From: an uncultured Actinomycetota bacterium
GTDB lineage: Bacteria; Actinomycetota; Actinomycetes; JAHEKZ01
DNA length: 64,000 nt
Direction: 5' to 3'
NCBI GenBank assembly: GCA_963829525.1
Contig: CAWHIJ010000003.1
Coordinates: 1,280,001-1,344,000, forward strand
Under the pieces are notes generated by a model. It saw nothing but the letters and a program-made list of their open reading frames with translations. It had not been told where the DNA came from and searched no databases. Below, piece after piece: positions 1 to 64,000 of the stretch. Position 1 is the first letter of the stretch. Each line of letters starts with the position of its first letter. The position numbers were made by a program, and so were the translations under genes.

Positions 1-2
1 GG

Positions 3-1868
3 CAGGACGTTCGCTTCGGAGACACCATCTCTTTGAGCGGTTCGCCAAGGCCGGCCCCCAAGACGCGCCCGCTGGCCGCCTTCGTCTTCGTCTCCGACGC
101 CCCGACCGTCGTTGCGCGCGCACCCGGGCCACTGAGGGGGGCTGAGGCGATGCGTCGTGGACTGCGCACGGCGATCGCGGGCGCGGGCGCGGACGCCCAG
201 GGTCTGTTGCCGGCTCTTGTTGTCGGCGACACCAGTGCGATGCCCCCACTGCTGACGGCCGACCTTCGCAACAGCGGCTTGGCCCACTTGACCGCGGTAT
301 CAGGCGCCAACGTAGCCATCGTTGTGGGTGTCGCGCTGTCGGCGGCGCGATGGGCAGGGGTGCGCGGCTACGCCCTCGTCTGGGTGGGTCTGATCGTCGT
401 CGCGTGGTTCGTCATGCTCGCGCGTCCGCAGCCGAGCGTGCTGAGGGCCGCTGTCATGGGGTCACTTGCGCTGGTCGCCGTTGGGATGGTGGGTCGCACC
501 CAGGCGGTCCGCTCGCTGTTGGCCAGCGCGGCGCTGCTACTGCTCGCTGACCCATGGCTCTCTCGATCTTGGGGCTTTGCTCTGTCGGTAGCCGCTACCG
601 CTGGTCTGGTGCTGTTGGCCCGGCGGTGGAGCCGCCAGCTGCCCGAACGCTGGCCACTGCCGGTGCGCGAGGCCACCGCCGTTGCCCTGGCCGCCCAGGT
701 GGCCACGCTTCCCCTGGTCGTTGCTCTGTCGGGTCAACTCGCCGTGTTGTCAGTAGTGGCCAACCTGTTGGCGGCACCTGCGGTGGCCCCGGCCACGGTG
801 TTGGGGGCCTCCGCCGCGGCTGTCTCGCCAGTGCTGCCGGCGTTGGCCCACGGGTTGGCGTGGCTCGGGCAGTGGCCAACGGCCTGGATCGCGACTGTGG
901 CACACCGAATAGCGGCCGCGCCGCTGGCCACGTTGCCTTGGCCGGATGGCTGGGTCGGTGGCGTGGTTGGTCTCGGGGTCTCGTTGTTGGGCTCGGCAGT
1001 CTGGTGGGTGGGGAGTGGACGCGGGTGGTGGCGCCCTCGGCATCTACTCCTCTTGGGATTGATCGCTGCGGTTGTCCTTGCGGCGCTCGTGGCGGGTCCT
1101 GGGCGATGGCCGCCGCAGGGGTGGGTGCTGGTTGCCTGCGACGTCGGTCAAGGGGACGCCCTGGTCGTCAACCTTGGCGCGGGGGAAGGTCTCGTCGTCG
1201 ATGCTGGCCCTGAACCTGCCCTGGTCGACCGTTGCCTGGACCGACTCGGAATCGAAAGGGTGCCGTTGCTGGTGCTGACGCACTTCCACGCCGACCACGT
1301 CGACGGTCTTCCAGGGGTGATCGATGGTCGACGCGTCGAGTCGGTTCTGGTCAGCCCTCTTCGCGACCCACCCGAGCAAGTCGACATGGTGGCTGCCGCT
1401 ACGGCCGAGATGACGGTCACCGACGCCGTCCCCGGCCAGACCGGGCAGTGGGGGGCGGCGACCTGGCGTGTGCTCTGGCCAGTCGAGCTCATCAGGGGAG
1501 ACGGCTCCGACGCCAACAATGCCTCTGTCGTACTTCTTGTCGAGGTCTCTGGCATCCGCATGCTGCTAACCGGTGATGTCGAACCAGCCGCACAGCAAGC
1601 GATGCTGCACGAAGGCGGTGTGCCTCAGGCTGACGTGCTCAAGGTTCCGCATCACGGATCGCGGTTCCAGGATGAGAGCTTCCTCTCGGCCGTCGGTGCC
1701 CGAGTGGCGGTGATCAGTGTGGGGGAGAGCAATCCTTACGGGCATCCGTCGCCTGAGTTGATCGACTCGCTCACAGACGCGGGGGTGCTTGTTGCTCGGA
1801 CCGATACCGACGGCAGCCTGGCGGTCGTGGTCGACGGCGAAGACCTCCGGGTGGTCGGGCTGGGTTGA
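3..1868 (+). CDS. comEC: ComEC/Rec2 competence protein (5' truncated by window edge)
   Basis: Frame open from base 3; competence-domain motifs GLAHLTAVSGAN and PSVLRAAVM; C-terminal MBL domain with DVGQGD, THFHADH, KVPHHGS, NPYGHP. Confidence 0.93.
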   Translation, partial: QDVRFGDTISLSGSPRPAPKTRPLAAFVFVSDAPTVVARAPGPLRGAEAMRRGLRTAIAGAGADAQGLLPALVVGDTSAMPPLLTADLRNSGLAHLTAVSGANVAIVVGVALSAARWAGVRGYALVWVGLIVVAWFVMLARPQPSVLRAAVMGSLALVAVGMVGRTQAVRSLLASAALLLLADPWLSRSWGFALSVAATAGLVLLARRWSRQLPERWPLPVREATAVALAAQVATLPLVVALSGQLAVLSVVANLLAAPAVAPATVLGASAAAVSPVLPALAHGLAWLGQWPTAWIATVAHRIAAAPLATLPWPDGWVGGVVGLGVSLLGSAVWWVGSGRGWWRPRHLLLLGLIAAVVLAALVAGPGRWPPQGWVLVACDVGQGDALVVNLGAGEGLVVDAGPEPALVDRCLDRLGIERVPLLVLTHFHADHVDGLPGVIDGRRVESVLVSPLRDPPEQVDMVAAATAEMTVTDAVPGQTGQWGAATWRVLWPVELIRGDGSDANNASVVLLVEVSGIRMLLTGDVEPAAQQAMLHEGGVPQADVLKVPHHGSRFQDESFLSAVGARVAVISVGESNPYGHPSPELIDSLTDAGVLVARTDTDGSLAVVVDGEDLRVVGLG

Positions 1869-1920
1869 GCAAGCGGCGCATCAGGCGTGCGCAGACTGCC
1901 CGTCAGCTCGGTGCTGCCCG

Positions 1921-3402
1921 CTACCCGGATGTGGGGACACCAACGTCGTGTTGCGCCAGTGCGTGCCGGTCGGCGTTGATCAGGACCGCCGACACGATGG
2001 CGGCCACGCCGAGGACTCCGGCGGATACGGCGAATGCGACCGCGAAGCCGTGGACCACCCCTGCCTGAGCGGATTCTGGACCGTTCGCCGTGATGTACGC
2101 AGCCGTAGCTGAGGCCGCGATGGTATTCATCACGGCGATACCGAGCGAACCACCGATCTGCTGAGTCGTGTTGAGCAATCCTGAAGCGACACCGGCATCG
2201 TGAGGGGAGACCCCGAACAACGCGGTGGCCGCCAACGAGACGAACACGAACCCGAGGCCCAGGCTCATCAAGGCCAGAGCCGGCAAGATGTGGGTGAGGT
2301 ACTGCGGTGTCGTGTCGAGTTGGGTGAGCCATAGCATGCCGAGGGTCGCTCCCACCAGGCCACCCGTAACGAGTGGCCGCGGCCCGAACCTTGGGAGCAG
2401 TTGGCTGGCCAACCCGGCGCTGATGATGATGCCGATCGAGAAGGGCAGGAACGCAAAGCCCGACTTCAAGGCGGAGTATCCGAGTACGCCCTGGAAGTAG
2501 TAGCTCAGTAACAGGAACATGGCGAATAGCCCACCGGCGGTCAAAAACATCGTGACGAAGGAACCGCCCCGGTTGCGATCCTCTACGACGCGGCTCGGTA
2601 GGAGCGGATTGCGGGTTCGCACTTCGATGACTCTGAAGGCCACAAGCAGCGCGACGGCGAGCGCGAACAGCGTGAGCGTGACTGGGTCAGCCCAGCCATC
2701 GGTGCCTGCCTTGGTGATTCCGTAAACCAAGGTGACAAGACCAAGAGTTGCGGTGACCGCACCGGGAATGTCGTAACTGGTGTCGCCAGGCGCACGGCTC
2801 TCCTTGACGAATGGGATAGCCAACGCGACTGTGAGCAGCGCAAACGGAACGTTGACGAGAAGGCACCAGCGCCAGGATGCGTACTCGGTGAGGATGCCCC
2901 CCACAATCAGCCCGATGGCGGCGCCGCCGCCGGAGATGGCGCCATAGACACCGAAGGCCTTGGCTCGCTCCTTGCTCTCGGTGAACGTAACGGTAATCAA
3001 GGACAGTGCGGCTGGAGCCAGTAGAGCGGCGAATACCCCCTGTAGAGCACGCGCCCCGAACAGCAGCCCTGCGTTCGGCGCAAGGCCACCCAACGCTGAT
3101 GCGAATGCGAAGCCGACAAGACCAAGCATGAAGGTGCGCTTGCGTCCCCAGTAGTCAGCGATTCGACCGCCGAGAAGCAACAGGCCACCAAACGCCAGCG
3201 TGTAGGCGGTAACAACCCATTGCCGGTCCGAGTCGGTGATCCCGAGGTCTTGCTGTGCTGAGGGCAGTGCGATGTTGACGATGGACGCGTCCAGGATGAC
3301 CATTAGCTGCGCCATCGCGATCACGAACAGAGCACGCCAACGCTTGGGATCGGGCGCTTCGGGGGTTACCTCAGAACGGGCGTCAGGCGAGTTCGAGGAC
3401 AC
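1921..3402 (-). CDS. MFS transporter, DHA2 (EmrB/QacA-like) drug efflux family
   Basis: LDASIVNIALP, motif A GRIADYWGRKR, WRWCLLVNVP, many hydrophobic segments. Confidence 0.9.
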   Translation of the reverse strand: MSSNSPDARSEVTPEAPDPKRWRALFVIAMAQLMVILDASIVNIALPSAQQDLGITDSDRQWVVTAYTLAFGGLLLLGGRIADYWGRKRTFMLGLVGFAFASALGGLAPNAGLLFGARALQGVFAALLAPAALSLITVTFTESKERAKAFGVYGAISGGGAAIGLIVGGILTEYASWRWCLLVNVPFALLTVALAIPFVKESRAPGDTSYDIPGAVTATLGLVTLVYGITKAGTDGWADPVTLTLFALAVALLVAFRVIEVRTRNPLLPSRVVEDRNRGGSFVTMFLTAGGLFAMFLLLSYYFQGVLGYSALKSGFAFLPFSIGIIISAGLASQLLPRFGPRPLVTGGLVGATLGMLWLTQLDTTPQYLTHILPALALMSLGLGFVFVSLAATALFGVSPHDAGVASGLLNTTQQIGGSLGIAVMNTIAASATAAYITANGPESAQAGVVHGFAVAFAVSAGVLGVAAIVSAVLINADRHALAQHDVGVPTSG

Positions 3403-3798
3403 AGTGCGCCTCTCCTCCCCAGGCGGCGAGAGGAGCAGTGCTCTTCAGCACTCCGTGGCTCTGGACGACGGGGTACGGGGACTTTGTCACGTTCGAACCG
3501 AACCTTAGCGAAGACCTCGCTATTCCTGATCTCTGGAGGGACTTGAGGCGGCGAGGCCGGATTCAGCTGTCGGCCATCTCCGAAGGGATGCTCGACGAGA
3601 TCACCGAAGTTCAGAAGTTCCGACCATGCCGCCAACCTCCTAGAACGCGAGACATGTTCCGCATGAACGACGCGCACCGTCGCTGTGCAGGTAACCATCT
3701 CCCGGAAGCGATGTACCTGAAACTTGAGACAGTAGCCGCGCGGTCGGGCACAGGAGTGGGGCCGTGCTCCGTCGGTGGCATCTGAGATGCTGGCCGGG

Positions 3799-4791
3799 AT
3801 GACCGTACAGCCGCTCACCGTGATCACCGGCAACGAAGAGTTGCTCGTCGAGCGCGCGCTCAAGGAGCTCATGGCCGAGGTGGTCGGTCCCGAGGCAGAG
3901 GTCATTGAGCTCTCGGCTCGGGCGCTGCAGCCGGGCCAGCTCGGTGTGGCCGCGTCGCCGTCGCTCTTCGGCGGCCCCCCCATCGTTGTCATCGATGGCA
4001 TCGAGAACCTGGTGCAGTCCAACCCTGACGTCGCGGCAGCCCTGGACGAAGTCATGGCTTACATCGCCGCCCCAAGTCCGGACGCCATCGTGGTCCTGGT
4101 GCACGGCGGCGGAAACGGTGGCAAGGGTGTCCTGAACGCCGCCAAGAAGGCGGGCGCGGAAACGGTGACAACGCCGACGTCCCCTTCCGGGGCGAACCAG
4201 CTGCGCCAGAACCGGGCCGGGTTCGTCAAGACCGAGCTCGCCAACCTCAGCTGTCATGCCGACCAGGCGGCCATCGAGGTTCTGATCAATGCCGTCGGCA
4301 CCAAGCTGCGTGATCTCTCCGGTGCGTGCGCCCAGCTGGTCAGCGACCTCGGGACCGGTGGCCGACTAGACGAAGAGGCGGTCCGCCGCTACTACGGTGG
4401 CCGGGTCGAGGTGCAGGGCTTCGACATCGCCGACCAGGTAATTGCCGGCCGCACGGCTGAGGCTCTCGGGTTGTTGCGCCACGCCCGCGAGTCCGGCGTC
4501 CCCGCCGTGCTGGTGACCGCGGCGCTCGGGCGGTCGCTTCGGCAGCTGGCCCTCGTTGCGACAGCGCCGCGAGGGGCGTCGGCCGACTCGGTCGCGGCAA
4601 TGGCAGGAGCTCCCGCTTGGAGGGTGAAGGACATTCGAGTTTTGGCTCGAGACTGGTCTGAGCCGGGACTCGCGTCCGCGATCAAGGCTGTTGCGGTGGC
4701 AGACACCGACGTCAAGACCGGGGCGGTAGACCCCGAGTACGCGCTGGAGCGAATGCTGATCACGGTGGGACGCGCCCGGCGCCAGCACTGA
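3799..4791 (+). CDS. holA: DNA polymerase III delta subunit
   Basis: GNEELLVERA, SPSLFGG, C-terminal DVKTGAVDPEYALE; lies between comEC and rpsT; ATG 3799 chosen as start. Confidence 0.88.
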   Translation: MTVQPLTVITGNEELLVERALKELMAEVVGPEAEVIELSARALQPGQLGVAASPSLFGGPPIVVIDGIENLVQSNPDVAAALDEVMAYIAAPSPDAIVVLVHGGGNGGKGVLNAAKKAGAETVTTPTSPSGANQLRQNRAGFVKTELANLSCHADQAAIEVLINAVGTKLRDLSGACAQLVSDLGTGGRLDEEAVRRYYGGRVEVQGFDIADQVIAGRTAEALGLLRHARESGVPAVLVTAALGRSLRQLALVATAPRGASADSVAAMAGAPAWRVKDIRVLARDWSEPGLASAIKAVAVADTDVKTGAVDPEYALERMLITVGRARRQH

Positions 4792-4822
4792 GCCGTCGAA
4801 GATCTGGAGCCCGAAAGGGCAG

Positions 4823-4846
4823 AAAAAAGCCGCGCGGTGCGCGGCT
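4823..4846 (-). terminator. Intrinsic terminator of rpsT
   Basis: AGCCGCGC-ggt-GCGCGGCT hairpin (4828-4846) with adjacent A-run 4823-4828, which is a U-tract on the minus strand. Confidence 0.75.
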
Positions 4847-4882
4847 CTCCTCTAGCTGCCGGCCACTGCCGGCGGGGGCGTC

Positions 4883-5146
4883 CTAGGCAACCTTGGCCAG
4901 GCGAGCGGCCATGCGGGACTTCTTGTTGGCGGCCTGGTTGGCATGGATGACACCCTTGCTGGCTGCCTTGTCGACCAGCTGGGAGGCGTCACGCATCAGC
5001 GCCTCGGCCTGAGCCTTGTCACCGGCGTCCGCGGCTTCGCGGAACTTGCGGATTGCCGTCTTGAACTCGGACTTGACGGCCTTGTTGCGGTCCGTTGCCT
5101 TAGCGTTCTGCCGGTTGCGCTTGATCTGGGACTTGATGTTCGCCAC
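4883..5146 (-). CDS. rpsT: 30S ribosomal protein S20
   Basis: GTG start, [12 protein letters not shown]...[19 protein letters not shown]; 87 aa. Confidence 0.97.
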
Positions 5147-5401
5147 GGTGCGTTTTGCCTCAGTTCTCGGGGTGAGGTTCTTCAGGTAATCGGTTTTGTC
5201 GGGCTCGCGCCGGTGGGTCGGGCGAGCCGACGGCCACACAGGCCCTTCACGATACCGGCCAGCCTGCGCGGTCACCAAACTGGCTCAGAAGCCGGGCGCT
5301 TCGTGACCTGTGGGGCCACCACCGATCAGTGCCTTAGCTCTTTGACGTGGGACAATGGAGCGTCCCCGCCGGCCCCCTGACCCATTCCCGAAGGAAGCTG
5401 C

Positions 5402-7255
5402 GTGCCCGCGACCCCTGACGGCCGAGTGCCGCAAGCGGCGTCCACCGATCCTTCGGTGATTCGCAACTTCTGCATCATCGCTCACATCGATCACGGCAAG
5501 TCCACCCTCGCCGACCGCATGTTGCAGGCGACCGGCGTCGTCGACCAGCGCCTCATGCGGGCCCAGTACCTCGACCGGATGGACATCGAACGTGAACGCG
5601 GAATCACCATCAAGTCACAGGCCGTCCGCCTGCCGTGGACGGGCCCAACGGGCACCGACCACATCCTGAACATGATCGACACCCCTGGACACGTCGACTT
5701 CACGTATGAGGTCTCGCGCTCCCTGGCTGCCTGCGAGGGCGCTGTGCTCCTTGTCGACGCCGCGCAGGGCATCGAGGCGCAGACGCTGGCCAACCTCTAT
5801 CTGGCGCTCGAGAACGACTTGCAGGTCATCCCGGTGCTCAACAAGATCGACCTGCCGGCGGCGCAACCTGACAAGTACGCAGAAGAGCTGGCCCACTTGA
5901 TCGGTTGCCAGCCCGAGGACTGTTTGCGTGTGTCCGGCAAGACGGGCGACGGCGTCGAACGGCTGCTCGACGAGATCGTCACGCTCGTCCCGGCACCGGT
6001 TGGCGATCCCAATGCCGCAGCGCGGGCGATGATCTTTGACTCCGTCTACGACACCTATCGTGGAGTCGTCACCTATGTGCGCGTGATCGATGGCCGGCTT
6101 ACCCCGCGTGAGAAGATCAAGATGATGTCGACCGGCGTGACGCACGAGATGCTCGACATCGGCGTCATCTCACCTGAGCCCGTGCCGACGCAGGGGCTAG
6201 GGGTCGGCGAGGTGGGCTACCTCATCACCGGCGTCAAGGACGTGCGGCAGTCGAGGGTCGGCGACACCGTCACCGACGCCCCCAAGCCAGCTACCCAGGC
6301 GCTCCCTGGCTTTCGCGACCCTAAACCGATGGTGTTCTCGGGTCTCTTCCCGATCGACGGCTCCGACTACCCCGAGCTGCGCGACGCCCTCGAGCGGCTG
6401 CAGCTGAACGACGCCGCCCTGGTGTGGGAACCGGAGACATCGACGGCCCTTGGTTTTGGCTTCAGATGTGGCTACCTCGGGCTGCTGCACCTCGAGATCG
6501 TGCGGGAGCGCCTTGAGCGTGAGTCCAACTTGGAGCTGATCTCCACGGCGCCGAACGTGGTCTACCGCGTGGTCATGGAGGACGGCTCGGAGATCGTCGT
6601 CACGAACCCCAGCGAGTTTCCAGTCGGCAAGATCGCCGAGGTGTATGAACCGGTCGTGCGGGCAACGGTGCTGGCGCCGTCGGAGTTCATCGGCACGATC
6701 ATGGAGCTTTGTCAGGGACGACGCGGCCAGCTGCTGGGCATGGACTACCTCTCGGAGGAACGCGTCGAGCTGCGTTACATGCTGCCGCTAGCCGAGATCG
6801 TCTTCGACTTCTTCGACTTGTTGAAGTCACGCACGCGCGGGTACGCGTCCCTCGACTACGAACAGAAGGGCGAGCAGGCGGCCGAGCTCGTCAAGGTGGA
6901 CATTCTTCTGCACGGCGATGCCGTCGACGCGTTCAGTGCCGTCGTGCACAAGGACAAGGCTTACGCGTACGGCGTCGCCATGGCCCAGAAGCTCAAAGAC
7001 CTCATTCCACGGCAACAGTTCGAGGTGCCGATCCAGGCGGCCATTGGTGCCAGGATCATTGCCCGCGAGAACATCCGGGCGATTCGGAAGGACGTCCTGG
7101 CCAAGTGCTACGGCGGTGACATCTCGCGTAAGCGCAAGCTGCTCGAGAAGCAGAAAGAGGGAAAGAAGCGGATGAAGATGGTGGGCCGCGTCGAGGTGCC
7201 GCAGGAAGCCTTTATCGCCGCGCTCTCCAACGAAGACACCACTGCCAAGAAGTAG
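5402..7255 (+). CDS. lepA: Translation elongation factor 4 (LepA)
   Basis: [53 protein letters not shown]. Confidence 0.98.
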
Positions 7256-7263
7256 CCCAGAGC

Positions 7264-7288
7264 AGGGTTTGCCGAAAAGGCGAACCTT
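7264..7288 (+). terminator. Hairpin after lepA (possible terminator)
   Basis: AGGGTTTGCC-gaaaa-GGCGAACCTT, 10-bp stem including G-U pairs; no U-tract. Confidence 0.4.
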
Positions 7289-7360
7289 GGTGCGTGAGTC
7301 CAGTGGTGCGGACGCCCCCCGCTGCCTACGCTGGCCACACCGCGACTATCGGAGGACCGA

Positions 7361-9196
7361 ATGACGATGCCGATCACCGGCAGCGCCGAAGCTAGTTATC
7401 CCCGTCCGGCGCGCTCGGTCGCGCGGATGCTCGTGGACCGCGTCGATGCGACGCCGCGGCGTGAGGCTTTGCGGTTCCCCACAGATCACGGTTGGGAGTC
7501 ACTCAGCTGGGACCAGGTCGGCCAACAGTCCTACGACCTGGCTGCAGGGCTGCTGGCGCTGGGGCTCACCAGCGAGCAGCGGGTCGCGCTGATCTGCTCC
7601 ACCCGGTACGAGTGGATCCTCGCCGACCTCGCCGTCATGTGTGCCGGGGGAGCCACGACGGCGGTTTACCCCTCGACCGAGCAGAGTGATGTCGCCTACA
7701 TCGTTGCCGACTCGGGCAGCCGGTTCGTCTTCGCCGAGAACGACACCCAGGTGTCCAAGCTGAGGGCCACGCGCCACGAGCTGCCTGCCGTCGAAAAGGT
7801 CATCGTCATCGATGGCGATGGGGATGGCGACTGGGTGATCTCGTGGCGCGACCTCGCCCGCCTCGGGGCCGACCACCTGCGCGCCCATCCGGCCGCGGTC
7901 GACGGCGTGATCGCAACGATCGAGCCCGACCACCTTGCCACGCTGATCTACACCTCAGGCACGACGGGCCGCCCCAAGGGGGTCGAGCTCGCCCAGTCGT
8001 GCTGGACGTATGAGGGCGCCTGCATCGACGCTGTGGAGATCTTGACCCTTGAAGATGTCCAGTTCCTCTGGCTGCCGCTCTCACACTCGTTCGGCAAGGT
8101 GCTACTGGCGGCGATGTTGCAGATCGGGTTCGCGACGGCTGTCGATGGTCGGGTGGACAAGATCGCCGACGGGCTTGCAGAGGTCCAGCCCACCTTCATG
8201 GCCGGTGCTCCGCGAATCTTCGAGAAGGTGCGGGCCAGGGTCATTCAGACCGCGATCGGGGAAGGTGGAGCCAAGGCGTCGATCGCCCAGTGGGCCTTTG
8301 CCGTTGGACTTCAGGTATCCCGTCGGCGCCAGAAGGGCTTGGAGCCGGTCGGGCTGCTGAAAGTGCAGTACGCCATCGCTGACGCCCTTGTCTTCAAGAA
8401 GATCCGTGGTCGCCTGGGCGGAAGGATCCGCTACCTCGTTTCTGGAAGTGCTGCTCTGAGTGGCGACGTGGCCGAGTGGTTCGAAGCTGCCGGCCTGCTC
8501 ATCCTCGAAGGTTACGGACTCACCGAGACCAGCGCCGGAACGTGTCTGAACCGTCCGCACAACTGGGCCTTCGACACAGTGGGAGAGCCCTTTCCGGGCA
8601 GTGAGATCCGGATCGCCGCTGACGGCGAGATCCAGGTTCGCGGACCCGGGGTCATGCGCGGATACCACCACATGCCAGAGCAGACAGCCGCGGTGCTGGA
8701 CGCTGACGGCTGGTTCTCAACCGGCGACGTCGGCGAGATTGATGCGGGTGGCCGGGTGCGGATCACCGACCGGAAGAAGGACCTCGTCAAGACGTCTGGT
8801 GGCAAGTACATTGCCCCCTCGGTGATCGAGGCCCGCCTCAAGGCATCCAGCCCGATCGTCGGCCACGCCGTTGTTCATGCCGACAAGCGCAACTTCGCTA
8901 GCGCGCTCATAACCCTCGATCCCGATACCGCTCCGCAGTGGGCCGAGAGCGAAGGCATCACCGGTGACTATGTCTCCCTCACCGACAACGCCCAGGTGCG
9001 TACCCACCTCCAAGAGCGGATCGACGAGCTCAACAAGTCACTCAACCGCTGGGAAACTATCAAGCAGTTTCGGGTACTCGACCATGACTTCACAGTCGAG
9101 ACCGGCGAGCTGACGCCGAGCCAGAAGGTCAAGAGAAGAGTGGTGGAGAACATGTACTCAGACATTCTCGACGGCATGTACGTGGGGTCGAAGTGA
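7361..9196 (+). CDS. Long-chain fatty acid-CoA ligase (FadD11/FadD15-like)
   Basis: YTSGTTGRPKG, EGYGLTET, TGDVG, ITDRKKDLVKTSGGKYIAP; GGAGG RBS at 7351. Confidence 0.92.
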   Translation: MTMPITGSAEASYPRPARSVARMLVDRVDATPRREALRFPTDHGWESLSWDQVGQQSYDLAAGLLALGLTSEQRVALICSTRYEWILADLAVMCAGGATTAVYPSTEQSDVAYIVADSGSRFVFAENDTQVSKLRATRHELPAVEKVIVIDGDGDGDWVISWRDLARLGADHLRAHPAAVDGVIATIEPDHLATLIYTSGTTGRPKGVELAQSCWTYEGACIDAVEILTLEDVQFLWLPLSHSFGKVLLAAMLQIGFATAVDGRVDKIADGLAEVQPTFMAGAPRIFEKVRARVIQTAIGEGGAKASIAQWAFAVGLQVSRRRQKGLEPVGLLKVQYAIADALVFKKIRGRLGGRIRYLVSGSAALSGDVAEWFEAAGLLILEGYGLTETSAGTCLNRPHNWAFDTVGEPFPGSEIRIAADGEIQVRGPGVMRGYHHMPEQTAAVLDADGWFSTGDVGEIDAGGRVRITDRKKDLVKTSGGKYIAPSVIEARLKASSPIVGHAVVHADKRNFASALITLDPDTAPQWAESEGITGDYVSLTDNAQVRTHLQERIDELNKSLNRWETIKQFRVLDHDFTVETGELTPSQKVKRRVVENMYSDILDGMYVGSK

Positions 9197-9756
9197 CAGC
9201 AGAGGTCAAGGTGCTGGTCGAAGGCTATGCCGACGACCGTGTCGCTGGCACCGTCACGCTGATCCGAGACGGCGACGCAGTGATCGTTGTCGATCCAGGC
9301 ATGGTGGCCGACCGCAGGCTCATCCTTGACCCGCTCACCGCCCTTGGAATCCACGCTGACGCTGTGACAGATGTCGTGTTCAGCCACCATCACCTCGATC
9401 ACACGTTGCACGCAGCCCTCTTTCCCAATGCCCGTTTCCACGACTTCCAGGCGATCTACCAGGGCGACGTCTGGGAGGATCGAGCGGCAGAGGGCTTCGC
9501 CGTTGGCCCGAACACCACCCTTCTTGAGACGCGTGGGCACACTGACCAGGACATCTCGACGGTCGTTCAGACTGATGCCGGCGTAGTGGTGCTCACGCAC
9601 CTGTGGTGGTCTGCCGAAGGTCCGATGGAAGACCCGTTCGCGCCAGACGCCGAGATCTTGCGCGTCTCGCGACAGCGCATCCTCGCGTTGTCGCCCGCGC
9701 AGATCATCCCCGGTCACGGGCCGGCGTTCGTCCCTGACGAAACGACGCCGGTCTAG
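9193..9756 (+). CDS. Small metallo-beta-lactamase-fold hydrolase
   Basis: VVDPG, SHHHLDH (HxHxDH), GHT, PGHG; GTGA overlap with upstream gene. Confidence 0.85.
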   Translation: MTAEVKVLVEGYADDRVAGTVTLIRDGDAVIVVDPGMVADRRLILDPLTALGIHADAVTDVVFSHHHLDHTLHAALFPNARFHDFQAIYQGDVWEDRAAEGFAVGPNTTLLETRGHTDQDISTVVQTDAGVVVLTHLWWSAEGPMEDPFAPDAEILRVSRQRILALSPAQIIPGHGPAFVPDETTPV

Positions 9757-9791
9757 CCGCTCAGGACCGCGACGCTGACAGACTGACGTTT

Positions 9792-11033
9792 ATGCCCAGC
9801 ACGCCCCCTGACGGCGAACCGGCGCCATCAAATGGTCGCCTGCCCGACGCCGCTCTGCGTGAAGTTGGGAGCGTTCCGTTCGGGGCCTACATTCATGTGC
9901 CGTTCTGTGCGACTCGGTGCGGGTACTGCGACTTCAACACTTATACATCTGACGAGCTGCAGGAGACGACGCAGCGGCAGTACATCGGTGCGGTGCTGGC
10001 CGAGATCGATCTGGCGCGTCGCGTCGTGCCGCACGCGCCCCCGTTGACCTCTGTCTTCTTCGGAGGAGGAACACCGACCCTGCTCGCGGCTACCGACCAG
10101 GCCCTGCTGCTAAAGGCGTTGACGGAGGCTTTCGGTCTGGTCGAAGATGCTGAGGTCACCACCGAGGCCAACCCGGAGTCGGTGACTGCCGAGCAGTTGG
10201 ACGCGCTGCGCGCGTGCGGGGTCAACCGCATCTCGTTTGGGATGCAGAGCGCGATACCGCATGTGTTGGCCACGTTGGACCGTGCACACACGCCAGGGCG
10301 GGTGGTCGAAGCTGTGGGGCAGGCTCGCGCGGCAGGCTTCGACAGTGTCAGCGTCGACCTCATCTATGGGACTCCCGGAGAGACCATCAGCCAGTGGCGC
10401 ACGTCGATCGAGGCGGCGATCGCTCTGGAGCCAGAGCACATCAGCGCCTATGCGCTGATCGTGGAGGAGGGGACCGCTCTCGCGCGGCGGATCTACCGGG
10501 GTGAGATCGCCGGGGTGGACGACGACGACCAAGCCGTCAAGTACGAGTTGGCCGACGAGCTGCTGAGCGCAGCCGGCTACGGCTGGTACGAGGTGTCCAA
10601 CTGGGCGAACTCGCCGGGGCATCGCAGTCGACACAATCTTGCCTACTGGAAGGGGCACCACTGGTGGGGATTCGGCCCTGGTGCCCACAGCCACGTCGGC
10701 GGAGTGCGGTGGTGGAACGTCAAGCATCCCCGTGCCTACGCTGAGCGGCTCGCTGGCGGCCACAGTCCGGCGCTTGCGAGAGAAGTCCTCGGGGCGTCGA
10801 CCCGCCACGTGGAACGCGTACTACTTGAGGTGCGCCTGGCCGACGGCCTTGCTGCCGACGTTCTTCCTCCGGAAGCGCGTACCGAATGCAAGAAGCTGGT
10901 GACTGAGGGTTTGCTCGATGCCAACGCGTTGGAGTCTGGACGGGTGGTCCTCACGCTGCAGGGACGGCTGCTCGCCGACCTGGTGGTTCGTAGGCTCGTT
11001 ACAAACGAGAGGAGCGGCAATGACGAGGTGTGA
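9792..11033 (+). CDS. hemW: Radical SAM heme chaperone HemW
   Basis: YIHVPFCATRCGYCDFN (CxxxCxxC), FFGGGTPT, HNLAYW; located between lepA and hrcA. Confidence 0.92.
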   Translation: MPSTPPDGEPAPSNGRLPDAALREVGSVPFGAYIHVPFCATRCGYCDFNTYTSDELQETTQRQYIGAVLAEIDLARRVVPHAPPLTSVFFGGGTPTLLAATDQALLLKALTEAFGLVEDAEVTTEANPESVTAEQLDALRACGVNRISFGMQSAIPHVLATLDRAHTPGRVVEAVGQARAAGFDSVSVDLIYGTPGETISQWRTSIEAAIALEPEHISAYALIVEEGTALARRIYRGEIAGVDDDDQAVKYELADELLSAAGYGWYEVSNWANSPGHRSRHNLAYWKGHHWWGFGPGAHSHVGGVRWWNVKHPRAYAERLAGGHSPALAREVLGASTRHVERVLLEVRLADGLAADVLPPEARTECKKLVTEGLLDANALESGRVVLTLQGRLLADLVVRRLVTNERSGNDEV

Positions 11034-11838
11034 CGTCCCAGGTGCGTCGATCCACTACGAGCAGTTCGGCGAGGGTCATGACATCGTCTGGGTGGCCGGC
11101 GGGGGCAGCCTTGGTAGCGATTGGCACAAGTACCAGATCCCGTTCTTCGAACCGCACTTCCGCAACACCACCTTCGACAACCGCGGGATCGGGCAGACAA
11201 CCTGCGACGAACCGATGCCGTGGCCGCTCGAGAAGTTCAGCGCCGACACGATCTCGCTGATCGAGTCGGTGTGCGAGCCACCAGTGTCGTTGGTCGGTAT
11301 TTCATTCGGCAGCGCGATTGCTCAGCAGGTCGCGATCGACCGACCCGACCTAGTTCGATCGGCCGTCGTGATGGGAACTGGCTCTCGCAGCATCGGTTGG
11401 GGTTGGGACTTCCAGGAGGCAGAGATCGAGCTGCGCAGGGCAGGTGGGCGACTCGATGGCATGTTCGCCGTCACCCACTACGCCGCGATGCTCTACCCGG
11501 CCAAGGTGCTCGGCGACCGCGAGCTCTGGCCCAAGCTTCGGGCTGATCTCGTGGATTGGCTCTCCGAGGAATCGAACGAAGAGTCGCTGATCCCGCAGTG
11601 GGAGTCGTGTCTGCTGTACGACCAGACCGAGCAACTGCCCGGATGCAGGGTTCCGATGCACGTAGTGGCCTTCGCTGAGGATGTTCAAGCCCCACCGCAG
11701 GACGGTCAAGAGCTCGCTGAGCAGGCCGGCAACGGCACCTACCACGAGTTCGCCGAGATGGGTCACGGCTCGATCTATGGACACACCCACGACGTTTTGA
11801 ACCCCTGGATCAAGGCCACGATCGAGCAACACCTCTAG
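11020..11838 (+). CDS. Alpha/beta-fold hydrolase
   Basis: FDNRGIG, nucleophile elbow GISFG, C-terminal GH; GAGGAG RBS before ATG 11020. Confidence 0.85.
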   Translation: MTRCDVPGASIHYEQFGEGHDIVWVAGGGSLGSDWHKYQIPFFEPHFRNTTFDNRGIGQTTCDEPMPWPLEKFSADTISLIESVCEPPVSLVGISFGSAIAQQVAIDRPDLVRSAVVMGTGSRSIGWGWDFQEAEIELRRAGGRLDGMFAVTHYAAMLYPAKVLGDRELWPKLRADLVDWLSEESNEESLIPQWESCLLYDQTEQLPGCRVPMHVVAFAEDVQAPPQDGQELAEQAGNGTYHEFAEMGHGSIYGHTHDVLNPWIKATIEQHL

Positions 11839-11853
11839 ATGGGCCCAGGGAAC

Positions 11854-11920
11854 TGGGCGAATCTGCAGAAGCGGCCCACTCTGCGACCCAGACCTAGTCA
11901 CCTCTCTGCAGATTCGGCCA
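11854..11920. repeat. 16-bp inverted repeat (15/16 match), 35-nt spacer
   Basis: TGGGCGAATCTGCAGA (11854-11869) and TCTGCAGATTCGGCCA (11905-11920). Confidence 0.7.
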
Positions 11921-11960
11921 TGGGCGGTGCGCTCGTGGCCACCGCGATCCGGCAGTACCA

Positions 11961-11987
11961 TTGGCACTCGGGCCCAAGGAGTGCCAG
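11961..11987 (+). promoter_or_regulatory. CIRCE element (HrcA operator)
   Basis: TTGGCACTC-N9-GAGTGCCAG just upstream of hrcA, overlapping a TACCAT -10-like hexamer (11956-11961). Confidence 0.9.
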
Positions 11988-12014
11988 CGCCCGTCCTCAA
12001 TGTCGGAGGTGACC

Positions 12015-13031
12015 ATGCTCGACGAGCGCAAGCTCTCGGTGCTGCGCGCCATCGTTGAGGACTACGTCTCCACACGTGAACCTGTCGGTTCGAAGGCGCT
12101 CGCCGAACGGCACGCCCTTGGCGTCTCCCCTGCCACGATCCGCAACGACATGGCGCTGCTCGAGGACGAGGGGTACATCACGCAGCCGCACACCAGCGCA
12201 GGCCGGGTCCCCACCGACACGGGTTACCGGCTCTTCGTCGACCGGCTCGCCACGATCAAGCCGCTGTCGGCGGCCGAACGTCGTGCGATCGGCACTTTCC
12301 TTGAGGGTGCCATCGACCTCGACGACATCGTGCTCCGTACAGTCCGACTGCTCGCCCAGGTCACCGGACAGGTTGCCGTCGTGCAGTATCCATCGCTGAC
12401 CCGATCGCAGGTGCGCCACGTTGAGATCGTCTCGATGAGCCCTCGACGGCTGATGGTCGTGGTGATCTCGACGACCGGCCGCGTCGAGCAGCGAGTTCTC
12501 GACATCGCGGTCGATCTAGACGAAGAGACGGTCGCCGAGCTACGCAACCGCATCAACGAGGCCGTTGACGGCAAACTCCTGTCCGAGATGCCGGACGCCG
12601 CAGCCACCGTCGCCGAGTCGATGCCGATCGAGGTGCGTCCGGCCGTTGCTGCGATTCTGGCCACGATGGTCGAGTCTTTGGCAGGTGAGGGTGAGGAGCG
12701 TGTCGTGCTCGCCGGCACGGCGAACCTGGCCCTCTTCGGCACCGACTTCCCGGGCAGCATCCAACCGGTACTCGAGGCCCTCGAAGAGCACGTCGTGCTG
12801 CTCCGACTGCTCGGCGAGGCAACTGCTCCCAGCCAGGTCAGCGTGCGAATCGGTCACGAGCTGCCCGTTGAGGGCCTGTCGTCAACATCGTTGGTCAGCT
12901 CGACTTACGGCGCAGCGGGAGTTGGCCACCTCGGCGTGATCGGGCCGACGCGCATGGACTATCCCGGAACGATTGGCGCGGTGCGCGCGGTCGCCCAGTA
13001 CGTCGGTCGCATCTTGGAGGAGTCGTCGTGA
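12015..13031 (+). CDS. hrcA: Heat-inducible transcription repressor HrcA
   Basis: [36 protein letters not shown]; GGAGG RBS. Confidence 0.97.
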
Positions 13032-14131
13032 GCGACCACTACGCCACCCTCGGGGTCACGCGTGAGTCGTCCCAGGACGAGATCAAGCGGGCCTATCGCA
13101 AGCTGGCCCGTGAGCTGCACCCCGATGTCAACCCAGGCTCTGAGGAGCGGTTCAAAGAGGTTGCCAACGCCTACGAGGTTCTCTCAGATCCGCAGAAGCG
13201 GCAGCGGTATGACCTCGGCATGGATGGCGCCGCGTTCAGCGGGGCGCAGGGATACGGCTTTGGCGACATCATGGACGCGTTCTTTGGCCAGTCCAGCCCG
13301 CGCGGTCCTCGTCCGCGCCGAGCGCGTGGTCAGGATGCGCTGATCCAGATCGACCTCGAGCTTGCCGACGCCGCCTTTGGTGCCAGCCGAGAGCTCACCC
13401 TCGACACGGCGATCGCGTGCGCCACCTGTAACGGGGCGGGGACAGCAGCAGGCACCGAACCTGTCACCTGTGACATGTGTGGTGGGCGCGGCGACATCCA
13501 GCATGTCCAGCGGTCGTTCCTCGGCCAGGTCATGACGTCGCGACCCTGTCCGCAGTGCCACGGCTTCGGCATCACCATCCCTCACCCCTGCCCCGAGTGC
13601 TCGGGCGACGGTCGAGTCCAGACGCGCAGGACGCTGACCGTCAAGATCCCACCCGGTGTTGACACCGGAACCCGAATCCAGCTGAGGGGTGAGGGCGAGG
13701 TCGGGTTTGGTGGCGGTGAACCCGGCGACCTCTACCTCGAGGTGCTCGTCCTCGACCACCCGCTCTTCGCTCGCCGCGGCGACGACTTGCACTGCACGTT
13801 GAACATCCCGATGACTGCCGCTGCGCTCGGTGCCAGCATTCCGTTCGAGCTGCTTGACGGGGTCACCACGGAGGTCGACATCCGCCCCGGCACCCAGTCC
13901 GGCCAGCAGATCCCACTACTCGGTCAGGGCGTTCCGCAGCTGCGCGGCGGGGCGCGCGGCGACGTCATCGTGCATGTGTCGGTCGAGACGCCCTCGCAGC
14001 TCGATGACCGACAGCGCGAGCTGCTGACCGAGCTCGCCAGCCTCCGTGGCGAGGAGAAGCCGGCCGGGCAGTTCGCGGCAGGGCAGCAGGGCTTCTTCTC
14101 CCGGCTCAAGGATGCGTTCAACGGCAGGTGA
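13028..14131 (+). CDS. dnaJ: Chaperone DnaJ (DnaJ2)
   Basis: J-domain HPD; four CxxCxGxG repeats. Confidence 0.96.
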
Positions 14132-14919
14132 GCCGCCCCGTCTTCTTCCTCAGCTCGGCCGGAGACCTGGCGGCCGGTGCTTCGTGCCTGCTCGACGGGG
14201 CTGAGGGTCACCACGCAACGGTCGTCCGACGCGTTCGCGTGGGTGAGCAGGTGGTACTCACCGACGGCCGCGGTACCGCTCTGGATGCTGACGTGACATC
14301 AGTGGGGCGCGGTGACGCCGTGTGTCTGGTGCGCGTGACCCGATCTGTACCTCAGTCGCCGCTGTGGGTCACCGTCGTCCAGGCCATCCCCAAGGGTGAC
14401 CGAGGCGAGCTCGCCGTCGATCTGCTGACCGAAGTCGGCGTCGACGAGATCGTCCCCTGGCAGGCCGAACGCTGTGTCAGCCGGTGGAGGGGCGAGAAGG
14501 TTGACCGAGGCCGAGCGAAGTGGGACGCCGTCGCGCGTGAGGCGGCCAAGCAGTCCCGGCGCGTCTGGTGGCCCGTGGTGTCGCCGGTCGCGAACGGGAC
14601 TGCGGTCGCTGAGCTGATCGGTGCTGCTGATGCGGCCTGGGTGCTGCACGAGGCGGCGACCGTGCCGTTGACCACGCTGCTGGCTACCGGAGCGCAGCCC
14701 GAGTCTGGACGGGTGGTCCTGGTAGTTGGACCAGAGGGTGGAGTGAGCGATACCGAGCTGGACGTCTTCGAGGGTGCTGGTGCCGCTGCCGTCCGGCTGG
14801 GACCGTCGGTGCTTCGTACCTCGACCGCAGGCGTGGTGGCCGCCACGCTGGTGCTGGCCGGCACTGGGGCGTGGGATCGTAGTCTCGATCATCGACTGGA
14901 GGGGAGCACTGATGACTGA
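14128..14919 (+). CDS. rsmE: 16S rRNA m3U1498 methyltransferase
   Basis: HHATVVRR, EAAKQSRR, VGPEGG, LGPSVLRTSTAG. Confidence 0.93.
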   Translation: MSRPVFFLSSAGDLAAGASCLLDGAEGHHATVVRRVRVGEQVVLTDGRGTALDADVTSVGRGDAVCLVRVTRSVPQSPLWVTVVQAIPKGDRGELAVDLLTEVGVDEIVPWQAERCVSRWRGEKVDRGRAKWDAVAREAAKQSRRVWWPVVSPVANGTAVAELIGAADAAWVLHEAATVPLTTLLATGAQPESGRVVLVVGPEGGVSDTELDVFEGAGAAAVRLGPSVLRTSTAGVVAATLVLAGTGAWDRSLDHRLEGSTDD

Positions 14920-15259
14920 GGTCGCTGACTGCCTGTTCTGCCGGATCGTGTCCGGCGAGATCCCCGCTGACGTCGTGCGGACCACCGACGACACCGTTGC
15001 CTTCCGCGATGTCGCCCCGCAAGCGCCCGCTCATGTTCTGGTTATCCCGCGGCGGCACTACCAAGACATCGCCGCACTCGCCTCCACCGACCCCGCTCTG
15101 GCCGGTCGTTTCATGGCTGACGCGGCGCAGGTGGCATCGCACCTGGGGTTGATGGAGTTCCGGCTGGTGCTCAACACCGGAGCCACAGCGGGCCAGTCGG
15201 TCTTCCACGTACACGCTCATGTCATGGCCGGGCGCGACTTCGGCTGGCCCCCCGGATAG
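14912..15259 (+). CDS. HIT (histidine triad) family nucleotide-binding protein
   Basis: DCLFCRIV, GQSVFHVHAHV, GWPPG. Confidence 0.92.
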   Translation: MTEVADCLFCRIVSGEIPADVVRTTDDTVAFRDVAPQAPAHVLVIPRRHYQDIAALASTDPALAGRFMADAAQVASHLGLMEFRLVLNTGATAGQSVFHVHAHVMAGRDFGWPPG

Positions 15260-15338
15260 CAGGACGCCCTAGCATGTATACCCAGACCGACGACCGCCCC
15301 GAGACCGAAAGGTGGCGCCCTCCTATCAGGGGGCACCC

Positions 15339-16346
15339 ATGACAGACAACGCCCCGATCGAGCACCGAGTCGTGGTGCCGACCAGCCTCGACATGGTTTC
15401 GCTGCTCGGCTCGGGTGACGCGCTCCTGCGTGAGGTTGAGCGGCTCTTCCCTGATGTCGACATCCACGTTCGCGGCAACGAGATGCGTTTGACCGGGTCA
15501 TCGGGTGAGGTCGGGCTCGTCGAGCGTCTCGTTGACGAGATGGTCGCGGTTCTGCGTACTGGTCAAAGCCTGACGGTCGAGGCAGTTGGCCGATCGGTCT
15601 CGATGCTCCGCGATCGTGAGGTGGAGAGTCCCGCGGACGTTCTGACGTACAACATATTGAGCAACCGCGGCAAGACCATCACCGCCAGAACGCTCAACCA
15701 GAAGCGCTATGTCGACGCCATCGACAAGAACACGATCGTTTTTGCGATCGGCCCGGCTGGAACCGGCAAGACCTACCTCGCAGTCGCCAAGGCAGTGCAA
15801 GCGCTGCAGGCGAAGCAGATCACCCGGATCATCTTGACCCGCCCAGCCGTAGAGGCAGGGGAGCGGCTCGGCTTCTTGCCGGGGACGCTCTCGGAGAAGA
15901 TCGACCCATACCTTCGGCCGCTCTATGACGCGTTGCACGACATGATGGAGCCGGCCACGATTCCACGGTTGATGACTGAGGGGACGATCGAGGTAGCCCC
16001 GTTGGCGTACATGCGTGGCCGCACTCTCAACGATGCCTTCATCATCCTCGACGAAGCGCAGAACACCTCTCCGGAACAGATGAAGATGTTCCTGACGCGG
16101 CTGGGCTTCGGATCGAGGATGGTCGTTACCGGCGACGTCACCCAAATCGACTTGCCGGGCGGAACGGCCAGTGGATTGAAGGTCGTTAAGGGGATTCTGG
16201 AAGGGATCAACGACGTCCACTTCACCCAACTGACGTCCCGCGACGTGGTGCGGCACCGTTTGGTCAGCGACATCGTTGACGCCTACTCGCGTTTCGACGA
16301 AGGGCAAACTGAACCACATCATCGGCGCCCACGAGGTGCTCGATGA
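15339..16346 (+). CDS. phoH: PhoH-family ATPase
   Basis: GPAGTGKTYLA, RPAVEAGERLGFLPG, AYMRGRTL, LDEAQN. Confidence 0.94.
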   Translation: MTDNAPIEHRVVVPTSLDMVSLLGSGDALLREVERLFPDVDIHVRGNEMRLTGSSGEVGLVERLVDEMVAVLRTGQSLTVEAVGRSVSMLRDREVESPADVLTYNILSNRGKTITARTLNQKRYVDAIDKNTIVFAIGPAGTGKTYLAVAKAVQALQAKQITRIILTRPAVEAGERLGFLPGTLSEKIDPYLRPLYDALHDMMEPATIPRLMTEGTIEVAPLAYMRGRTLNDAFIILDEAQNTSPEQMKMFLTRLGFGSRMVVTGDVTQIDLPGGTASGLKVVKGILEGINDVHFTQLTSRDVVRHRLVSDIVDAYSRFDEGQTEPHHRRPRGAR

Positions 16347-16801
16347 GCGTCGCGATCAACAACGAGTCCGGTGTCGAGGTCGATGAGCTCGGGTTGGTCA
16401 AGCTGGCGCAGTTCGTGTTGGCCGAAATGGGCGTTCACCCGTTGGCCGAGTTGTCGGTGATGCTTGTCGACGAGCCAGCCATGGCTGGACTGTACGAGCA
16501 GTTCATGGGTGAGCCCGGACCTACTGATGTCCTCGCTTTCCCTATGGACGACCTGCGACCTGTCGGCGATGACGAGTCTGACGAGACTGAGCTGCTGGGT
16601 GACGTGGTGCTCTGCCCAGCAATCGCCGAGATGCAAGCGCGCGACGCCGGTCATGACATTGCAGCAGAGCTCCGGCTGCTCTGTACGCACGGCATCTTGC
16701 ACCTCCTCGGGTATGACCATCACGACCCGGACGAGGAGCGCGAGATGTTTGGGCTTCAGGCGAAGCTGCTCGGCTCCTGGGCGACACCGGATCTCCTGTG
16801 A
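16343..16801 (+). CDS. ybeY: rRNA maturation endoribonuclease YbeY
   Basis: PTDVLAFP, HGILHLLGYDH. Confidence 0.95.
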   Translation: MSVAINNESGVEVDELGLVKLAQFVLAEMGVHPLAELSVMLVDEPAMAGLYEQFMGEPGPTDVLAFPMDDLRPVGDDESDETELLGDVVLCPAIAEMQARDAGHDIAAELRLLCTHGILHLLGYDHHDPDEEREMFGLQAKLLGSWATPDLL

Positions 16802-18114
16802 CTGGCTCCGACATCTGGTTGCTCGTTGCCGCTGCCGCGCTCACGGCGGCCGCGGGTGTGCTGTCAGCCGCAGATGCGGCCATCAACCGGGTTTCGAGGG
16901 TGAGCCTGGATGCCTACGAGCGTCAGGGCCGACGCGGAGTTGAGGCATTGCGCCAGGTCCTCGCCGACCCAGCACGCTACGTCAATGTCGCGCTCTTCCT
17001 GCGTGCGCTGGCTCGAATCTCGGCTGTGGTGCTGGTCGCCGTGGTGGCCCTGGACGTCTTCGCCAGCCGGTGGGAGGCGGTGTTGGTTTCGGTCAGCGTG
17101 ATGGTCGTTGTCGACTACGTCGCCGTGGGGGTTGCCCCCCGCACGCTTGGCAGGCAGCATGCGGCGCGAATCGCTCTGGTGACCGCCCCTGTCGTGTACC
17201 GACTGGCCACCGTCCTAGCACCGCTCACCAAGTTGCTGATCCTGATCGGAAACGCACTGACACCTGGAAAGGGATTCCGGGACGGGCCGTTCGCCAGTGA
17301 GGCCGAGCTGCGCGACCTGGTCGACCTCGCCGAGGAGCGCTCGCTGATCGAGGATGACGAGCGCCAGATGATCCACTCGGTCTTCGAGCTCGGACAGACG
17401 CTCGCTCGTGAGGTGATGGTTCCGCGCACCGACATTGTGTTTGTAGAACGTCACAAAACACTGCGGCAGGCGCTGTCGCTAGGCCTGCGCAGTGGGTTCA
17501 GCCGCATCCCTGTCATTGGTGACAACGAGGACGATGTAGTGGGCATCGTCTATCTCAAGGATGTGACAAAGCGCGCGTTCGACCACCGCGATTCCGAGTC
17601 GACGGAGAAGGTCGAGTCAGTGATGCGTATCCCCTTCTTTGTTCCCGACAGTCGCGCCGCAGATGAGCTTCTCAAGGACATGCAGGCACGCCGCACCCAT
17701 ATCGCCGTGGTGATGGACGAGTACGGCGGTGTAGCCGGCCTGGTCACGATCGAGGATATTCTCGAGGAAATCGTCGGTGAGATTGCCGACGAGTATGACG
17801 TCGAGGAGCCGCCGGCAATCGAGCATCTGCCGGACGGTTCGCTGCGGGTGAGCGCTCGTCTGCACGTCGACGAGCTTGCCGAGGTTCTCGATCTCGATGT
17901 CGACGCCGAGGACTTCGAGGACGTCGATACGGTTGGCGGGATGCTGGCGAAGTTCCTTGGGAAGGTGCCGATACCCGGCGCCTCAGTCGAGGCCGCGGGC
18001 CTGAAGCTCAGTGCGGAGTCTGCGACGGGTCGTCGCAACCAGGTCGGAACCGTTCTGGTGTCGCGGCTTCCAGGGCGCACAGCCGCTGACGGCGAGGAGA
18101 GCAACGATGGGTGA
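16798..18114 (+). CDS. Hemolysin-family CNNM/CBS/CorC protein
   Basis: N-terminal TM region, REVMVPRTD, GFSRIPV, DEYGGVAGLVTIEDILEEIVGEI, DTVGG. Confidence 0.92.
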   Translation: MTGSDIWLLVAAAALTAAAGVLSAADAAINRVSRVSLDAYERQGRRGVEALRQVLADPARYVNVALFLRALARISAVVLVAVVALDVFASRWEAVLVSVSVMVVVDYVAVGVAPRTLGRQHAARIALVTAPVVYRLATVLAPLTKLLILIGNALTPGKGFRDGPFASEAELRDLVDLAEERSLIEDDERQMIHSVFELGQTLAREVMVPRTDIVFVERHKTLRQALSLGLRSGFSRIPVIGDNEDDVVGIVYLKDVTKRAFDHRDSESTEKVESVMRIPFFVPDSRAADELLKDMQARRTHIAVVMDEYGGVAGLVTIEDILEEIVGEIADEYDVEEPPAIEHLPDGSLRVSARLHVDELAEVLDLDVDAEDFEDVDTVGGMLAKFLGKVPIPGASVEAAGLKLSAESATGRRNQVGTVLVSRLPGRTAADGEESNDG

Positions 18115-18466
18115 AGAGCCAAAACCAACTGCGTTGAGCGCTGAGGACAACAAACTCGTCACTCTGGCCAGAGGTGCCAGAGGTCGGGTGTCAGCGCCAG
18201 AAGGTGCTGCTGTGCGAGATGAGACCGGTCGCACTTACGCGTCAGCATCGGTCAGTCTCTTCTCCTTGCATCTGTCGGCCTTGCAGGCGGCGGTGGCCCA
18301 GGCCGCAGCGTCCGGCGCGCATGGAGTTGAGGCAGCGGTTCTCGTCGTCGACCACGGCGTCGCGGACGCCGAAGGTATCTCGGCTGTGCGCGACCTGGGG
18401 GGAGTAGGGGTGCCCGTCCATGTTGTGGACGCAGCCGGGACCCTCACCAGCAGCACACGCACCTAG
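18107..18466 (+). CDS. Cytidine deaminase-like protein lacking Zn ligands
   Basis: KLVTLARGAR...GAAVRDETGRTY resembles a CDA N-terminus; sits between the hemolysin gene and era; no Cys. Confidence 0.75.
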   Translation: MGEEPKPTALSAEDNKLVTLARGARGRVSAPEGAAVRDETGRTYASASVSLFSLHLSALQAAVAQAAASGAHGVEAAVLVVDHGVADAEGISAVRDLGGVGVPVHVVDAAGTLTSSTRT

Positions 18467-18515
18467 GCCCGCCGTGCACGTCAGGTTGACGCGCCAGCTC
18501 GTCGAGATTGGATGG

Positions 18516-19001
18516 TTAGAGTGCGCGGTACATCACACGCAGGTCAACGAGCCCCAGGTGTGGATGGTCGAACGCCTCAGGGACTGTCCCGATCACCTCG
18601 AACCCCAGTGACTTCCACAGCGCCAATGCTCCGGTGTTCGTCGCAACGACTGCATTGAACTGCATTCCGAGATAGCCGGAGTCTCTCGCCCATCCCACGA
18701 TGTATTCGCCAAGAGCGCGGCCGAGTCCGCGACCCTGGTGGTCGGGGTCGACCATGAAGCTGGCTGTTGCCACGTGCGCACCGCGGCCCGGACGGTTAGG
18801 CCCGACCTTCGCTGTTCCAACAAGTTCGCCATCGAGCTCGGCCACGACAACGTGCCAAGGTGCCCGCTCAAGCCAGAGTTCCTGCATCTCGTCCGACGAT
18901 GGTGTTGGCCTCCAGGCGTACGTCTCACCGGCGTCCACAACGGCTTTGACGAAGGGCCAGAGTGTCGGCCAGTCAGCTGCCGATGCCGGGCGGATTTGCA
19001 C
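18516..19001 (-). CDS. GNAT acetyltransferase
   Basis: FMVDPDHQGRGLGRAL, MQFNAVVATN, LWKSLGF. Confidence 0.9.
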   Translation of the reverse strand: MQIRPASAADWPTLWPFVKAVVDAGETYAWRPTPSSDEMQELWLERAPWHVVVAELDGELVGTAKVGPNRPGRGAHVATASFMVDPDHQGRGLGRALGEYIVGWARDSGYLGMQFNAVVATNTGALALWKSLGFEVIGTVPEAFDHPHLGLVDLRVMYRAL

Positions 19002-19077
19002 GACCTCAGCCTAAGACTTCGCAAGTGCCAACCAGGGGGACACTCGGCGGGATTGGGTGCTCTGACAGGATCACCGC

Positions 19078-19995
19078 GTGGCGTACAGGTCTGGGCTGGT
19101 CTCGGTGGTCGGCCGCCCAAACACGGGTAAGTCCACCCTCGTGAATGCCCTCACCGGCGAAAAGGTCGCCATCACCTCAAGCCGGCCGCAGACCACCCGC
19201 CACGTCATCCGCGGGGTGGTGCACCGGCCCACGGGGCAGCTGGTCCTCGTCGATACCCCTGGATTGCACAAGCCGCGCACCCTGTTGGGCCAACGACTCA
19301 ATGACGAGGTACGCCACGCGTTGGCCGACGTGGACGTGGTTGCCGTGACCCTGCCTGCCAACGAGTCCATCGGACCTGGCGACCGAAGGGTCACCGCGGA
19401 AGCGGCAGCGGTGAAGCGCTCGCCCAAGGTTGCGGTCGTCACCAAGACCGATCTGGTGACACCCGACCAGTTGATGGTTCACCTCACAGCCGTCGCTGCG
19501 CTCGCTGAGCAGAATGGATTCATGTGGGACGAGATCATCCCGATCTCAGCGCAAACCGGAGAACAGGTGGAACTGCTCACCGAGCTGCTGATCGGACTCT
19601 TGCCCGAGGGTGAGGCGTTCTTCCCGTCCGACCAGGTGACGGACGAGCCGGTCGACGTGCGAGTCGCCGAGCTCATCAGGGAGGCAGCCCTGGAGGGGGT
19701 CCGCGACGAGCTACCGCACTCCATCGCGGTGGTCGTGGACGAGCTGCTGCCCAGGGAGAACCGGCCCGCCGGTCGACCGCTCACCGACATCCACGCCACG
19801 TTGTACGTGGAACGGACGAGTCAGAAGGCGATCATCATCGGTCACAAGGGCGCTCGGTTGCGGGATGTGGGCCAGACGTCACGACGTGACATCGAGGCAC
19901 TTCTGGGGGTTCCCGTCTACCTCGACCTGCACGTCAAAGTGGCCAAGGACTGGCAGCGCGACCCCAAGCAGCTGCGCAGACTCGGGTTCGACTAG
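19078..19995 (+). CDS. era: GTPase Era
   Basis: GRPNTGKST, PQTTRH, DTPG, TKTD, KH domain IIIGHKG. Confidence 0.97.
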   Translation: MAYRSGLVSVVGRPNTGKSTLVNALTGEKVAITSSRPQTTRHVIRGVVHRPTGQLVLVDTPGLHKPRTLLGQRLNDEVRHALADVDVVAVTLPANESIGPGDRRVTAEAAAVKRSPKVAVVTKTDLVTPDQLMVHLTAVAALAEQNGFMWDEIIPISAQTGEQVELLTELLIGLLPEGEAFFPSDQVTDEPVDVRVAELIREAALEGVRDELPHSIAVVVDELLPRENRPAGRPLTDIHATLYVERTSQKAIIIGHKGARLRDVGQTSRRDIEALLGVPVYLDLHVKVAKDWQRDPKQLRRLGFD

Positions 19996-19998
19996 GGG

Positions 19999-21204
19999 TC
20001 ACGTCCCCGCCGCGGTCGCCGGCTCCGACCCGGCTGGGCCGGCATCAGCTGGTGGCAGGTCGGCGTCGTGGTGGGCCATCTCGGGGATGATCTCGTAGCG
20101 GCGGCCGTAGGTCTCGACGATTGCCTGGATACTGGCCACGATGGGGATGGCTATCAGAGCCCCCATCGCTCCACCCAGTGCGGCACCGACAATGACGGCA
20201 CCGAACGCGACGGCCGGGTGGATGTTCATCGTTCGGTTGCTGATTCGTGGAGAGAAGAGGTAGTTCTCCACCTGCTGGTAGACGATCACGAAGACGATCA
20301 CCAAAACACCGTCCAGGGTGCTTCCGCTGAACGCGATGAGTGCAGGCAGCGCACCACCGAGGTAGGTGCCCAACGTCGGGATGAACTGCGACACCACCCC
20401 GGTCCAGATGCCGAGCGGCAGCCAGTAGTCGACGCCGAGGATGAAGAGGAACCCGGCAGTGAAGACGGTAGCGAGGACAGCCAGAACCAAGCGGGACACG
20501 ACGTACCCGCCGGTCTTCTCGACCGCGATCTGCCAGACGTTGTTGACCACTCGCTGACTCTCCTGCGGTAGCCAGGATGCAACGGTGTGCCGCAGCCGCG
20601 GGCCGTCTGCTGAGAAGTAGAACGCGAAGAGCAAGACGGTGAAGAGGTCGAAGACCAGACCCACGAGCGACGTGAAGAAGCCGAACAGCCCGAGTCCGAT
20701 CTGGGAGGCCCAGTCTGCGACCCGTTCCTGGGTGATCTCGAGGCTGTCGATCAGCTGACCGGCATCGACGTTGGTGTTGAAGGTGCCGTTGACCCAGTTG
20801 ACCAGAACCTCGAAGTTGTTCGGAAGTGCCTGGACCAGGCTGACCACCTGGTCGATAAAGATGGCTCCGAAGACCGCGGAGAAGGCTGCAACGGCGAGGA
20901 AGAGTCCCAGCATGACGATGCCGGTGCCAGCTCCGCGTTTGATTCCACGGTGTGACATCCACGAGACCGCTGGCTCCATGGCGATGGCGAAGAGCCACGC
21001 GAGGAGAACGAGGAAGAGAAGGTGTCGCACCCCGAAGAAGAGCCACTCGAAGACCTGGATGAAGAGGACAACGGCAATCACCGCTACGGCCACTCGCCGG
21101 AGCAGGCGCGGGTCGGAGACAGCTGCAGCTACGACACGTGCAGTGCGGCGCGCGGCCGTGTCGCTGCGGTCGGGTGCGGCCGGCGGCACGTTGGATCCAC
21201 TCAT
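19999..21204 (-). CDS. AI-2E family (PerM-like) transporter
   Basis: FIPTLGTYLG, YQQVENYLFSPRI, IHPAVAF; start set at ATG 21204, since the longer ORF-track version is antisense to leuA. Confidence 0.88.
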   Translation of the reverse strand: MSGSNVPPAAPDRSDTAARRTARVVAAAVSDPRLLRRVAVAVIAVVLFIQVFEWLFFGVRHLLFLVLLAWLFAIAMEPAVSWMSHRGIKRGAGTGIVMLGLFLAVAAFSAVFGAIFIDQVVSLVQALPNNFEVLVNWVNGTFNTNVDAGQLIDSLEITQERVADWASQIGLGLFGFFTSLVGLVFDLFTVLLFAFYFSADGPRLRHTVASWLPQESQRVVNNVWQIAVEKTGGYVVSRLVLAVLATVFTAGFLFILGVDYWLPLGIWTGVVSQFIPTLGTYLGGALPALIAFSGSTLDGVLVIVFVIVYQQVENYLFSPRISNRTMNIHPAVAFGAVIVGAALGGAMGALIAIPIVASIQAIVETYGRRYEIIPEMAHHDADLPPADAGPAGSEPATAAGT

Positions 21205-21276
21205 GGGGCGACGGTATCCGACGGCGCCAGCAGGATCAGCGATGCGCGCCGGTGACCCTGAGGTACACTGGCCCAG

Positions 21277-21305
21277 ATGCTGAACGTGCGCCTGCTTCTT
21301 CGCAG

Positions 21306-21321
<16 letters not shown>
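21277..21321 (+). CDS. leuA leader peptide MLNVRLLLRSRGEA
   Basis: 14-aa ORF with CTG CTT CTT Leu run, 7 nt after TACACT (21264-21269), upstream of leuA. Confidence 0.8.
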
Positions 21322-23154
<1,833 letters not shown>

Positions 23155-23163
23155 CTCGCGCGG

Positions 23164-23979
23164 CTACTCGGGTACGGCCACGCAGGCTGTGCCGATGCGA
23201 CGAAACCCGACTCGTTCATAGACGCGGGCAACGGCGTCGTCGTCGGCACTGAGGAAAACCACCTCGATGCCACGCCGGATCGCGTCGGCTACCAGCGTAT
23301 CTGTGACAGCTGCGCCCAAGCCCCGCCGACGGGCGCTCGGAACGGTGCCGACACCGACGATCTCGGTGACGTCGCCGACCGGGTTGTGACCGCCCGAGCA
23401 CAACACCCCGTGCTCGTCCTCGGCCACGACGAAAACCGAGCGCCCGTCGCGGATCAACTGTCGAAGGTCTTCGGATGCCTCAGGTGGGCGCCCCTCGACC
23501 GCAGCGTCTCGCTCGGAAGGGCCGACGTCGCCCACTTCGGTGCCCCCCGTCGCGAACGCGAGGCGGGCGACAACTTGAGCAGCTGGGATGATCGGGTCAT
23601 CGGGGTTGTCGATTCGGCGGATCCGAATGCCGTCGGGAACCGGGACTGCGAGTGGGTCGTGGTGTACCAGCAGGGGGTGCTCGTTGATCCGGAGACCGGC
23701 GTCACGGCAGGCGGTGCGGAGATCAGGCGCGATCTCGGCAAGCCACTCAATGGTTTCTGGCAGGCCAAGCTCGAGCTGGCGAGCACGAAGCGCCGCGACG
23801 TCAGTTGCCGTCACGTAGCCCGATGCCCAGCCCAAGCTTGGCCTGGCATAGAACGGATGGGTCAACCGGGACCGAAAGAGCGTGAAAGGTCCGACCGATT
23901 CCACGTCCGCGCGGGCTCGGGGCAGGGTGTCGAGGTATCGCTCGATCCGGCCGATCAACCCGTGTGCCTCGGTGCTCAT
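23164..23979 (-). CDS. GNAT acetyltransferase
   Basis: C-terminal [24 protein letters not shown]. Confidence 0.85.
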
Positions 23980-24047
23980 GGCACGATCTTGGCCGACTCG
24001 CCGGGCCCACGGCTACCCATCCCCTCCAGCGAGGGGAGAATAGACGG

Positions 24048-24779
24048 GTGAGTCTGTATCGAGATGAGGGCGTCGTGCTGCGCACCCAGAAGCTGGGTGA
24101 GGCCGACCGCATCATCACGGTGCTGACCAAGAACTATGGACGCGTCCGGGCGGTGGGCAAAGGCGTCCGGCGCACCTCGTCGAAGTTCGGAGCGAGGCTC
24201 GAGCCGTTCAGCCACGTGGACGTGCAGTTCTACACAGGCAGGTCCCTAGACATCGTGACGCAGGTCGAGTCGCTGGACGCCTACGGTGCGTCTATCGCTG
24301 ACGACTACGCCAGATACACGTCCGGCACCGCCATGTTGGAGACGGCTGAGCGGCTGACCGACGCGGAGAAGGAACCCGCCGTCCAGCAGTACCTGTTGTT
24401 GGTCGGCGGCCTGCGCGCATTGTCGGCTGCACAGCACAGCCCTGGAGCAGTGCTCGACGCGTACTTGCTCAGGTCGTTGGCCGTTGCGGGCTACGCAGCG
24501 AGTTTCGACGACTGCACCCGCTGTGGCGCACCGGGGCCGCACCGCTGGTTCTCGGTCGAGTCAGGTGGATCGGTCTGCGCCGACGACCGGCCAGCGGGAT
24601 CGGCCACGATCAGCGCCGAGTCACTGACCGTCCTGTCGGCGCTGCTCACCGGTGACTGGGCGGTCGTGGACGCCGCAGATCCGCGGCACCTCAGGGAAAG
24701 CACGGGCATCGTTGCCGCTTACACCCAGTGGCACCTCGAACGCGGCCTCCGCTCGCTGCGCCTGGTGGAACGAACGTGA
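24048..24779 (+). CDS. recO: DNA repair protein RecO
   Basis: [33 protein letters not shown]. Confidence 0.96.
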
Positions 24780-25564
24780 GTCGTCGTCGTGTCATCAGCC
24801 CGCCTAACCCTCATCCGAGCGGCGTGCAGGCGCCCCAGGTTCCGGCAGACCTGGTACCGCATCACGTTGCGGTCGTCATGGACGGCAACGGCCGATGGGC
24901 CAAGGCCAGAGGACTGCCCCGCACCGAGGGTCACAAGGCTGGTGAGGCCGCCCTGTTCGACCTCGTCGAAGGCGCGATCGAGGTAGGCGTGAAGTTCGTG
25001 TCGGCCTACGCGTTCAGCACCGAGAACTGGAAACGGTCACCTGATGAGGTTCGCTTTCTGATGGGATTCAACCGCGACGTCATCCGGCGACGTCGTGACG
25101 AGATGAACGCGATGGGCGTCCGGGTGCGATGGGCGGGTCGGCGGCGGCGGCTCTGGAAGAGCGTCATCGACGAGCTGGAGGAGGCCGAACAGCTCACGCG
25201 CAGCAACAAGGTGCTGACGCTGACCATGTGCGTCAACTACGGCGGGCGTGCGGAGATTGCTGACGCAGCAGCGTCCATCGCCTGGGCGGTGTCTGAGGGG
25301 CGCCTCGACCCGACCCGCGTCGATGAGCGAACCGTCGCACGTTTCCTCGACGAGCCTGACCTGCCGGACGTCGACCTGTTCATCCGAAGCTCGGGCGAGC
25401 AGCGCATCTCCAACTTCTTGCTCTGGCAGAGCGCCTACGCAGAGCTGATCTTCCTCGACGAGCTCTGGCCGGATGTCGACCGACGCCACCTCTGGAAGGC
25501 GATTGAGCAGTACGCCGCCAGGGACCGCCGCTACGGGGGAGCTGACCCAACCCCCTTGGGCTGA
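24776..25564 (+). CDS. uppS: cis-isoprenyl diphosphate synthase
   Basis: [43 protein letters not shown]. Confidence 0.94.
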
Positions 25565-25571
25565 CAGCTCG

Positions 25572-26492
25572 CTAGTGGTGTAGTCCCGATTCGTGCATCG
25601 CGTGACCGGTCGGCTCGAGCTGGAACGTGCAGTGCTCGACATCGAAGTGGTCGGCAAGGCACTCGCCCAGTGCGTCCAGGACGCGGGCAGCCCCGCCGTC
25701 GGCGAGAGCGGCGTCGGCCAGCACGACATGCGCAGAGAGCACGGGCATCCCCGAGGTGATCGTCCAGGCGTGAAGGTCATGCGCTCCGATCACCCCCGGC
25801 AGTCCGAGGATGTGTTCGCGGACCTCGCCGAGGTCGATGCCCTTGGGGGTGGCCTCCAGGAGCACGTCCATCGCTTCTCGCAGAAGTGACCAGGTGCGCG
25901 GCAGGATCATCACGGCCACCGCGACCGAGGCCAGAGCGTCGGCTTCAAGCCAGCCTGTGGCGAGGATCACGCCGGCCGCAACGAGCGCTGCCAGGGAACC
26001 GAGGGCGTCACCGAAGACCTCGAGGTAGGCGCCTCGGACGTTGAGGTTTGCTGAGGCACTCTCGCGCAGCAGCAGCGCTCCGACTACGTTGGCGGTCAAG
26101 CCGATGGCGGCGAAGACCATCATGAGACCACCGTCGATCGTCTGCGGGTTCCGCCAACGCTGCCAGGCCTCCATTGAGATGAAGACGGCAACTAAAGACA
26201 GCAGCACCGCGTTGACCACGGCCGCCAGGATCTCCAGGCGGTAATAGCCGAAGGTGCGCTGTGCGGTTGGTGCACGCGACGCAAACGAGATCGCCAGCAG
26301 TGCGAGAGCGATGCCGGAGACATCGGTGAGCATGTGGCCAGCATCAGCCAGTAAGGCGAGGCTTCCACTGATCGATGCTCCTGCAAGCTCGACCATCAGC
26401 ACAGTGCCAGTCAGCGCCAAAACCATGAGCAAACGGCGACGGTGAGCTCGCCCGGTGGCGGTGGCTGTGGGTCGCCTGTCGGCAGCCGTCAT
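25572..26492 (-). CDS. Cation diffusion facilitator (CzcD/ZitB-like efflux)
   Basis: SLALLADAGHMLTD, TFGYYRLEILAA, HDLHAWTI, HCTFQLE. Confidence 0.92.
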   Translation of the reverse strand: MTAADRRPTATATGRAHRRRLLMVLALTGTVLMVELAGASISGSLALLADAGHMLTDVSGIALALLAISFASRAPTAQRTFGYYRLEILAAVVNAVLLSLVAVFISMEAWQRWRNPQTIDGGLMMVFAAIGLTANVVGALLLRESASANLNVRGAYLEVFGDALGSLAALVAAGVILATGWLEADALASVAVAVMILPRTWSLLREAMDVLLEATPKGIDLGEVREHILGLPGVIGAHDLHAWTITSGMPVLSAHVVLADAALADGGAARVLDALGECLADHFDVEHCTFQLEPTGHAMHESGLHH

Positions 26493-26893
26493 GCGCAGTC
26501 GGGGCAGATGCCGTAGATCTCGAGCGTGTGATTGATGTCGCCGAAGCCGTGCCGCTTGGCGACCTCGTCGGCCCATGACTCGACCGTCGGGCTGTCGACC
26601 TCGATGGTTCGGCCGCACCTCCGGCAGACCAGGTGGTGATGATGCTCGGTGGTGCAGCGCCGGTACATCGCCTCACCGTCATCGGTGCGGATGACGTCGA
26701 CCTGTGACGCGTCGGCCAACGACTGCAGCGTGCGGTAGACGGTGGTGAGCCCCACGGTGGAACCGCTGTCGCGAAGCCTGGCGTGGATGTCCTGGGCGCT
26801 GGTGAACTGGTTGAGGCTGTCGAGCATGTCGAGGACGGCCGCCCGCTGACGGGTGTTGCGCTGTGGTGCGCCCGCTCCCTCACCCGTGCTCAT
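26489..26893 (-). CDS. zur: Fur-family zinc uptake regulator
   Basis: TRQR, GLTTVYRTL, HHHHLVCRRCG, GICPDC; next to znu genes, with a Zur box in the cluster. Confidence 0.9.
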   Translation of the reverse strand: MSTGEGAGAPQRNTRQRAAVLDMLDSLNQFTSAQDIHARLRDSGSTVGLTTVYRTLQSLADASQVDVIRTDDGEAMYRRCTTEHHHHLVCRRCGRTIEVDSPTVESWADEVAKRHGFGDINHTLEIYGICPDCA

Positions 26894-27194
26894 GGTGCTG
26901 CCCCTCCTGGGCGTGCCGGACGGCGTCGAGGACGATGTGGGCAACGTGCTCGTCGGTGAGCTGGTAGGCCACCTCGCGCCCGCGCCGGACCCCCTCGACA
27001 AGGTCGGCACCGCGCAGCACGCGCAGGTGCTGGCTGATCAGCGGTTGGGGCAGGCCGAGCTTCTCAACGAGCTCGTGGACGCAGCGTTCACCGTCGGCGA
27101 GCTCGGTGACCAGCGCGATGCGAACGGGGGACGCGAGCGCTCGAAAGAGCTCACCCGCTTCGTCGTAGGCATCCACGATCGAGGGCTCAGTCAC
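26880..27194 (-). CDS. ArsR/SmtB metal-sensing repressor
   Basis: FRALASPVRI, CVHELV, SQHLRVLR, alpha5-type DEHVAHIVLDAVRHAQE; GTG start. Confidence 0.9.
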   Translation of the reverse strand: MTEPSIVDAYDEAGELFRALASPVRIALVTELADGERCVHELVEKLGLPQPLISQHLRVLRGADLVEGVRRGREVAYQLTDEHVAHIVLDAVRHAQEGQHHEHG

Positions 27195-27216
27195 ATGCGA
27201 AGATTGCCATACATGC
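27193..27216 (-). promoter_or_regulatory. Putative SmtB operator over a leaderless promoter
   Basis: ACATGC-N12-ACATGC (CATG-N14-CATG) spanning a CAATCT -10 (27201-27206, minus) and the start codon; weak symmetry. Confidence 0.35.
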
Positions 27217-27231
27217 ATAGCTGCGAGCAAC

Positions 27232-28062
27232 TCACGGGGCCAGATGGCTTCGGCGTGCCTTGCGCAGGACGCCGGTGACCGCAGCCGTTGCCGCGAAGAG
27301 CGCGATCGCGGTGAGCACGATAGAGCCACCCGACGGCGTGTTGGTGTAGTACGACGACGCCACGCCGACCACCGCACAACCGAGGCCGATGGCCAGTGAC
27401 AGTGCAAACGCCGACCGGAAGCTGCCGGCGACCAGCTGCGCGGTGGCGACCGGAACGACCATGAGCGCACTGATCAGGAGCAGGCCGACCACCCGCATCG
27501 ACACTACGACGGTGGTTGCAGTCAGTACCGCGAGCACCAGGTTGAGCGGCAGCACCGGCATTCCGCTCGCCCGCGCATACTCCTCGTCGTTGGCCACCGC
27601 GAAGAGCTGTCGGCCCAGGCCAACAGTGATCAGCAGAATGAACGCCGCGAGGACGGCGAAGACGGCGAGGTCTTGGGCCGTCGTGGTGGTGATGGCCCCG
27701 AAGAGGTACTGGTTGAGGCTGGTCGCGCTGCCGCCGGGTGCCTTGGCGATCAGAACTACGCCACCCGCAATGCCTCCGTAGAACATGATGGCCAACGCCA
27801 GGTCGCTGGTCGTGCGTCCGCGGTCCCGGAGCACCTCGATCGTGATGGCGCCGGCGGCGGCCGTGAGCAGAGCCACCCAGATGGGCGCCCATCCCGTGAG
27901 CAGTCCAAGTGCGACACCGGTCAGCGCGACGTGGCCCATGCCGTCGCCCATCAGGGCCAGACGGCGTTGCACCAAGAAGATGCCGACGCTGGGAGCGGCC
28001 AGGCCTACGAGCACGGCGGCCATAAGCGCCCGTTGCATGAAGTCGTACTGCAAGAACTCCAA
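27232..28062 (-). CDS. znuB: Zn ABC transporter permease
   Basis: FMQRAL, GDGMGHVALTG, YLFGAI, VVGLLLISALMVVP; TTG start 2 nt after the znuC stop. Confidence 0.88.
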   Translation of the reverse strand: MEFLQYDFMQRALMAAVLVGLAAPSVGIFLVQRRLALMGDGMGHVALTGVALGLLTGWAPIWVALLTAAAGAITIEVLRDRGRTTSDLALAIMFYGGIAGGVVLIAKAPGGSATSLNQYLFGAITTTTAQDLAVFAVLAAFILLITVGLGRQLFAVANDEEYARASGMPVLPLNLVLAVLTATTVVVSMRVVGLLLISALMVVPVATAQLVAGSFRSAFALSLAIGLGCAVVGVASSYYTNTPSGGSIVLTAIALFAATAAVTGVLRKARRSHLAP

Positions 28063-28064
28063 GT

Positions 28065-28841
28065 TCAGGCCCCCGTTCGCATGTCGGGACCGAGCGGCTC
28101 GTGCGGCGGGTCTTCGGGATGGTCGTGGTGCGCGAAGGGTTCGCTGGCAGCCAACAGAATCGCCTGCGTCGGATCGCCGTCGTACTCGATGCGGCCGTGA
28201 CTCACCCACACGACTCGGGTCAGGTGTGGGCTGAACGGCTCCAGGTCGTGAGTGACGACCGCGATCGTCACTCCTTGACGGCTCAGGTGGCCGAGCACCT
28301 CCACCAGTGCGGCCTGCGCCTCGACGTCCACCCCAGCCGTCGGCTCGTCGAGGAGCAGCAGCTCGGTCTCTGCCGCCAAAGCCCTGGCGATCAGCACCCG
28401 ACGCTGCTGGCCGCCCGAGAGCAGGTGGACCGGCTGGGAGGCAAGGCGTAGGACGCCGACGCGTTTCATCGCCTCGTTCACCGCAGTCCGGTCTGCGGTA
28501 CTGGGGAGGTGCCACAACCCTGAGCGCGGCAGGCGTCCGCTGGCGACGACCTCGCGAACGGTGGCGGGGATCGGCCCACCCACTGTGTGCCGTTGCGGGA
28601 CGTAGCCGATCCGCCAGCGCTGCCGGTACTGCTCGGCCGGAACGCCGAAGAGGTCGAGCTCACCGGCCGACCGGGTCGCCAGCCCAAGGAGCGCCTTGAC
28701 CAGCGTCGACTTGCCCGACCCGTTCGGGCCGACGATCGCGGTGAACTCGCCCGCGCAGATGGCGAAGTCGATATCGCGCAGAACGGTGGCGCCCTCGTAG
28801 CCGAGTGTCGCTGCGCGCAGCTCGACGAGCGCAGGTGTCAG
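28065..28841 (-). CDS. znuC: Zn ABC transporter ATP-binding protein (probable CTG start)
   Basis: Frame carries GPNGSGKST, IGYVPQ, LSGGQQRR, LLLLDEP, THD; no ATG/GTG/TTG upstream of Walker A; CTG at 28841 overlaps the znuA TGA. Confidence 0.85.
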   Translation of the reverse strand: MTPALVELRAATLGYEGATVLRDIDFAICAGEFTAIVGPNGSGKSTLVKALLGLATRSAGELDLFGVPAEQYRQRWRIGYVPQRHTVGGPIPATVREVVASGRLPRSGLWHLPSTADRTAVNEAMKRVGVLRLASQPVHLLSGGQQRRVLIARALAAETELLLLDEPTAGVDVEAQAALVEVLGHLSRQGVTIAVVTHDLEPFSPHLTRVVWVSHGRIEYDGDPTQAILLAASEPFAHHDHPEDPPHEPLGPDMRTGA

Positions 28842-29746
28842 GGGCAGGGCAACCCCGCCTCGATGTTGGCCAGATTCGACTCCATGACCTGCAGGTAGTC
28901 GTCGCCCTGAGAGGCGTCAGACAGACCCTCCAGTGGGTCGAGGACGTCGGTGTTGGCTCCGGTGGCGTTCGCAACAGTCTCGGCCACGTCAGGACTGACC
29001 AGGGTTTCGTAGAAGATCGTCTGAACGTCGTTGTCGCGGACGAACTCGGTGACGGTGGCGAGCTGTTGCGGGTTGGGCTCGGTGTCGGGGGAGAGGCCGG
29101 TGAGCCCGACCTGCTCGAGGTTGTAGGCATCGGCGAGATACCCGAAGGCGGTGTGGCTGGTGACGAGCTGACGCCGCTCGCAGTCGGCCAGCCCTTTGCG
29201 GAAGGCGCTGTCGAGATCTGCCAGATCGGCACGCAGCTCGGCAGCGTTCGCCTCGAAGGTGGCTTGCGCTGGTGGGTCGAGCTGGCTCAGGGCGGCGGCG
29301 ACGTCGTCAGCGACGTCGGCCATGCGCATCGGGTCGAGCCAGAAGTGTGGGTCGGTCAGGGCATCGCCTTCGGATGAGTAGGTGAGGGAGAGGTCGGCGG
29401 CATCGCTGACGTCGAGTACCTGACCCTCGGACTTCTGGGCCACGGCGTCATCGACGGCCGGCTGGAAGCCTGCGAGGTAGATCGCGAGGTCGGCGTCGGT
29501 GAGCGTGCCGAGGTCTTGCGGAGCCAGCTCGAGGTCGTGGGGCTCGACACCAGGCTTGGTCAGGTTGGTGACGGTGACGAGGTCGCCACCGACGCGCTCG
29601 GCGACGAACTGGAGTGGATAGAAGGAGGTGACGACGTCCCAACCGGCCGAGGAGGTTGGCTCGTTGGTGGCGCCTGAGCCACAGGCTGACAGGGTCATCA
29701 GCCCCGAGAGCGCGATCGCGACAGCAACGCGGCGGCGAAGGTGCAT
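28838..29746 (-). CDS. znuA: Zn ABC transporter substrate-binding lipoprotein
   Basis: Lipobox LSAC, EPHDLEL, DPHFWLDP, SHTAFGY, LDPLEG. Confidence 0.9.
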   Translation of the reverse strand: MHLRRRVAVAIALSGLMTLSACGSGATNEPTSSAGWDVVTSFYPLQFVAERVGGDLVTVTNLTKPGVEPHDLELAPQDLGTLTDADLAIYLAGFQPAVDDAVAQKSEGQVLDVSDAADLSLTYSSEGDALTDPHFWLDPMRMADVADDVAAALSQLDPPAQATFEANAAELRADLADLDSAFRKGLADCERRQLVTSHTAFGYLADAYNLEQVGLTGLSPDTEPNPQQLATVTEFVRDNDVQTIFYETLVSPDVAETVANATGANTDVLDPLEGLSDASQGDDYLQVMESNLANIEAGLPCP

Positions 29747-29762
29747 GGCGGCACTCTGACGT

Positions 29763-29783
29763 AAATGAAAACGGTTGTCAATA
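29763..29783. promoter_or_regulatory. Zur box
   Basis: AAATGAAAACGGTTGTCAATA fits the actinobacterial Zur palindrome TGANAANNNTTNTCA; directly upstream of the znuA -10 (CAGAGT, 29753-29758, minus). Confidence 0.85.
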
Positions 29784-29819
29784 CCGACAAGGTTCAGACG
29801 AATGTGCCGACCGCGAGCC

Positions 29820-30104
29820 TCAGACGAACTTGCCAACCGCGAGGTAGACCAGTACGCCAACGGTCAGCAGCCGCAGGATGCGTCCCAGTGGCGAGACGTG
29901 CGACCAGCCAAGGCTCGCCAGCCAGGCGAGGAAGAGCGCCAGGATCAGCAGCAGGACGCCGCCGAGCGTGTTCTCAAGGTAGAGGCCGGCGAAGAGAAGC
30001 GCCCCGAGCACGACCAGGAAGAGCCAGCGCGGAATGAGACTGAGGCGCACCAGCCAGGGGGCGCTGATCCGCTCGAGCGCGGAGGGTGTGCGGTCTTCGG
30101 GCAT
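29820..30104 (-). CDS. Small membrane protein (DUF6703-like)
   Basis: ERISAPWLVRL followed by hydrophobic helices and FLAWL; start could instead be 30146. Confidence 0.65.
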   Translation of the reverse strand: MPEDRTPSALERISAPWLVRLSLIPRWLFLVVLGALLFAGLYLENTLGGVLLLILALFLAWLASLGWSHVSPLGRILRLLTVGVLVYLAVGKFV

Positions 30105-30201
30105 GGTTCCTCGCGGCTCGTGCGTGGGCGGTTCGGACGCTCCCATCGTGGCCCACCGCCTCAATCGCTGCCAGGCCGGGGCGATGCGTCAAGATGTGCA
30201 C

Positions 30202-30564
30202 GTGGCCGACTGGGTGGTGGTGATGCGCTTTGGGGTGCCTACGGACCGCGCCGACGCCTTCGAGGACGAGGCTAGCGGCGTGGCTCGTCTGCTGGCCGGA
30301 TTTGACGGCTGCACGGGGGTCGACGTGGCCCGCGCGTCAGACGATCGCGAGCTATGGGTCATCGTGGCGCGATGGGACTCGGTCGGGAGCTACCGCAAAG
30401 CGCTGTCGTCCTACGAGGTCAAGCTGAACGCGGTGCCCTTCCTGTCGCGCGCGATCGACGAGCCGACTGCGTTCGAGGTGCTGTTTGGGATGGACGCAGC
30501 TGGCGAGCGAGCGACGTCCAGCGACCTCGCAGGTGATGCCGGAACCATCGAACGGTCCCGATAG
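30202..30564 (+). CDS. Antibiotic biosynthesis monooxygenase (ABM)-like protein
   Basis: ARWDSVGSYRKALSSYEVK, AIDEPTAFE; GTG 6 nt after CAAGAT. Confidence 0.75.
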   Translation: MADWVVVMRFGVPTDRADAFEDEASGVARLLAGFDGCTGVDVARASDDRELWVIVARWDSVGSYRKALSSYEVKLNAVPFLSRAIDEPTAFEVLFGMDAAGERATSSDLAGDAGTIERSR

Positions 30565-30633
30565 CCTGAAGGCTCACCGCCGACATCCAGCCGGATGGCA
30601 TGCGCACCAGTCGCGCAGAAAGCAGGGAGCCTC

Positions 30634-32013
30634 GTGGCCGCCGACCTGATCGACAATGTTGTCTCGCTCTGCAAGCGTCGAGGCTTCGTCTACCCCAGCT
30701 CTGAGATCTACGGCGGCCAGCGTGCGGCGTGGGACTACGGCCCCCTCGGCGTTGAGCTCAAGGAGAACGTCAAGCGCCAGTGGTGGCAGTCGGTCGTGCG
30801 CGAGCGGGACGACATCGTCGGCGTCGACACCTCCGTCATCCTCGCGCGTGAGGTGTGGGAGGCGTCTGGGCACGTCTCGGCTTTCGTCGACCCGCTGACC
30901 GAGTGCACGTCGTGCCACAAGCGGTTCCGTGCCGACCACCTGGAAGAGGCGTTCGAGGCCAAGCACAAGCGTGCGCCTGAGTCGCTTGCGGAGGTCAACT
31001 GCCCCAACTGCGGCAACAAGGGTCAGTTTACTGAGCCGAAGCTCTTCAACGGCTTGTTGAAGACCCATCTTGGTCCCGTCGAGGACGGCTCGGGTACGGC
31101 GTATCTGCGCCCGGAGACCGCCCAGGGGCTGTTCATTTCGTTCGCCCAGGTGCAGCAGGTGTCGCGTCGCAAGGTGCCGTTCGGTATCGCGAACGTGGGG
31201 AAGTCGTTTCGCAACGAGATCACGCCGGGGAACTTCATCTTCCGCACCCGCGAGTTCGAGCAGATGGAACTGGAGTTCTTCGTCAAGCCGGGGACCGACG
31301 AAGAGTGGCACCAGCAGTGGATCGACGCCCGAATGGCCTGGTACGCCGATCTCGGCATCTCGCCCGAAAACCTGCGCCTCTACGAGCACCCCGGTGAGAA
31401 GCTCTCGCACTACTCCAAGCGCACCGTCGATCTCGAGTACCGCTTCAAGTTCGGCGGGCAAGAGTTCAGCGAACTCGAGGGTGTCGCCAACCGCACCGAC
31501 TTCGACCTCAAGGCGCACGCCGAGGCGTCCGGCCAGGACCTGTCGTTCTTCGACCAGGAGTCCGGTGAACGTTGGTACCCCTACGTGATCGAGCCAGCCG
31601 CGGGCGTCAACCGGGCGATGCTGGCCTTCCTGCTCGATGCGTACGCCGAGGACGAAGCGCCCAATGCCAAGGGTGGCGTCGACAAGCGGACTTTGCTGCG
31701 TCTCGACGCGCGTCTGGCACCCGTGAAGGTGGCTGTTCTGCCGCTGTCGCGGAACGCCGATCTGTCACCGAAGGCGCGCGATGTGGCGTCCGCGCTGCGG
31801 AAACGGTGGAACGTCGACTTCGACGACGCCGGTGCCATCGGACGCCGCTACCGGCGTCAGGACGAAATCGGAACCCCGTACTGCGTGACGGTCGACTTCG
31901 ACTCCATTGACGACCACGCAGTGACCGTGCGCGAGCGCGACACCATGAAGCAGGAGCGCATCGGGATCGACGGCCTCGTCGACTTCCTCACCCCCCACCT
32001 CCCCGCCTTCTGA
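30634..32013 (+). CDS. glyQS: Glycine-tRNA ligase (alpha2 type)
   Basis: [55 protein letters not shown]. Confidence 0.97.
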
Positions 32014-32031
32014 CGGCGCAGCGTCCCGCGA

Positions 32032-32110
32032 GCAATGGCGGATTTCGTGCACTTTCAGCCCCGATGAGCAGGCGAAACCGACGGGAATCCTGCAATGGGG
32101 GATCTTGTGC
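32032..32110. repeat. Imperfect 19-bp direct repeat bracketing an imperfect hairpin
   Basis: GCAATGGCGGATTTCGTGC (32032-32050) vs GCAATGGGGGATCTTGTGC (32092-32110), 16/19 identical. Confidence 0.45.
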
Positions 32111-32123
32111 GGTGGTGTGAGAC

Positions 32124-33266
32124 ATGACAAGCCAAGGTCTCGAGGTATCAGTGTTGCGGATCGGCAACCTGGAGCTGCCGGTGCCGGTGGTGCTCGCGCC
32201 CATGGCCGGCATCACTAACGCGGCGTTCCGGCGGCTCGCCGCCGAACAGGGTGCTGGCCTTTATGTCTGCGAGATGATCACCAGCCGCGGGCTCGTCGAA
32301 CGCCAGGCTAAGACGCTCTCCATGCTGGCGTTCGATCCGTTGGAGACCACACGCTCGGTACAGCTGTACGGCGTCGACCCCCGGTACGTCGGTGAGGCGG
32401 TGCGCATCCTCGTTGGCGAGTTCGGCGTCCACCATGTCGACTTCAACTTCGGCTGCCCGGTACCCAAGGTCACCCGCAAGGGAGGGGGAGCGGCGCTGCC
32501 GTGGAAGCGCGACCTGCTGCACGCCATTCTCGCCGAGGCAGTTCGCGCCGCGGCGCCGAACGACGTTCCCGTCACGATGAAGACGCGCATGGGCATCGAC
32601 CGTGAGCACCTCACCTACCTCGATGCTGGGAAGATCGCCGAAGACGTCGGATGCGCTGCCATCGCGCTGCACGGCCGCACCGCAGACCAACACTACTCAG
32701 GTGACGCCGACTGGACGGCGATCGCTGCGCTCAAGCAACACGTCGGCATCCCGGTGCTCGGCAATGGCGACATCTGGGAAGCGCGCGATGCGCTGCGGAT
32801 GCTGAAGGAGACCAGGTGCGACGGCGTCGTCGTCGGACGCGGGTGTCTGGGGCGCCCTTGGCTCTTTCGCGATCTTGCTGCCGCGTCTAACGGGCAGCCG
32901 ATCCCCGACCCACCTCATCTCAACGAGGTGGTCGGCATGGTGCGCCGGCACGGCGAACTGCTGGCCGAGCTCATGGGCGAGGGGCGCGGCATGGCCGACC
33001 TCCGCAAGCACATGGCGTGGTACCTCAAGGGGTTCGTCGTAGGCGGTGAGACGCGTGCAGCGCTCGGCAGGGTCGCTACGCTCGCCGAGCTCGACGTACT
33101 ACTCAGCCAGATCGACGTCGACCAGCCCTTCCCGACATCGGAGGTAGGGATGCCGCGCGGGCGCCAGGGCTCGCCGCGTCGCGTGGTGCTCCCCGAGGGT
33201 TGGCTCGACACCCAGCGCTGTGACTTCCTGGACGCCGATGCCGAGCTCGACGTGAGCGGAGGCTGA
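32124..33266 (+). CDS. dusB: tRNA-dihydrouridine synthase B
   Basis: LAPMAGIT, DFNFGCPVPKV, LHGRT, GNGDI, GRGCLGRPW. Confidence 0.95.
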   Translation: MTSQGLEVSVLRIGNLELPVPVVLAPMAGITNAAFRRLAAEQGAGLYVCEMITSRGLVERQAKTLSMLAFDPLETTRSVQLYGVDPRYVGEAVRILVGEFGVHHVDFNFGCPVPKVTRKGGGAALPWKRDLLHAILAEAVRAAAPNDVPVTMKTRMGIDREHLTYLDAGKIAEDVGCAAIALHGRTADQHYSGDADWTAIAALKQHVGIPVLGNGDIWEARDALRMLKETRCDGVVVGRGCLGRPWLFRDLAAASNGQPIPDPPHLNEVVGMVRRHGELLAELMGEGRGMADLRKHMAWYLKGFVVGGETRAALGRVATLAELDVLLSQIDVDQPFPTSEVGMPRGRQGSPRRVVLPEGWLDTQRCDFLDADAELDVSGG

Positions 33267-33273
33267 CGCGGTC

Positions 33274-35001
33274 TCAGTCGGTCGGGTCTGGCGGGTTCTC
33301 CTCGAGGTAGGCCTGCAGCGACTCGGTGTCCGCTGCCGTCCACCCCTCCGGCGGCAGAACTTCCGCCCACGCGTCCACCGATATCAGGCCGAAACGATGC
33401 CCGTGACCGTTGGGGACGTTGTTGGCGACGGCCAAGTCTGCCGAGACTTGGAAGAAGGTCACGAACGGGATCCAGGTCATCGCCGTGGACCGGTCCGGCC
33501 CGGGGTCCTCGTTCAGCCAGTCGGGCCGGTGGAGCAGGAGCTGAGGAGACCACCAACTGATGGGATCTGATGCGTGCTGGAGGTACATCACCTTCGGGGG
33601 CTCCCAAGGTGCAGGAATGTTGTCGAAGTCACCTGACTCGGCAGCGAACCTGACGGCCTGACCTTGCTCGAAGACCGGCTGCCACTCTGGCGAGCCGGCC
33701 TCCCGCAGGCCACGGAACTCTTTGGCGAGCGTGTTGTCGGCTGGCGGGCCCATGAAGACGATCCCGTCGGTCCGGTTCTGCATGTCCGCAGATCCGCTGA
33801 ACGCCGTCTCTCCGCCGAAGGAGCCGAGACTCTCGCCGAACACGACGAGCTTGGGCCTCGTCTTTCGAGGCATGCCCTCCCACTCTCCGTAGACGGCGTC
33901 GAAGAGGGCACGGCCGGAGTCTCTGGCCCGTGACTTGTCGACGAGGAACGAGAGCCAGCTTGGGAGGTAGGAGTACTGCATAGCGATCGTCGCGGTGTCG
34001 CCGCCGTACATGAACTCCAGTGGCCAGATCGCCTGGTCGTCGACCCACCCACTGCCCGTGGTGTTCCCGATGACCAGCACTTCGCGATCAAATCCGCCAA
34101 GACGTTCAAGCTCGTCCAAGGCGACTTGCGCCCGGACGCGTGAGTCGTCGCTTGCATCCAAGCCCGCATAGGCGCGCACCGGCGAAAGGGCGGCGGCGCC
34201 GGTGTATGCCTGGATCTGCTCGGGAGTCGGCGCACCCGCCACGTAGTCGCGACCGGTACGTCCGAGGGACTCCCAGGTGACACCGGACGCTGGACCACCC
34301 GAAACCGTGTCAGCTGTCGGTCGTCCGGTGTCAGGGAAGCTGTTCTGGTTGGTCGCCGCGAAGACTTCATCCATAGCATTCAGCGCACCGGCCACCACGA
34401 CGTCACTGATGAATGACGTGACCAGCATCACCACGGCGACGACCGCGAGCCCCTTGGCGATCTTGGGTGGCAGAAAACGCTGCAGCTGCCGAAGCAGCCA
34501 ACGGAAGAAGCGGCGGATTCCGCGTCCGATCGCCATGAAGAGAACGAACACGATCAACGCCACGAGGAGTGCGGCCCCCGACGAAGGGTAGCCGGCGTCC
34601 TTCATCCCCATCAGATCACGGAGGTCGGCCTGCCAGATCTGGCCGAAGGTCAGTGCGACGACGCTGCCGATCACGGCCACGACCCACAGCACGCGCCACG
34701 CCGTTCGCCAGCCGTCATCTGAAGGGCGACGGTCGGTGAACTGCACCACGGTCCACGTGATCGCGATCCCGAAGGCATAACCGATCACACCGGCCACACC
34801 CGCGACCAGTCCCTGGAACAAGCCACTGCGTGGGATCAGACTGGGGGTGAAGGAGAGCCATGCGAAGGCGAAAGCGACAGCGACGCCCCCGAAGTCGTAG
34901 GTCAGCCATGATGGCCAGTGGCGGTGCTTAAGTGGCGGGGATACTTCATCCCCGGGGTCACCCGATGCGTCGGGTGCATCAGTTTCGGCAACAGTCGACA
35001 T
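33274..35001 (-). CDS. Membrane-anchored alpha/beta hydrolase family protein
   Basis: SFTPSLIPR, TTGSGW, MQYSYLPSW, FGESLGSFG, HASDPISWW, GHGH; start set at ATG 35001. Confidence 0.85.
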   Translation of the reverse strand: MSTVAETDAPDASGDPGDEVSPPLKHRHWPSWLTYDFGGVAVAFAFAWLSFTPSLIPRSGLFQGLVAGVAGVIGYAFGIAITWTVVQFTDRRPSDDGWRTAWRVLWVVAVIGSVVALTFGQIWQADLRDLMGMKDAGYPSSGAALLVALIVFVLFMAIGRGIRRFFRWLLRQLQRFLPPKIAKGLAVVAVVMLVTSFISDVVVAGALNAMDEVFAATNQNSFPDTGRPTADTVSGGPASGVTWESLGRTGRDYVAGAPTPEQIQAYTGAAALSPVRAYAGLDASDDSRVRAQVALDELERLGGFDREVLVIGNTTGSGWVDDQAIWPLEFMYGGDTATIAMQYSYLPSWLSFLVDKSRARDSGRALFDAVYGEWEGMPRKTRPKLVVFGESLGSFGGETAFSGSADMQNRTDGIVFMGPPADNTLAKEFRGLREAGSPEWQPVFEQGQAVRFAAESGDFDNIPAPWEPPKVMYLQHASDPISWWSPQLLLHRPDWLNEDPGPDRSTAMTWIPFVTFFQVSADLAVANNVPNGHGHRFGLISVDAWAEVLPPEGWTAADTESLQAYLEENPPDPTD

Positions 35002-35112
35002 GCATGCTCCTGGTGTGAGGTGTCCCACGCCCATGATGGGCCTTCTGGCCCGGGCCACGCATGCCGACGCGCAGATACGGTAAGGACACGAACCAGCAGC
35101 CGGGGAGGCCCC

Positions 35113-37803
35113 ATGCGCTATGTCTACGCGTTCGCCGAAGGCAGCAAAGATGACAAAGACCTGCTCGGCGGGAAAGGGGCGAACCTTGCAGAGATGACGT
35201 CGCTGGGACTCCCAGTCCCTCCCGGTTTCACCATCACCACCGAGGCGTGCCGAGCCTTCCGCACACTGGGGCAGGCCCCGGAGGGGCTGGGGGCAGAGAT
35301 ACGAGAACATCTTGGCCGGCTTGAGGAAGCGATGGGACGCCGCTTGGGGGATGTCGCAGCCCCTCTGCTGATCTCGGTTCGGTCCGGTGCCAAGTTCTCG
35401 ATGCCGGGAATGATGGAGACCGTCCTCAACATCGGGCTCAACGACGAGACGGTGCTGGCTGGTGCCGCTGGGTCCAGCGATGAGCGTTTTGCGTGGGACT
35501 CCTACCGCAGGCTGCTGCAGATGTTCGGTCGAACGGTCCTCGACGTGCCTGGCCAGCGATTCGACATCGTTCTCGACAAGGCCAAGGCCGATTCCGGGGC
35601 AGCCCGCGACATCGACCTGACGCCAGATCAGCTTCGCGAAGTCGTCGCGGAGTACAAGGCCGTCATCGTCGAGAGCACCGGGCATCCTTTCCCGCAGGAC
35701 CCTCTCGATCAGCTCGATGCAGCCGTCCTGGCTGTTTTTCGTTCTTGGGACGGCGACCGTGCCAAGCTCTACCGGCGCCAAGAAGGAATCCCCGACGACC
35801 TCGGGACAGCCGTCAACGTCATGGCCATGGTCTTCGGCAACCGCGGAGACGACAGCGGCACCGGGGTTGCCTTCACCCGCGACCCGGCGAGCGGAGCCGC
35901 CGGAGCCTACGGCGACTACCTGCCGAATGCGCAGGGTGAAGACGTTGTCTCCGGAATCCGCAACACGATGTCGCTCGACGACCTCGCACAGCGTCACCCC
36001 GAACAGCACGATCAGCTACTCGCAAACATGAACCGACTCGAGACGCACTACCGCGATCTGTGTGACATCGAGTTCACCATCGAGCGTGGACGGCTCTGGA
36101 TGCTGCAGACCCGGGTCGGAAAGCGGACGCCAGAAGCGGCCTTCCGCATCGCCATCCAGCTCGTCGACGAGGGCTTGATCGACATGGATGAGGCGCTGCG
36201 GCGCGTCAGCGGTGCGCAGCTGGCTCGGCTGATGTTCCCGCAGGTAGATCCGGCGGAGGCTGGCCGACCGTGGGTGACCGGAGTACCGGCGTCACCTGGT
36301 GCCGCGGTGGGCAGGGCGGTCTTCGACTCCAAGCGGGCGGCCGTCCGGGCCGCCGCGGGGGAGCAGGTCGTCCTCGTGCGGCGCGAGACCAACCCCGAAG
36401 ATCTGGGCGGGATGATCGCGGCGCAAGGAATCCTCACCAGCCGAGGCGGTAAGACGTCACACGCAGCGGTGGTAGCGCGTGGCATGGGCAAGCCCTGCGT
36501 CGTGGGTGCTGAGTCTCTGGTGGTCGACGAAGATGCGCGCTTGGCGACGGGTCCAGATGGTCTCACTTTGAAGGAGGGGGACCCGATCTCGCTCGACGGC
36601 ATCGCTGGTGCGGTCTTCCGCGGGGAAGTCGCCGTAGTGCCGTCGCCGGTCGTCAGCTCGCTGGATTCCACCGAAGATGCTCGGCACGATGACGACCCGG
36701 TTGTCGCAGCCGTGGCGCGTCTGATGAAACACGCTGACCACGTACGTCGCCTTGGCGTTCGAGCGAACGCAGACACGGGAGAAGACGCCGCCCGCGCGCG
36801 GCGCATGGGGGCGTCCGGGGTAGGGCTTGCCCGTACTGAGCACATGTTCTTGGGTGACCGAAAGCAGCTGGTGGTGCGGCTGGTGCTCGCAAAGTCTGAT
36901 GCCGAGCGGGCGATCGTCTACGAAGAGCTGCTGCCGCTGCAGCGTCACGACTTCACCGACCTCTTGGCGGCCATGGATGGCCTACCTGTCATCGTCCGAT
37001 TGCTGGATCCGCCGCTTCACGAGTTTCTCCCCGATCTGACCGAGCTGTCGGTCAAAGTGGCTCTGGAGGACATCCGAGGTAACCACGACTCCGACCATCA
37101 TCAGCTGCTCGAGGCAGTACGTCTGATGCACGAAGCAAACCCGATGATGGGAATGCGCGGCGTCCGTCTGGGCTTGGTGCTTCCTGGGCTCTACGGACTT
37201 CAGGTACGGGCGATGGCAGAAGCCACCGCCGATCGTCTCGCAGCCGGGGGGTCGCCCCGCCCGGAGATCATGGTCCCTCTCGTGGCTGCGCGCACCGAGT
37301 TGGCTCTGGTTCGTGACGAGGCAGAGCGGGTGATCGCGGCCGTGGCAGAGGAGCGGGATGTCGAGCTCCAGATCCCGATCGGCACGATGATCGAGCTGCC
37401 ACGAGCTGCTGTGCGTGCCGGAGACCTTGCGCATGTTGCTGAGTTCTTCTCGTTCGGCAGCAACGACCTGACGCAGACGACGTGGGGATTCAGTCGTGAC
37501 GATGTGGAGGGCGCCTTCTTCACCACCTACCTGGACGCCAACATCTTCAGCGTTTCGCCCTTCGAGACGATCGACGCCGACGGAGTTGGGGCGCTCATCC
37601 GAATGGCTGTGGAGGCAGGACGTGCCGTCCGGCCATCGATGAGCCTCGGTGTCTGCGGCGAACACGGTGGTGATCCGGCGTCGGTGCACATGTTCCACGA
37701 CTGGGGACTCGACTACGTCTCGTGCTCGCCGTTCCGGGTGCCGATCGCACGACTGGAGGCGGGAAGGGCGGCGATTGCGGCTGACACCAGCGATACCCGC
37801 TGA
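35113..37803 (+). CDS. ppdK: Pyruvate, phosphate dikinase
   Basis: LLGGKGANLAEM, SMPGMMET, phospho-His GGKTSHAAVVARG, RTEHMF, GVCGEHGGDP. Confidence 0.97.
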   Translation: MRYVYAFAEGSKDDKDLLGGKGANLAEMTSLGLPVPPGFTITTEACRAFRTLGQAPEGLGAEIREHLGRLEEAMGRRLGDVAAPLLISVRSGAKFSMPGMMETVLNIGLNDETVLAGAAGSSDERFAWDSYRRLLQMFGRTVLDVPGQRFDIVLDKAKADSGAARDIDLTPDQLREVVAEYKAVIVESTGHPFPQDPLDQLDAAVLAVFRSWDGDRAKLYRRQEGIPDDLGTAVNVMAMVFGNRGDDSGTGVAFTRDPASGAAGAYGDYLPNAQGEDVVSGIRNTMSLDDLAQRHPEQHDQLLANMNRLETHYRDLCDIEFTIERGRLWMLQTRVGKRTPEAAFRIAIQLVDEGLIDMDEALRRVSGAQLARLMFPQVDPAEAGRPWVTGVPASPGAAVGRAVFDSKRAAVRAAAGEQVVLVRRETNPEDLGGMIAAQGILTSRGGKTSHAAVVARGMGKPCVVGAESLVVDEDARLATGPDGLTLKEGDPISLDGIAGAVFRGEVAVVPSPVVSSLDSTEDARHDDDPVVAAVARLMKHADHVRRLGVRANADTGEDAARARRMGASGVGLARTEHMFLGDRKQLVVRLVLAKSDAERAIVYEELLPLQRHDFTDLLAAMDGLPVIVRLLDPPLHEFLPDLTELSVKVALEDIRGNHDSDHHQLLEAVRLMHEANPMMGMRGVRLGLVLPGLYGLQVRAMAEATADRLAAGGSPRPEIMVPLVAARTELALVRDEAERVIAAVAEERDVELQIPIGTMIELPRAAVRAGDLAHVAEFFSFGSNDLTQTTWGFSRDDVEGAFFTTYLDANIFSVSPFETIDADGVGALIRMAVEAGRAVRPSMSLGVCGEHGGDPASVHMFHDWGLDYVSCSPFRVPIARLEAGRAAIAADTSDTR

Positions 37804-37835
37804 GGTTGCGCCCGCAGTCGCGTAGGGTCCGAGGA

Positions 37836-39071
37836 ATGGGCGAGACTGTGCAGGGATACGACGACGCAGACGTCGCGCGGCGCGTCGTCGAGAGCGGCAA
37901 GAGCAGCAGACGGAACGCCTTCGCACGCGACCGCGCCCGTGTCTTGCACTCCTGGTCGTTGCGCCGGTTGGCCGCCAAGACGCAGGTCGTCGTCCCCTGG
38001 GAGAGCGACTTTCCGCGCACCCGGCTCACGCACTCACTCGAGGTAGCTCAGATCGGTCGCGAGCTGGGTCAAACGTTGGGGTGCAATCCGGACCTGGTCG
38101 AGACGGCGGGGCTGGCGCACGACCTCGGGCACCCGCCGTTCGGGCACAACGGTGAGCAGGCCTTGGATGAGGTTGCGCAAGCGTGCGGTGGTTTTGAAGG
38201 GAATGCCCAGAGCCTGCGGATCCTCGCGCGGCTGGAGACAAAGAAGTTGGACGACTTCGGCGCCAGTGTCGGGCTCAACCTGACCAGGGCGACCCTGGAC
38301 GCCTCCACCAAGTACCCGTGGCCCAGGTCACCTGAGCGCCGCAAGTACGGCGTCTATGCCGCAGACATGGCCGCATTCGAATGGTTACGGGACAACGCCC
38401 CGGGCGACAGGCGCTGCATGGAGGCCCAGGTGATGGATTGGGCCGATGACATCGCCTACTCGGTGCATGACTTCGAGGACGCGGTCCATGCAGGCCATCT
38501 GCCGCTGGCCGCACTGCACGACCCTGTCGAGCGCAAGGCGCTTGTTGATCTCACGCAACAGAGGTTTGCGGCTTTGCTCGAGTGGGGTGAGCTTGAAGCA
38601 GCGTTGGACCGATTGCTGACGTTGCCCTACTGGCCACGTGCCTACGACGAGAGCCATCGCGCGATGGCCGAGCTCAAGAGCACCACGAGCGAGCTGATCG
38701 GTCGATTCTGCTTGTCGGCTGAGGAGGCGACGCGTGCTGCGAGTGGCGACAGCCCACTGCGCCGCTACCAGGCAGACCTGGTCGTTCCCGATGGGGTCCG
38801 TGCAGAGTGTGCAGTATTGAAGGCCATCACGGCGCAGTACGTCATGCTTCGTAAGGGCGCCCCCGAGCGATACGCGCAGCAGCGCGAGATCGTCACCGAG
38901 CTAACCCACCTGTTGATGCTCGGTGCTCCTGTCACCCTTGAGCCTATGTTCGCCGAGTGGTTTGGCCAGGCTCCGGATGACGCCGGACGGTTGCGTGCCG
39001 TGATAGACCAAGTGGCGTCGTTGACCGACACGGCAGCGCTCGCCATGTTTGGCAAGCTGCGCTCGCGGTGA
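37836..39071 (+). CDS. dgt: Deoxyguanosinetriphosphate triphosphohydrolase
   Basis: RTRLTHSLEV, HDLGHPPFGHNGE, FEGNAQ, ADDIAYSVHDFED. Confidence 0.94.
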   Translation: MGETVQGYDDADVARRVVESGKSSRRNAFARDRARVLHSWSLRRLAAKTQVVVPWESDFPRTRLTHSLEVAQIGRELGQTLGCNPDLVETAGLAHDLGHPPFGHNGEQALDEVAQACGGFEGNAQSLRILARLETKKLDDFGASVGLNLTRATLDASTKYPWPRSPERRKYGVYAADMAAFEWLRDNAPGDRRCMEAQVMDWADDIAYSVHDFEDAVHAGHLPLAALHDPVERKALVDLTQQRFAALLEWGELEAALDRLLTLPYWPRAYDESHRAMAELKSTTSELIGRFCLSAEEATRAASGDSPLRRYQADLVVPDGVRAECAVLKAITAQYVMLRKGAPERYAQQREIVTELTHLLMLGAPVTLEPMFAEWFGQAPDDAGRLRAVIDQVASLTDTAALAMFGKLRSR

Positions 39072-39514
39072 CCGTCGACATCAGGCGAGTCAACGCCGCT
39101 GTCGTCCGTCCACTCCGGCACTCGGTGTTGCGACCGGCGCGGGACTTGTCGGAGTCGGTTTACCCCATCGACGACTTGGCGGAGACGATCCACCTCGCCG
39201 CCTTTGACGGCGCGGTCGTCATAGGTACAGCAACTGTCTTTTCGGAGCCCCATGAGGGGCATGCCGCCTGGCGGCTGCGTGGCATGGCGGTGGCGGAGTC
39301 ACGTAGAGGAACGGGTGTTGGCTCAGCGCTCATGATCGAGGTGATGCGTCAGGTGCGCGAGCAAGGCAGTGACGTTCTCTGGTGCAACGCCCGCACAGTT
39401 GCATTGCCGTTCTACGCCCGCCACGGCTTTGCCGCCGTGGGCGATGAGTTCCTCGCCGCCCACGGCGTCCCGCACTACCTAGCCGTCCTCAAGATGGCTG
39501 CGGATCAGGGTTGA
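39068..39514 (+). CDS. GNAT acetyltransferase
   Basis: LRHSVLRP, WRLRGMAV...RRGTGVG, LWCNAR, FYARHGF. Confidence 0.88.
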   Translation: MTVDIRRVNAAVVRPLRHSVLRPARDLSESVYPIDDLAETIHLAAFDGAVVIGTATVFSEPHEGHAAWRLRGMAVAESRRGTGVGSALMIEVMRQVREQGSDVLWCNARTVALPFYARHGFAAVGDEFLAAHGVPHYLAVLKMAADQG

Positions 39515-39932
39515 GCCCCGTTCGCCACTCGTCAGCATCGAAGAATCCAGCGATGTCACTGACGCTTAGGAATCCGACGATGGTCTCGCCCGATAGAACG
39601 GGTACCCGTCGCATGGAGTGCTTAGTCATCTGCTGGGCCGCCCACCGCACATCGTCGTCGGGAGCGACGGTGATGAACTCAGTGGGACAGATCTCGCCGA
39701 CCAGAGTCCGCCCGGAAATGGACGAGGAAGCTAGACGGGCCGACAGCGCGCGGTCGGCAACGACACCGACGGGGCGGCCGCTTTCGGTAATCACCACTTC
39801 GCTCGTCCGGTGCTTGCGCATGATTCGGGAAGCAGCCTCGACCGTCTGTTCAACGTCAAGATAGATGACAGGACCAGTCATCACCTCGGACACCTGGGGA
39901 ATTGGGGTGGTTATCTCGCCGGGTGCGGTCAT
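39489..39932 (-). CDS. CBS-pair protein
   Basis: VSEVMT, GVVADR, MRRVPV, IVGFLSVSDI; ATGA overlap with the hemerythrin gene. Confidence 0.82.
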   Translation of the reverse strand: MTAPGEITTPIPQVSEVMTGPVIYLDVEQTVEAASRIMRKHRTSEVVITESGRPVGVVADRALSARLASSSISGRTLVGEICPTEFITVAPDDDVRWAAQQMTKHSMRRVPVLSGETIVGFLSVSDIAGFFDADEWRTGLNPDPQPS

Positions 39933-40483
39933 GACGGATCCGCCGTCACGGCGTGGGTCAACTCGTTGCGGGTCATGGAGCGGATTCCGCTGATCCCCTC
40001 GTTGCGGCCCTGCTGTTCAAGCTGCCGACGCGTCAGGGGCTCTGAGATAGAGGTCAGCACGGCCGACCGGGCAAGAGCGAACGCGGCGCCCAGAGCGTGC
40101 TGTTGCTCGATGGGCAGCTTGTCCGCTTCGGTCAGAACCGATTCTTCTTCTTCCTCGATGTGATGGTCTACTGCTTCGACGAGAGATTTCAGCGTGCGAT
40201 CGAAGGCATCGTCGTCGAGCTCATCTTGGACCAGCTTCTCGACCAGACGGTCCGCCTCAGCGTGTTCGTGCTGGCTATGGGCCACTTCGCCAGCTGCCCC
40301 CGTGTCACGGCGGAGTACTGGATAGACCTCCGACTCTTCGGCGCGGCTATGCGCGGCAAGAAGTGCGAGGAGTACGGGTGCGGTTAGCGGCCGGCTCTGA
40401 CGACTCTCCAGCTCCGTGAAAAGGCGACGCATTTCGCGGTGGTCCTCCCTGATGAGGGCACCTACGGGGAACTGAGTCTTCAT
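39929..40483 (-). CDS. Hemerythrin (HHE) domain protein with C-terminal Rho_N-like tail
   Basis: EDHR, HSRAEE..VYP, HEH, HHIEEEE; tail LEQQGRNEGISGIRSMTRNEL; AAGGAG RBS. Confidence 0.85.
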   Translation of the reverse strand: MKTQFPVGALIREDHREMRRLFTELESRQSRPLTAPVLLALLAAHSRAEESEVYPVLRRDTGAAGEVAHSQHEHAEADRLVEKLVQDELDDDAFDRTLKSLVEAVDHHIEEEEESVLTEADKLPIEQQHALGAAFALARSAVLTSISEPLTRRQLEQQGRNEGISGIRSMTRNELTHAVTADPS

Positions 40484-40541
40484 AGTCGCTCCTTGACGGG
40501 GTGGCTTGTATCGCGGGTACTGAATCGCAACCAGGAGGCAC

Positions 40542-40567
40542 CTACCCATGGCCCCCGACGGCGAAAC
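40542..40567 (-). promoter_or_regulatory. SigF/SigB-type promoter of the hemerythrin-CBS operon
   Basis: GTTT-N16-GGGTAG on the minus strand. Confidence 0.72.
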
Positions 40568-40641
40568 CTGGGAGCGGGAGGAAGCGCGAGTCGGCGGGTA
40601 GTGGCACGATGCGCACACGGTCCGACGCAGAGGAGTACTAG

Positions 40642-41478
40642 GTGTCAGAAGCAAGCATCCCGAACGTGCAGCTCAACGACGGAGCCAGTCTCCCAGCGCT
40701 GGGATTCGGGACGTGGGACCTGCGGGGAGCCGCGGCGTCGCAGTCAGTCGCAGGTGCCCTTGAGCATGGCTACCGACTGATCGACTCAGCAGTCAACTAC
40801 GGGAACGAGCGAGAAGTCGGACGAGCTGTCGCCGAGAGGACGGATCTCGGTGACTCGGTAGTCGTCACCACCAAGCTTCCCGGCCGCGACCACGGGTACG
40901 ACCAGACGCTGCGCTCGTTCGAAGGTTCACTCGAGCGGCTAGGTCGCGTCGACCTCTACCTCATCCACTGGCCAAACCCCCGGCGCGGCCGGTATGTCGA
41001 TACCTGGCGCGCGATGGTCGAGCTCCAGCTTCAGGGGCGCGTCCGAACGATTGGGGTCTCGAACTTTACCGAGCAGCACCTGCATCAAGTCGCCGATGCG
41101 ACCGGGGTGATGCCGGCGGTGAACCAGATCGAGTTGCACCCGCACTTCTCGCAGGCTGCACTTTGCAGAGTTCATCGCGAGCTGGGCATCCTTACCGAGA
41201 GCTGGAGCCCACTCGGAGAAGGAAAGTCGTTCGGTGAAGCCTCGATCGCAGGTCCGGCCACCAAGTACGGTCGAACGCCTGCGCAGATCGTGCTGCGGTG
41301 GCACATTCAGTTGGGCGTCATTCCACTGCCGAAGTCGGCCAATCCAGCGCGGCAGGCGGAGAACGCAGGCATCTTCGATTTCGCTCTAACTGAGTCCGAG
41401 GTCGCTGCCATCTCAGCGCTGAGTCAGCCTGACGGCCGTCTCTGGGGTGGCGACCCCATGACCAACGAAGAAATGTGA
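40642..41478 (+). CDS. Aldo/keto reductase (2,5-DKG reductase-like)
   Basis: GFGTW, IDSAVNYGNE, DLYLIHWP, IGVSNF, NQIELHP, PKS. Confidence 0.93.
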   Translation: MSEASIPNVQLNDGASLPALGFGTWDLRGAAASQSVAGALEHGYRLIDSAVNYGNEREVGRAVAERTDLGDSVVVTTKLPGRDHGYDQTLRSFEGSLERLGRVDLYLIHWPNPRRGRYVDTWRAMVELQLQGRVRTIGVSNFTEQHLHQVADATGVMPAVNQIELHPHFSQAALCRVHRELGILTESWSPLGEGKSFGEASIAGPATKYGRTPAQIVLRWHIQLGVIPLPKSANPARQAENAGIFDFALTESEVAAISALSQPDGRLWGGDPMTNEEM

Positions 41479-41483
41479 GATCG

Positions 41484-41648
41484 CTAGGGACCAACCAGTG
41501 ATGCACGTGACCACGGGTCAGGCTGAATCAGCTCACGCCGGGAGAGCTCCACGAGAGTGACCAGGCCAGCCCGACCATAGCGATTACGGGTTTGCTCCAC
41601 GAGAGCGCGAAGTTCGGGGTCCACCACCAGCATGCTGTTGGTTTGCAT
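41484..41648 (-). CDS. Hypothetical 54-aa protein
   Basis: GAGGAG RBS plus ATG, downstream of a consensus SigF-type promoter. Confidence 0.5.
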   Translation of the reverse strand: MQTNSMLVVDPELRALVEQTRNRYGRAGLVTLVELSRRELIQPDPWSRASLVGP

Positions 41649-41721
41649 GAAGGAGCTCCTCTGAATCGTGATGTCGCTCTGCCAGCTGAGTGAGCCGACA
41701 GATGGCATTTCAGTGCCAGGA

Positions 41722-41746
41722 ATACCCAGGTGTCCCGCCGCCAAAC
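41722..41746 (-). promoter_or_regulatory. SigF/SigB-type promoter
   Basis: GTTT-N15-GGGTAT on the minus strand. Confidence 0.75.
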
Positions 41747-41787
41747 CATGAGTAGGGGTCGTCGAGGTACCGGCCTCCCGTCGAGTC

Positions 41788-41812
41788 GTTTGGAAGGTAT
41801 TCGGAGGGGTAA
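41788..41812 (+). promoter_or_regulatory. SigF/SigB-type promoter
   Basis: GTTT-N15-GGGTAA on the plus strand. Confidence 0.75.
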
Positions 41813-41858
41813 GCCGCTGAAGTCAGGACTACTCACCAAGCAAATAGGGAGGCATTCC

Positions 41859-42008
41859 ATGTGCGCATCTTGTGGCTGTGGCGAGCCGAATGAACAGCAC
41901 CAGGATTCCGCCAACATCACCGGCACGCAGATTCAAGCAGCAGCGTCTTCAGCCGGGATCAGTGCAGAGCAGGCTGCCCAGAACATGCTGGACAGCGTCC
42001 GCAGCTGA
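41859..42008 (+). CDS. 49-aa protein with N-terminal CxxCGC motif
   Basis: GGGAGG RBS, MCASCGCGEPNEQH; own promoter and terminator. Confidence 0.8.
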   Translation: MCASCGCGEPNEQHQDSANITGTQIQAAASSAGISAEQAAQNMLDSVRS

Positions 42009-42025
42009 GTAGTTGCGGGGGAGGG

Positions 42026-42056
42026 TCGACCGGGTGCAGAACCCGGTCGATTCTTC
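42026..42056 (+). terminator. Intrinsic terminator
   Basis: TCGACCGGGT-gcaga-ACCCGGTCGA, perfect 10-bp stem followed by TTCTTC. Confidence 0.75.
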
Positions 42057-42082
42057 TGCGTTGCAGCAGCCGCGAGCCGGGC

Positions 42083-43132
42083 CTAGCTGAAGGGCACATC
42101 TACCCACTCTGAGCGGTCCGGCGGGCCAGCGGTCATCCGTACCGAAGGGGGAGCGTCGATCTCCATCACGATCGAGCTGAAGGTGAAGCCGTCATCTCGC
42201 CAGCGGCCGGGGAACATGCAGATGCCAGCATCGGCATCGGAGAGCAGCTCGACGAGGTTGTCGGATGTCTCCAGGCTCGCCATCGCGTCGTCCACGCGCG
42301 TCAGTCGAGGCTCGCTCGAGCCACTCGCCCAGTCCGCCGGGTCGAAGCTGACCTCATGGTTGCCCTCAGAGAGCGGGTGGTTGGTGTGCCACCGCGCACC
42401 CGGGCGGTCGGGATCGTTGCGGTAGGACGCCACGAAGTCGCCGCCCGCCTCGAAACCGAGTACGCCGTCAGCCGACGCCATCGTGTACGACTGGCCTGAT
42501 GCGTGCCGGATGCTGCGAAGGAGGGGCTCGACGGCGTCCAGCGACGTCTGCTCACTCAGCAGCCGTAGCACCAAGGCCACTGGCAGCCCGTCCACCGCGA
42601 CCGGCAGCTGGTCGAGCGCATTGACGACCAACCCGATGCCCGCGGAGTTTGCCCCGCAGAGCCCGACGACACCGGCACGGCTCATCAGCACCTGCTGGGG
42701 GCCATCGTTGGGCGACAAGCGCAGGGCAACCTGGGTGGTGTCCATCCAGGTGTCGAGATCCATGTTCTGACCGATCACGGGTTTGCTACCCCGGTCAGCT
42801 ACCGCCACCGAGCTGCAGCTCGGTCCCTTCTCTCCCCACCACCAGGCCTCGTCGAGGCAGTTGGTGGCGAAGACGGCATCAGGGTCGGCGTTGGCTCCTT
42901 CGGCGATGCCCTCGATCTCTTCCAGCAGCCTCGGAGCCCAGTGGGCAGCGGCGTCCCGGAACCCGGACTCACGTGAAAGCCCTTTCCACAGCTGGTCGGC
43001 GTCTTTGTCCGCGCGAGCGAGTTCATCACGCCAACGCTCGAGGCCGACGGTGATGAGGTCACGGGCCTGCTCGCCGTGGGCGCGGCCCATCGCGCGCGGG
43101 CTTCCGGCGGCGTCGATGATCAAAAGGTCCAC
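42083..43132 (-). CDS. Peptidase C45 / AAT-family Ntn hydrolase
   Basis: MGRAHGEQ, EEIEGIAEGA, putative nucleophile in PSCSSV, GQNMD, GANSAG, HTNH. Confidence 0.85.
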   Translation of the reverse strand: MDLLIIDAAGSPRAMGRAHGEQARDLITVGLERWRDELARADKDADQLWKGLSRESGFRDAAAHWAPRLLEEIEGIAEGANADPDAVFATNCLDEAWWWGEKGPSCSSVAVADRGSKPVIGQNMDLDTWMDTTQVALRLSPNDGPQQVLMSRAGVVGLCGANSAGIGLVVNALDQLPVAVDGLPVALVLRLLSEQTSLDAVEPLLRSIRHASGQSYTMASADGVLGFEAGGDFVASYRNDPDRPGARWHTNHPLSEGNHEVSFDPADWASGSSEPRLTRVDDAMASLETSDNLVELLSDADAGICMFPGRWRDDGFTFSSIVMEIDAPPSVRMTAGPPDRSEWVDVPFS

Positions 43133-43184
43133 AGGACCATCATGGCCCCCGACGGCCTCGCGCGTCGCCACCTAGACTCACGCC

Positions 43185-45065
43185 ATGGCCGGCCGCATCC
43201 GCAACGACGACGTCGCACGGGTGCGCGACATGGCCGGTATTGCCGAGGTAGTGGGCGACCACGTCACTCTCCGTCCCGCTGGCGGTGGCAGCCTCAAGGG
43301 TCTTTGCCCGTTCCACGAGGAGCGCAGCCCCAGCTTTCACGTCACCCCCGCCAAGGGCCTCTACCACTGCTTCGGCTGCCAGGTCGGTGGCGATGTCATC
43401 GACTTCCTCGAGCGCATCGAGCACCTCACCTTCCAGGAGGCTGTCGAGAAGCTCGCGGCACGCTTCGGCGTCGAGCTGCGCTACGAAGACTCCGGCGCCG
43501 GCCCACGTCGTCCGCAGGGCGAGCGCACCCGACTGCTCGAGGCGCACAAGGCAGCGGCCGCTTTCTACTCCGAGCAGCTGAGCAGCGCCGAGGCAGTGGT
43601 CGGACGGCAATTCCTCGACGAGCGGGGCTTCGACGCGGCAGCGGCCGCACACTTCGGCGTCGGCTTCGCACCCAACTCGTGGGACGCTCTCACCCGCCAC
43701 CTGCGCGGCATGGGCTTCACTGACCGCGAGCTCACCGTCGGTGGTCTGTCCAAAGAGGGTCAACGCGGCATGATCGACCGCTTCCGCGGACGCCTGGTCT
43801 GGCCGATCCGCGATATCACCGGCGAGACGATCGGCTTCGGTGCGCGCAAGCTGCTCGAGGACGACCAAGGCCCTAAGTACCTCAACACTGCCGAGACGCC
43901 GATCTACCGCAAGAGCCAGGTCCTCTACGGCATTGACCTCGCTAAGCGGGCCATCGCACAACAACGCAAGGCTGTCATCGTCGAGGGCTACACCGACGTG
44001 ATGGCCTGCCACCTGTCGGGCATCGAGACGGCGATCGCCACGTGCGGCACGGCCTTTGGCGCGGACCATGTGAAAATCCTGCGCCGCCTGCTGATGGACA
44101 ACGACACGTTTGGCGGTCAGGTGGTCTTCACGTTCGACGGCGACGCCGCGGGCCAGAAGGCGGCGATGCGTGCGTTCGAAGACGACCAGCGCTTCGTGGC
44201 GCAGACTTTCGTCGCCGTCGAGCCGAACGGTCTCGACCCGTGCGAGCTGCGGCAGAAGCACGGGGACGCCGCGGTCGTCGCGCTCGTCGACAAGCCCGTG
44301 CCGCTCTTCGAGTTCGCCATTCGCAGCGTTCTCTCAGGTCACGACCTGGAGCAGCCGGCTGGACGCGTTGCCGCATTGCGGGCCGCGGCTCCCGTAGTCG
44401 CTCAAATCCGCGACCAGTCGCTGCGGCCGGAGTACGCACGATCGCTGGCCGGCTGGCTTGGCATGGAGATCAAACCGGTACAGGACGCTGTCAGCCAGGC
44501 GAACCGCGCGCTCAAGCAGCAGGCGCGGCAGCCGGTGCCGCAAGCGGCTTCGGGCGAGACGGTGCCGCCGACACCGCAGTCTGTCCCGCGTCCGGACCCG
44601 AGCGAGCGCCGTCTAGCCGGTCCGCGCGAGCTGCTGAAGCTGGCTGTGCAGCACCCCAGCAAGCTCGACGCGACGTTCGACGAACTTCCCGCCGACCTGT
44701 TTAGCCACCCCGCCTACGTCCAGGTCAAAACGATCATCGCGACGATCGGGGGAGTGGCCAGCGAAGACGGCAAGTGGATGCAGCGGTTGGCGGAGGCGGC
44801 ACCTGACGATTCGGTGCGCTCGGTGATCAATGAGTTGGCGGTTGAGCCCATCCAGGTCGAGGAATCGGCTCTCGACCGTTACACCCGGGAGCAGCTTGGC
44901 CGTGCTCGCGCGCGGGTACTCACGTTGCAGATCGACGAACTGCGCTCGAAGATGCAGCGCTTGGAGTCCGAGGATCCGGCTGCTCACGCCGCGGTCTTTG
45001 CCGAGCTTGTGGGGTTGGAAGCCCAGCGTCGGCAGATTCGTGAGGAGTCAGTCGGTGGCGACTAG
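43185..45065 (+). CDS. dnaG: DNA primase
   Basis: CPFHEERSPSF...CFGC zinc finger, KYLNT, VEGYTDV, FDGDAAG. Confidence 0.97.
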   Translation: MAGRIRNDDVARVRDMAGIAEVVGDHVTLRPAGGGSLKGLCPFHEERSPSFHVTPAKGLYHCFGCQVGGDVIDFLERIEHLTFQEAVEKLAARFGVELRYEDSGAGPRRPQGERTRLLEAHKAAAAFYSEQLSSAEAVVGRQFLDERGFDAAAAAHFGVGFAPNSWDALTRHLRGMGFTDRELTVGGLSKEGQRGMIDRFRGRLVWPIRDITGETIGFGARKLLEDDQGPKYLNTAETPIYRKSQVLYGIDLAKRAIAQQRKAVIVEGYTDVMACHLSGIETAIATCGTAFGADHVKILRRLLMDNDTFGGQVVFTFDGDAAGQKAAMRAFEDDQRFVAQTFVAVEPNGLDPCELRQKHGDAAVVALVDKPVPLFEFAIRSVLSGHDLEQPAGRVAALRAAAPVVAQIRDQSLRPEYARSLAGWLGMEIKPVQDAVSQANRALKQQARQPVPQAASGETVPPTPQSVPRPDPSERRLAGPRELLKLAVQHPSKLDATFDELPADLFSHPAYVQVKTIIATIGGVASEDGKWMQRLAEAAPDDSVRSVINELAVEPIQVEESALDRYTREQLGRARARVLTLQIDELRSKMQRLESEDPAAHAAVFAELVGLEAQRRQIREESVGGD

Positions 45066-45083
45066 TCGGCCATCGGTGTCGCC

Positions 45084-45581
45084 ATGAAGTGGAAGCCGGA
45101 GGCGTTGGATCCCGACGTTCGGGCGCGTCTGGACCTTCACCCGAAAGAGCGAATCCTGGCGTGGGCCGACGACGGTGCCGATCGCCCCGTGGTTGCTACA
45201 GAGACCGCGCTTCATCTTCAGCGCGTCCCACCTGAATACGCACGGTTCGGTTGGGAGCAGATTGAACGGGCTTCTTACGAGGCCGGAATGCTGACGGTGG
45301 TGTTGGGAGACTCGCTGGGCGGCGCGACGTTGCGGATACCTGTAGGCGAAGAACGGCAGCTCCCCGTCGTTGTACGTGACCGCGTCACGGCCAGCGTCGT
45401 GGTCGACCGGTTCGTCGCTCTATCCGGGGACGCAGGAGTGCGGATAGTCGGACGCCGAGCAGTCGACGGGGGAGTCACCTGGCGCTCTGTTCTTGACCCA
45501 GTACTGACGACCGACGATGCGTCTATCGCTGCGTCCGAGGAGGCACTGGCGGAGGTGCGGGCCGAGGTGGGCGACGGCTGA
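45084..45581 (+). CDS. Hypothetical protein
   Basis: 165-aa ORF co-oriented 18 nt after dnaG; ERILAWA, WEQIERA, RDRVTASVV. Confidence 0.75.
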   Translation: MKWKPEALDPDVRARLDLHPKERILAWADDGADRPVVATETALHLQRVPPEYARFGWEQIERASYEAGMLTVVLGDSLGGATLRIPVGEERQLPVVVRDRVTASVVVDRFVALSGDAGVRIVGRRAVDGGVTWRSVLDPVLTTDDASIAASEEALAEVRAEVGDG

Positions 45582-45639
45582 GTGCCTGCTGGGGGGCGTC
45601 GGGGTGGCTGGTATTCTCGCCAAGCCGTAAAGGCGTCAA

Positions 45640-45712
45640 TCCCGCGTAGCTCAATTGGCAGAGCAGCCGGCTGTTAACCGGCAGGTTACTGGTTCGAGTC
45701 CAGTCGCGGGAG
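45640..45712 (+). tRNA. tRNA-Asn (GTT)
   Basis: Acceptor stem TCCCGCG/CGCGGGA, D-arm TAGCTCAATTGGCAGAGC, anticodon arm GCCGG-CTGTTAA-CCGGC, T-loop GTTCGAGTC; CCA not encoded. Confidence 0.97.
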
Positions 45713-46009
45713 CTTGTTATGTCGAAGCCGCAGGTCAGGGCGCTCCGAGGATCTACGTCAACTGCCGGAATGTTGGTTTGACAGCTACAACTGATTAGAG
45801 CGAGCGAACTGTGCCTCTGCACTGGAGGACATCAATGCGGCGGAGCCTAATCCATTCGCGTCTGTTAGAACGAGGACAACAACCACGCTGAGGGGTCAAG
45901 AAAGCACGCTGTGTATTCAGGACAACGATTTCTTGGTGCTGCTGACCAAAGACCCCTTCCTTTGGGTGGGAACCGTTGCCTACGTTGGTTCTCGACGAAA
46001 GAGGGAATC

Positions 46010-48226
46010 ATGAAGCGTGTACCAGTTCGAAGGTTCGGCGTGGCGCTCGGCATGGCACTGGTCGCTTTGCAACTGGGCACACTGAACCTCGCCCCAGCTG
46101 ATGCAGCCACACCGACAATGATTCGAGTGATCGTCGCGGTCGACCCAGGACTGCCAGTGACCGCCTCCGCCACTGCTCAACTGCACGCAGCCGGCGGGCA
46201 GTTACGCTACGCCTTTCAACGTGTCTATCACGGTTACGTTGCCGACATTCCAGCAACGGCAGAACGAGTGCTAGTGCAGCAGCCTGGCGTGCGGACGGTG
46301 TCCCTCGACGCCATCGCATACCCCGCCGATGTTGAGAGCCCCGCCCCTTGGGGACTTGACCGGGTCGATCAACGCTCACTCCCTCTAGACCAGACGTACG
46401 CGTACGGAGACACCGGAAGCGGCGTCACAGCCTATGTCGTTGATACAGGTATCCGCACCACCCATGTCGACTTTGGTGCCCGTGCCTCCAGCGGCTGGGA
46501 CTTCTATGACAATGACGCGGACGCGTCGGACTGCTACGGACACGGTACACACGTAGCCGGCACCATCGGAGGCAGCACCTACGGTGTGGCGAAGGGTGTG
46601 AAACTCGTCGCAGTGCGGGTCTTCGGCTGCAGCGGCGGCTCGCCCTACTCGACCGTCATGCAGGGGCTCGACTGGGCGGTGGCTAACCACACGGGACCGT
46701 CGGTCATCTCCATGAGTCTTGGTGGTGGCTACTACCAGCCGATGAATGACGCAGTCTCAAACGCTACGGCTGCTGGCGTTCCCGTAGTCGTCTCCGCGGG
46801 TAATGACAACGCCGATGCGTGTAATAACTCTCCAGCCAGTGCCCCCACCGCCATAACTGTCGCGGCCACGGACGAAACAGACACACGTGCCAGCTTCTCG
46901 AACTACGGTTCATGCATTGACATCTTCGCTCCTGGTGTGGGCATCGAGTCAGATTATTATCTCGCTGACGACAGCGTGGCTTCAATGAGTGGCACTTCGA
47001 TGGCGACCCCACACGTAAGCGGTGCTGTTGCGGTATACCTTTCGTCGCACCCGAACGCAACTGTCAGCGAGATCACATCGGCGATCATGAGCTCTTCGAC
47101 GCAAGGCGTCGTCACCGATGCGCAGTCGACGAACAGCGGCCTGTTGTACGTCGCGCCGCCGGCAGCGACTCCAACAGTTCCTACAAATGTGGCTGTGTCG
47201 AAGAATGTGGGTGCGGCGTCGGCGACGGTGAGTTGGCAGCCGCCGGTGTCTTCTGGTGGGTCGGCGATTACTGGGTATCGGGTGTCACGGGATGCCGGGA
47301 GCATCGCCGGGCAGAACCCGTGGTCCACGGTGGTGTCGGCCAGTGCTCGGTCGTTTACGTTCACCAGGTTGACGCTGAACTCTACCTACACCTTGTCCGT
47401 GCAGGCGATCAACGGGTCGGGTGAGGGTCCGGCTGCATCGCAGCAGGTGACGATGAGTGCGGATGTGCCGTCAGCGCCGACGAGTGTGTCGGTGTCGAAG
47501 AATGACACCGCGAAGACGGCCAGCATCAACTGGCAACCGCCCACCTCGACGGGTGGTTCGGTGATCACCGGCTACCTCGTGTCGCGTGATGCAGGCTCGC
47601 TGCCTGGGCAAAACCCGTGGTCGACGGTGGTGACCCCTTCCACAAGGTCGTTCACGTTCACCCAGTTGTTGTCCGGTTCGACCTACAAGCTGTCGGTGCA
47701 GGCAATCAACGGGACGGGGACCGGCCCCGCAGCCAGCGGCACCGTCACGCTGGGTCAGGTGGTCACCACGAACCTGTTGAAGAACCCTGGCTTCGAAGCT
47801 GATGGCAACGCTGACGGTCGCCCAGACAGCTGGACGTCCAATGCGAAGTTCACCCGCTCCAACACCTCCATTTACACGGGGAGTTACGCGGGACGTCACC
47901 GGGCCACCGACAACACCAACCACACCATCGGCCAGGTGGTGGCCTCGTTGACACCCGCAACGACCTATTTGTTCAACGGCAAGGTCAACATCCCCGCCAC
48001 CAGTGACACCTTCACCTTCCTGATCCGGGTGCAGTGGTTGAACAGCACCGGGGGTGTCATCCGCACCGACGCCATCCGCAAGTTCACCGCAGCGACCGGT
48101 GGTTGGACCGACGCCATCGGTGGCATGACCAGCCCCACCGGCACCGCCAAAGCCAAGGTCCAAATGGTGTCCACCAACCTCAACGCCACCATCTACGTCG
48201 ACGACTTCAAACTCACCCGAAACTGA
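46010..48226 (+). CDS. Secreted S8 subtilisin-like protease with propeptide, two FN3 domains and a C-terminal CBM-like domain
   Basis: Signal peptide, WGLDRVDQ, triad VDTG / HGTHVAG / GTSMATPH, two FN3 units, NLLKNPGFE...YVDDF. Confidence 0.93.
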   Translation: MKRVPVRRFGVALGMALVALQLGTLNLAPADAATPTMIRVIVAVDPGLPVTASATAQLHAAGGQLRYAFQRVYHGYVADIPATAERVLVQQPGVRTVSLDAIAYPADVESPAPWGLDRVDQRSLPLDQTYAYGDTGSGVTAYVVDTGIRTTHVDFGARASSGWDFYDNDADASDCYGHGTHVAGTIGGSTYGVAKGVKLVAVRVFGCSGGSPYSTVMQGLDWAVANHTGPSVISMSLGGGYYQPMNDAVSNATAAGVPVVVSAGNDNADACNNSPASAPTAITVAATDETDTRASFSNYGSCIDIFAPGVGIESDYYLADDSVASMSGTSMATPHVSGAVAVYLSSHPNATVSEITSAIMSSSTQGVVTDAQSTNSGLLYVAPPAATPTVPTNVAVSKNVGAASATVSWQPPVSSGGSAITGYRVSRDAGSIAGQNPWSTVVSASARSFTFTRLTLNSTYTLSVQAINGSGEGPAASQQVTMSADVPSAPTSVSVSKNDTAKTASINWQPPTSTGGSVITGYLVSRDAGSLPGQNPWSTVVTPSTRSFTFTQLLSGSTYKLSVQAINGTGTGPAASGTVTLGQVVTTNLLKNPGFEADGNADGRPDSWTSNAKFTRSNTSIYTGSYAGRHRATDNTNHTIGQVVASLTPATTYLFNGKVNIPATSDTFTFLIRVQWLNSTGGVIRTDAIRKFTAATGGWTDAIGGMTSPTGTAKAKVQMVSTNLNATIYVDDFKLTRN
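47171..47752 (+). repeat. Tandem FN3 domain duplication (297-nt period)
   Basis: GTGTCGAAGAAT at 47195 and 47492; both units share VSRDAGS..GQNPWSTVV..RSFTFT.L...TY.LSVQAING. Confidence 0.9.
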
Positions 48227-48424
48227 TGCGTTTCTCTTGATAGTCGTGACAGCACCGGACTCAACCGCGACTTCAGCCACTGCATCTCCGACCGCCGCAA
48301 GTCACGCAGATGGTGGATCCGCCCTGGCCAGACCCATCACGACTCCTTGCCCTTGTCACTCAGGGCAGAAGTGAGGCACCCCCACACCTGAGGACCTAAC
48401 CTCAATTATCGTCCGCTGCTGAGA

Positions 48425-48604
48425 ATGTCGAAAGGGATGACCTATCTTATCGCGGCCAGGACGAACACAATGCCGAGAATCTGCCTGACGCCGTTGGAGT
48501 CCGTCGAGATCGACGTCGCGAACGTGGTCATTGTGGCGCTGTTCGTTCTGGACTACCTGTTACGGCTGTGCCTTGCTCCGGCGCGTTGGCCGTTTGGCAG
48601 ATAG
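48425..48604 (+). pseudogene. Remnant resembling a voltage-gated K+ channel S2 segment
   Basis: 59-aa ORF ending ANVVIVALFVLDYLLRLCLAPARWPF, like the FxxDYxxRLxxA motif; overlaps the TetR 3' end. Confidence 0.5.
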
Positions 48605-49254
48605 CCCGGTGCAACCAGCAGCAGGAGCAGACCATCGGTCAGCCATGCCTCGTATCGCTCGGGGGACCACCCCTGCTCCACGACAAACCGGTGGTAAGGG
48701 CCGCTGTCGTTGAGCAGCCAGAGGACGTCCGCCGCTTCCTCGACTGTCAGTTCCGGTCGGAGCGCGCCGCGCTCGTCCAGCAAGGCTGCCAAAAAGGACA
48801 TCCCTCGCTGACGCTGAGTGCGCAGGTCGTCGTTGAGCGCCTGCAGATCAGCGTCTAGGCCGGCCGCGGACTCCAACACCCGTGCGAGGGCCGCGGTGCG
48901 ACCCATCACCTCACGAATGTTCGTCGCAAAGTCACGCAGAATGCGTCGGGCGTCTGGCTCTTGCAGCGCCGCCTGCACATGCGGACGATCGAGCACTGGG
49001 ATGGGTTCGTCATCGCCGGAGATGGCCCAGTCGAGAGCCAGCTTGAGCGTCTCGAGTTTGCCCCCCACGGCCGTGAACACCGTTTTTCGGCTTACCCCGG
49101 CAGCCTCGGCGATCGCGTCGATCGACGTGCCGCCATAGCCCCGCTCAACGAACAACACCGCGGCCGCGTCGACGATCGAACGACGTGTGGCCTGTGCCTG
49201 GGCCGCACGCAAGGTCGACGAGTAGGGCCTCTTGACAGATTTTGAGGAAACCAT
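48553..49254 (-). CDS. TetR-family regulator
   Basis: TRRSIVDAAAVLFVERGY..TSIDAIAEAAGVSRKTVF; GWSPERYEAW. Confidence 0.92.
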   Translation of the reverse strand: MVSSKSVKRPYSSTLRAAQAQATRRSIVDAAAVLFVERGYGGTSIDAIAEAAGVSRKTVFTAVGGKLETLKLALDWAISGDDEPIPVLDRPHVQAALQEPDARRILRDFATNIREVMGRTAALARVLESAAGLDADLQALNDDLRTQRQRGMSFLAALLDERGALRPELTVEEAADVLWLLNDSGPYHRFVVEQGWSPERYEAWLTDGLLLLLVAPGYLPNGQRAGARHSRNR

Positions 49255-49314
49255 CAGTGTATTGAATACCCCAGCAGTAACTTCACCATTAAACCGTAGC
49301 AGTTGGAGGCCCAT

Positions 49315-50640
49315 ATGCGCACTGTTGTCGTGGGAGCAGGACCGGTCGGGCTTTACTGCGCGATGGCCCTGGCGCGGCAGGGGGAAGAGGTCACGGTGAT
49401 CGACCGTGATCCAGGTCCGGTTACAGGTGGGGCTTGGCGACGGCGCGGGGTCATGCAGTTCGCTCATCCGCACTACTTCCGCCACCTGGTGCGATTGGCG
49501 CTGCAGGACCAGCTGCCGGACGTGTGGGAGCAGTTGCTCGCCGTGGGTGGAATTGAGGCGACCTTCGAGGGTGGCCCTGAGTTCCTCAGCGGCCTGCAGT
49601 GCCGACGGTCGACGTTTGAGAGCGTCCTCTGGCGCGCGGCAGCGCGTGAGCCCGGGCTGACGGTGCGCTGCGGCCTGGTGCGCAGTCTCGTCACGACCGG
49701 CGGCCGCGTCTCGGGCGTCGTCGTTGATGGCTCGACGGTGGATGCCGACCGAGTCATCTGCGCAACCGGCCGTGGCAGCAGTCTGGGTGACGGCCTACGT
49801 GCACCGGGGAAGGAGTCGTCGTGCGGGTTCTCCTACGTTGCGCGGATGTACCGGGCTCGCCCCGGTGCGCCATGGCCAACTTGGGCGCTGTCCGGCCGGG
49901 TCTACGACGGCTACCAGGCGATCCTCTTTCCGCACGACGATCGCACCCTCTCGGCTCTCGTCGTGCTGCCCACGGAGGACACCGTGCTCGGGCAAGTGCG
50001 GGGGACCGATGCTTTCAACGTGGCTGCCTCGCTTATCCCGCAGCTGTCTCCATGGACCGATCCCGACGATTACGAGCCGATCACGAAGCCGATGACCGGG
50101 GGACGCCTGACCAACGGCTATCGCGGGCAGCTTGGCCAGAACGGTGAAGCGCCGGTCGCCGGCGTGTATTTCGTAGGTGATGCGGTATGCACCACTAACC
50201 CGGCCGCCGGCCGGGGAGTTTCTCTGGGCCTGCAACAGGCCCAAGCACTGCTTGCCATGCTCGCAGACACGGACGCCCGGAACACCAGTCACCGATTCGA
50301 AGCCTGGACCGACGAGAACGTGCGGCCCTGGTACGAGGACCACGTGCTGTGGGACGCCGAACTGTTGCAGCGCTACGCCGGCGCCGAAATGGATATCGAA
50401 GGCCCACTGAGTTCTGATGTCTTCTGCACCGCGGGCGAGACCGAGCCGTCGCTTGCGCCTGTAGTCGGCCCCGTTCTGGGAATGCTCACGACGCCGGCCT
50501 CTCTCACCACGATCGACAAACACGTGCGTGGAATGCTGCGTCAAGGCTGGCGACCCGCCTACGCGACAGGGCCAACGCGCGATGAACTTGTAGAGCAATT
50601 AGGCGCCCTCGGCGCCGCGAGACTGCAACCGACTGCGTAG
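49315..50640 (+). CDS. FAD-dependent oxidoreductase
   Basis: VVVGAGPVG, ATGRGS, VGDAVCTTNPAAGRG; GGAGG RBS; divergent from TetR. Confidence 0.9.
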   Translation: MRTVVVGAGPVGLYCAMALARQGEEVTVIDRDPGPVTGGAWRRRGVMQFAHPHYFRHLVRLALQDQLPDVWEQLLAVGGIEATFEGGPEFLSGLQCRRSTFESVLWRAAAREPGLTVRCGLVRSLVTTGGRVSGVVVDGSTVDADRVICATGRGSSLGDGLRAPGKESSCGFSYVARMYRARPGAPWPTWALSGRVYDGYQAILFPHDDRTLSALVVLPTEDTVLGQVRGTDAFNVAASLIPQLSPWTDPDDYEPITKPMTGGRLTNGYRGQLGQNGEAPVAGVYFVGDAVCTTNPAAGRGVSLGLQQAQALLAMLADTDARNTSHRFEAWTDENVRPWYEDHVLWDAELLQRYAGAEMDIEGPLSSDVFCTAGETEPSLAPVVGPVLGMLTTPASLTTIDKHVRGMLRQGWRPAYATGPTRDELVEQLGALGAARLQPTA

Positions 50641-50655
50641 GTCCGCTTACACACC

Positions 50656-51033
50656 TTACGAAGCCTCCGTCGGGGCTGTCGTAGCCTTCGCCAGCGGCTC
50701 CAGATGGTCAACATTCGAGTGCACGACGCCAGCCGGCCAGTCGATGTCACGAATGGCGTTCCAGGCTAAGAAGCCCGAGTCTCGGTGCAAGGTCCGGACA
50801 ATGATGCGCACCAACCACGGTCCCTGGGTGGGTTGTCGGTCATACCCGAGAAGCGCTCCTGTGTGCCTCTTACCGACGACCAGGCCAGCGACCATCAGCT
50901 CAGTTCCAAGTCCGGCACCCTTACCGGTCGGTCCGAGGCGAATGTCCTTAACGACTCCCAGTGGAGATCCGTCACTGGTGACAATGGCGAAGCCCAGAAG
51001 ACTACTGATCCGGTGGGTGCTACTTGGGGTCAT
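50656..51033 (-). CDS. PRC-barrel-like protein
   Basis: ISSLLGFAIVTSDGSPLGVVKDIRL; AGGAG RBS. Confidence 0.75.
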   Translation of the reverse strand: MTPSSTHRISSLLGFAIVTSDGSPLGVVKDIRLGPTGKGAGLGTELMVAGLVVGKRHTGALLGYDRQPTQGPWLVRIIVRTLHRDSGFLAWNAIRDIDWPAGVVHSNVDHLEPLAKATTAPTEAS

Positions 51034-51412
51034 GCCGAGCTCCTGGAATTCGGTCAATGATGTGGGTCGCGACCCAGACCTCGCCGTCTGACTCTGGCAC
51101 CCTGCGCCCGACATGGACGGCACTGTCGATCTTGATGATGTCCGACATTGGTAGGCGCTGTGGTTCCGGATCTGCATCGCGGTGGAGGCGACTCCAGATC
51201 GCGGCAATCGACTCGCCAATCCTGCCGCCAAACCGTGGCCCCAAAGCCCCTGGCCCCATGAGAACGGCGGAAACGCGCAACCCCCCGCGCCCGTCAGACT
51301 CAAGCTCGAGGTCGTCCACCTTCCCGATGAGTCGCCCATCGACATCGACCAACTGCCGGTCCAAAAGGTGCAAGGCCGCGTCATAGGCTCGACCAGCAAC
51401 TGGAGCGGACAT
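51020..51412 (-). CDS. PRC-barrel-like protein
   Basis: LLDRQLVDVDGRLIGKVDDLEL, GPGALGPRFGG. Confidence 0.78.
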   Translation of the reverse strand: MSAPVAGRAYDAALHLLDRQLVDVDGRLIGKVDDLELESDGRGGLRVSAVLMGPGALGPRFGGRIGESIAAIWSRLHRDADPEPQRLPMSDIIKIDSAVHVGRRVPESDGEVWVATHIIDRIPGARHDPK

Positions 51413-52641
51413 CACTGCCCCGCCTTCGTGATGATCATCAGAGGGATCGCGGCGGTACTGGCGACCACGACGAGCACCAAGTATATCGACCCAAGGAAGT
51501 TCGCACCCCGTCTGTTGACTCGATCCCCCATGTAGTCGGGATCGTTGGCTACCACCAGGATGGGGAAGTAGGTCAGGGGCAAGGCAAGGGCCGAGAACAC
51601 CACGGAGTACTCGGTCACTTTGATGGGGTCGACTGTAGTCAGCAGTACTGCCACCCCAAGGATCGTCGAGACTAGCAACACGGCGTGAAACTGGGCCGCC
51701 TGCATCGGACGCACAAACTTCCCCCATTGCCACCCGCAGTACTGCGCGATGCTGTATCCCACTGACAGTCCCGTTTCGCACGCGGCACCGAACGTTGCTG
51801 CGAAGAACCCGATGAGAGCAACTGCAAGGCCCAGCTTTCCAAGCGACACCACTACGGGGAGGGCCACTTGCCCCAGCGTGTCTACTTGCACTCCGAGAGG
51901 GAACAGCACGATGGCGGCACACGCCGCTATCGCCAGAGACAGCATGCCACCCAGTGGAAATCCAACGAACACGTTTGAGCGCATCATCCCGATGCTCTTT
52001 CGTGTCCACCCCTCCTCGACGCCCCCCGACGAGAAGAAGAAGACCTCGTACGGGGTCATCGCGGCACCGAACAGCGCGATCGCGTAGTACCAATAGGTCG
52101 GCCAATCTTCGCCGCCGGGCGGGCTCGGGGTGGTCGTCTGCTCCCAGAGGACATTCCAGTCAGGAGAGAGGTGCCAGACGGCAGCAGCGAAGACAATCAG
52201 AGCTAGACCCAATAGCCCGAAGACGTTCTCGATGGTGCCGAAAGTGACTCGCCACAAGACCAGCCAGACTGCGAAGCCCACGAGCGGTATCCAGAGCAAG
52301 TCGTTGACACTGGTTGCCAGTGCAAGCGCGAGCGCCACGCCACCGATTTCCGCCACGAACGTGAGGAACGTGACTGCTACCGACCCGATGAGATTCGCGA
52401 ACCCCACCCTCGGCCCCAAGCGTTCACGAATAAGGTCAAACGTTGGGCGCTGACTGATCGCTGACACGCGGCCTGACATCTCGGCGAACACGCAGATCCC
52501 AACCACGCCCACGACCACGACCCAAGCGAGGGACATTCCAAAGCGAGATCCCACCGCGGCGTTGGTCACCAGGTCACCGATGTCGACGAAGCCACCAATG
52601 GCAGTGAGCACGCCGAGTGCAACCGCAAACAGCCTGTTCAT
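51412..52641 (-). CDS. NRAMP-superfamily divalent cation transporter (divergent motifs)
   Basis: GGFVDIGD, EMSGRV, GAAMTPYE, many TM segments. Confidence 0.82.
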   Translation of the reverse strand: MNRLFAVALGVLTAIGGFVDIGDLVTNAAVGSRFGMSLAWVVVVGVVGICVFAEMSGRVSAISQRPTFDLIRERLGPRVGFANLIGSVAVTFLTFVAEIGGVALALALATSVNDLLWIPLVGFAVWLVLWRVTFGTIENVFGLLGLALIVFAAAVWHLSPDWNVLWEQTTTPSPPGGEDWPTYWYYAIALFGAAMTPYEVFFFSSGGVEEGWTRKSIGMMRSNVFVGFPLGGMLSLAIAACAAIVLFPLGVQVDTLGQVALPVVVSLGKLGLAVALIGFFAATFGAACETGLSVGYSIAQYCGWQWGKFVRPMQAAQFHAVLLVSTILGVAVLLTTVDPIKVTEYSVVFSALALPLTYFPILVVANDPDYMGDRVNRRGANFLGSIYLVLVVVASTAAIPLMIITKAGQ

Positions 52642-53096
52642 CGCAGCGGCTCTCTCACCGCGTCTGAGCGGACCAACAGGCTCTGAATTCGGGCGAGCGC
52701 GGAACGCATTCCCTGTGCATCATCGCGACGGATGACGATCCTTGCTTGGGATATTGCATCCTCAACCTCGCTCAGAAAACGCATCGTTCGTCTTTGAGCG
52801 CCATCCGTGGAGACGGGCGGCTGTACCGCTCGAAAGGAGGCGGCCACTGAACCGGCCGCCGTCTCAGCCTCGCTGACTATCTCGTCGGCGGTAGTAGCGA
52901 GGACGCGATTCGCGATCGCCAATTCCAGGACCACTCGCGTTGTTTGCAGTTCACTCTCATCCGCGGTAACAGACTGCAATGCCTGTTGTCGGTAGTGATC
53001 GGCATTAAACGCGGGCGAAACGCAGGCCGTGAGGCTCAACAGCAGAACCGCAAAACCTGTGACTGCAGATGCCGCCTTACGCCGGGTCACAGCCAC
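52638..53096 (-). CDS. Putative lipoprotein
   Basis: Basic N-terminus, hydrophobic core, lipobox LTAC; ATGA overlap with the NRAMP gene. Confidence 0.7.
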   Translation of the reverse strand: MAVTRRKAASAVTGFAVLLLSLTACVSPAFNADHYRQQALQSVTADESELQTTRVVLELAIANRVLATTADEIVSEAETAAGSVAASFRAVQPPVSTDGAQRRTMRFLSEVEDAISQARIVIRRDDAQGMRSALARIQSLLVRSDAVREPLR

Positions 53097-53682
53097 TCAC
53101 GATCTTCGCTGCAGTACTGCGACAAGGCACAGCAGTAGAGTTCCGAAGATCAGCCAGGCGCCCGCAAGCGCCAGACCCTCACTCACGGCCCGTCCTGTTC
53201 CGCGATGGGGCGATCCTCAGTGCTCGTCCACTCGCGAATCGGCTGTCAGCGGGGCGGCAATCCCGATCCGCCAGACGAGGGCCCTGAAGGCATGGAACGG
53301 CCATGCCTGCCTCCTGACTCCAGAGGTAAGTTTCCGCCGTCTGGTCATACCCCGTCAGCGGCAGGACTATGCCCCGATCCGAGGAGGTTTGAGTCTTGGA
53401 GACCTCGCACAGCATGTGGGCACGCAGGACACCTGCAAGACATCAGCATGGGTGCTCCCAACTTGTGTAACTGCCTTCTGCTCCGAGCCCCTCGGTGGGA
53501 GCGATCGGCGTCGAACTCGCTCACGTCTACGCGGGTTCGGAGAGCGAGGTCACGTTCATCGTGAGGGGCTTCCTCCGACGACGGATACACGGTTCTCATG
53601 GACCAGTGGGCCGCGAGTAAACCGCAATTGAGTGGGTAGAGATTGTGAGAACTGCTCGGCATCAGCCCTGAAGGGAGTAGTC

Positions 53683-53955
53683 ATGCCAGGTCGATCTGAG
53701 CCCGGACCTTCGGTTAAGGACAAGGAACTGTACGAAAAGCTGCGCGAGGAGGGGAACAGCACGCAGAAGTCCGCACGCATCGCGAACGCAGCTGCCTCGA
53801 GCTCGCGCACTGCCATAAGCCGAAAGGGAGGCCGGGCTACGCCTTACGACGATTGGGGCAAGAAGGCGCTCCTCAGAAGAGCTCGCGAAGTGGGGATCAA
53901 GGGGCGGTCCACGATGACGAAGGCCGAACTGATCAGTGCACTCCGAAACAGTTAG
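53683..53955 (+). CDS. Small basic protein with Rho_N-like C-terminus
   Basis: PSVKDKELYEKLREEG..KSARIANA, AREVGIKGRSTMTKAELISAL; AAGGGAG RBS. Confidence 0.85.
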   Translation: MPGRSEPGPSVKDKELYEKLREEGNSTQKSARIANAAASSSRTAISRKGGRATPYDDWGKKALLRRAREVGIKGRSTMTKAELISALRNS

Positions 53956-54517
53956 CGAGCCCCCGATCTGGCGACCGGACCTGCCGCGTCACGACGGCAG
54001 GAAGAGAGGGACAAGCGGCCCGCTCGGAGCCCAAGAGCAGCGTGAGGATCAGGGACGGCACGCAAAGGTTCGTCACAGCCACGTATGCCGGTAGCGCCAC
54101 CAAGAGCAGTGCGTTGGGCCAGAAGAGCCAACCGGCGTCCACGGCGAGCGCGACGCCAGCGACGAAGAAACACACAGCACCGAGGAGGCAGCCGAACCGA
54201 CGCCCTGCGCGGTTGGGTGGCGGTGACACTCGGCCCTGTCGGACCGTCCACCAGGAGTAGAGCCACTCGACGGGGTGGTACCGGGTGGCAGCGCCAACTG
54301 TGGAGGCGAACGCAAGGGCGAGGTAGAGGCCGGGATCGGCGACGAGGATTGCTAGCGCACCGAAGGCGGCGCACTGCGCCGGGCCAAGGCGGATGGCCCA
54401 ACCGGCTGCAACCGCTTGCTCAAGTCGCGGGCCACGCTGCCCTTGGAGGCGCAGCAAGCGGCGGTTCCTGTCGAAGGTCGGATCGGTGAGGATCAGGCGC
54501 GCATCGTCGGTGTACAC
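53933..54517 (-). CDS. DUF4395-like membrane protein
   Basis: RRFGCLLG...TNLCVPS; AAAGGA RBS before GTG 54517. Confidence 0.65.
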   Translation of the reverse strand: MYTDDARLILTDPTFDRNRRLLRLQGQRGPRLEQAVAAGWAIRLGPAQCAAFGALAILVADPGLYLALAFASTVGAATRYHPVEWLYSWWTVRQGRVSPPPNRAGRRFGCLLGAVCFFVAGVALAVDAGWLFWPNALLLVALPAYVAVTNLCVPSLILTLLLGSERAACPSLPAVVTRQVRSPDRGLANCFGVH

Positions 54518-54560
54518 ATCGTTGTCCTTTGCAGGTGGATACGGGTAGTGGCAGCGGTCG

Positions 54561-55301
54561 TCATCGCGCAGGGGCAAAGGCTTCCTGGCTCCACCATTGC
54601 GAGAAAGTCGACTCGCCCACCTGCGCGATGAGATGTGTCGTCTGTGAAGCGTGGGCTCGCAACGCGGCTAATTTGCGTGCTGCCAAGGTGTCGTCGCAGC
54701 GCTGAAGGTGGACCACCGCGGACGTCGGAACCGCGCGTGGTGCTTGAGGTGTCATCCAGACGCCGAGGTCGTCGCAGAGCTCGCCCCACTGGTCGAGAAA
54801 CTGTTCGGTGAGTGCGGCGTGCCACAGCTCGCCGCGTCGTCCCCTGGCGGTCCACGCTTCGGTGACCCAACGTGAGACCGCTCGGTGGTCGGGATGACCG
54901 GTGAGGCCATCCGGACCGAAGGTGACGACCAGATCCGGGTCGACAGATTCCAGCAAGTCCGACACCAGTCGGCGACCGCGAACCACGGGAACGTCAGCCA
55001 AAGTTCCGTCACGCAGATCCTCGGCCAACCAGTGGTGCTCGGTGACCCCAAGTGTGTCGAGACTGGCTGCGAGCTCCGACTCGCGTAGCGGCCCCAGCAC
55101 GTCCGGCGGAAGCAGATCAGGGTCGTCGGTGCCACCTTCACCACGGGTCGCCGTAGCAACGACAACTCGGTGGCCGGCGTGCACCGCAGCTGCCATGAAT
55201 GCCGCAGACAGATACGCCTCGTCGTCCGGGTGAGCCCAGATACCCAGGATCACCCGCGACGCAGCGGCGGGATGGAACATGCGCGAGATCGATGTCGTCA
55301 T
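54561..55301 (-). CDS. PIG-L/LmbE family deacetylase
   Basis: AHPDDE, ATRGEGG, TFGPDG..GHPDH, AHASQ. Confidence 0.9.
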   Translation of the reverse strand: MTTSISRMFHPAAASRVILGIWAHPDDEAYLSAAFMAAAVHAGHRVVVATATRGEGGTDDPDLLPPDVLGPLRESELAASLDTLGVTEHHWLAEDLRDGTLADVPVVRGRRLVSDLLESVDPDLVVTFGPDGLTGHPDHRAVSRWVTEAWTARGRRGELWHAALTEQFLDQWGELCDDLGVWMTPQAPRAVPTSAVVHLQRCDDTLAARKLAALRAHASQTTHLIAQVGESTFSQWWSQEAFAPAR

Positions 55302-55308
55302 GGCCAGG

Positions 55309-55340
55309 ACGCTAGATCGGTGTCCTTCCTCGATCCTTCC
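55309..55340 (-). promoter_or_regulatory. Repeat-type promoter P1 (PIG-L, leaderless)
   Basis: GGAAGG-atcga-GGAAGG-N9-TAGCGT-N7-ATG. Confidence 0.75.
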
Positions 55341-55367
55341 GCGCGGAAGGCTCCCCCAAATGCACGA

Positions 55368-55399
55368 GGAAGGTGGCGGGAAGAGGCGCTTCTTAGCGT
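55368..55399 (+). promoter_or_regulatory. Repeat-type promoter P2
   Basis: GGAAGG-tggcg-GGAAGA-N9-TAGCGT. Confidence 0.75.
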
Positions 55400-55437
55400 C
55401 GCTCCTGTCAGTCCACGAATCTAGATCGGAGTGCAAG

Positions 55438-55755
55438 ATGGAGCACAACCTGAAGCGCGAGTTGGCGAGCGTCGGCCCTATGGTCACGGCGCACGACCTC
55501 GCGCACGCTATTGCCGACGACGGAATCGGTCCCCACGAGCAGACGCTGCTCTGGATGGCGAAGGGCGCCGCCCGTGAAGGGGTGTCGCCAACCTTGCTCG
55601 CGGCAATGCTGGATCAGACAGCGGCCGAGGTGCTTCGGCAACGTGCCTTCGGTGCCGTGATCAGGGCCATGCAGAATCCTGCCCGCCGATCCGAGGCCGT
55701 CGAGGCGCCACCAGCGGCGCCGCCTCACGGTGAGCAGGAACGCGAGGCTTCGTAA
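55438..55755 (+). CDS. Hypothetical helical protein
   Basis: GGAG RBS, ORF downstream of P2; AIADDGIGPHE...EVLRQRAFG; start could instead be 55480. Confidence 0.65.
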   Translation: MEHNLKRELASVGPMVTAHDLAHAIADDGIGPHEQTLLWMAKGAAREGVSPTLLAAMLDQTAAEVLRQRAFGAVIRAMQNPARRSEAVEAPPAAPPHGEQEREAS

Positions 55756-55879
55756 GAGGGGGAGGCGCCGGGACGGGACTGCCACGACAAAGTGATTGCA
55801 GCGCGGCTGCCTCCTTGCCATGATCGGGTGGGGACGCGGTGTCACTTTGTGGAACCTACGTCCCTGATCGGAGACCCGG

Positions 55880-58800
55880 GTGAGCAAGTCCGACGTGCGT
55901 ATCACGCTCCTCGGTGATTTCTCTGTGGTCGTCGACGGAGTGACTGTTGACCCAGCCGAGTGGCGTCGGCGCCAAGCAGCGGCCCTGGTCAAGGTACTGG
56001 CGCTGGAGCCAAGACATTCGCTGCACCGCGAGCAGGTCATCGACGCGCTGTGGCCCGACACCGACCTTGAGGCTGCGGCAGCACGGCTCCACAAGGCAGC
56101 CCACTTCGCCCGCCGAGCACTGGGCAATCAGGAATCCGTCGTCCTCGGTGGTGACAGCGTCTCGCTGTTCCCTGGGGTTGAGATCGAGACTGACCTGGCG
56201 CAGTTCGAGATGCTTGCCAAAGACGCAATTGGGGAACGGGACAAGGAACTCGCCGCCGCGGCGGCTGACGCGTATGTGGGTGAGCTCCTCCCGAAGGACC
56301 CGTACGAACCGTGGACGGAGTATCCACGTCAACGGGCTCGGTTGCTGTACCTGGACGTCCTTCGCGTCGCCGAGCGTTGGCGCGAGCTCGCCCTTGCCGA
56401 ACCGGCAGACGAAGAAGCGCACCTGCGGCTGGCTGACTCGCTCGCTGAGGCGGGGGACCCACGCGCTGCGCTGCGTGAGCTCGAGCGCCTCGAACAGGCT
56501 CTGAGCCACGAGCTCGGGGTCGCGCCCAGCGCCGCCGTGTTCGACCTTCGCGAGCAGCTCGTCGCCGCGGCAGAGATGGAGGTCGGCGGATCTCCGGCCG
56601 AGCCCGTTCTGGTTGGCCGCGAGTCGGAGGTTGCCGCAGTAGAGCGTGTGTTGGCTGGAGTCCACCGAGGCGAGGGCCAGACCCTCTTCGTCAGTGGCGA
56701 CGAGGGCTTGGGGGCCTCGACGGTGCTTCGCTGCTTGACCGAACGGGCGTCCCGCGCCGGATTGCGCGTCGGCGTTGGAGTTGCGGCCCGGGTAGCGGGG
56801 GAGTGGCCCTACGCCCCCGTTCTCGAAGCACTGTCAGAGTTGTGCCGCCGAGACCCGTCGCTTCTCGAGGGGTTGACTCCTCAGATGCGGGCCGAGATCG
56901 GTGACGCGCTCGCGGGGCATCGGACGGCCTGGGATGGACAGGGCTCACACCAGCGGCTCTTCGTCGCCGCCGCAGAACTGTTGCGACTGGCGGCTAGCGA
57001 TCGCGGTGCGGTCATTGTGGTCGATCAGGCGGAAGAGGCCGACGAGGCCACTCTCCGACTGCTGCACTACTTGTCTCGAAATACCTTGGGCGCTCGTGCC
57101 CTCATCGCGCTGGGTCATCGACCCGTCGAGGGCGGAGGCCTTGCCGAGTTACGGGCAAACTTGAGCAGTCGCGGCCGGGCTGTGATGCTCGACTTGGCGC
57201 CACTGGGGCGAGATGAGGCCGTTCGACTCGCCTCGACGTTGGCGCCAGACGCGAACGACTCCGTGCTCGAGGCCATCTTCCAGAAGTCAGGAGGTGTGCC
57301 CTTCAGCGTCGTCGAGCTCGCAGGCGCTTGGAATTTAGACCCGGACGTCGCAGACCCAACTGTTCACTTGACCTCAGGACTATCAGCGGCGGCGACACGA
57401 GCCTTCGGCAGGGCCGCCGTGCTCGGAGGGTCATTCGACACCGACGAGCTCTCGACGATGGTCGATGCGCGGGACCCCGAGGTGTTCGGGCTTCTCGATG
57501 AGGCCCTTGCGAACCGGGTAATCCGTCGCACCCGCACCGGCTATGCCTTTCGCCATCCGCTGATCCGCGAGGCGCTCGTTGCCACCATGGGCGAACGTGA
57601 ACTGCGCACGGCTCACCGCGACGCGGCGCGAGCCCTGCAAACTCTGCAGAGATCGCCTGCTCAGATCGGATACCACCTGGTCGAGGCCGGGGACGAGGTC
57701 GACGCCGTTCCGTGGATGTTGGACGCCGCCGAGACAGAGGCGGCTCACGGTGCCTATCGGGACGCACTTGTTGCGCTCGAGAAGATCGAGGTGGCTGCCG
57801 AGGGTGCTCAGCGGGCTCGACTGCTGGAGCTACGGGCCGACCTCTTGCTGGCCTGCGGCGAACTCGCGGTCGTCGACGCGTACCGCGCAGCACTCGCGGC
57901 ATGCGACGTCGAGAGCCGGGCGCGACTGCTGACGCGCTTGGCTCGAGCCGCGACGCTGACCGGTGACCTCGACACCGCCTCCCTCGCCTTGTCCGAGGTC
58001 GACCTCGATGGCAGCGAGAACGACGTCGAGCTGCTCTTGGTACGGGGGAACCTGGCCTTCCTTCAGGCGGACTGGTTGGTCGCTGACGAGGCAGCGGGAG
58101 AGGCCCGATCCCGCCTCACACTCGAGGGAGGAGAGAGATGGCAGCTCTTCGAGCTCGTTGCGCTCCAGGGGTTGCTTGCCCACCGTCGGGGAGAGTGGTT
58201 TCAGCGGCTGCGCACCGAGCTTCGCGCGGGAATGGCGCGCCCCGAGCTGGCGGTAGGCATCTTCGACTCCCACCTTTGCGTCGCTGAGTACCTGCTCTAC
58301 GGCCCCACCCCATACGACGAGGTGCTGGAGCTTGCCGAGCAGCTTCGTACCTCGGCGCAGCAGGCCGGAGTCTTACGAGCTGTCGCCTTCGCGACGGCGT
58401 TACGAGGGGAAGCTGCGCTGCTGAAGGGCGATCTGGACCTGGCCGAGAACGAGCTGCTCGAATCCGGTGACCTCCACCACGACCTGGGCTCATCAGCAGG
58501 GGAGGCGCACTCGCTGCAACGCCTTGCCGAGCTGCAGCTGGTACGTGGAGACCGCGACACCGCCAATGCCCTCCTGTTACGAGCCCTCCCTCTGGCGCGG
58601 TGGTCCCCGATCGGGTTGCACCTGCTGCAGCGCATCTACGGATCGATGATCGCGGCCGCTCCGGACGCTGAGGCTGCCCGCGCCGTCGTCGACCGGGCTG
58701 AGGCGACGCTCGCGACTGAGGACGAGTGCCACTTCTGCACGATCATGCTCGACCTACCCGCGGCGCGGGCGTGCATCGACACCGGCGAGTTGGACCTGGC

Positions 58801-59017
58801 AGCGAAGTACCTGGCCAGCGCCGAGACCTCTGCACAGCTGTGGGAGGGCACGTCCTGGCAGGCGGCGCTGCTTGAGGTGCGCGCACACCTGGCGCGGGCC
58901 GAAGCCCGTACAGGTGAGGCGCGGCAGATGCTCACCGACGCGGCGAACCTCTTCGAGGCTGCAGGACAGCCGCTGGACGCCGCACGCTGCCGGTCGGAGG
59001 TCGACACCGCGGCCTGA
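55880..59017 (+). CDS. SARP/AfsR-type regulator: wHTH-BTAD, AAA-like domain, TPR-like helical region
   Basis: ITLLGDF...LVKVLAL...REQVIDALWP, ELGVAPS, LVGRESE, SGGVPFSV, FRHPLIREAL. Confidence 0.92.
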   Translation: MSKSDVRITLLGDFSVVVDGVTVDPAEWRRRQAAALVKVLALEPRHSLHREQVIDALWPDTDLEAAAARLHKAAHFARRALGNQESVVLGGDSVSLFPGVEIETDLAQFEMLAKDAIGERDKELAAAAADAYVGELLPKDPYEPWTEYPRQRARLLYLDVLRVAERWRELALAEPADEEAHLRLADSLAEAGDPRAALRELERLEQALSHELGVAPSAAVFDLREQLVAAAEMEVGGSPAEPVLVGRESEVAAVERVLAGVHRGEGQTLFVSGDEGLGASTVLRCLTERASRAGLRVGVGVAARVAGEWPYAPVLEALSELCRRDPSLLEGLTPQMRAEIGDALAGHRTAWDGQGSHQRLFVAAAELLRLAASDRGAVIVVDQAEEADEATLRLLHYLSRNTLGARALIALGHRPVEGGGLAELRANLSSRGRAVMLDLAPLGRDEAVRLASTLAPDANDSVLEAIFQKSGGVPFSVVELAGAWNLDPDVADPTVHLTSGLSAAATRAFGRAAVLGGSFDTDELSTMVDARDPEVFGLLDEALANRVIRRTRTGYAFRHPLIREALVATMGERELRTAHRDAARALQTLQRSPAQIGYHLVEAGDEVDAVPWMLDAAETEAAHGAYRDALVALEKIEVAAEGAQRARLLELRADLLLACGELAVVDAYRAALAACDVESRARLLTRLARAATLTGDLDTASLALSEVDLDGSENDVELLLVRGNLAFLQADWLVADEAAGEARSRLTLEGGERWQLFELVALQGLLAHRRGEWFQRLRTELRAGMARPELAVGIFDSHLCVAEYLLYGPTPYDEVLELAEQLRTSAQQAGVLRAVAFATALRGEAALLKGDLDLAENELLESGDLHHDLGSSAGEAHSLQRLAELQLVRGDRDTANALLLRALPLARWSPIGLHLLQRIYGSMIAAAPDAEAARAVVDRAEATLATEDECHFCTIMLDLPAARACIDTGELDLAAKYLASAETSAQLWEGTSWQAALLEVRAHLARAEARTGEARQMLTDAANLFEAAGQPLDAARCRSEVDTAA

Positions 59018-59044
59018 TTCGCCAAACGAGCGCGCACTTTCCCG

Positions 59045-59239
59045 CTACCGACTCAAGGACGCGAGCGGAGCGGCGGCGGTGCGGAGAGTCGATTGCAGCA
59101 TTGCCGTGCGCATGCGACGACGGGCTCGGCGGCGCGACCGGTGTCGGGCGAAGGCCTCGCGCCGGTGGTGGGCGTAAGGATCGGTCAGAGCCTGGGTTCT
59201 GGTGTGGGTCGTGTGTGCGGTGGCCATTGTGAGGGTCAT
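59045..59239 (-). CDS. 64-aa His/Arg-rich hypothetical protein
   Basis: GGAGAAGGA RBS plus ATG, downstream of P3. Confidence 0.6.
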   Translation of the reverse strand: MTLTMATAHTTHTRTQALTDPYAHHRREAFARHRSRRRARRRMRTAMLQSTLRTAAAPLASLSR

Positions 59240-59286
59240 GGTCCTTCTCCAGTGCGGTGCCGACGGGGTGCCGACGAATGCGCTGA

Positions 59287-59318
59287 ACGCTAAGAGAATG
59301 CGGTTCCCTCAGCCTTCC
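59287..59318 (-). promoter_or_regulatory. Repeat-type promoter P3
   Basis: GGAAGG-ctgag-GGAACC-N9-TAGCGT. Confidence 0.75.
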
Positions 59319-59356
59319 TCGAGCGTGTGGTCGGCCAGATCGCGCTGTTCCCTCAG

Positions 59357-59388
59357 GGAAGGCAGAGGGAAGACCACTGGGTCAGGGT
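59357..59388 (+). promoter_or_regulatory. Repeat-type promoter P4 (azlC, leaderless)
   Basis: GGAAGG-cagag-GGAAGA-N9-CAGGGT-N6-ATG. Confidence 0.7.
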
Positions 59389-59394
59389 GCTCGC

Positions 59395-60120
59395 ATGACC
59401 ACTTCGACTCGCGATGAAGGCCACCGCGTGGCGACGACCGACCCGCGCACCGAGTTCCTCGGTGGCCTGCGAGACATGGCTCCGCTCCTGGTCGGCGTCA
59501 CCCCGTTCGGACTGCTGCTCGGCGTCACTGTTGCAGCCAGTCACGATGCCTTCGGGGCTTGGGCCGGTGCTCTGCCCATCTACGGCGGCAGCGCGCACCT
59601 CGCGGTGCTCGGGTCCCTCGACCACGGCGGCGGACTCTTCGTAGCGGCGGCGGCCGGTGTGCTCGTCAACCTGCGGGTAATCGTCTACAGCAGCGCCCTC
59701 GCTCCGCTGTGGTCGGGGAGCCGATGGTGGATCCGAGCCCTAGCGGCCGCCACCGTCATCGACCCGACCTGGGTCGTGGCCGAGCAGCGAGCCGCGCGCC
59801 CGGGGAATGTGGCGGCACGGCGCGCTCACTATGCCGGTGCAGCCACACTGCTTACGGTCGGATGGCTGGTCTTGGTCACCGCGGGTGCGGTAGGGGGTTC
59901 GATGGCCGGTGGGTCCGCCGTCCTCGGAGCTGCCCTTCCGCTTTGTCTCCTTCAACTCGTGGTTCCTCACCTGGCACGCCGTCCAGGAGCAATCGCCCTT
60001 GCGGTCGCCGTCGCCGTCGTCTTGGGCACCACGACCCTTCCTTCTGGTGTCGGTCTGCTGATCGCCATGGCTGCTGCCGGAGTTGCGGGCGTGGCCGCGG
60101 AGAGGAGGTTGGGGTCATGA
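59395..60120 (+). CDS. azlC: AzlC-family amino acid exporter, large subunit
   Basis: GLRDMAP..PFGLLLG, YGGSAHL, VNLRVIVYS. Confidence 0.82.
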   Translation: MTTSTRDEGHRVATTDPRTEFLGGLRDMAPLLVGVTPFGLLLGVTVAASHDAFGAWAGALPIYGGSAHLAVLGSLDHGGGLFVAAAAGVLVNLRVIVYSSALAPLWSGSRWWIRALAAATVIDPTWVVAEQRAARPGNVAARRAHYAGAATLLTVGWLVLVTAGAVGGSMAGGSAVLGAALPLCLLQLVVPHLARRPGAIALAVAVAVVLGTTTLPSGVGLLIAMAAAGVAGVAAERRLGS

Positions 60121-60425
60121 CGCTGTGGTTTGCCATCCTTATAGTCGGGGCCGTCAGCTACGCCTGCCGGCTGGTCCCCTGGCTCGTGCTGGACCGGGTC
60201 GCGGTCGGACCGTCAGCGGAGGCCGGCCTGCGCTACGCCGGGGCCGGCGCCATCACGGCTTTGCTGGTCGGTGCTCTCCTGCATCCCCAGACTGGAGAGG
60301 GTTCGATCCCGCCCCTGCTGTTGGCACTCGTGGTGTCCGGACTGTTGTTGTGGCGTGGCTGCCAGGAGTTTCTTGCCATCGGGGTCGGGATGAGTCTCTT
60401 CTTGGTGCTCCACCTTGCCTGGTAG
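60117..60425 (+). CDS. azlD: AzlD-family small subunit
   Basis: MTLWFAILIVGAVSYACRL; 102 aa; ATGA overlap with azlC. Confidence 0.8.
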   Translation: MTLWFAILIVGAVSYACRLVPWLVLDRVAVGPSAEAGLRYAGAGAITALLVGALLHPQTGEGSIPPLLLALVVSGLLLWRGCQEFLAIGVGMSLFLVLHLAW

Positions 60426-60478
60426 CGCAGGCGCCTCTTGGATAAGATCCACAATCATTGGTCGGAATGGGGGTACTC

Positions 60479-61165
60479 ATGCATGTGGGTCGAGCTATGG
60501 CCGTGCTGGCGAGCGGGATTGTCGTGGTCGGTATGAGCGCAAGTGCATCGCTGGGCGCGGACGGGGACCGTGCCTACTGGTCATTGGACGAACTCGGAAC
60601 GCCGGCGGTGGCGGAGGATTCGATTGGTGACAACGATGGCACCAACTACGACATTATCGGGACTGGGTCTGGGTACGTTTTCAACGGCACGAGTTCCCGC
60701 GTCGTAGTCCCTAGTGATCCGTCCCTGAACCCTGGTGGGGCCGGCTTCTCGTATGGGGCCACGGTCATCATGGCTGCGAGCCCGCCGCTCGGCGGCAGTG
60801 ACGACATCATTCGAAAAGGCATTACCACCTCTTCTGGGGGCGATTACAAACTTGAGATTGTGGGCACGAAGAACGGGGCGCGTGCCCGTTGTGTTGTCAA
60901 GGACGCCGCAAAGGTTAAAGCGGCGATCCAGGGCACCGTTGAGATCGCAAATGGTGTACCGCACACCATCACCTGCAGCAAGACGTCCACAGGAGTCACC
61001 ATTCGGATCGACAGCACGAAACCGCGTGTCCGGTCTGTGAACAGGCTCGGATCTGTGGCGAACTCGAACAACCTCGGGCTGGGTGCAAAAGCAGAGGCCA
61101 CCGCCCGAACCGGCTTTGACTGGTTCGACGGAACCATGACAGAGGCGTGGGTACGCATCGACTAA
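60479..61165 (+). CDS. Secreted LamG/concanavalin-like protein
   Basis: Signal peptide, AYWSLDE, FNGTSSRVVVP..SLNP, FDGTMTE; start uncertain (60458-60497). Confidence 0.7.
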   Translation: MHVGRAMAVLASGIVVVGMSASASLGADGDRAYWSLDELGTPAVAEDSIGDNDGTNYDIIGTGSGYVFNGTSSRVVVPSDPSLNPGGAGFSYGATVIMAASPPLGGSDDIIRKGITTSSGGDYKLEIVGTKNGARARCVVKDAAKVKAAIQGTVEIANGVPHTITCSKTSTGVTIRIDSTKPRVRSVNRLGSVANSNNLGLGAKAEATARTGFDWFDGTMTEAWVRID

Positions 61166-61242
61166 AGACTTCATTGCCGGACGGGAACCATGACGCACGT
61201 AAGTGCATATGGGTCGACCCGCTCCGGGAGTAGGGTCTGAGG

Positions 61243-62712
61243 ATGGTCGATGCGCTCGCAGCGGCAGGCGGAACCGTCCCTTCTGGAGCACAAGCGTCGC
61301 CTGATGACGTGGCATTCTCAGAATTGCTGCGTCAGGCGGCTGACTTGGCGGCAGGATATCGGGCAACCCTGCACGATCGACCGGTGCAGGCCCAGCGGTC
61401 GGCCGACCAAGTGGCACGTGAACTCGGTGACGCGATGCCGAAACAGCCCGTGGAAGCCAGTGAGGTGCTCGCTGAGCTTGCAGCCGCAGTTGACGGCGGG
61501 CTCACATCGACCGCTGGACCGCGGTTCTTCGGCTTCGTCATCGGTGGTTCTCTTCCGGCCGCGACAGCGGCGGACATGCTTGCCACTGGATGGGATCAAT
61601 GCGCGTTCAACGCGGTGCTATCGCCGGCAGCTGCCGCGGCGGAGGCAGTCGCGGGAAACTGGCTGAAGGAGTTGCTATGCCTTCCGAGCGCGGCCTCGGT
61701 TGGCTTCGTGACCGGCGCCCAAGCCGCAAACACGGCTGGACTGGCGGCCGGACGCCACAAGGTCTTGGCAGACCTCGGATGGGACGTGGAGGCCAACGGC
61801 CTTCAGGGCGCCCCCCGGGTGTGCGTGATCGCATCGCAGGAGCGTCACGCCACGATCGATCGGGCGCTGCGGATGCTAGGCCTGGGCAACAGTGCCGTGA
61901 CCCCGGTGGCTGCTGATCCCAATGGCGCCATCGACGTCGCGAACCTGGCCGTTGTGCTCGCCCGCGTTTCCCGCGAAGGCGCCAGCGATCGACACGCCCA
62001 GGCACCGCCGATCGTCTGCTTGCAGGCCGGAAACGTCAACACCGGTGCCTGCGACGAGCTACGCGCCGCTATCACCATCGCTCGTGAGCATGGAGCCTGG
62101 GTCCACGTCGACGGAGCATTCGGGCTGTGGGCCGCAGCAAGCCCCAGAACAAGGCACCTCGTCGACGGTGTCGAGCTCGCCGATTCCTGGGGTTGCGACG
62201 GTCACAAGTGGCTCAACGTGCCATACGACTCAGGGTTCGCCTTCTGCGCGGACCCGAGTATCGCGACCACGGCCATGTCCCTCACCGCTCCGTATCTCAC
62301 CGGATCGGGCATCGTCACCGGCATGAGTGACCTCACTGCCGAATCTTCTCGCCGAGCGCGCGGATTTGCCGCGTGGGCTGCGCTTCGCGAGCAGGGACGT
62401 GACGGCGTCGCGAGCATGATCGATCGAGGATGCGACCTCGCGCAACGCTTCGCAGCCGGCCTGGAAGCAGGCGGCGCCAGAATCGTCAATGACGTGGTCC
62501 TGAACCAAGTACTCGTCGACGTCGGTGACGAGCCCGCGGGAAGAACCGATCGAATCGTCGAGGCTATCCAGCTCGACGGCACCTGCTGGCTGGGCGCCAC
62601 CACCTGGCGCGGCAGCAGGTACCTGCGTGTCAGCGTGTCCAACCACAGCACACGTGAGGCAGACGTCGATCGATCGGTCGCCGCAATCCTTCGGATCGCC
62701 AAGAACAACTGA
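61243..62712 (+). CDS. PLP-dependent (group II) amino acid decarboxylase
   Basis: PRFFGFVIGG, WVHVDGAFGLW, ADSW..DGHKWLNVPYD. Confidence 0.92.
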   Translation: MVDALAAAGGTVPSGAQASPDDVAFSELLRQAADLAAGYRATLHDRPVQAQRSADQVARELGDAMPKQPVEASEVLAELAAAVDGGLTSTAGPRFFGFVIGGSLPAATAADMLATGWDQCAFNAVLSPAAAAAEAVAGNWLKELLCLPSAASVGFVTGAQAANTAGLAAGRHKVLADLGWDVEANGLQGAPRVCVIASQERHATIDRALRMLGLGNSAVTPVAADPNGAIDVANLAVVLARVSREGASDRHAQAPPIVCLQAGNVNTGACDELRAAITIAREHGAWVHVDGAFGLWAAASPRTRHLVDGVELADSWGCDGHKWLNVPYDSGFAFCADPSIATTAMSLTAPYLTGSGIVTGMSDLTAESSRRARGFAAWAALREQGRDGVASMIDRGCDLAQRFAAGLEAGGARIVNDVVLNQVLVDVGDEPAGRTDRIVEAIQLDGTCWLGATTWRGSRYLRVSVSNHSTREADVDRSVAAILRIAKNN

Positions 62713-62763
62713 CAACCTCACTGACGTCAGACAGACGCACAAGCGATCACGGAGGGAGTCGAC

Positions 62764-63654
62764 ATGAGAGTTGGCGTACACCTGGTGAACTTCGGTCTTC
62801 CTGCAGGCGCCTCTGCGATTGGACCGACGATGGCCGAGGCCGGCCGTGCGGCGGAGGAAGCCGGTCTGGACAACCTGTCGGTGATGGACCACTACTTCCA
62901 GATGGAGGGCATGGGTCTGGGCGATGCGCAGGCGCCGATGATCGAGGCATACACCACCTTGGGTTTCCTCGCCGCCCACACCAAGACTGTCGAACTCCAG
63001 GCTCTGGTCAGCGGCGTGACCTACCGGTACCCCGGACTGCTCGCGAAGATCGTGACGACCCTCGACGTCCTGTCAGGTGGGCGCGCGATGCTCGGGATCG
63101 GCGCCGCATGGTACGAGCGCGAACACCTCGGCCTCGGGGTTCCGCTGCCTCCGCTGTCCGAGCGCTTCGAGCGGCTGGAGGAGACGCTCCAGATTGTGCT
63201 GCAGATGTGGAGCGACGACGACGGACCCTATGAGGGCGCGCACTACAGCCTCGCAGAGACCATCTGCTCGCCGCCTCCGCTGACTCGTCCGCACCCACCG
63301 ATCATGATCGGCGGTTCGGGTGAGAAGAAGACGTTGCGGCTGGTGGCCAAGTACGCAGACGCATGCAACCTGTTCGCTGGGCCGGACACCGGTGACGCGG
63401 TAAAGGCAAAGCTCGACGTGCTCGACCGCCACTGTACGAACGAGGGCACTGATGTGGCACGCATTCGCAAAACGATCCTGTGGGCGGCGCAGATGGATCC
63501 GACCACGGCCGCCGGCGCTGCTGACTTCGTCGAGCAGATGAAAAGGTACGCCGACCTCGGCATCGTCGAGGTTCACGTCATGCCGTTCGACGACCCGATC
63601 GGCTTCATACGCGGCCTCGGCCAGCATGTCGTCCCGGCCGTCGGCCGCCTCTGA
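62764..63654 (+). CDS. LLM-class, probably F420-dependent, oxidoreductase
   Basis: MDHYFQM, EAYTTLGFLAA, TLDVLSGGR..LGIGAAWYE.EH, IGGSGEKKTL. Confidence 0.92.
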   Translation: MRVGVHLVNFGLPAGASAIGPTMAEAGRAAEEAGLDNLSVMDHYFQMEGMGLGDAQAPMIEAYTTLGFLAAHTKTVELQALVSGVTYRYPGLLAKIVTTLDVLSGGRAMLGIGAAWYEREHLGLGVPLPPLSERFERLEETLQIVLQMWSDDDGPYEGAHYSLAETICSPPPLTRPHPPIMIGGSGEKKTLRLVAKYADACNLFAGPDTGDAVKAKLDVLDRHCTNEGTDVARIRKTILWAAQMDPTTAAGAADFVEQMKRYADLGIVEVHVMPFDDPIGFIRGLGQHVVPAVGRL

Positions 63655-63804
63655 TGCGTGATGGACGCTGTGTTACTGCCGGTTGCACTGCGTAACCCAC
63701 TACTGCATAAGGGGCCTCGGCTACCGAGCCTGCTTGTTTGACCTCCAGAGCACCGTGCTTGGGACTACGGTGAAAAAAATTTGGTTTCGATTGGGGAGTC
63801 ATCA

Positions 63805-64000
63805 ATGGGTCGGCAAAGCGGACGCATGTGGGCGGCAGCACTGACGAGCATGGCATTGGTGGCGGGGGTGCTGGCGACCGGCGGCGTGGCAAGCGCTGAA
63901 CCTGGCGGCATCGTGATTTCGGAGATCCACTATCACCCCCTGACCGACGTGGACACCGACGAGTTTCTCGAGTTGACGAACACGAGTGCCTCCGCCATCG
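63805..64000 (+). CDS. Secreted lamin-tail-domain protein (3' truncated by window edge)
   Basis: GGGGAG RBS, signal peptide ending ASA, IVISEIHYHP...DEFLELTN. Confidence 0.78.
   Translation, partial: MGRQSGRMWAAALTSMALVAGVLATGGVASAEPGGIVISEIHYHPLTDVDTDEFLELTNTSASAI

Follow-up and report, generated by a model that had tools for sequence, protein, structure and literature searches.

In the window, a stretch of 64,000 nucleotides of genomic DNA, the gene for a 1045-aa regulator is accompanied by four promoters of one design and by the genes that they face (Table 1). The PIG-L, DUF4395 and AzlCD genes had been named correctly in an earlier sequence-only reading, as the Pfam matches confirm. The DUF4395 and PIG-L genes are 43 nt apart and are probably co-transcribed from P1, with a transcript predicted to be leaderless for PIG-L. 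P4 is also a predicted leaderless promoter, with a weak -10. The PIG-L protein scored below the NCBIfam cut-offs of MshB, BshB and Mca (best, 78 bits, where 195 is required). For AzlD, the probable start is the ATG at 60117, which overlaps the stop codon of AzlC. The 105-aa ORF gave no match in Pfam or NCBIfam; a search for relatives found 10 proteins, itself counted, and it is kept in L011, the corresponding locus of a genus-mate. The 64-aa protein carries a P-x3-HR motif; M, P, H and R are invariant in 9 aligned members. The coordinates of this P3 ORF were corrected to 59239-59045 (64 aa).

Table 1. Genes, promoters and protein segments at the regulator locus (window coordinates).
Feature	Position	Strand	Remarks
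DUF4395 membrane protein, 194 aa	53933..54517	minus	Pfam PF14340, E=1.6e-9
PIG-L/LmbE-family deacetylase, 246 aa	54561..55301	minus	PF02585, E=4e-26
P1	55309..55340	minus	GGAAGG-N5-GGAAGG-N9-TAGCGT, ATG 7 nt on; matrix 25.8 bits
P2	55368..55399	plus	GGAAGG-N5-GGAAGA-N9-TAGCGT; matrix 32.3 bits
105-aa ORF, function not assigned	55438..55755	plus	at the enzyme-operon position of relatives
1045-aa regulator	55880..59017	plus	SARP head, degenerate STAND NOD, MalT-like TPR sensor
Recognition helix codons, aa 69-79	56084..56116	plus	inside regulator gene
Sensor segment with D796, C800, H914, C950, C953	58265..58738	plus	candidate metal/thiol site
64-aa Arg-rich small protein	59045..59239	minus	P3-driven, convergent with regulator 3' end
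P3	59287..59318	minus	GGAAGG-N5-GGAACC-N9-TAGCGT; matrix 18.9 bits
P4	59357..59388	plus	GGAAGG-N5-GGAAGA-N9-CAGGGT, ATG 6 nt on; matrix 18.9 bits
AzlC-family exporter subunit	59395..60120	plus	PF03591, E=1.5e-17
AzlD-family exporter subunit	60117..60425	plus	PF05437, E=5.8e-13

The usual regulon of the family comprises an OsmC-like protein, two flavoenzymes, PIG-L and AzlCD. The P2-equivalent in most orthologous loci drives an operon of OsmC, FMO, FAD oxidoreductase and the regulator; PIG-L and AzlC genes are present in 17 and 12 of 56 orthologous loci, respectively, and a DUF4395 gene only in the window and in L011. Family queries found no orthologues of the OsmC-like protein, the FMO or the FAD-oxidoreductase in the window genome (97% complete), which has lost these enzyme genes. 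No PKS/NRPS families were found among the annotated common neighbour families (single-locus neighbours are only partly annotated), and the secondary-metabolite cluster that marks a SARP pathway regulator was not found. The detoxification or export role proposed earlier for the targets is a suggestion.

P1 to P4 had been described in the sequence-only reading as four promoters, and these 32-bp elements are exact in position, strand and sequence, together with the ATG spacings after P1 and P4 and the offsets of 33 and 44 bp between the inner opposed sites. A pattern scan with GGAAG.-N5-GGAA-N11-YA...T gave four matches across the whole 2.96-Mb genome, all of which are P1-P4, while the other 62 spacer geometries gave 19 genome matches in sum and at most 3 apiece. 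The same genome was also scanned with a matrix built from 86 sites of other genomes, the window's own and the genus-mate loci being excluded; P1-P4 were the top four. The next best score, outside the locus, was 8.7 bits, and a wider regulon in this genome was rejected. The bare repeat GGAA-N7-GGAA matched 52 times, as compared with 32-79 at other spacings, so that genome-wide enrichment is limited to the full promoter design. A peak of GGAA-N2-GGAA (113), which came mostly from a single minus-strand 10-mer outside the regulator, was set aside; the 10-mer most likely lies in the coding part of a neighbouring gene that is conserved. A sigma-70 and terminator scan gave chance level only. The extra half-sites reported at 55345 and 59346 do exist, but they are not a conserved feature: such sites were found in 6 of 34 distinct divergent pairs, two of the six being the window's own, and L011 has none.

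The assignment of the regulator to the SARP-STAND type, also made earlier, was supported by profile and fold comparisons. A profile of the family head (aa 1-230 in the window protein) matched AfsR with E=2e-12 to 5e-11, the 2e-12 match spanning profile positions 32-229, and EmbR with E=7e-8, and PF03704 matches most homologues. The window regulator alone showed no Pfam wHTH or BTAD match and reached only E=0.35, against EmbR alone; its Foldseek comparison with 8k60_J gave a TM of 0.67 by target (E=1.1e-5). From profile and fold, the N-terminus has the OmpR-type wHTH followed by BTAD that is expected of a large SARP. The central STAND NOD (AAA_16, E=1.5e-19; best fold match, STAND PH0952, 6mfv) and the C-terminal MalT-like TPR sensor follow in the order of that class. 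The Walker A Lys and the Walker B Asp are present in 115 and 114 of 120 homologues, respectively. The NTPase motifs are therefore intact in the family overall, but not in the window lineage (P0001-P0003), and the window regulator carries K279A and D383Q. Because both residues are replaced, this copy could be mis-regulated or inactive.

Relatives were retrieved by an alignment-based contig scan, which worked where a scan with the single regulator protein as a query gave no matches. Relatives of 560-580 aa are direct fusions of the SARP and the TPR sensor and gave no AAA match; these relatives, as distinct from the window protein, do not fit the medium SARP class, which is a SARP plus NB-ARC of about 600 aa (PMC10972967). 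A paralogous SARP-STAND gene in the window genome (G000:C3:21598-23784) has no GGAA repeats inside its locus. No paper on the family or the motif was found in a literature search with little coverage of subscription journals, and the regulator belongs to an undescribed family of SARP-type actinobacterial activators.

Enrichment of the motif near orthologues had been proposed as a check. The GGAAG design was found beside 65 of 85 SARP-headed orthologous loci, as compared with none of the 14 loci in which the same regulator body carries a different, Trans_reg_C-type DNA-binding head. Conversely, CTCCAAG repeats were found at 11 of the 14 Trans_reg_C-headed loci and at 1 of the 85. Whole-locus counts were used, because OsmC is not the first gene in the swapped-head group and a comparison of OsmC-upstream regions would be unfair. 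The strict pattern was missing in 20 of the 85 SARP-headed loci, 15 with short and 5 with long upstream sequence; among the 56 long loci these 5 are the only failures, and 4 of them score at least 20 bits with the matrix. In L213, a SARP head that is joined to an alpha/beta hydrolase likewise lies next to a GGAAGG divergent pair. In 400 sampled genomes of the phylum the pattern was at background level, with 20 matches against 26 for the reversed control (the latter counted from a table). The motif follows the DNA-binding head across many genomes, in agreement with the claim that the binding site can be read from sequence.

The recognition helix RLHKAAH occupies aa 69-75 of the window regulator, in which H71 is aligned with R87 of AfsR and predicts that base 5 of the repeat is G. 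In the family, His or Tyr at this position goes with GGAAG and Arg with GGAAC. Among 37 new regions (12 with His-Lys, 16 with Arg-Lys and 9 with helices lacking Lys), this rule was correct in all 23 loci that have a site. GGAAG was found in 9 of the 12 His-Lys regions, one of the 9 also having a GGAAC-like match and none having GGAAC alone. The Arg-Lys regions had GGAAC in 14 of 16 and GGAAG in none, and the 9 regions without Lys had neither. Two plasmid members fit the rule as well. In AfsR, R87 sits on the backbone of the template strand at -35 to -33 (PMC10936776), and the variable base at -34 neighbours this contact region. Since the loci are related, these counts overstate independence; on a quick tree the head was swapped a single time, and only about two changes account for the G/C switch.

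GGAA and CGT are similar to elements of actinobacterial ECF promoters, and the consensus of SigH/SigR-type ECF promoters is GGAA-N18/19-GTT. The sequence-only reading had named an ECF sigma reading GGAA...CGT as an example of what would overturn its proposal. The -10 hexamer indeed ends in CGT at 46 of 87 core sites. However, GGAA-N18/19-GTT fits none of the 87 from either repeat, GGAA-N16-19-CGT fits only 8 and 7 of 87 from the two repeats, and the conserved letters of the -10 are A(-11) (82/87) and T(-7) (84/87). In addition, the motif shifts with the head and helix residue of the local regulator, and its frequency in genomes at large is background. An ECF sigma or other regulator encoded elsewhere is therefore very improbable as the reader of these sites. 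An ATG lies 6-8 nt past the hexamer at 27 of 33 PIG-L, AzlC and MaoC promoters, as compared with 0 of 46 OsmC promoters.

The layout of P1-P4, with repeats at -38 and -27 and then a TAnnnT -10, is the geometry of the AfsR box. The sequence marks of a SARP-dependent promoter are present, i.e., direct repeats with an 11-bp period, a 3' heptamer 8 bp before the -10 and an upstream repeat over the -35. At the afsS promoter, the upstream hexamer and the 3' heptamer lie 20 and 8 bp, respectively, before the -10, and the family promoters equal it in both spacings (PMC10936776). Like the afs box, they have two 11-bp-phased direct repeats over -40 to -19 and a 20-bp spacer. The proteins also share the SARP-NOD-TPR order, a length of about 1000 aa, an alignable recognition helix and, placed by analogy, an FRH motif at the expected F/Y-HD latch position, with H559 kept (AfsR of Streptomyces coelicolor; PDB 8hvr, 8jke, 8k60). 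On the other hand, the family repeat is GGAAGG(T) and that of AfsR is CGTT(T/C)ATCGNN, the base-reading positions T88 and R92 of AfsR are K72 and Y/F76, the family sensor has an invariant Cys3-His set, the Walker A Lys and one Walker B Asp are absent from the window copy, and the targets are local stress or modification genes instead of antibiotic control.

The SARP-LAL regulators PimR, SanG and PolR recognize two or three CGGCAAG heptamers with 4-bp spacers and an 11-bp period (PMC5930380). They resemble the family in the purine-rich heptamers, the period and a large AAA-type regulator adjoining its targets, but have another heptamer and serve polyene or nucleoside gene clusters. The PimR site is clear of the -35.

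Computation showed directly where the sites lie, how they are spaced, that they depend on the head and on residue 71, and which genes are the targets. By analogy with AfsR, the 1045-aa regulator very probably binds and activates these promoters directly. Two SARP heads would bind head-to-tail on the GGAAGG(T) repeats at about -38 and -27, take the place of the -35 element and recruit RNA polymerase with the housekeeping sigma to the TAnnnT -10, like AfsR at afsS. The four promoters, for PIG-L with DUF4395, the 105-aa ORF, the 64-aa ORF and AzlCD, would thereby be switched on. Repression, or action both ways, by the bound regulator is improbable: the sites overlie the -35 region and a negative SARP, Atr32, is on record (PMC10972967), but no -35 consensus exists besides the repeats, and the repeat-to--10 distance is fixed at 9 bp, rarely 10, which matters to an activator and not to a repressor. 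The activation mechanism itself is already known and not new.

The C-terminal sensor contains the residues C800 (conserved in 99%), H914, C950 and C953 (96% each) and D796 (91%) in 138-141 aligned rows, which are representatives of 150 clusters fetched by a profile already containing these residues. The set of candidate ligands is nearly invariant among these rows. The closest fold was MalT domain III (Z 20.9, rmsd 6.1 over 323 residues, 17% identity), and the fold lists held no solved structure described as a metal-binding TPR sensor. An Atlas search led from the sensor to unnamed or TPR clusters only, and from the OsmC-like protein to generic OsmC. In MalT, the ligand is maltotriose and the HTH, of the LuxR type, is C-terminal. 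The family shares with MalT of Escherichia coli (PDB 1hz4) the STAND NOD and the superhelical TPR sensor of the same fold, but carries its SARP or Trans_reg_C head at the N-terminus and a conserved Cys/His set in the sensor. RsrA/ZAS anti-sigma factors are Cys3-His zinc-thiolate redox switches, and CstR and SqrR are persulfide sensors. The likeness to these lies in the conserved Cys/His ligands and in the control of thiol, peroxide or sulfide genes; they are anti-sigma factors or repressors of unrelated folds, whereas the family has a TPR sensor on an activator.

Genes for Prx, SQR-like, rhodanese, DsrE or persulfide-dioxygenase-like proteins were present in 16 of 28 Arg-type regions and in none of the 9 regions of SARP relatives without the sensor. 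In sister branches, some of which have no NTPase, the genes that face the regulator encode peroxiredoxin, SQR-like, rhodanese, DsrE and TusA proteins. In the window branch, the OsmC-like protein keeps a single conserved Cys, and rhodanese, SQR and Prx genes were found in none of the 12 new His-type regions. These comparative data point towards stress of the redox or sulfur kind, and do so more clearly in the sister branches than in the window branch. Relatives of the flavoprotein MSMEG_0569 and of the DsrE-like protein, which belong to the peroxide-resistance gpr operon (MSMEG_0565-0572) of Mycobacterium smegmatis, occur among the targets (PMC6039565). That operon is controlled by GlnR and has another gene set, and the family FMO lies under the MSMEG_0569 family cut-off.

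In our proposal, Cys800, His914, Cys950 and Cys953 of the MalT-like sensor would form a site, probably of the zinc-thiolate or reactive-thiol kind, that detects oxidant, electrophile or reactive-sulfur stress and releases the heads. Such thiol or metal redox gating is put forward tentatively, as only just short of probable, and a response of the cysteine-rich sensor to oxidant or reactive-sulfur stress, in place of antibiotic control, is to us close to evenly balanced. With the enzyme operon lost and the NTPase degenerate in the window lineage, gating probably no longer needs ATP turnover here. The same binding and activation would also fit a Cys3-His set that is a structural zinc site or an organic-ligand pocket, the signal being a small molecule modified and exported by the OsmC/FMO/FAD-monooxygenase/deacetylase/AzlCD set. 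This is possible, though clearly short of probable. The nearness of the sensor fold to MalT domain III, window-branch targets that resemble small-molecule chemistry (a halogenase/monooxygenase-like flavoprotein, a MaoC dehydratase, the PIG-L hydrolase and the exporter) and the lack of rhodanese, SQR and Prx genes in the 12 new His-type regions speak for it. However, one conserved site accompanies target sets that differ greatly from branch to branch, and what these most often share is thiol, sulfur and peroxide chemistry; the FMO, moreover, is a relative of MSMEG_0569 (326 bits; cut-off 498) of the gpr operon (PMC6039565). Direct binding of a thiophilic metal or metalloid (Ni, Cu, As(III)) by the three invariant Cys, with a metal-response regulon, is unlikely. 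SCO4226-like nickel-binding proteins are often the first targets in sister branches, and an ArsM-like methyltransferase after OsmC in L214 and a weak ArsO match of the FMO, both below cut-off, are in line with it, but the annotated common neighbour families contain no recurrent metal efflux pump or ars operon, and Prx, SQR and rhodanese targets suit sulfur better.

Taken as a whole, a SARP activator that switches on P1-P4 is probably the right explanation, its gating through Cys and His being the more tentative part. To the earlier picture it adds that the core operon is missing here, that the NTPase is degenerate and that the half-sites are not conserved. For the family, we propose with somewhat less than even confidence a one-component sensor of redox or reactive-sulfur stress with a new architecture, in which a MalT-like TPR superhelix with a Cys3-His switch is combined with SARP/OmpR-type heads and an optional STAND NTPase, and which would activate genes related to sulfide oxidation, sulfur transfer and peroxide, both in soil actinobacteria and in at least one alphaproteobacterium.

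What induces the large SARP/STAND activators, AfsR among them, is reported to be still unknown (bioRxiv 10.64898/2026.09.02.748808; PMC10936776). This family is a tractable case, with an obvious candidate sensor site and with predicted sites and short regulons readable from sequence. Cultured members are found in Nocardioides sp. JS614 (NOCA_RS00955), Pelagibacterium sp. H642 (NO934_RS19770), Kribbella, Actinoplanes, Blastococcus and Georgenia. The natural variants with no NTPase, a dead NTPase or a swapped head are ready-made experiments on STAND gating, and the His/Arg rule leads to two near-orthogonal activator-promoter pairs. If the redox/sulfur-sensor reading is true, it would provide a defined chemical input for a large-SARP sensor and show that signalling of this kind can do without the NTPase, and SARP heads would gain a DNA-recognition code that is read from one residue.

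The four promoter elements that the sequence-only reading had described around the regulator gene are present in the window letter for letter. When the 2.96-Mb genome was scanned with the full promoter design as a pattern, four matches were obtained, all of them at the regulator locus; 62 alternative spacer geometries gave 19 matches altogether. A scoring matrix trained on 86 sites, all from other genomes, ranked P2 (32.3 bits), P1 (25.8 bits), P4 and P3 (18.9 bits each) first, and the next best site of the genome reached only 8.7 bits. Therefore, the regulon in this genome consists of these four promoters. The genus-mate, with a regulator 80% identical to that of the window, has mostly retained the repeats, and its spacers have diverged. 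The extra half-sites claimed between the opposed promoters do exist, but they did not hold up as a part of the design, with such a site in no more than 6 of the 34 distinct pairs of divergent promoters.

Coordinates of the features in the window and in collected loci from other genomes (L handles)
Feature	Position	Strand	Remark
Large ORF	window 45911-48226		By eye resembles a secreted subtilisin-type protease with fibronectin-like repeats
TetR regulator / FAD-dependent oxidoreductase	window 48553-50640	divergent	No link to the GGAAGG motif
Nramp-like transporter operon, two small ORFs	window 50656-53096		Just past DUF4395
DUF7218/Rho_N small protein	window 53704-53955		Just past DUF4395
P1	window 55340-55309	-	Faces PIG-L and DUF4395
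Perfect 16-bp palindrome	window 55335-55350		P1 upstream hexamer plus extra half-site; missing from the genus-mate
P2	window 55368-55399	+	Faces the 105-aa ORF
Regulator ORF	window 55880-59017	+	1045 aa
P3	window 59318-59287	-	Faces the 64-aa ORF
P4	window 59357-59388	+	Faces AzlCD
OsmC-like gene (example)	L020:2838-3419		Ser at the usual second-Cys position, as in its family
SARP head joined to alpha/beta hydrolase instead of NOD-TPR	L213:2348-3919	-	Beside AzlCD or MaoC genes
Trans_reg_C head joined to alpha/beta hydrolase instead of NOD-TPR	L071:869-2494	+	Beside AzlCD or MaoC genes
Divergent GGAAC pair	L275:1917-5426		Rhodanese and DUF1416 one way, small ORF and MBL-rhodanese the other way

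The sole Pfam match of the regulator was AAA_16. A profile of 22 family heads matched AfsR (E=2e-12 to 5e-11) and EmbR (7e-8), and BTAD was present on most of 120 homologues among the matches listed; the homologue search scored 8000 proteins, of which 817 reached E<=1e-30. The predicted model (mean pLDDT 86) had STAND proteins and the AfsR SARP domain as fold matches, and the closest fold to the C-terminal 345 residues (pLDDT 93) was MalT domain III. The analysis as a whole supports, and also extends, the interpretation of the protein as a SARP-STAND regulator of these promoters. The protein's domains make it a large SARP, and by analogy it would work like AfsR, but it lacks the intact NTPase and, judged by the common neighbour families annotated, the biosynthetic-cluster setting of that class. 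Of 120 homologues, 115 keep the Walker A Lys and 114 one Walker B Asp; both residues are lost in the window's copy and in the two homologues closest to it. The window's regulator might be a decaying relic, as this loss would allow, but this is less likely: its four sites are conserved despite the degenerate NTPase, so that it is probably still active, either gated without ATP turnover or constitutive.

About 150 loci were gathered for comparison. GGAA-N7-GGAA occurred 208 times in 1.41 Mb, as compared with 10-45 times for other spacings, except for N2 (113). After removal of duplicates, GGAAG-N6-GGAA-N12-A...T was detected in 65 of the 85 loci whose regulator has a full SARP head, and in 51 of the 56 having at least 3.6 kb upstream. 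Across 400 phylum genomes, the DNA pattern stayed at background, with 20 matches in 19 genomes versus 26 for the control (the unpublished genome G178 gives 2 of the 20). The family is patchy, and its sensor profile was matched by 19 of 401 phylum genomes (three of the 19 are unpublished and were counted in this tally alone). The neighbours in the 56 long loci were FAD oxidoreductase (51), OsmC-like protein (46), FMO-like flavoprotein (30), PIG-L (17), AzlC (12) and MaoC (9), and the most complete arrangement is PIG-L, P1/P2, OsmC-FMO-FADox-regulator, small ORF, P3/P4, AzlCD. The window shares this frame, with the 105-aa ORF standing in place of the OsmC, FMO and FADox genes, orthologues of which were not found anywhere else in its genome with the queries used. 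The 64-aa ORF behind P3 encodes a member of a small Arg-rich family, and at least nine loci have one at this position. In one locus (L021), a tandem 18-nt unit with the start codon inside precedes the regulator gene, which may be an assembly artefact.

With the -10 placed at -12 to -7, the hexamers lie at -38 to -33 and -27 to -22. For AfsR, the box extends from -40 to -19 and has its upstream repeat over the -35, at -38 to -33; SARP 3' repeats sit 8 bp from the -10 (PMC10936776, in part); the afsS spacer is 20 bp (PMC11301090, in part). The window-type promoters match AfsR/afsS in all of these, i.e., box position, -35 overlap and both distances. The -10 carries the housekeeping signature: of 87 core sites, 82 have A(-11) and 84 have T(-7). 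An ATG lies 6-8 nt past the -10 at 27 of 33 PIG-L/AzlC/MaoC promoters versus 0 of 46 OsmC promoters; this pins down the predicted start site on independent grounds, and such mRNAs would be leaderless. The spacing GGAA-N18/19-GTT of SigH/SigR-type ECF promoters was seen at none of the 87 sites, and an ECF sigma factor is a very unlikely reader of them. The 34 distinct divergent pairs, P1/P2 and P3/P4 included, are 18-20, 28-30 or 37-41 bp apart. These steps of one helical turn suggest that two dimers touch each other or use one DNA face.

That the local head domain reads the repeat is suggested by three experiments of nature. In one clade, the NOD and sensor are shared and the targets overlap, but the head is of the Trans_reg_C type; the GGAAG design was found in 0 of its 14 loci and CTCCAAG repeats in 11, and the latter occur in only 1 of 85 SARP-headed loci. 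In L213, where the SARP head is joined to a hydrolase, a GGAAGG pair still faces it. Finally, residue 71 of the recognition helix predicts base 5 of the repeat. Among 16 distant regions, Arg went with GGAAC (10/10) and His/Tyr-Lys with GGAAG (5/5), and one further helix had no site. The rule was then tried on regions fetched later (two plasmid members, and 40 regions minus 3 duplicates). Both plasmid members obey it; His-Lys helices had GGAAG in 9 of 12 regions (one also GGAAC) and no site in three, Arg-Lys helices had GGAAC in 14 of 16 and no site in two, and nine other helices had neither repeat. QLRK versus QLHK helices told the effect of residue 71 apart from that of residue 69. In the family-head profile alignment, the equivalent of residue 71 is AfsR R87, which contacts the backbone of the template strand at -35 to -33 (PMC10936776, in part), and the variable base at -34 adjoins this contact position. 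On a quickly built tree of 59 sensor domains, a single event accounts for the head swap and about two changes suffice for the G/C switch, so that the independent events are few.

The sister clade in which the NOD and sensor are joined to a Trans_reg_C (OmpR/CadC-like) head (L131, L141-L144, L147, L148, L150, L069, L071, L073) has triple CTCCA(A)G repeats with an 11-bp period and an additional ABC transporter target, and appears to be a second undescribed regulon. Related SARP heads with an LHQ helix (L268, L274, L278-L280, L282) are without the Cys3-His sensor and have neither repeat.

Sensor conservation was counted on 150 representatives at 50% identity, retrieved by a profile that favours the residues counted; the best-kept polar residues were C800 (99% of 139 rows), H914 (96% of 141), C950 (96% of 138), C953 (96% of 140) and D796 (91% of 139). 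The window's protein holds all five. A peroxiredoxin, SQR-like, rhodanese, DsrE or MBL-rhodanese gene was present in 16 of 28 Arg-type regions, mostly in the operon behind the site, in 0 of 9 regions of relatives without the sensor, and in 0 of 12 new His-type regions. Two distant GGAAG-type members have TusA-DsrE downstream of the site. The OsmC-like protein of the window's branch has one conserved Cys, and its family has Ser where the second Cys of OsmC proteins usually stands, so it may not be a standard peroxidase. The FMO of this branch is related, with a score below the cut-off, to MSMEG_0569, whose operon gives peroxide resistance in M. smegmatis (PMC6039565, in part). In our tentative view, the sensor is a candidate switch of the thiol or zinc-thiolate type that answers to stress from oxidants or reactive sulfur, at slightly below an even chance. 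An organic ligand may be sensed instead, with a structural zinc in the sensor, a reading that we find doubtful but take seriously; direct sensing of a metal or metalloid is improbable.

Members facing a 1-Cys peroxiredoxin and an SQR-like gene (L218, a Pelagibacterium plasmid; L270, L277, L281) occur in actinobacteria and also in an alphaproteobacterium, whose member lacks the NOD. Cultured carriers of the family include Nocardioides sp. JS614, Pelagibacterium sp. H642, Kribbella and Actinoplanes. The L275 locus appears, from its gene content, to be a compact sulfur-handling set. In some relatives of 560-580 aa, the SARP head is directly joined to the Cys/His sensor without the NTPase, a layout not among the SARP classes in the available part of PMC10972967.

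In AfsR, the SARP domain is inhibited by the NOD and TPR until ATP binding (PMC10936776, in part), and its off state depends on an F/Y-HD latch (bioRxiv 10.64898/2026.09.02.748808, in part). By analogy, a signal at the sensor would free the heads, and one dimer on each repeat pair would then recruit the polymerase. In loci where the regulator is the last gene of the P2 operon, it may also raise its own expression.

The promoter type and activation mode are as in AfsR and PimR (PMC5930380, in part). A literature search, with subscription journals mostly outside its scope, found no paper on this regulator family, motif or regulon, and the term BTAD is absent from the first half of the review PMC11672702. 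New, as far as this literature goes, are the regulator family with its site, the putative one-residue code, the swap of heads, the forms without an NTPase and the predicted Cys3-His sensor.
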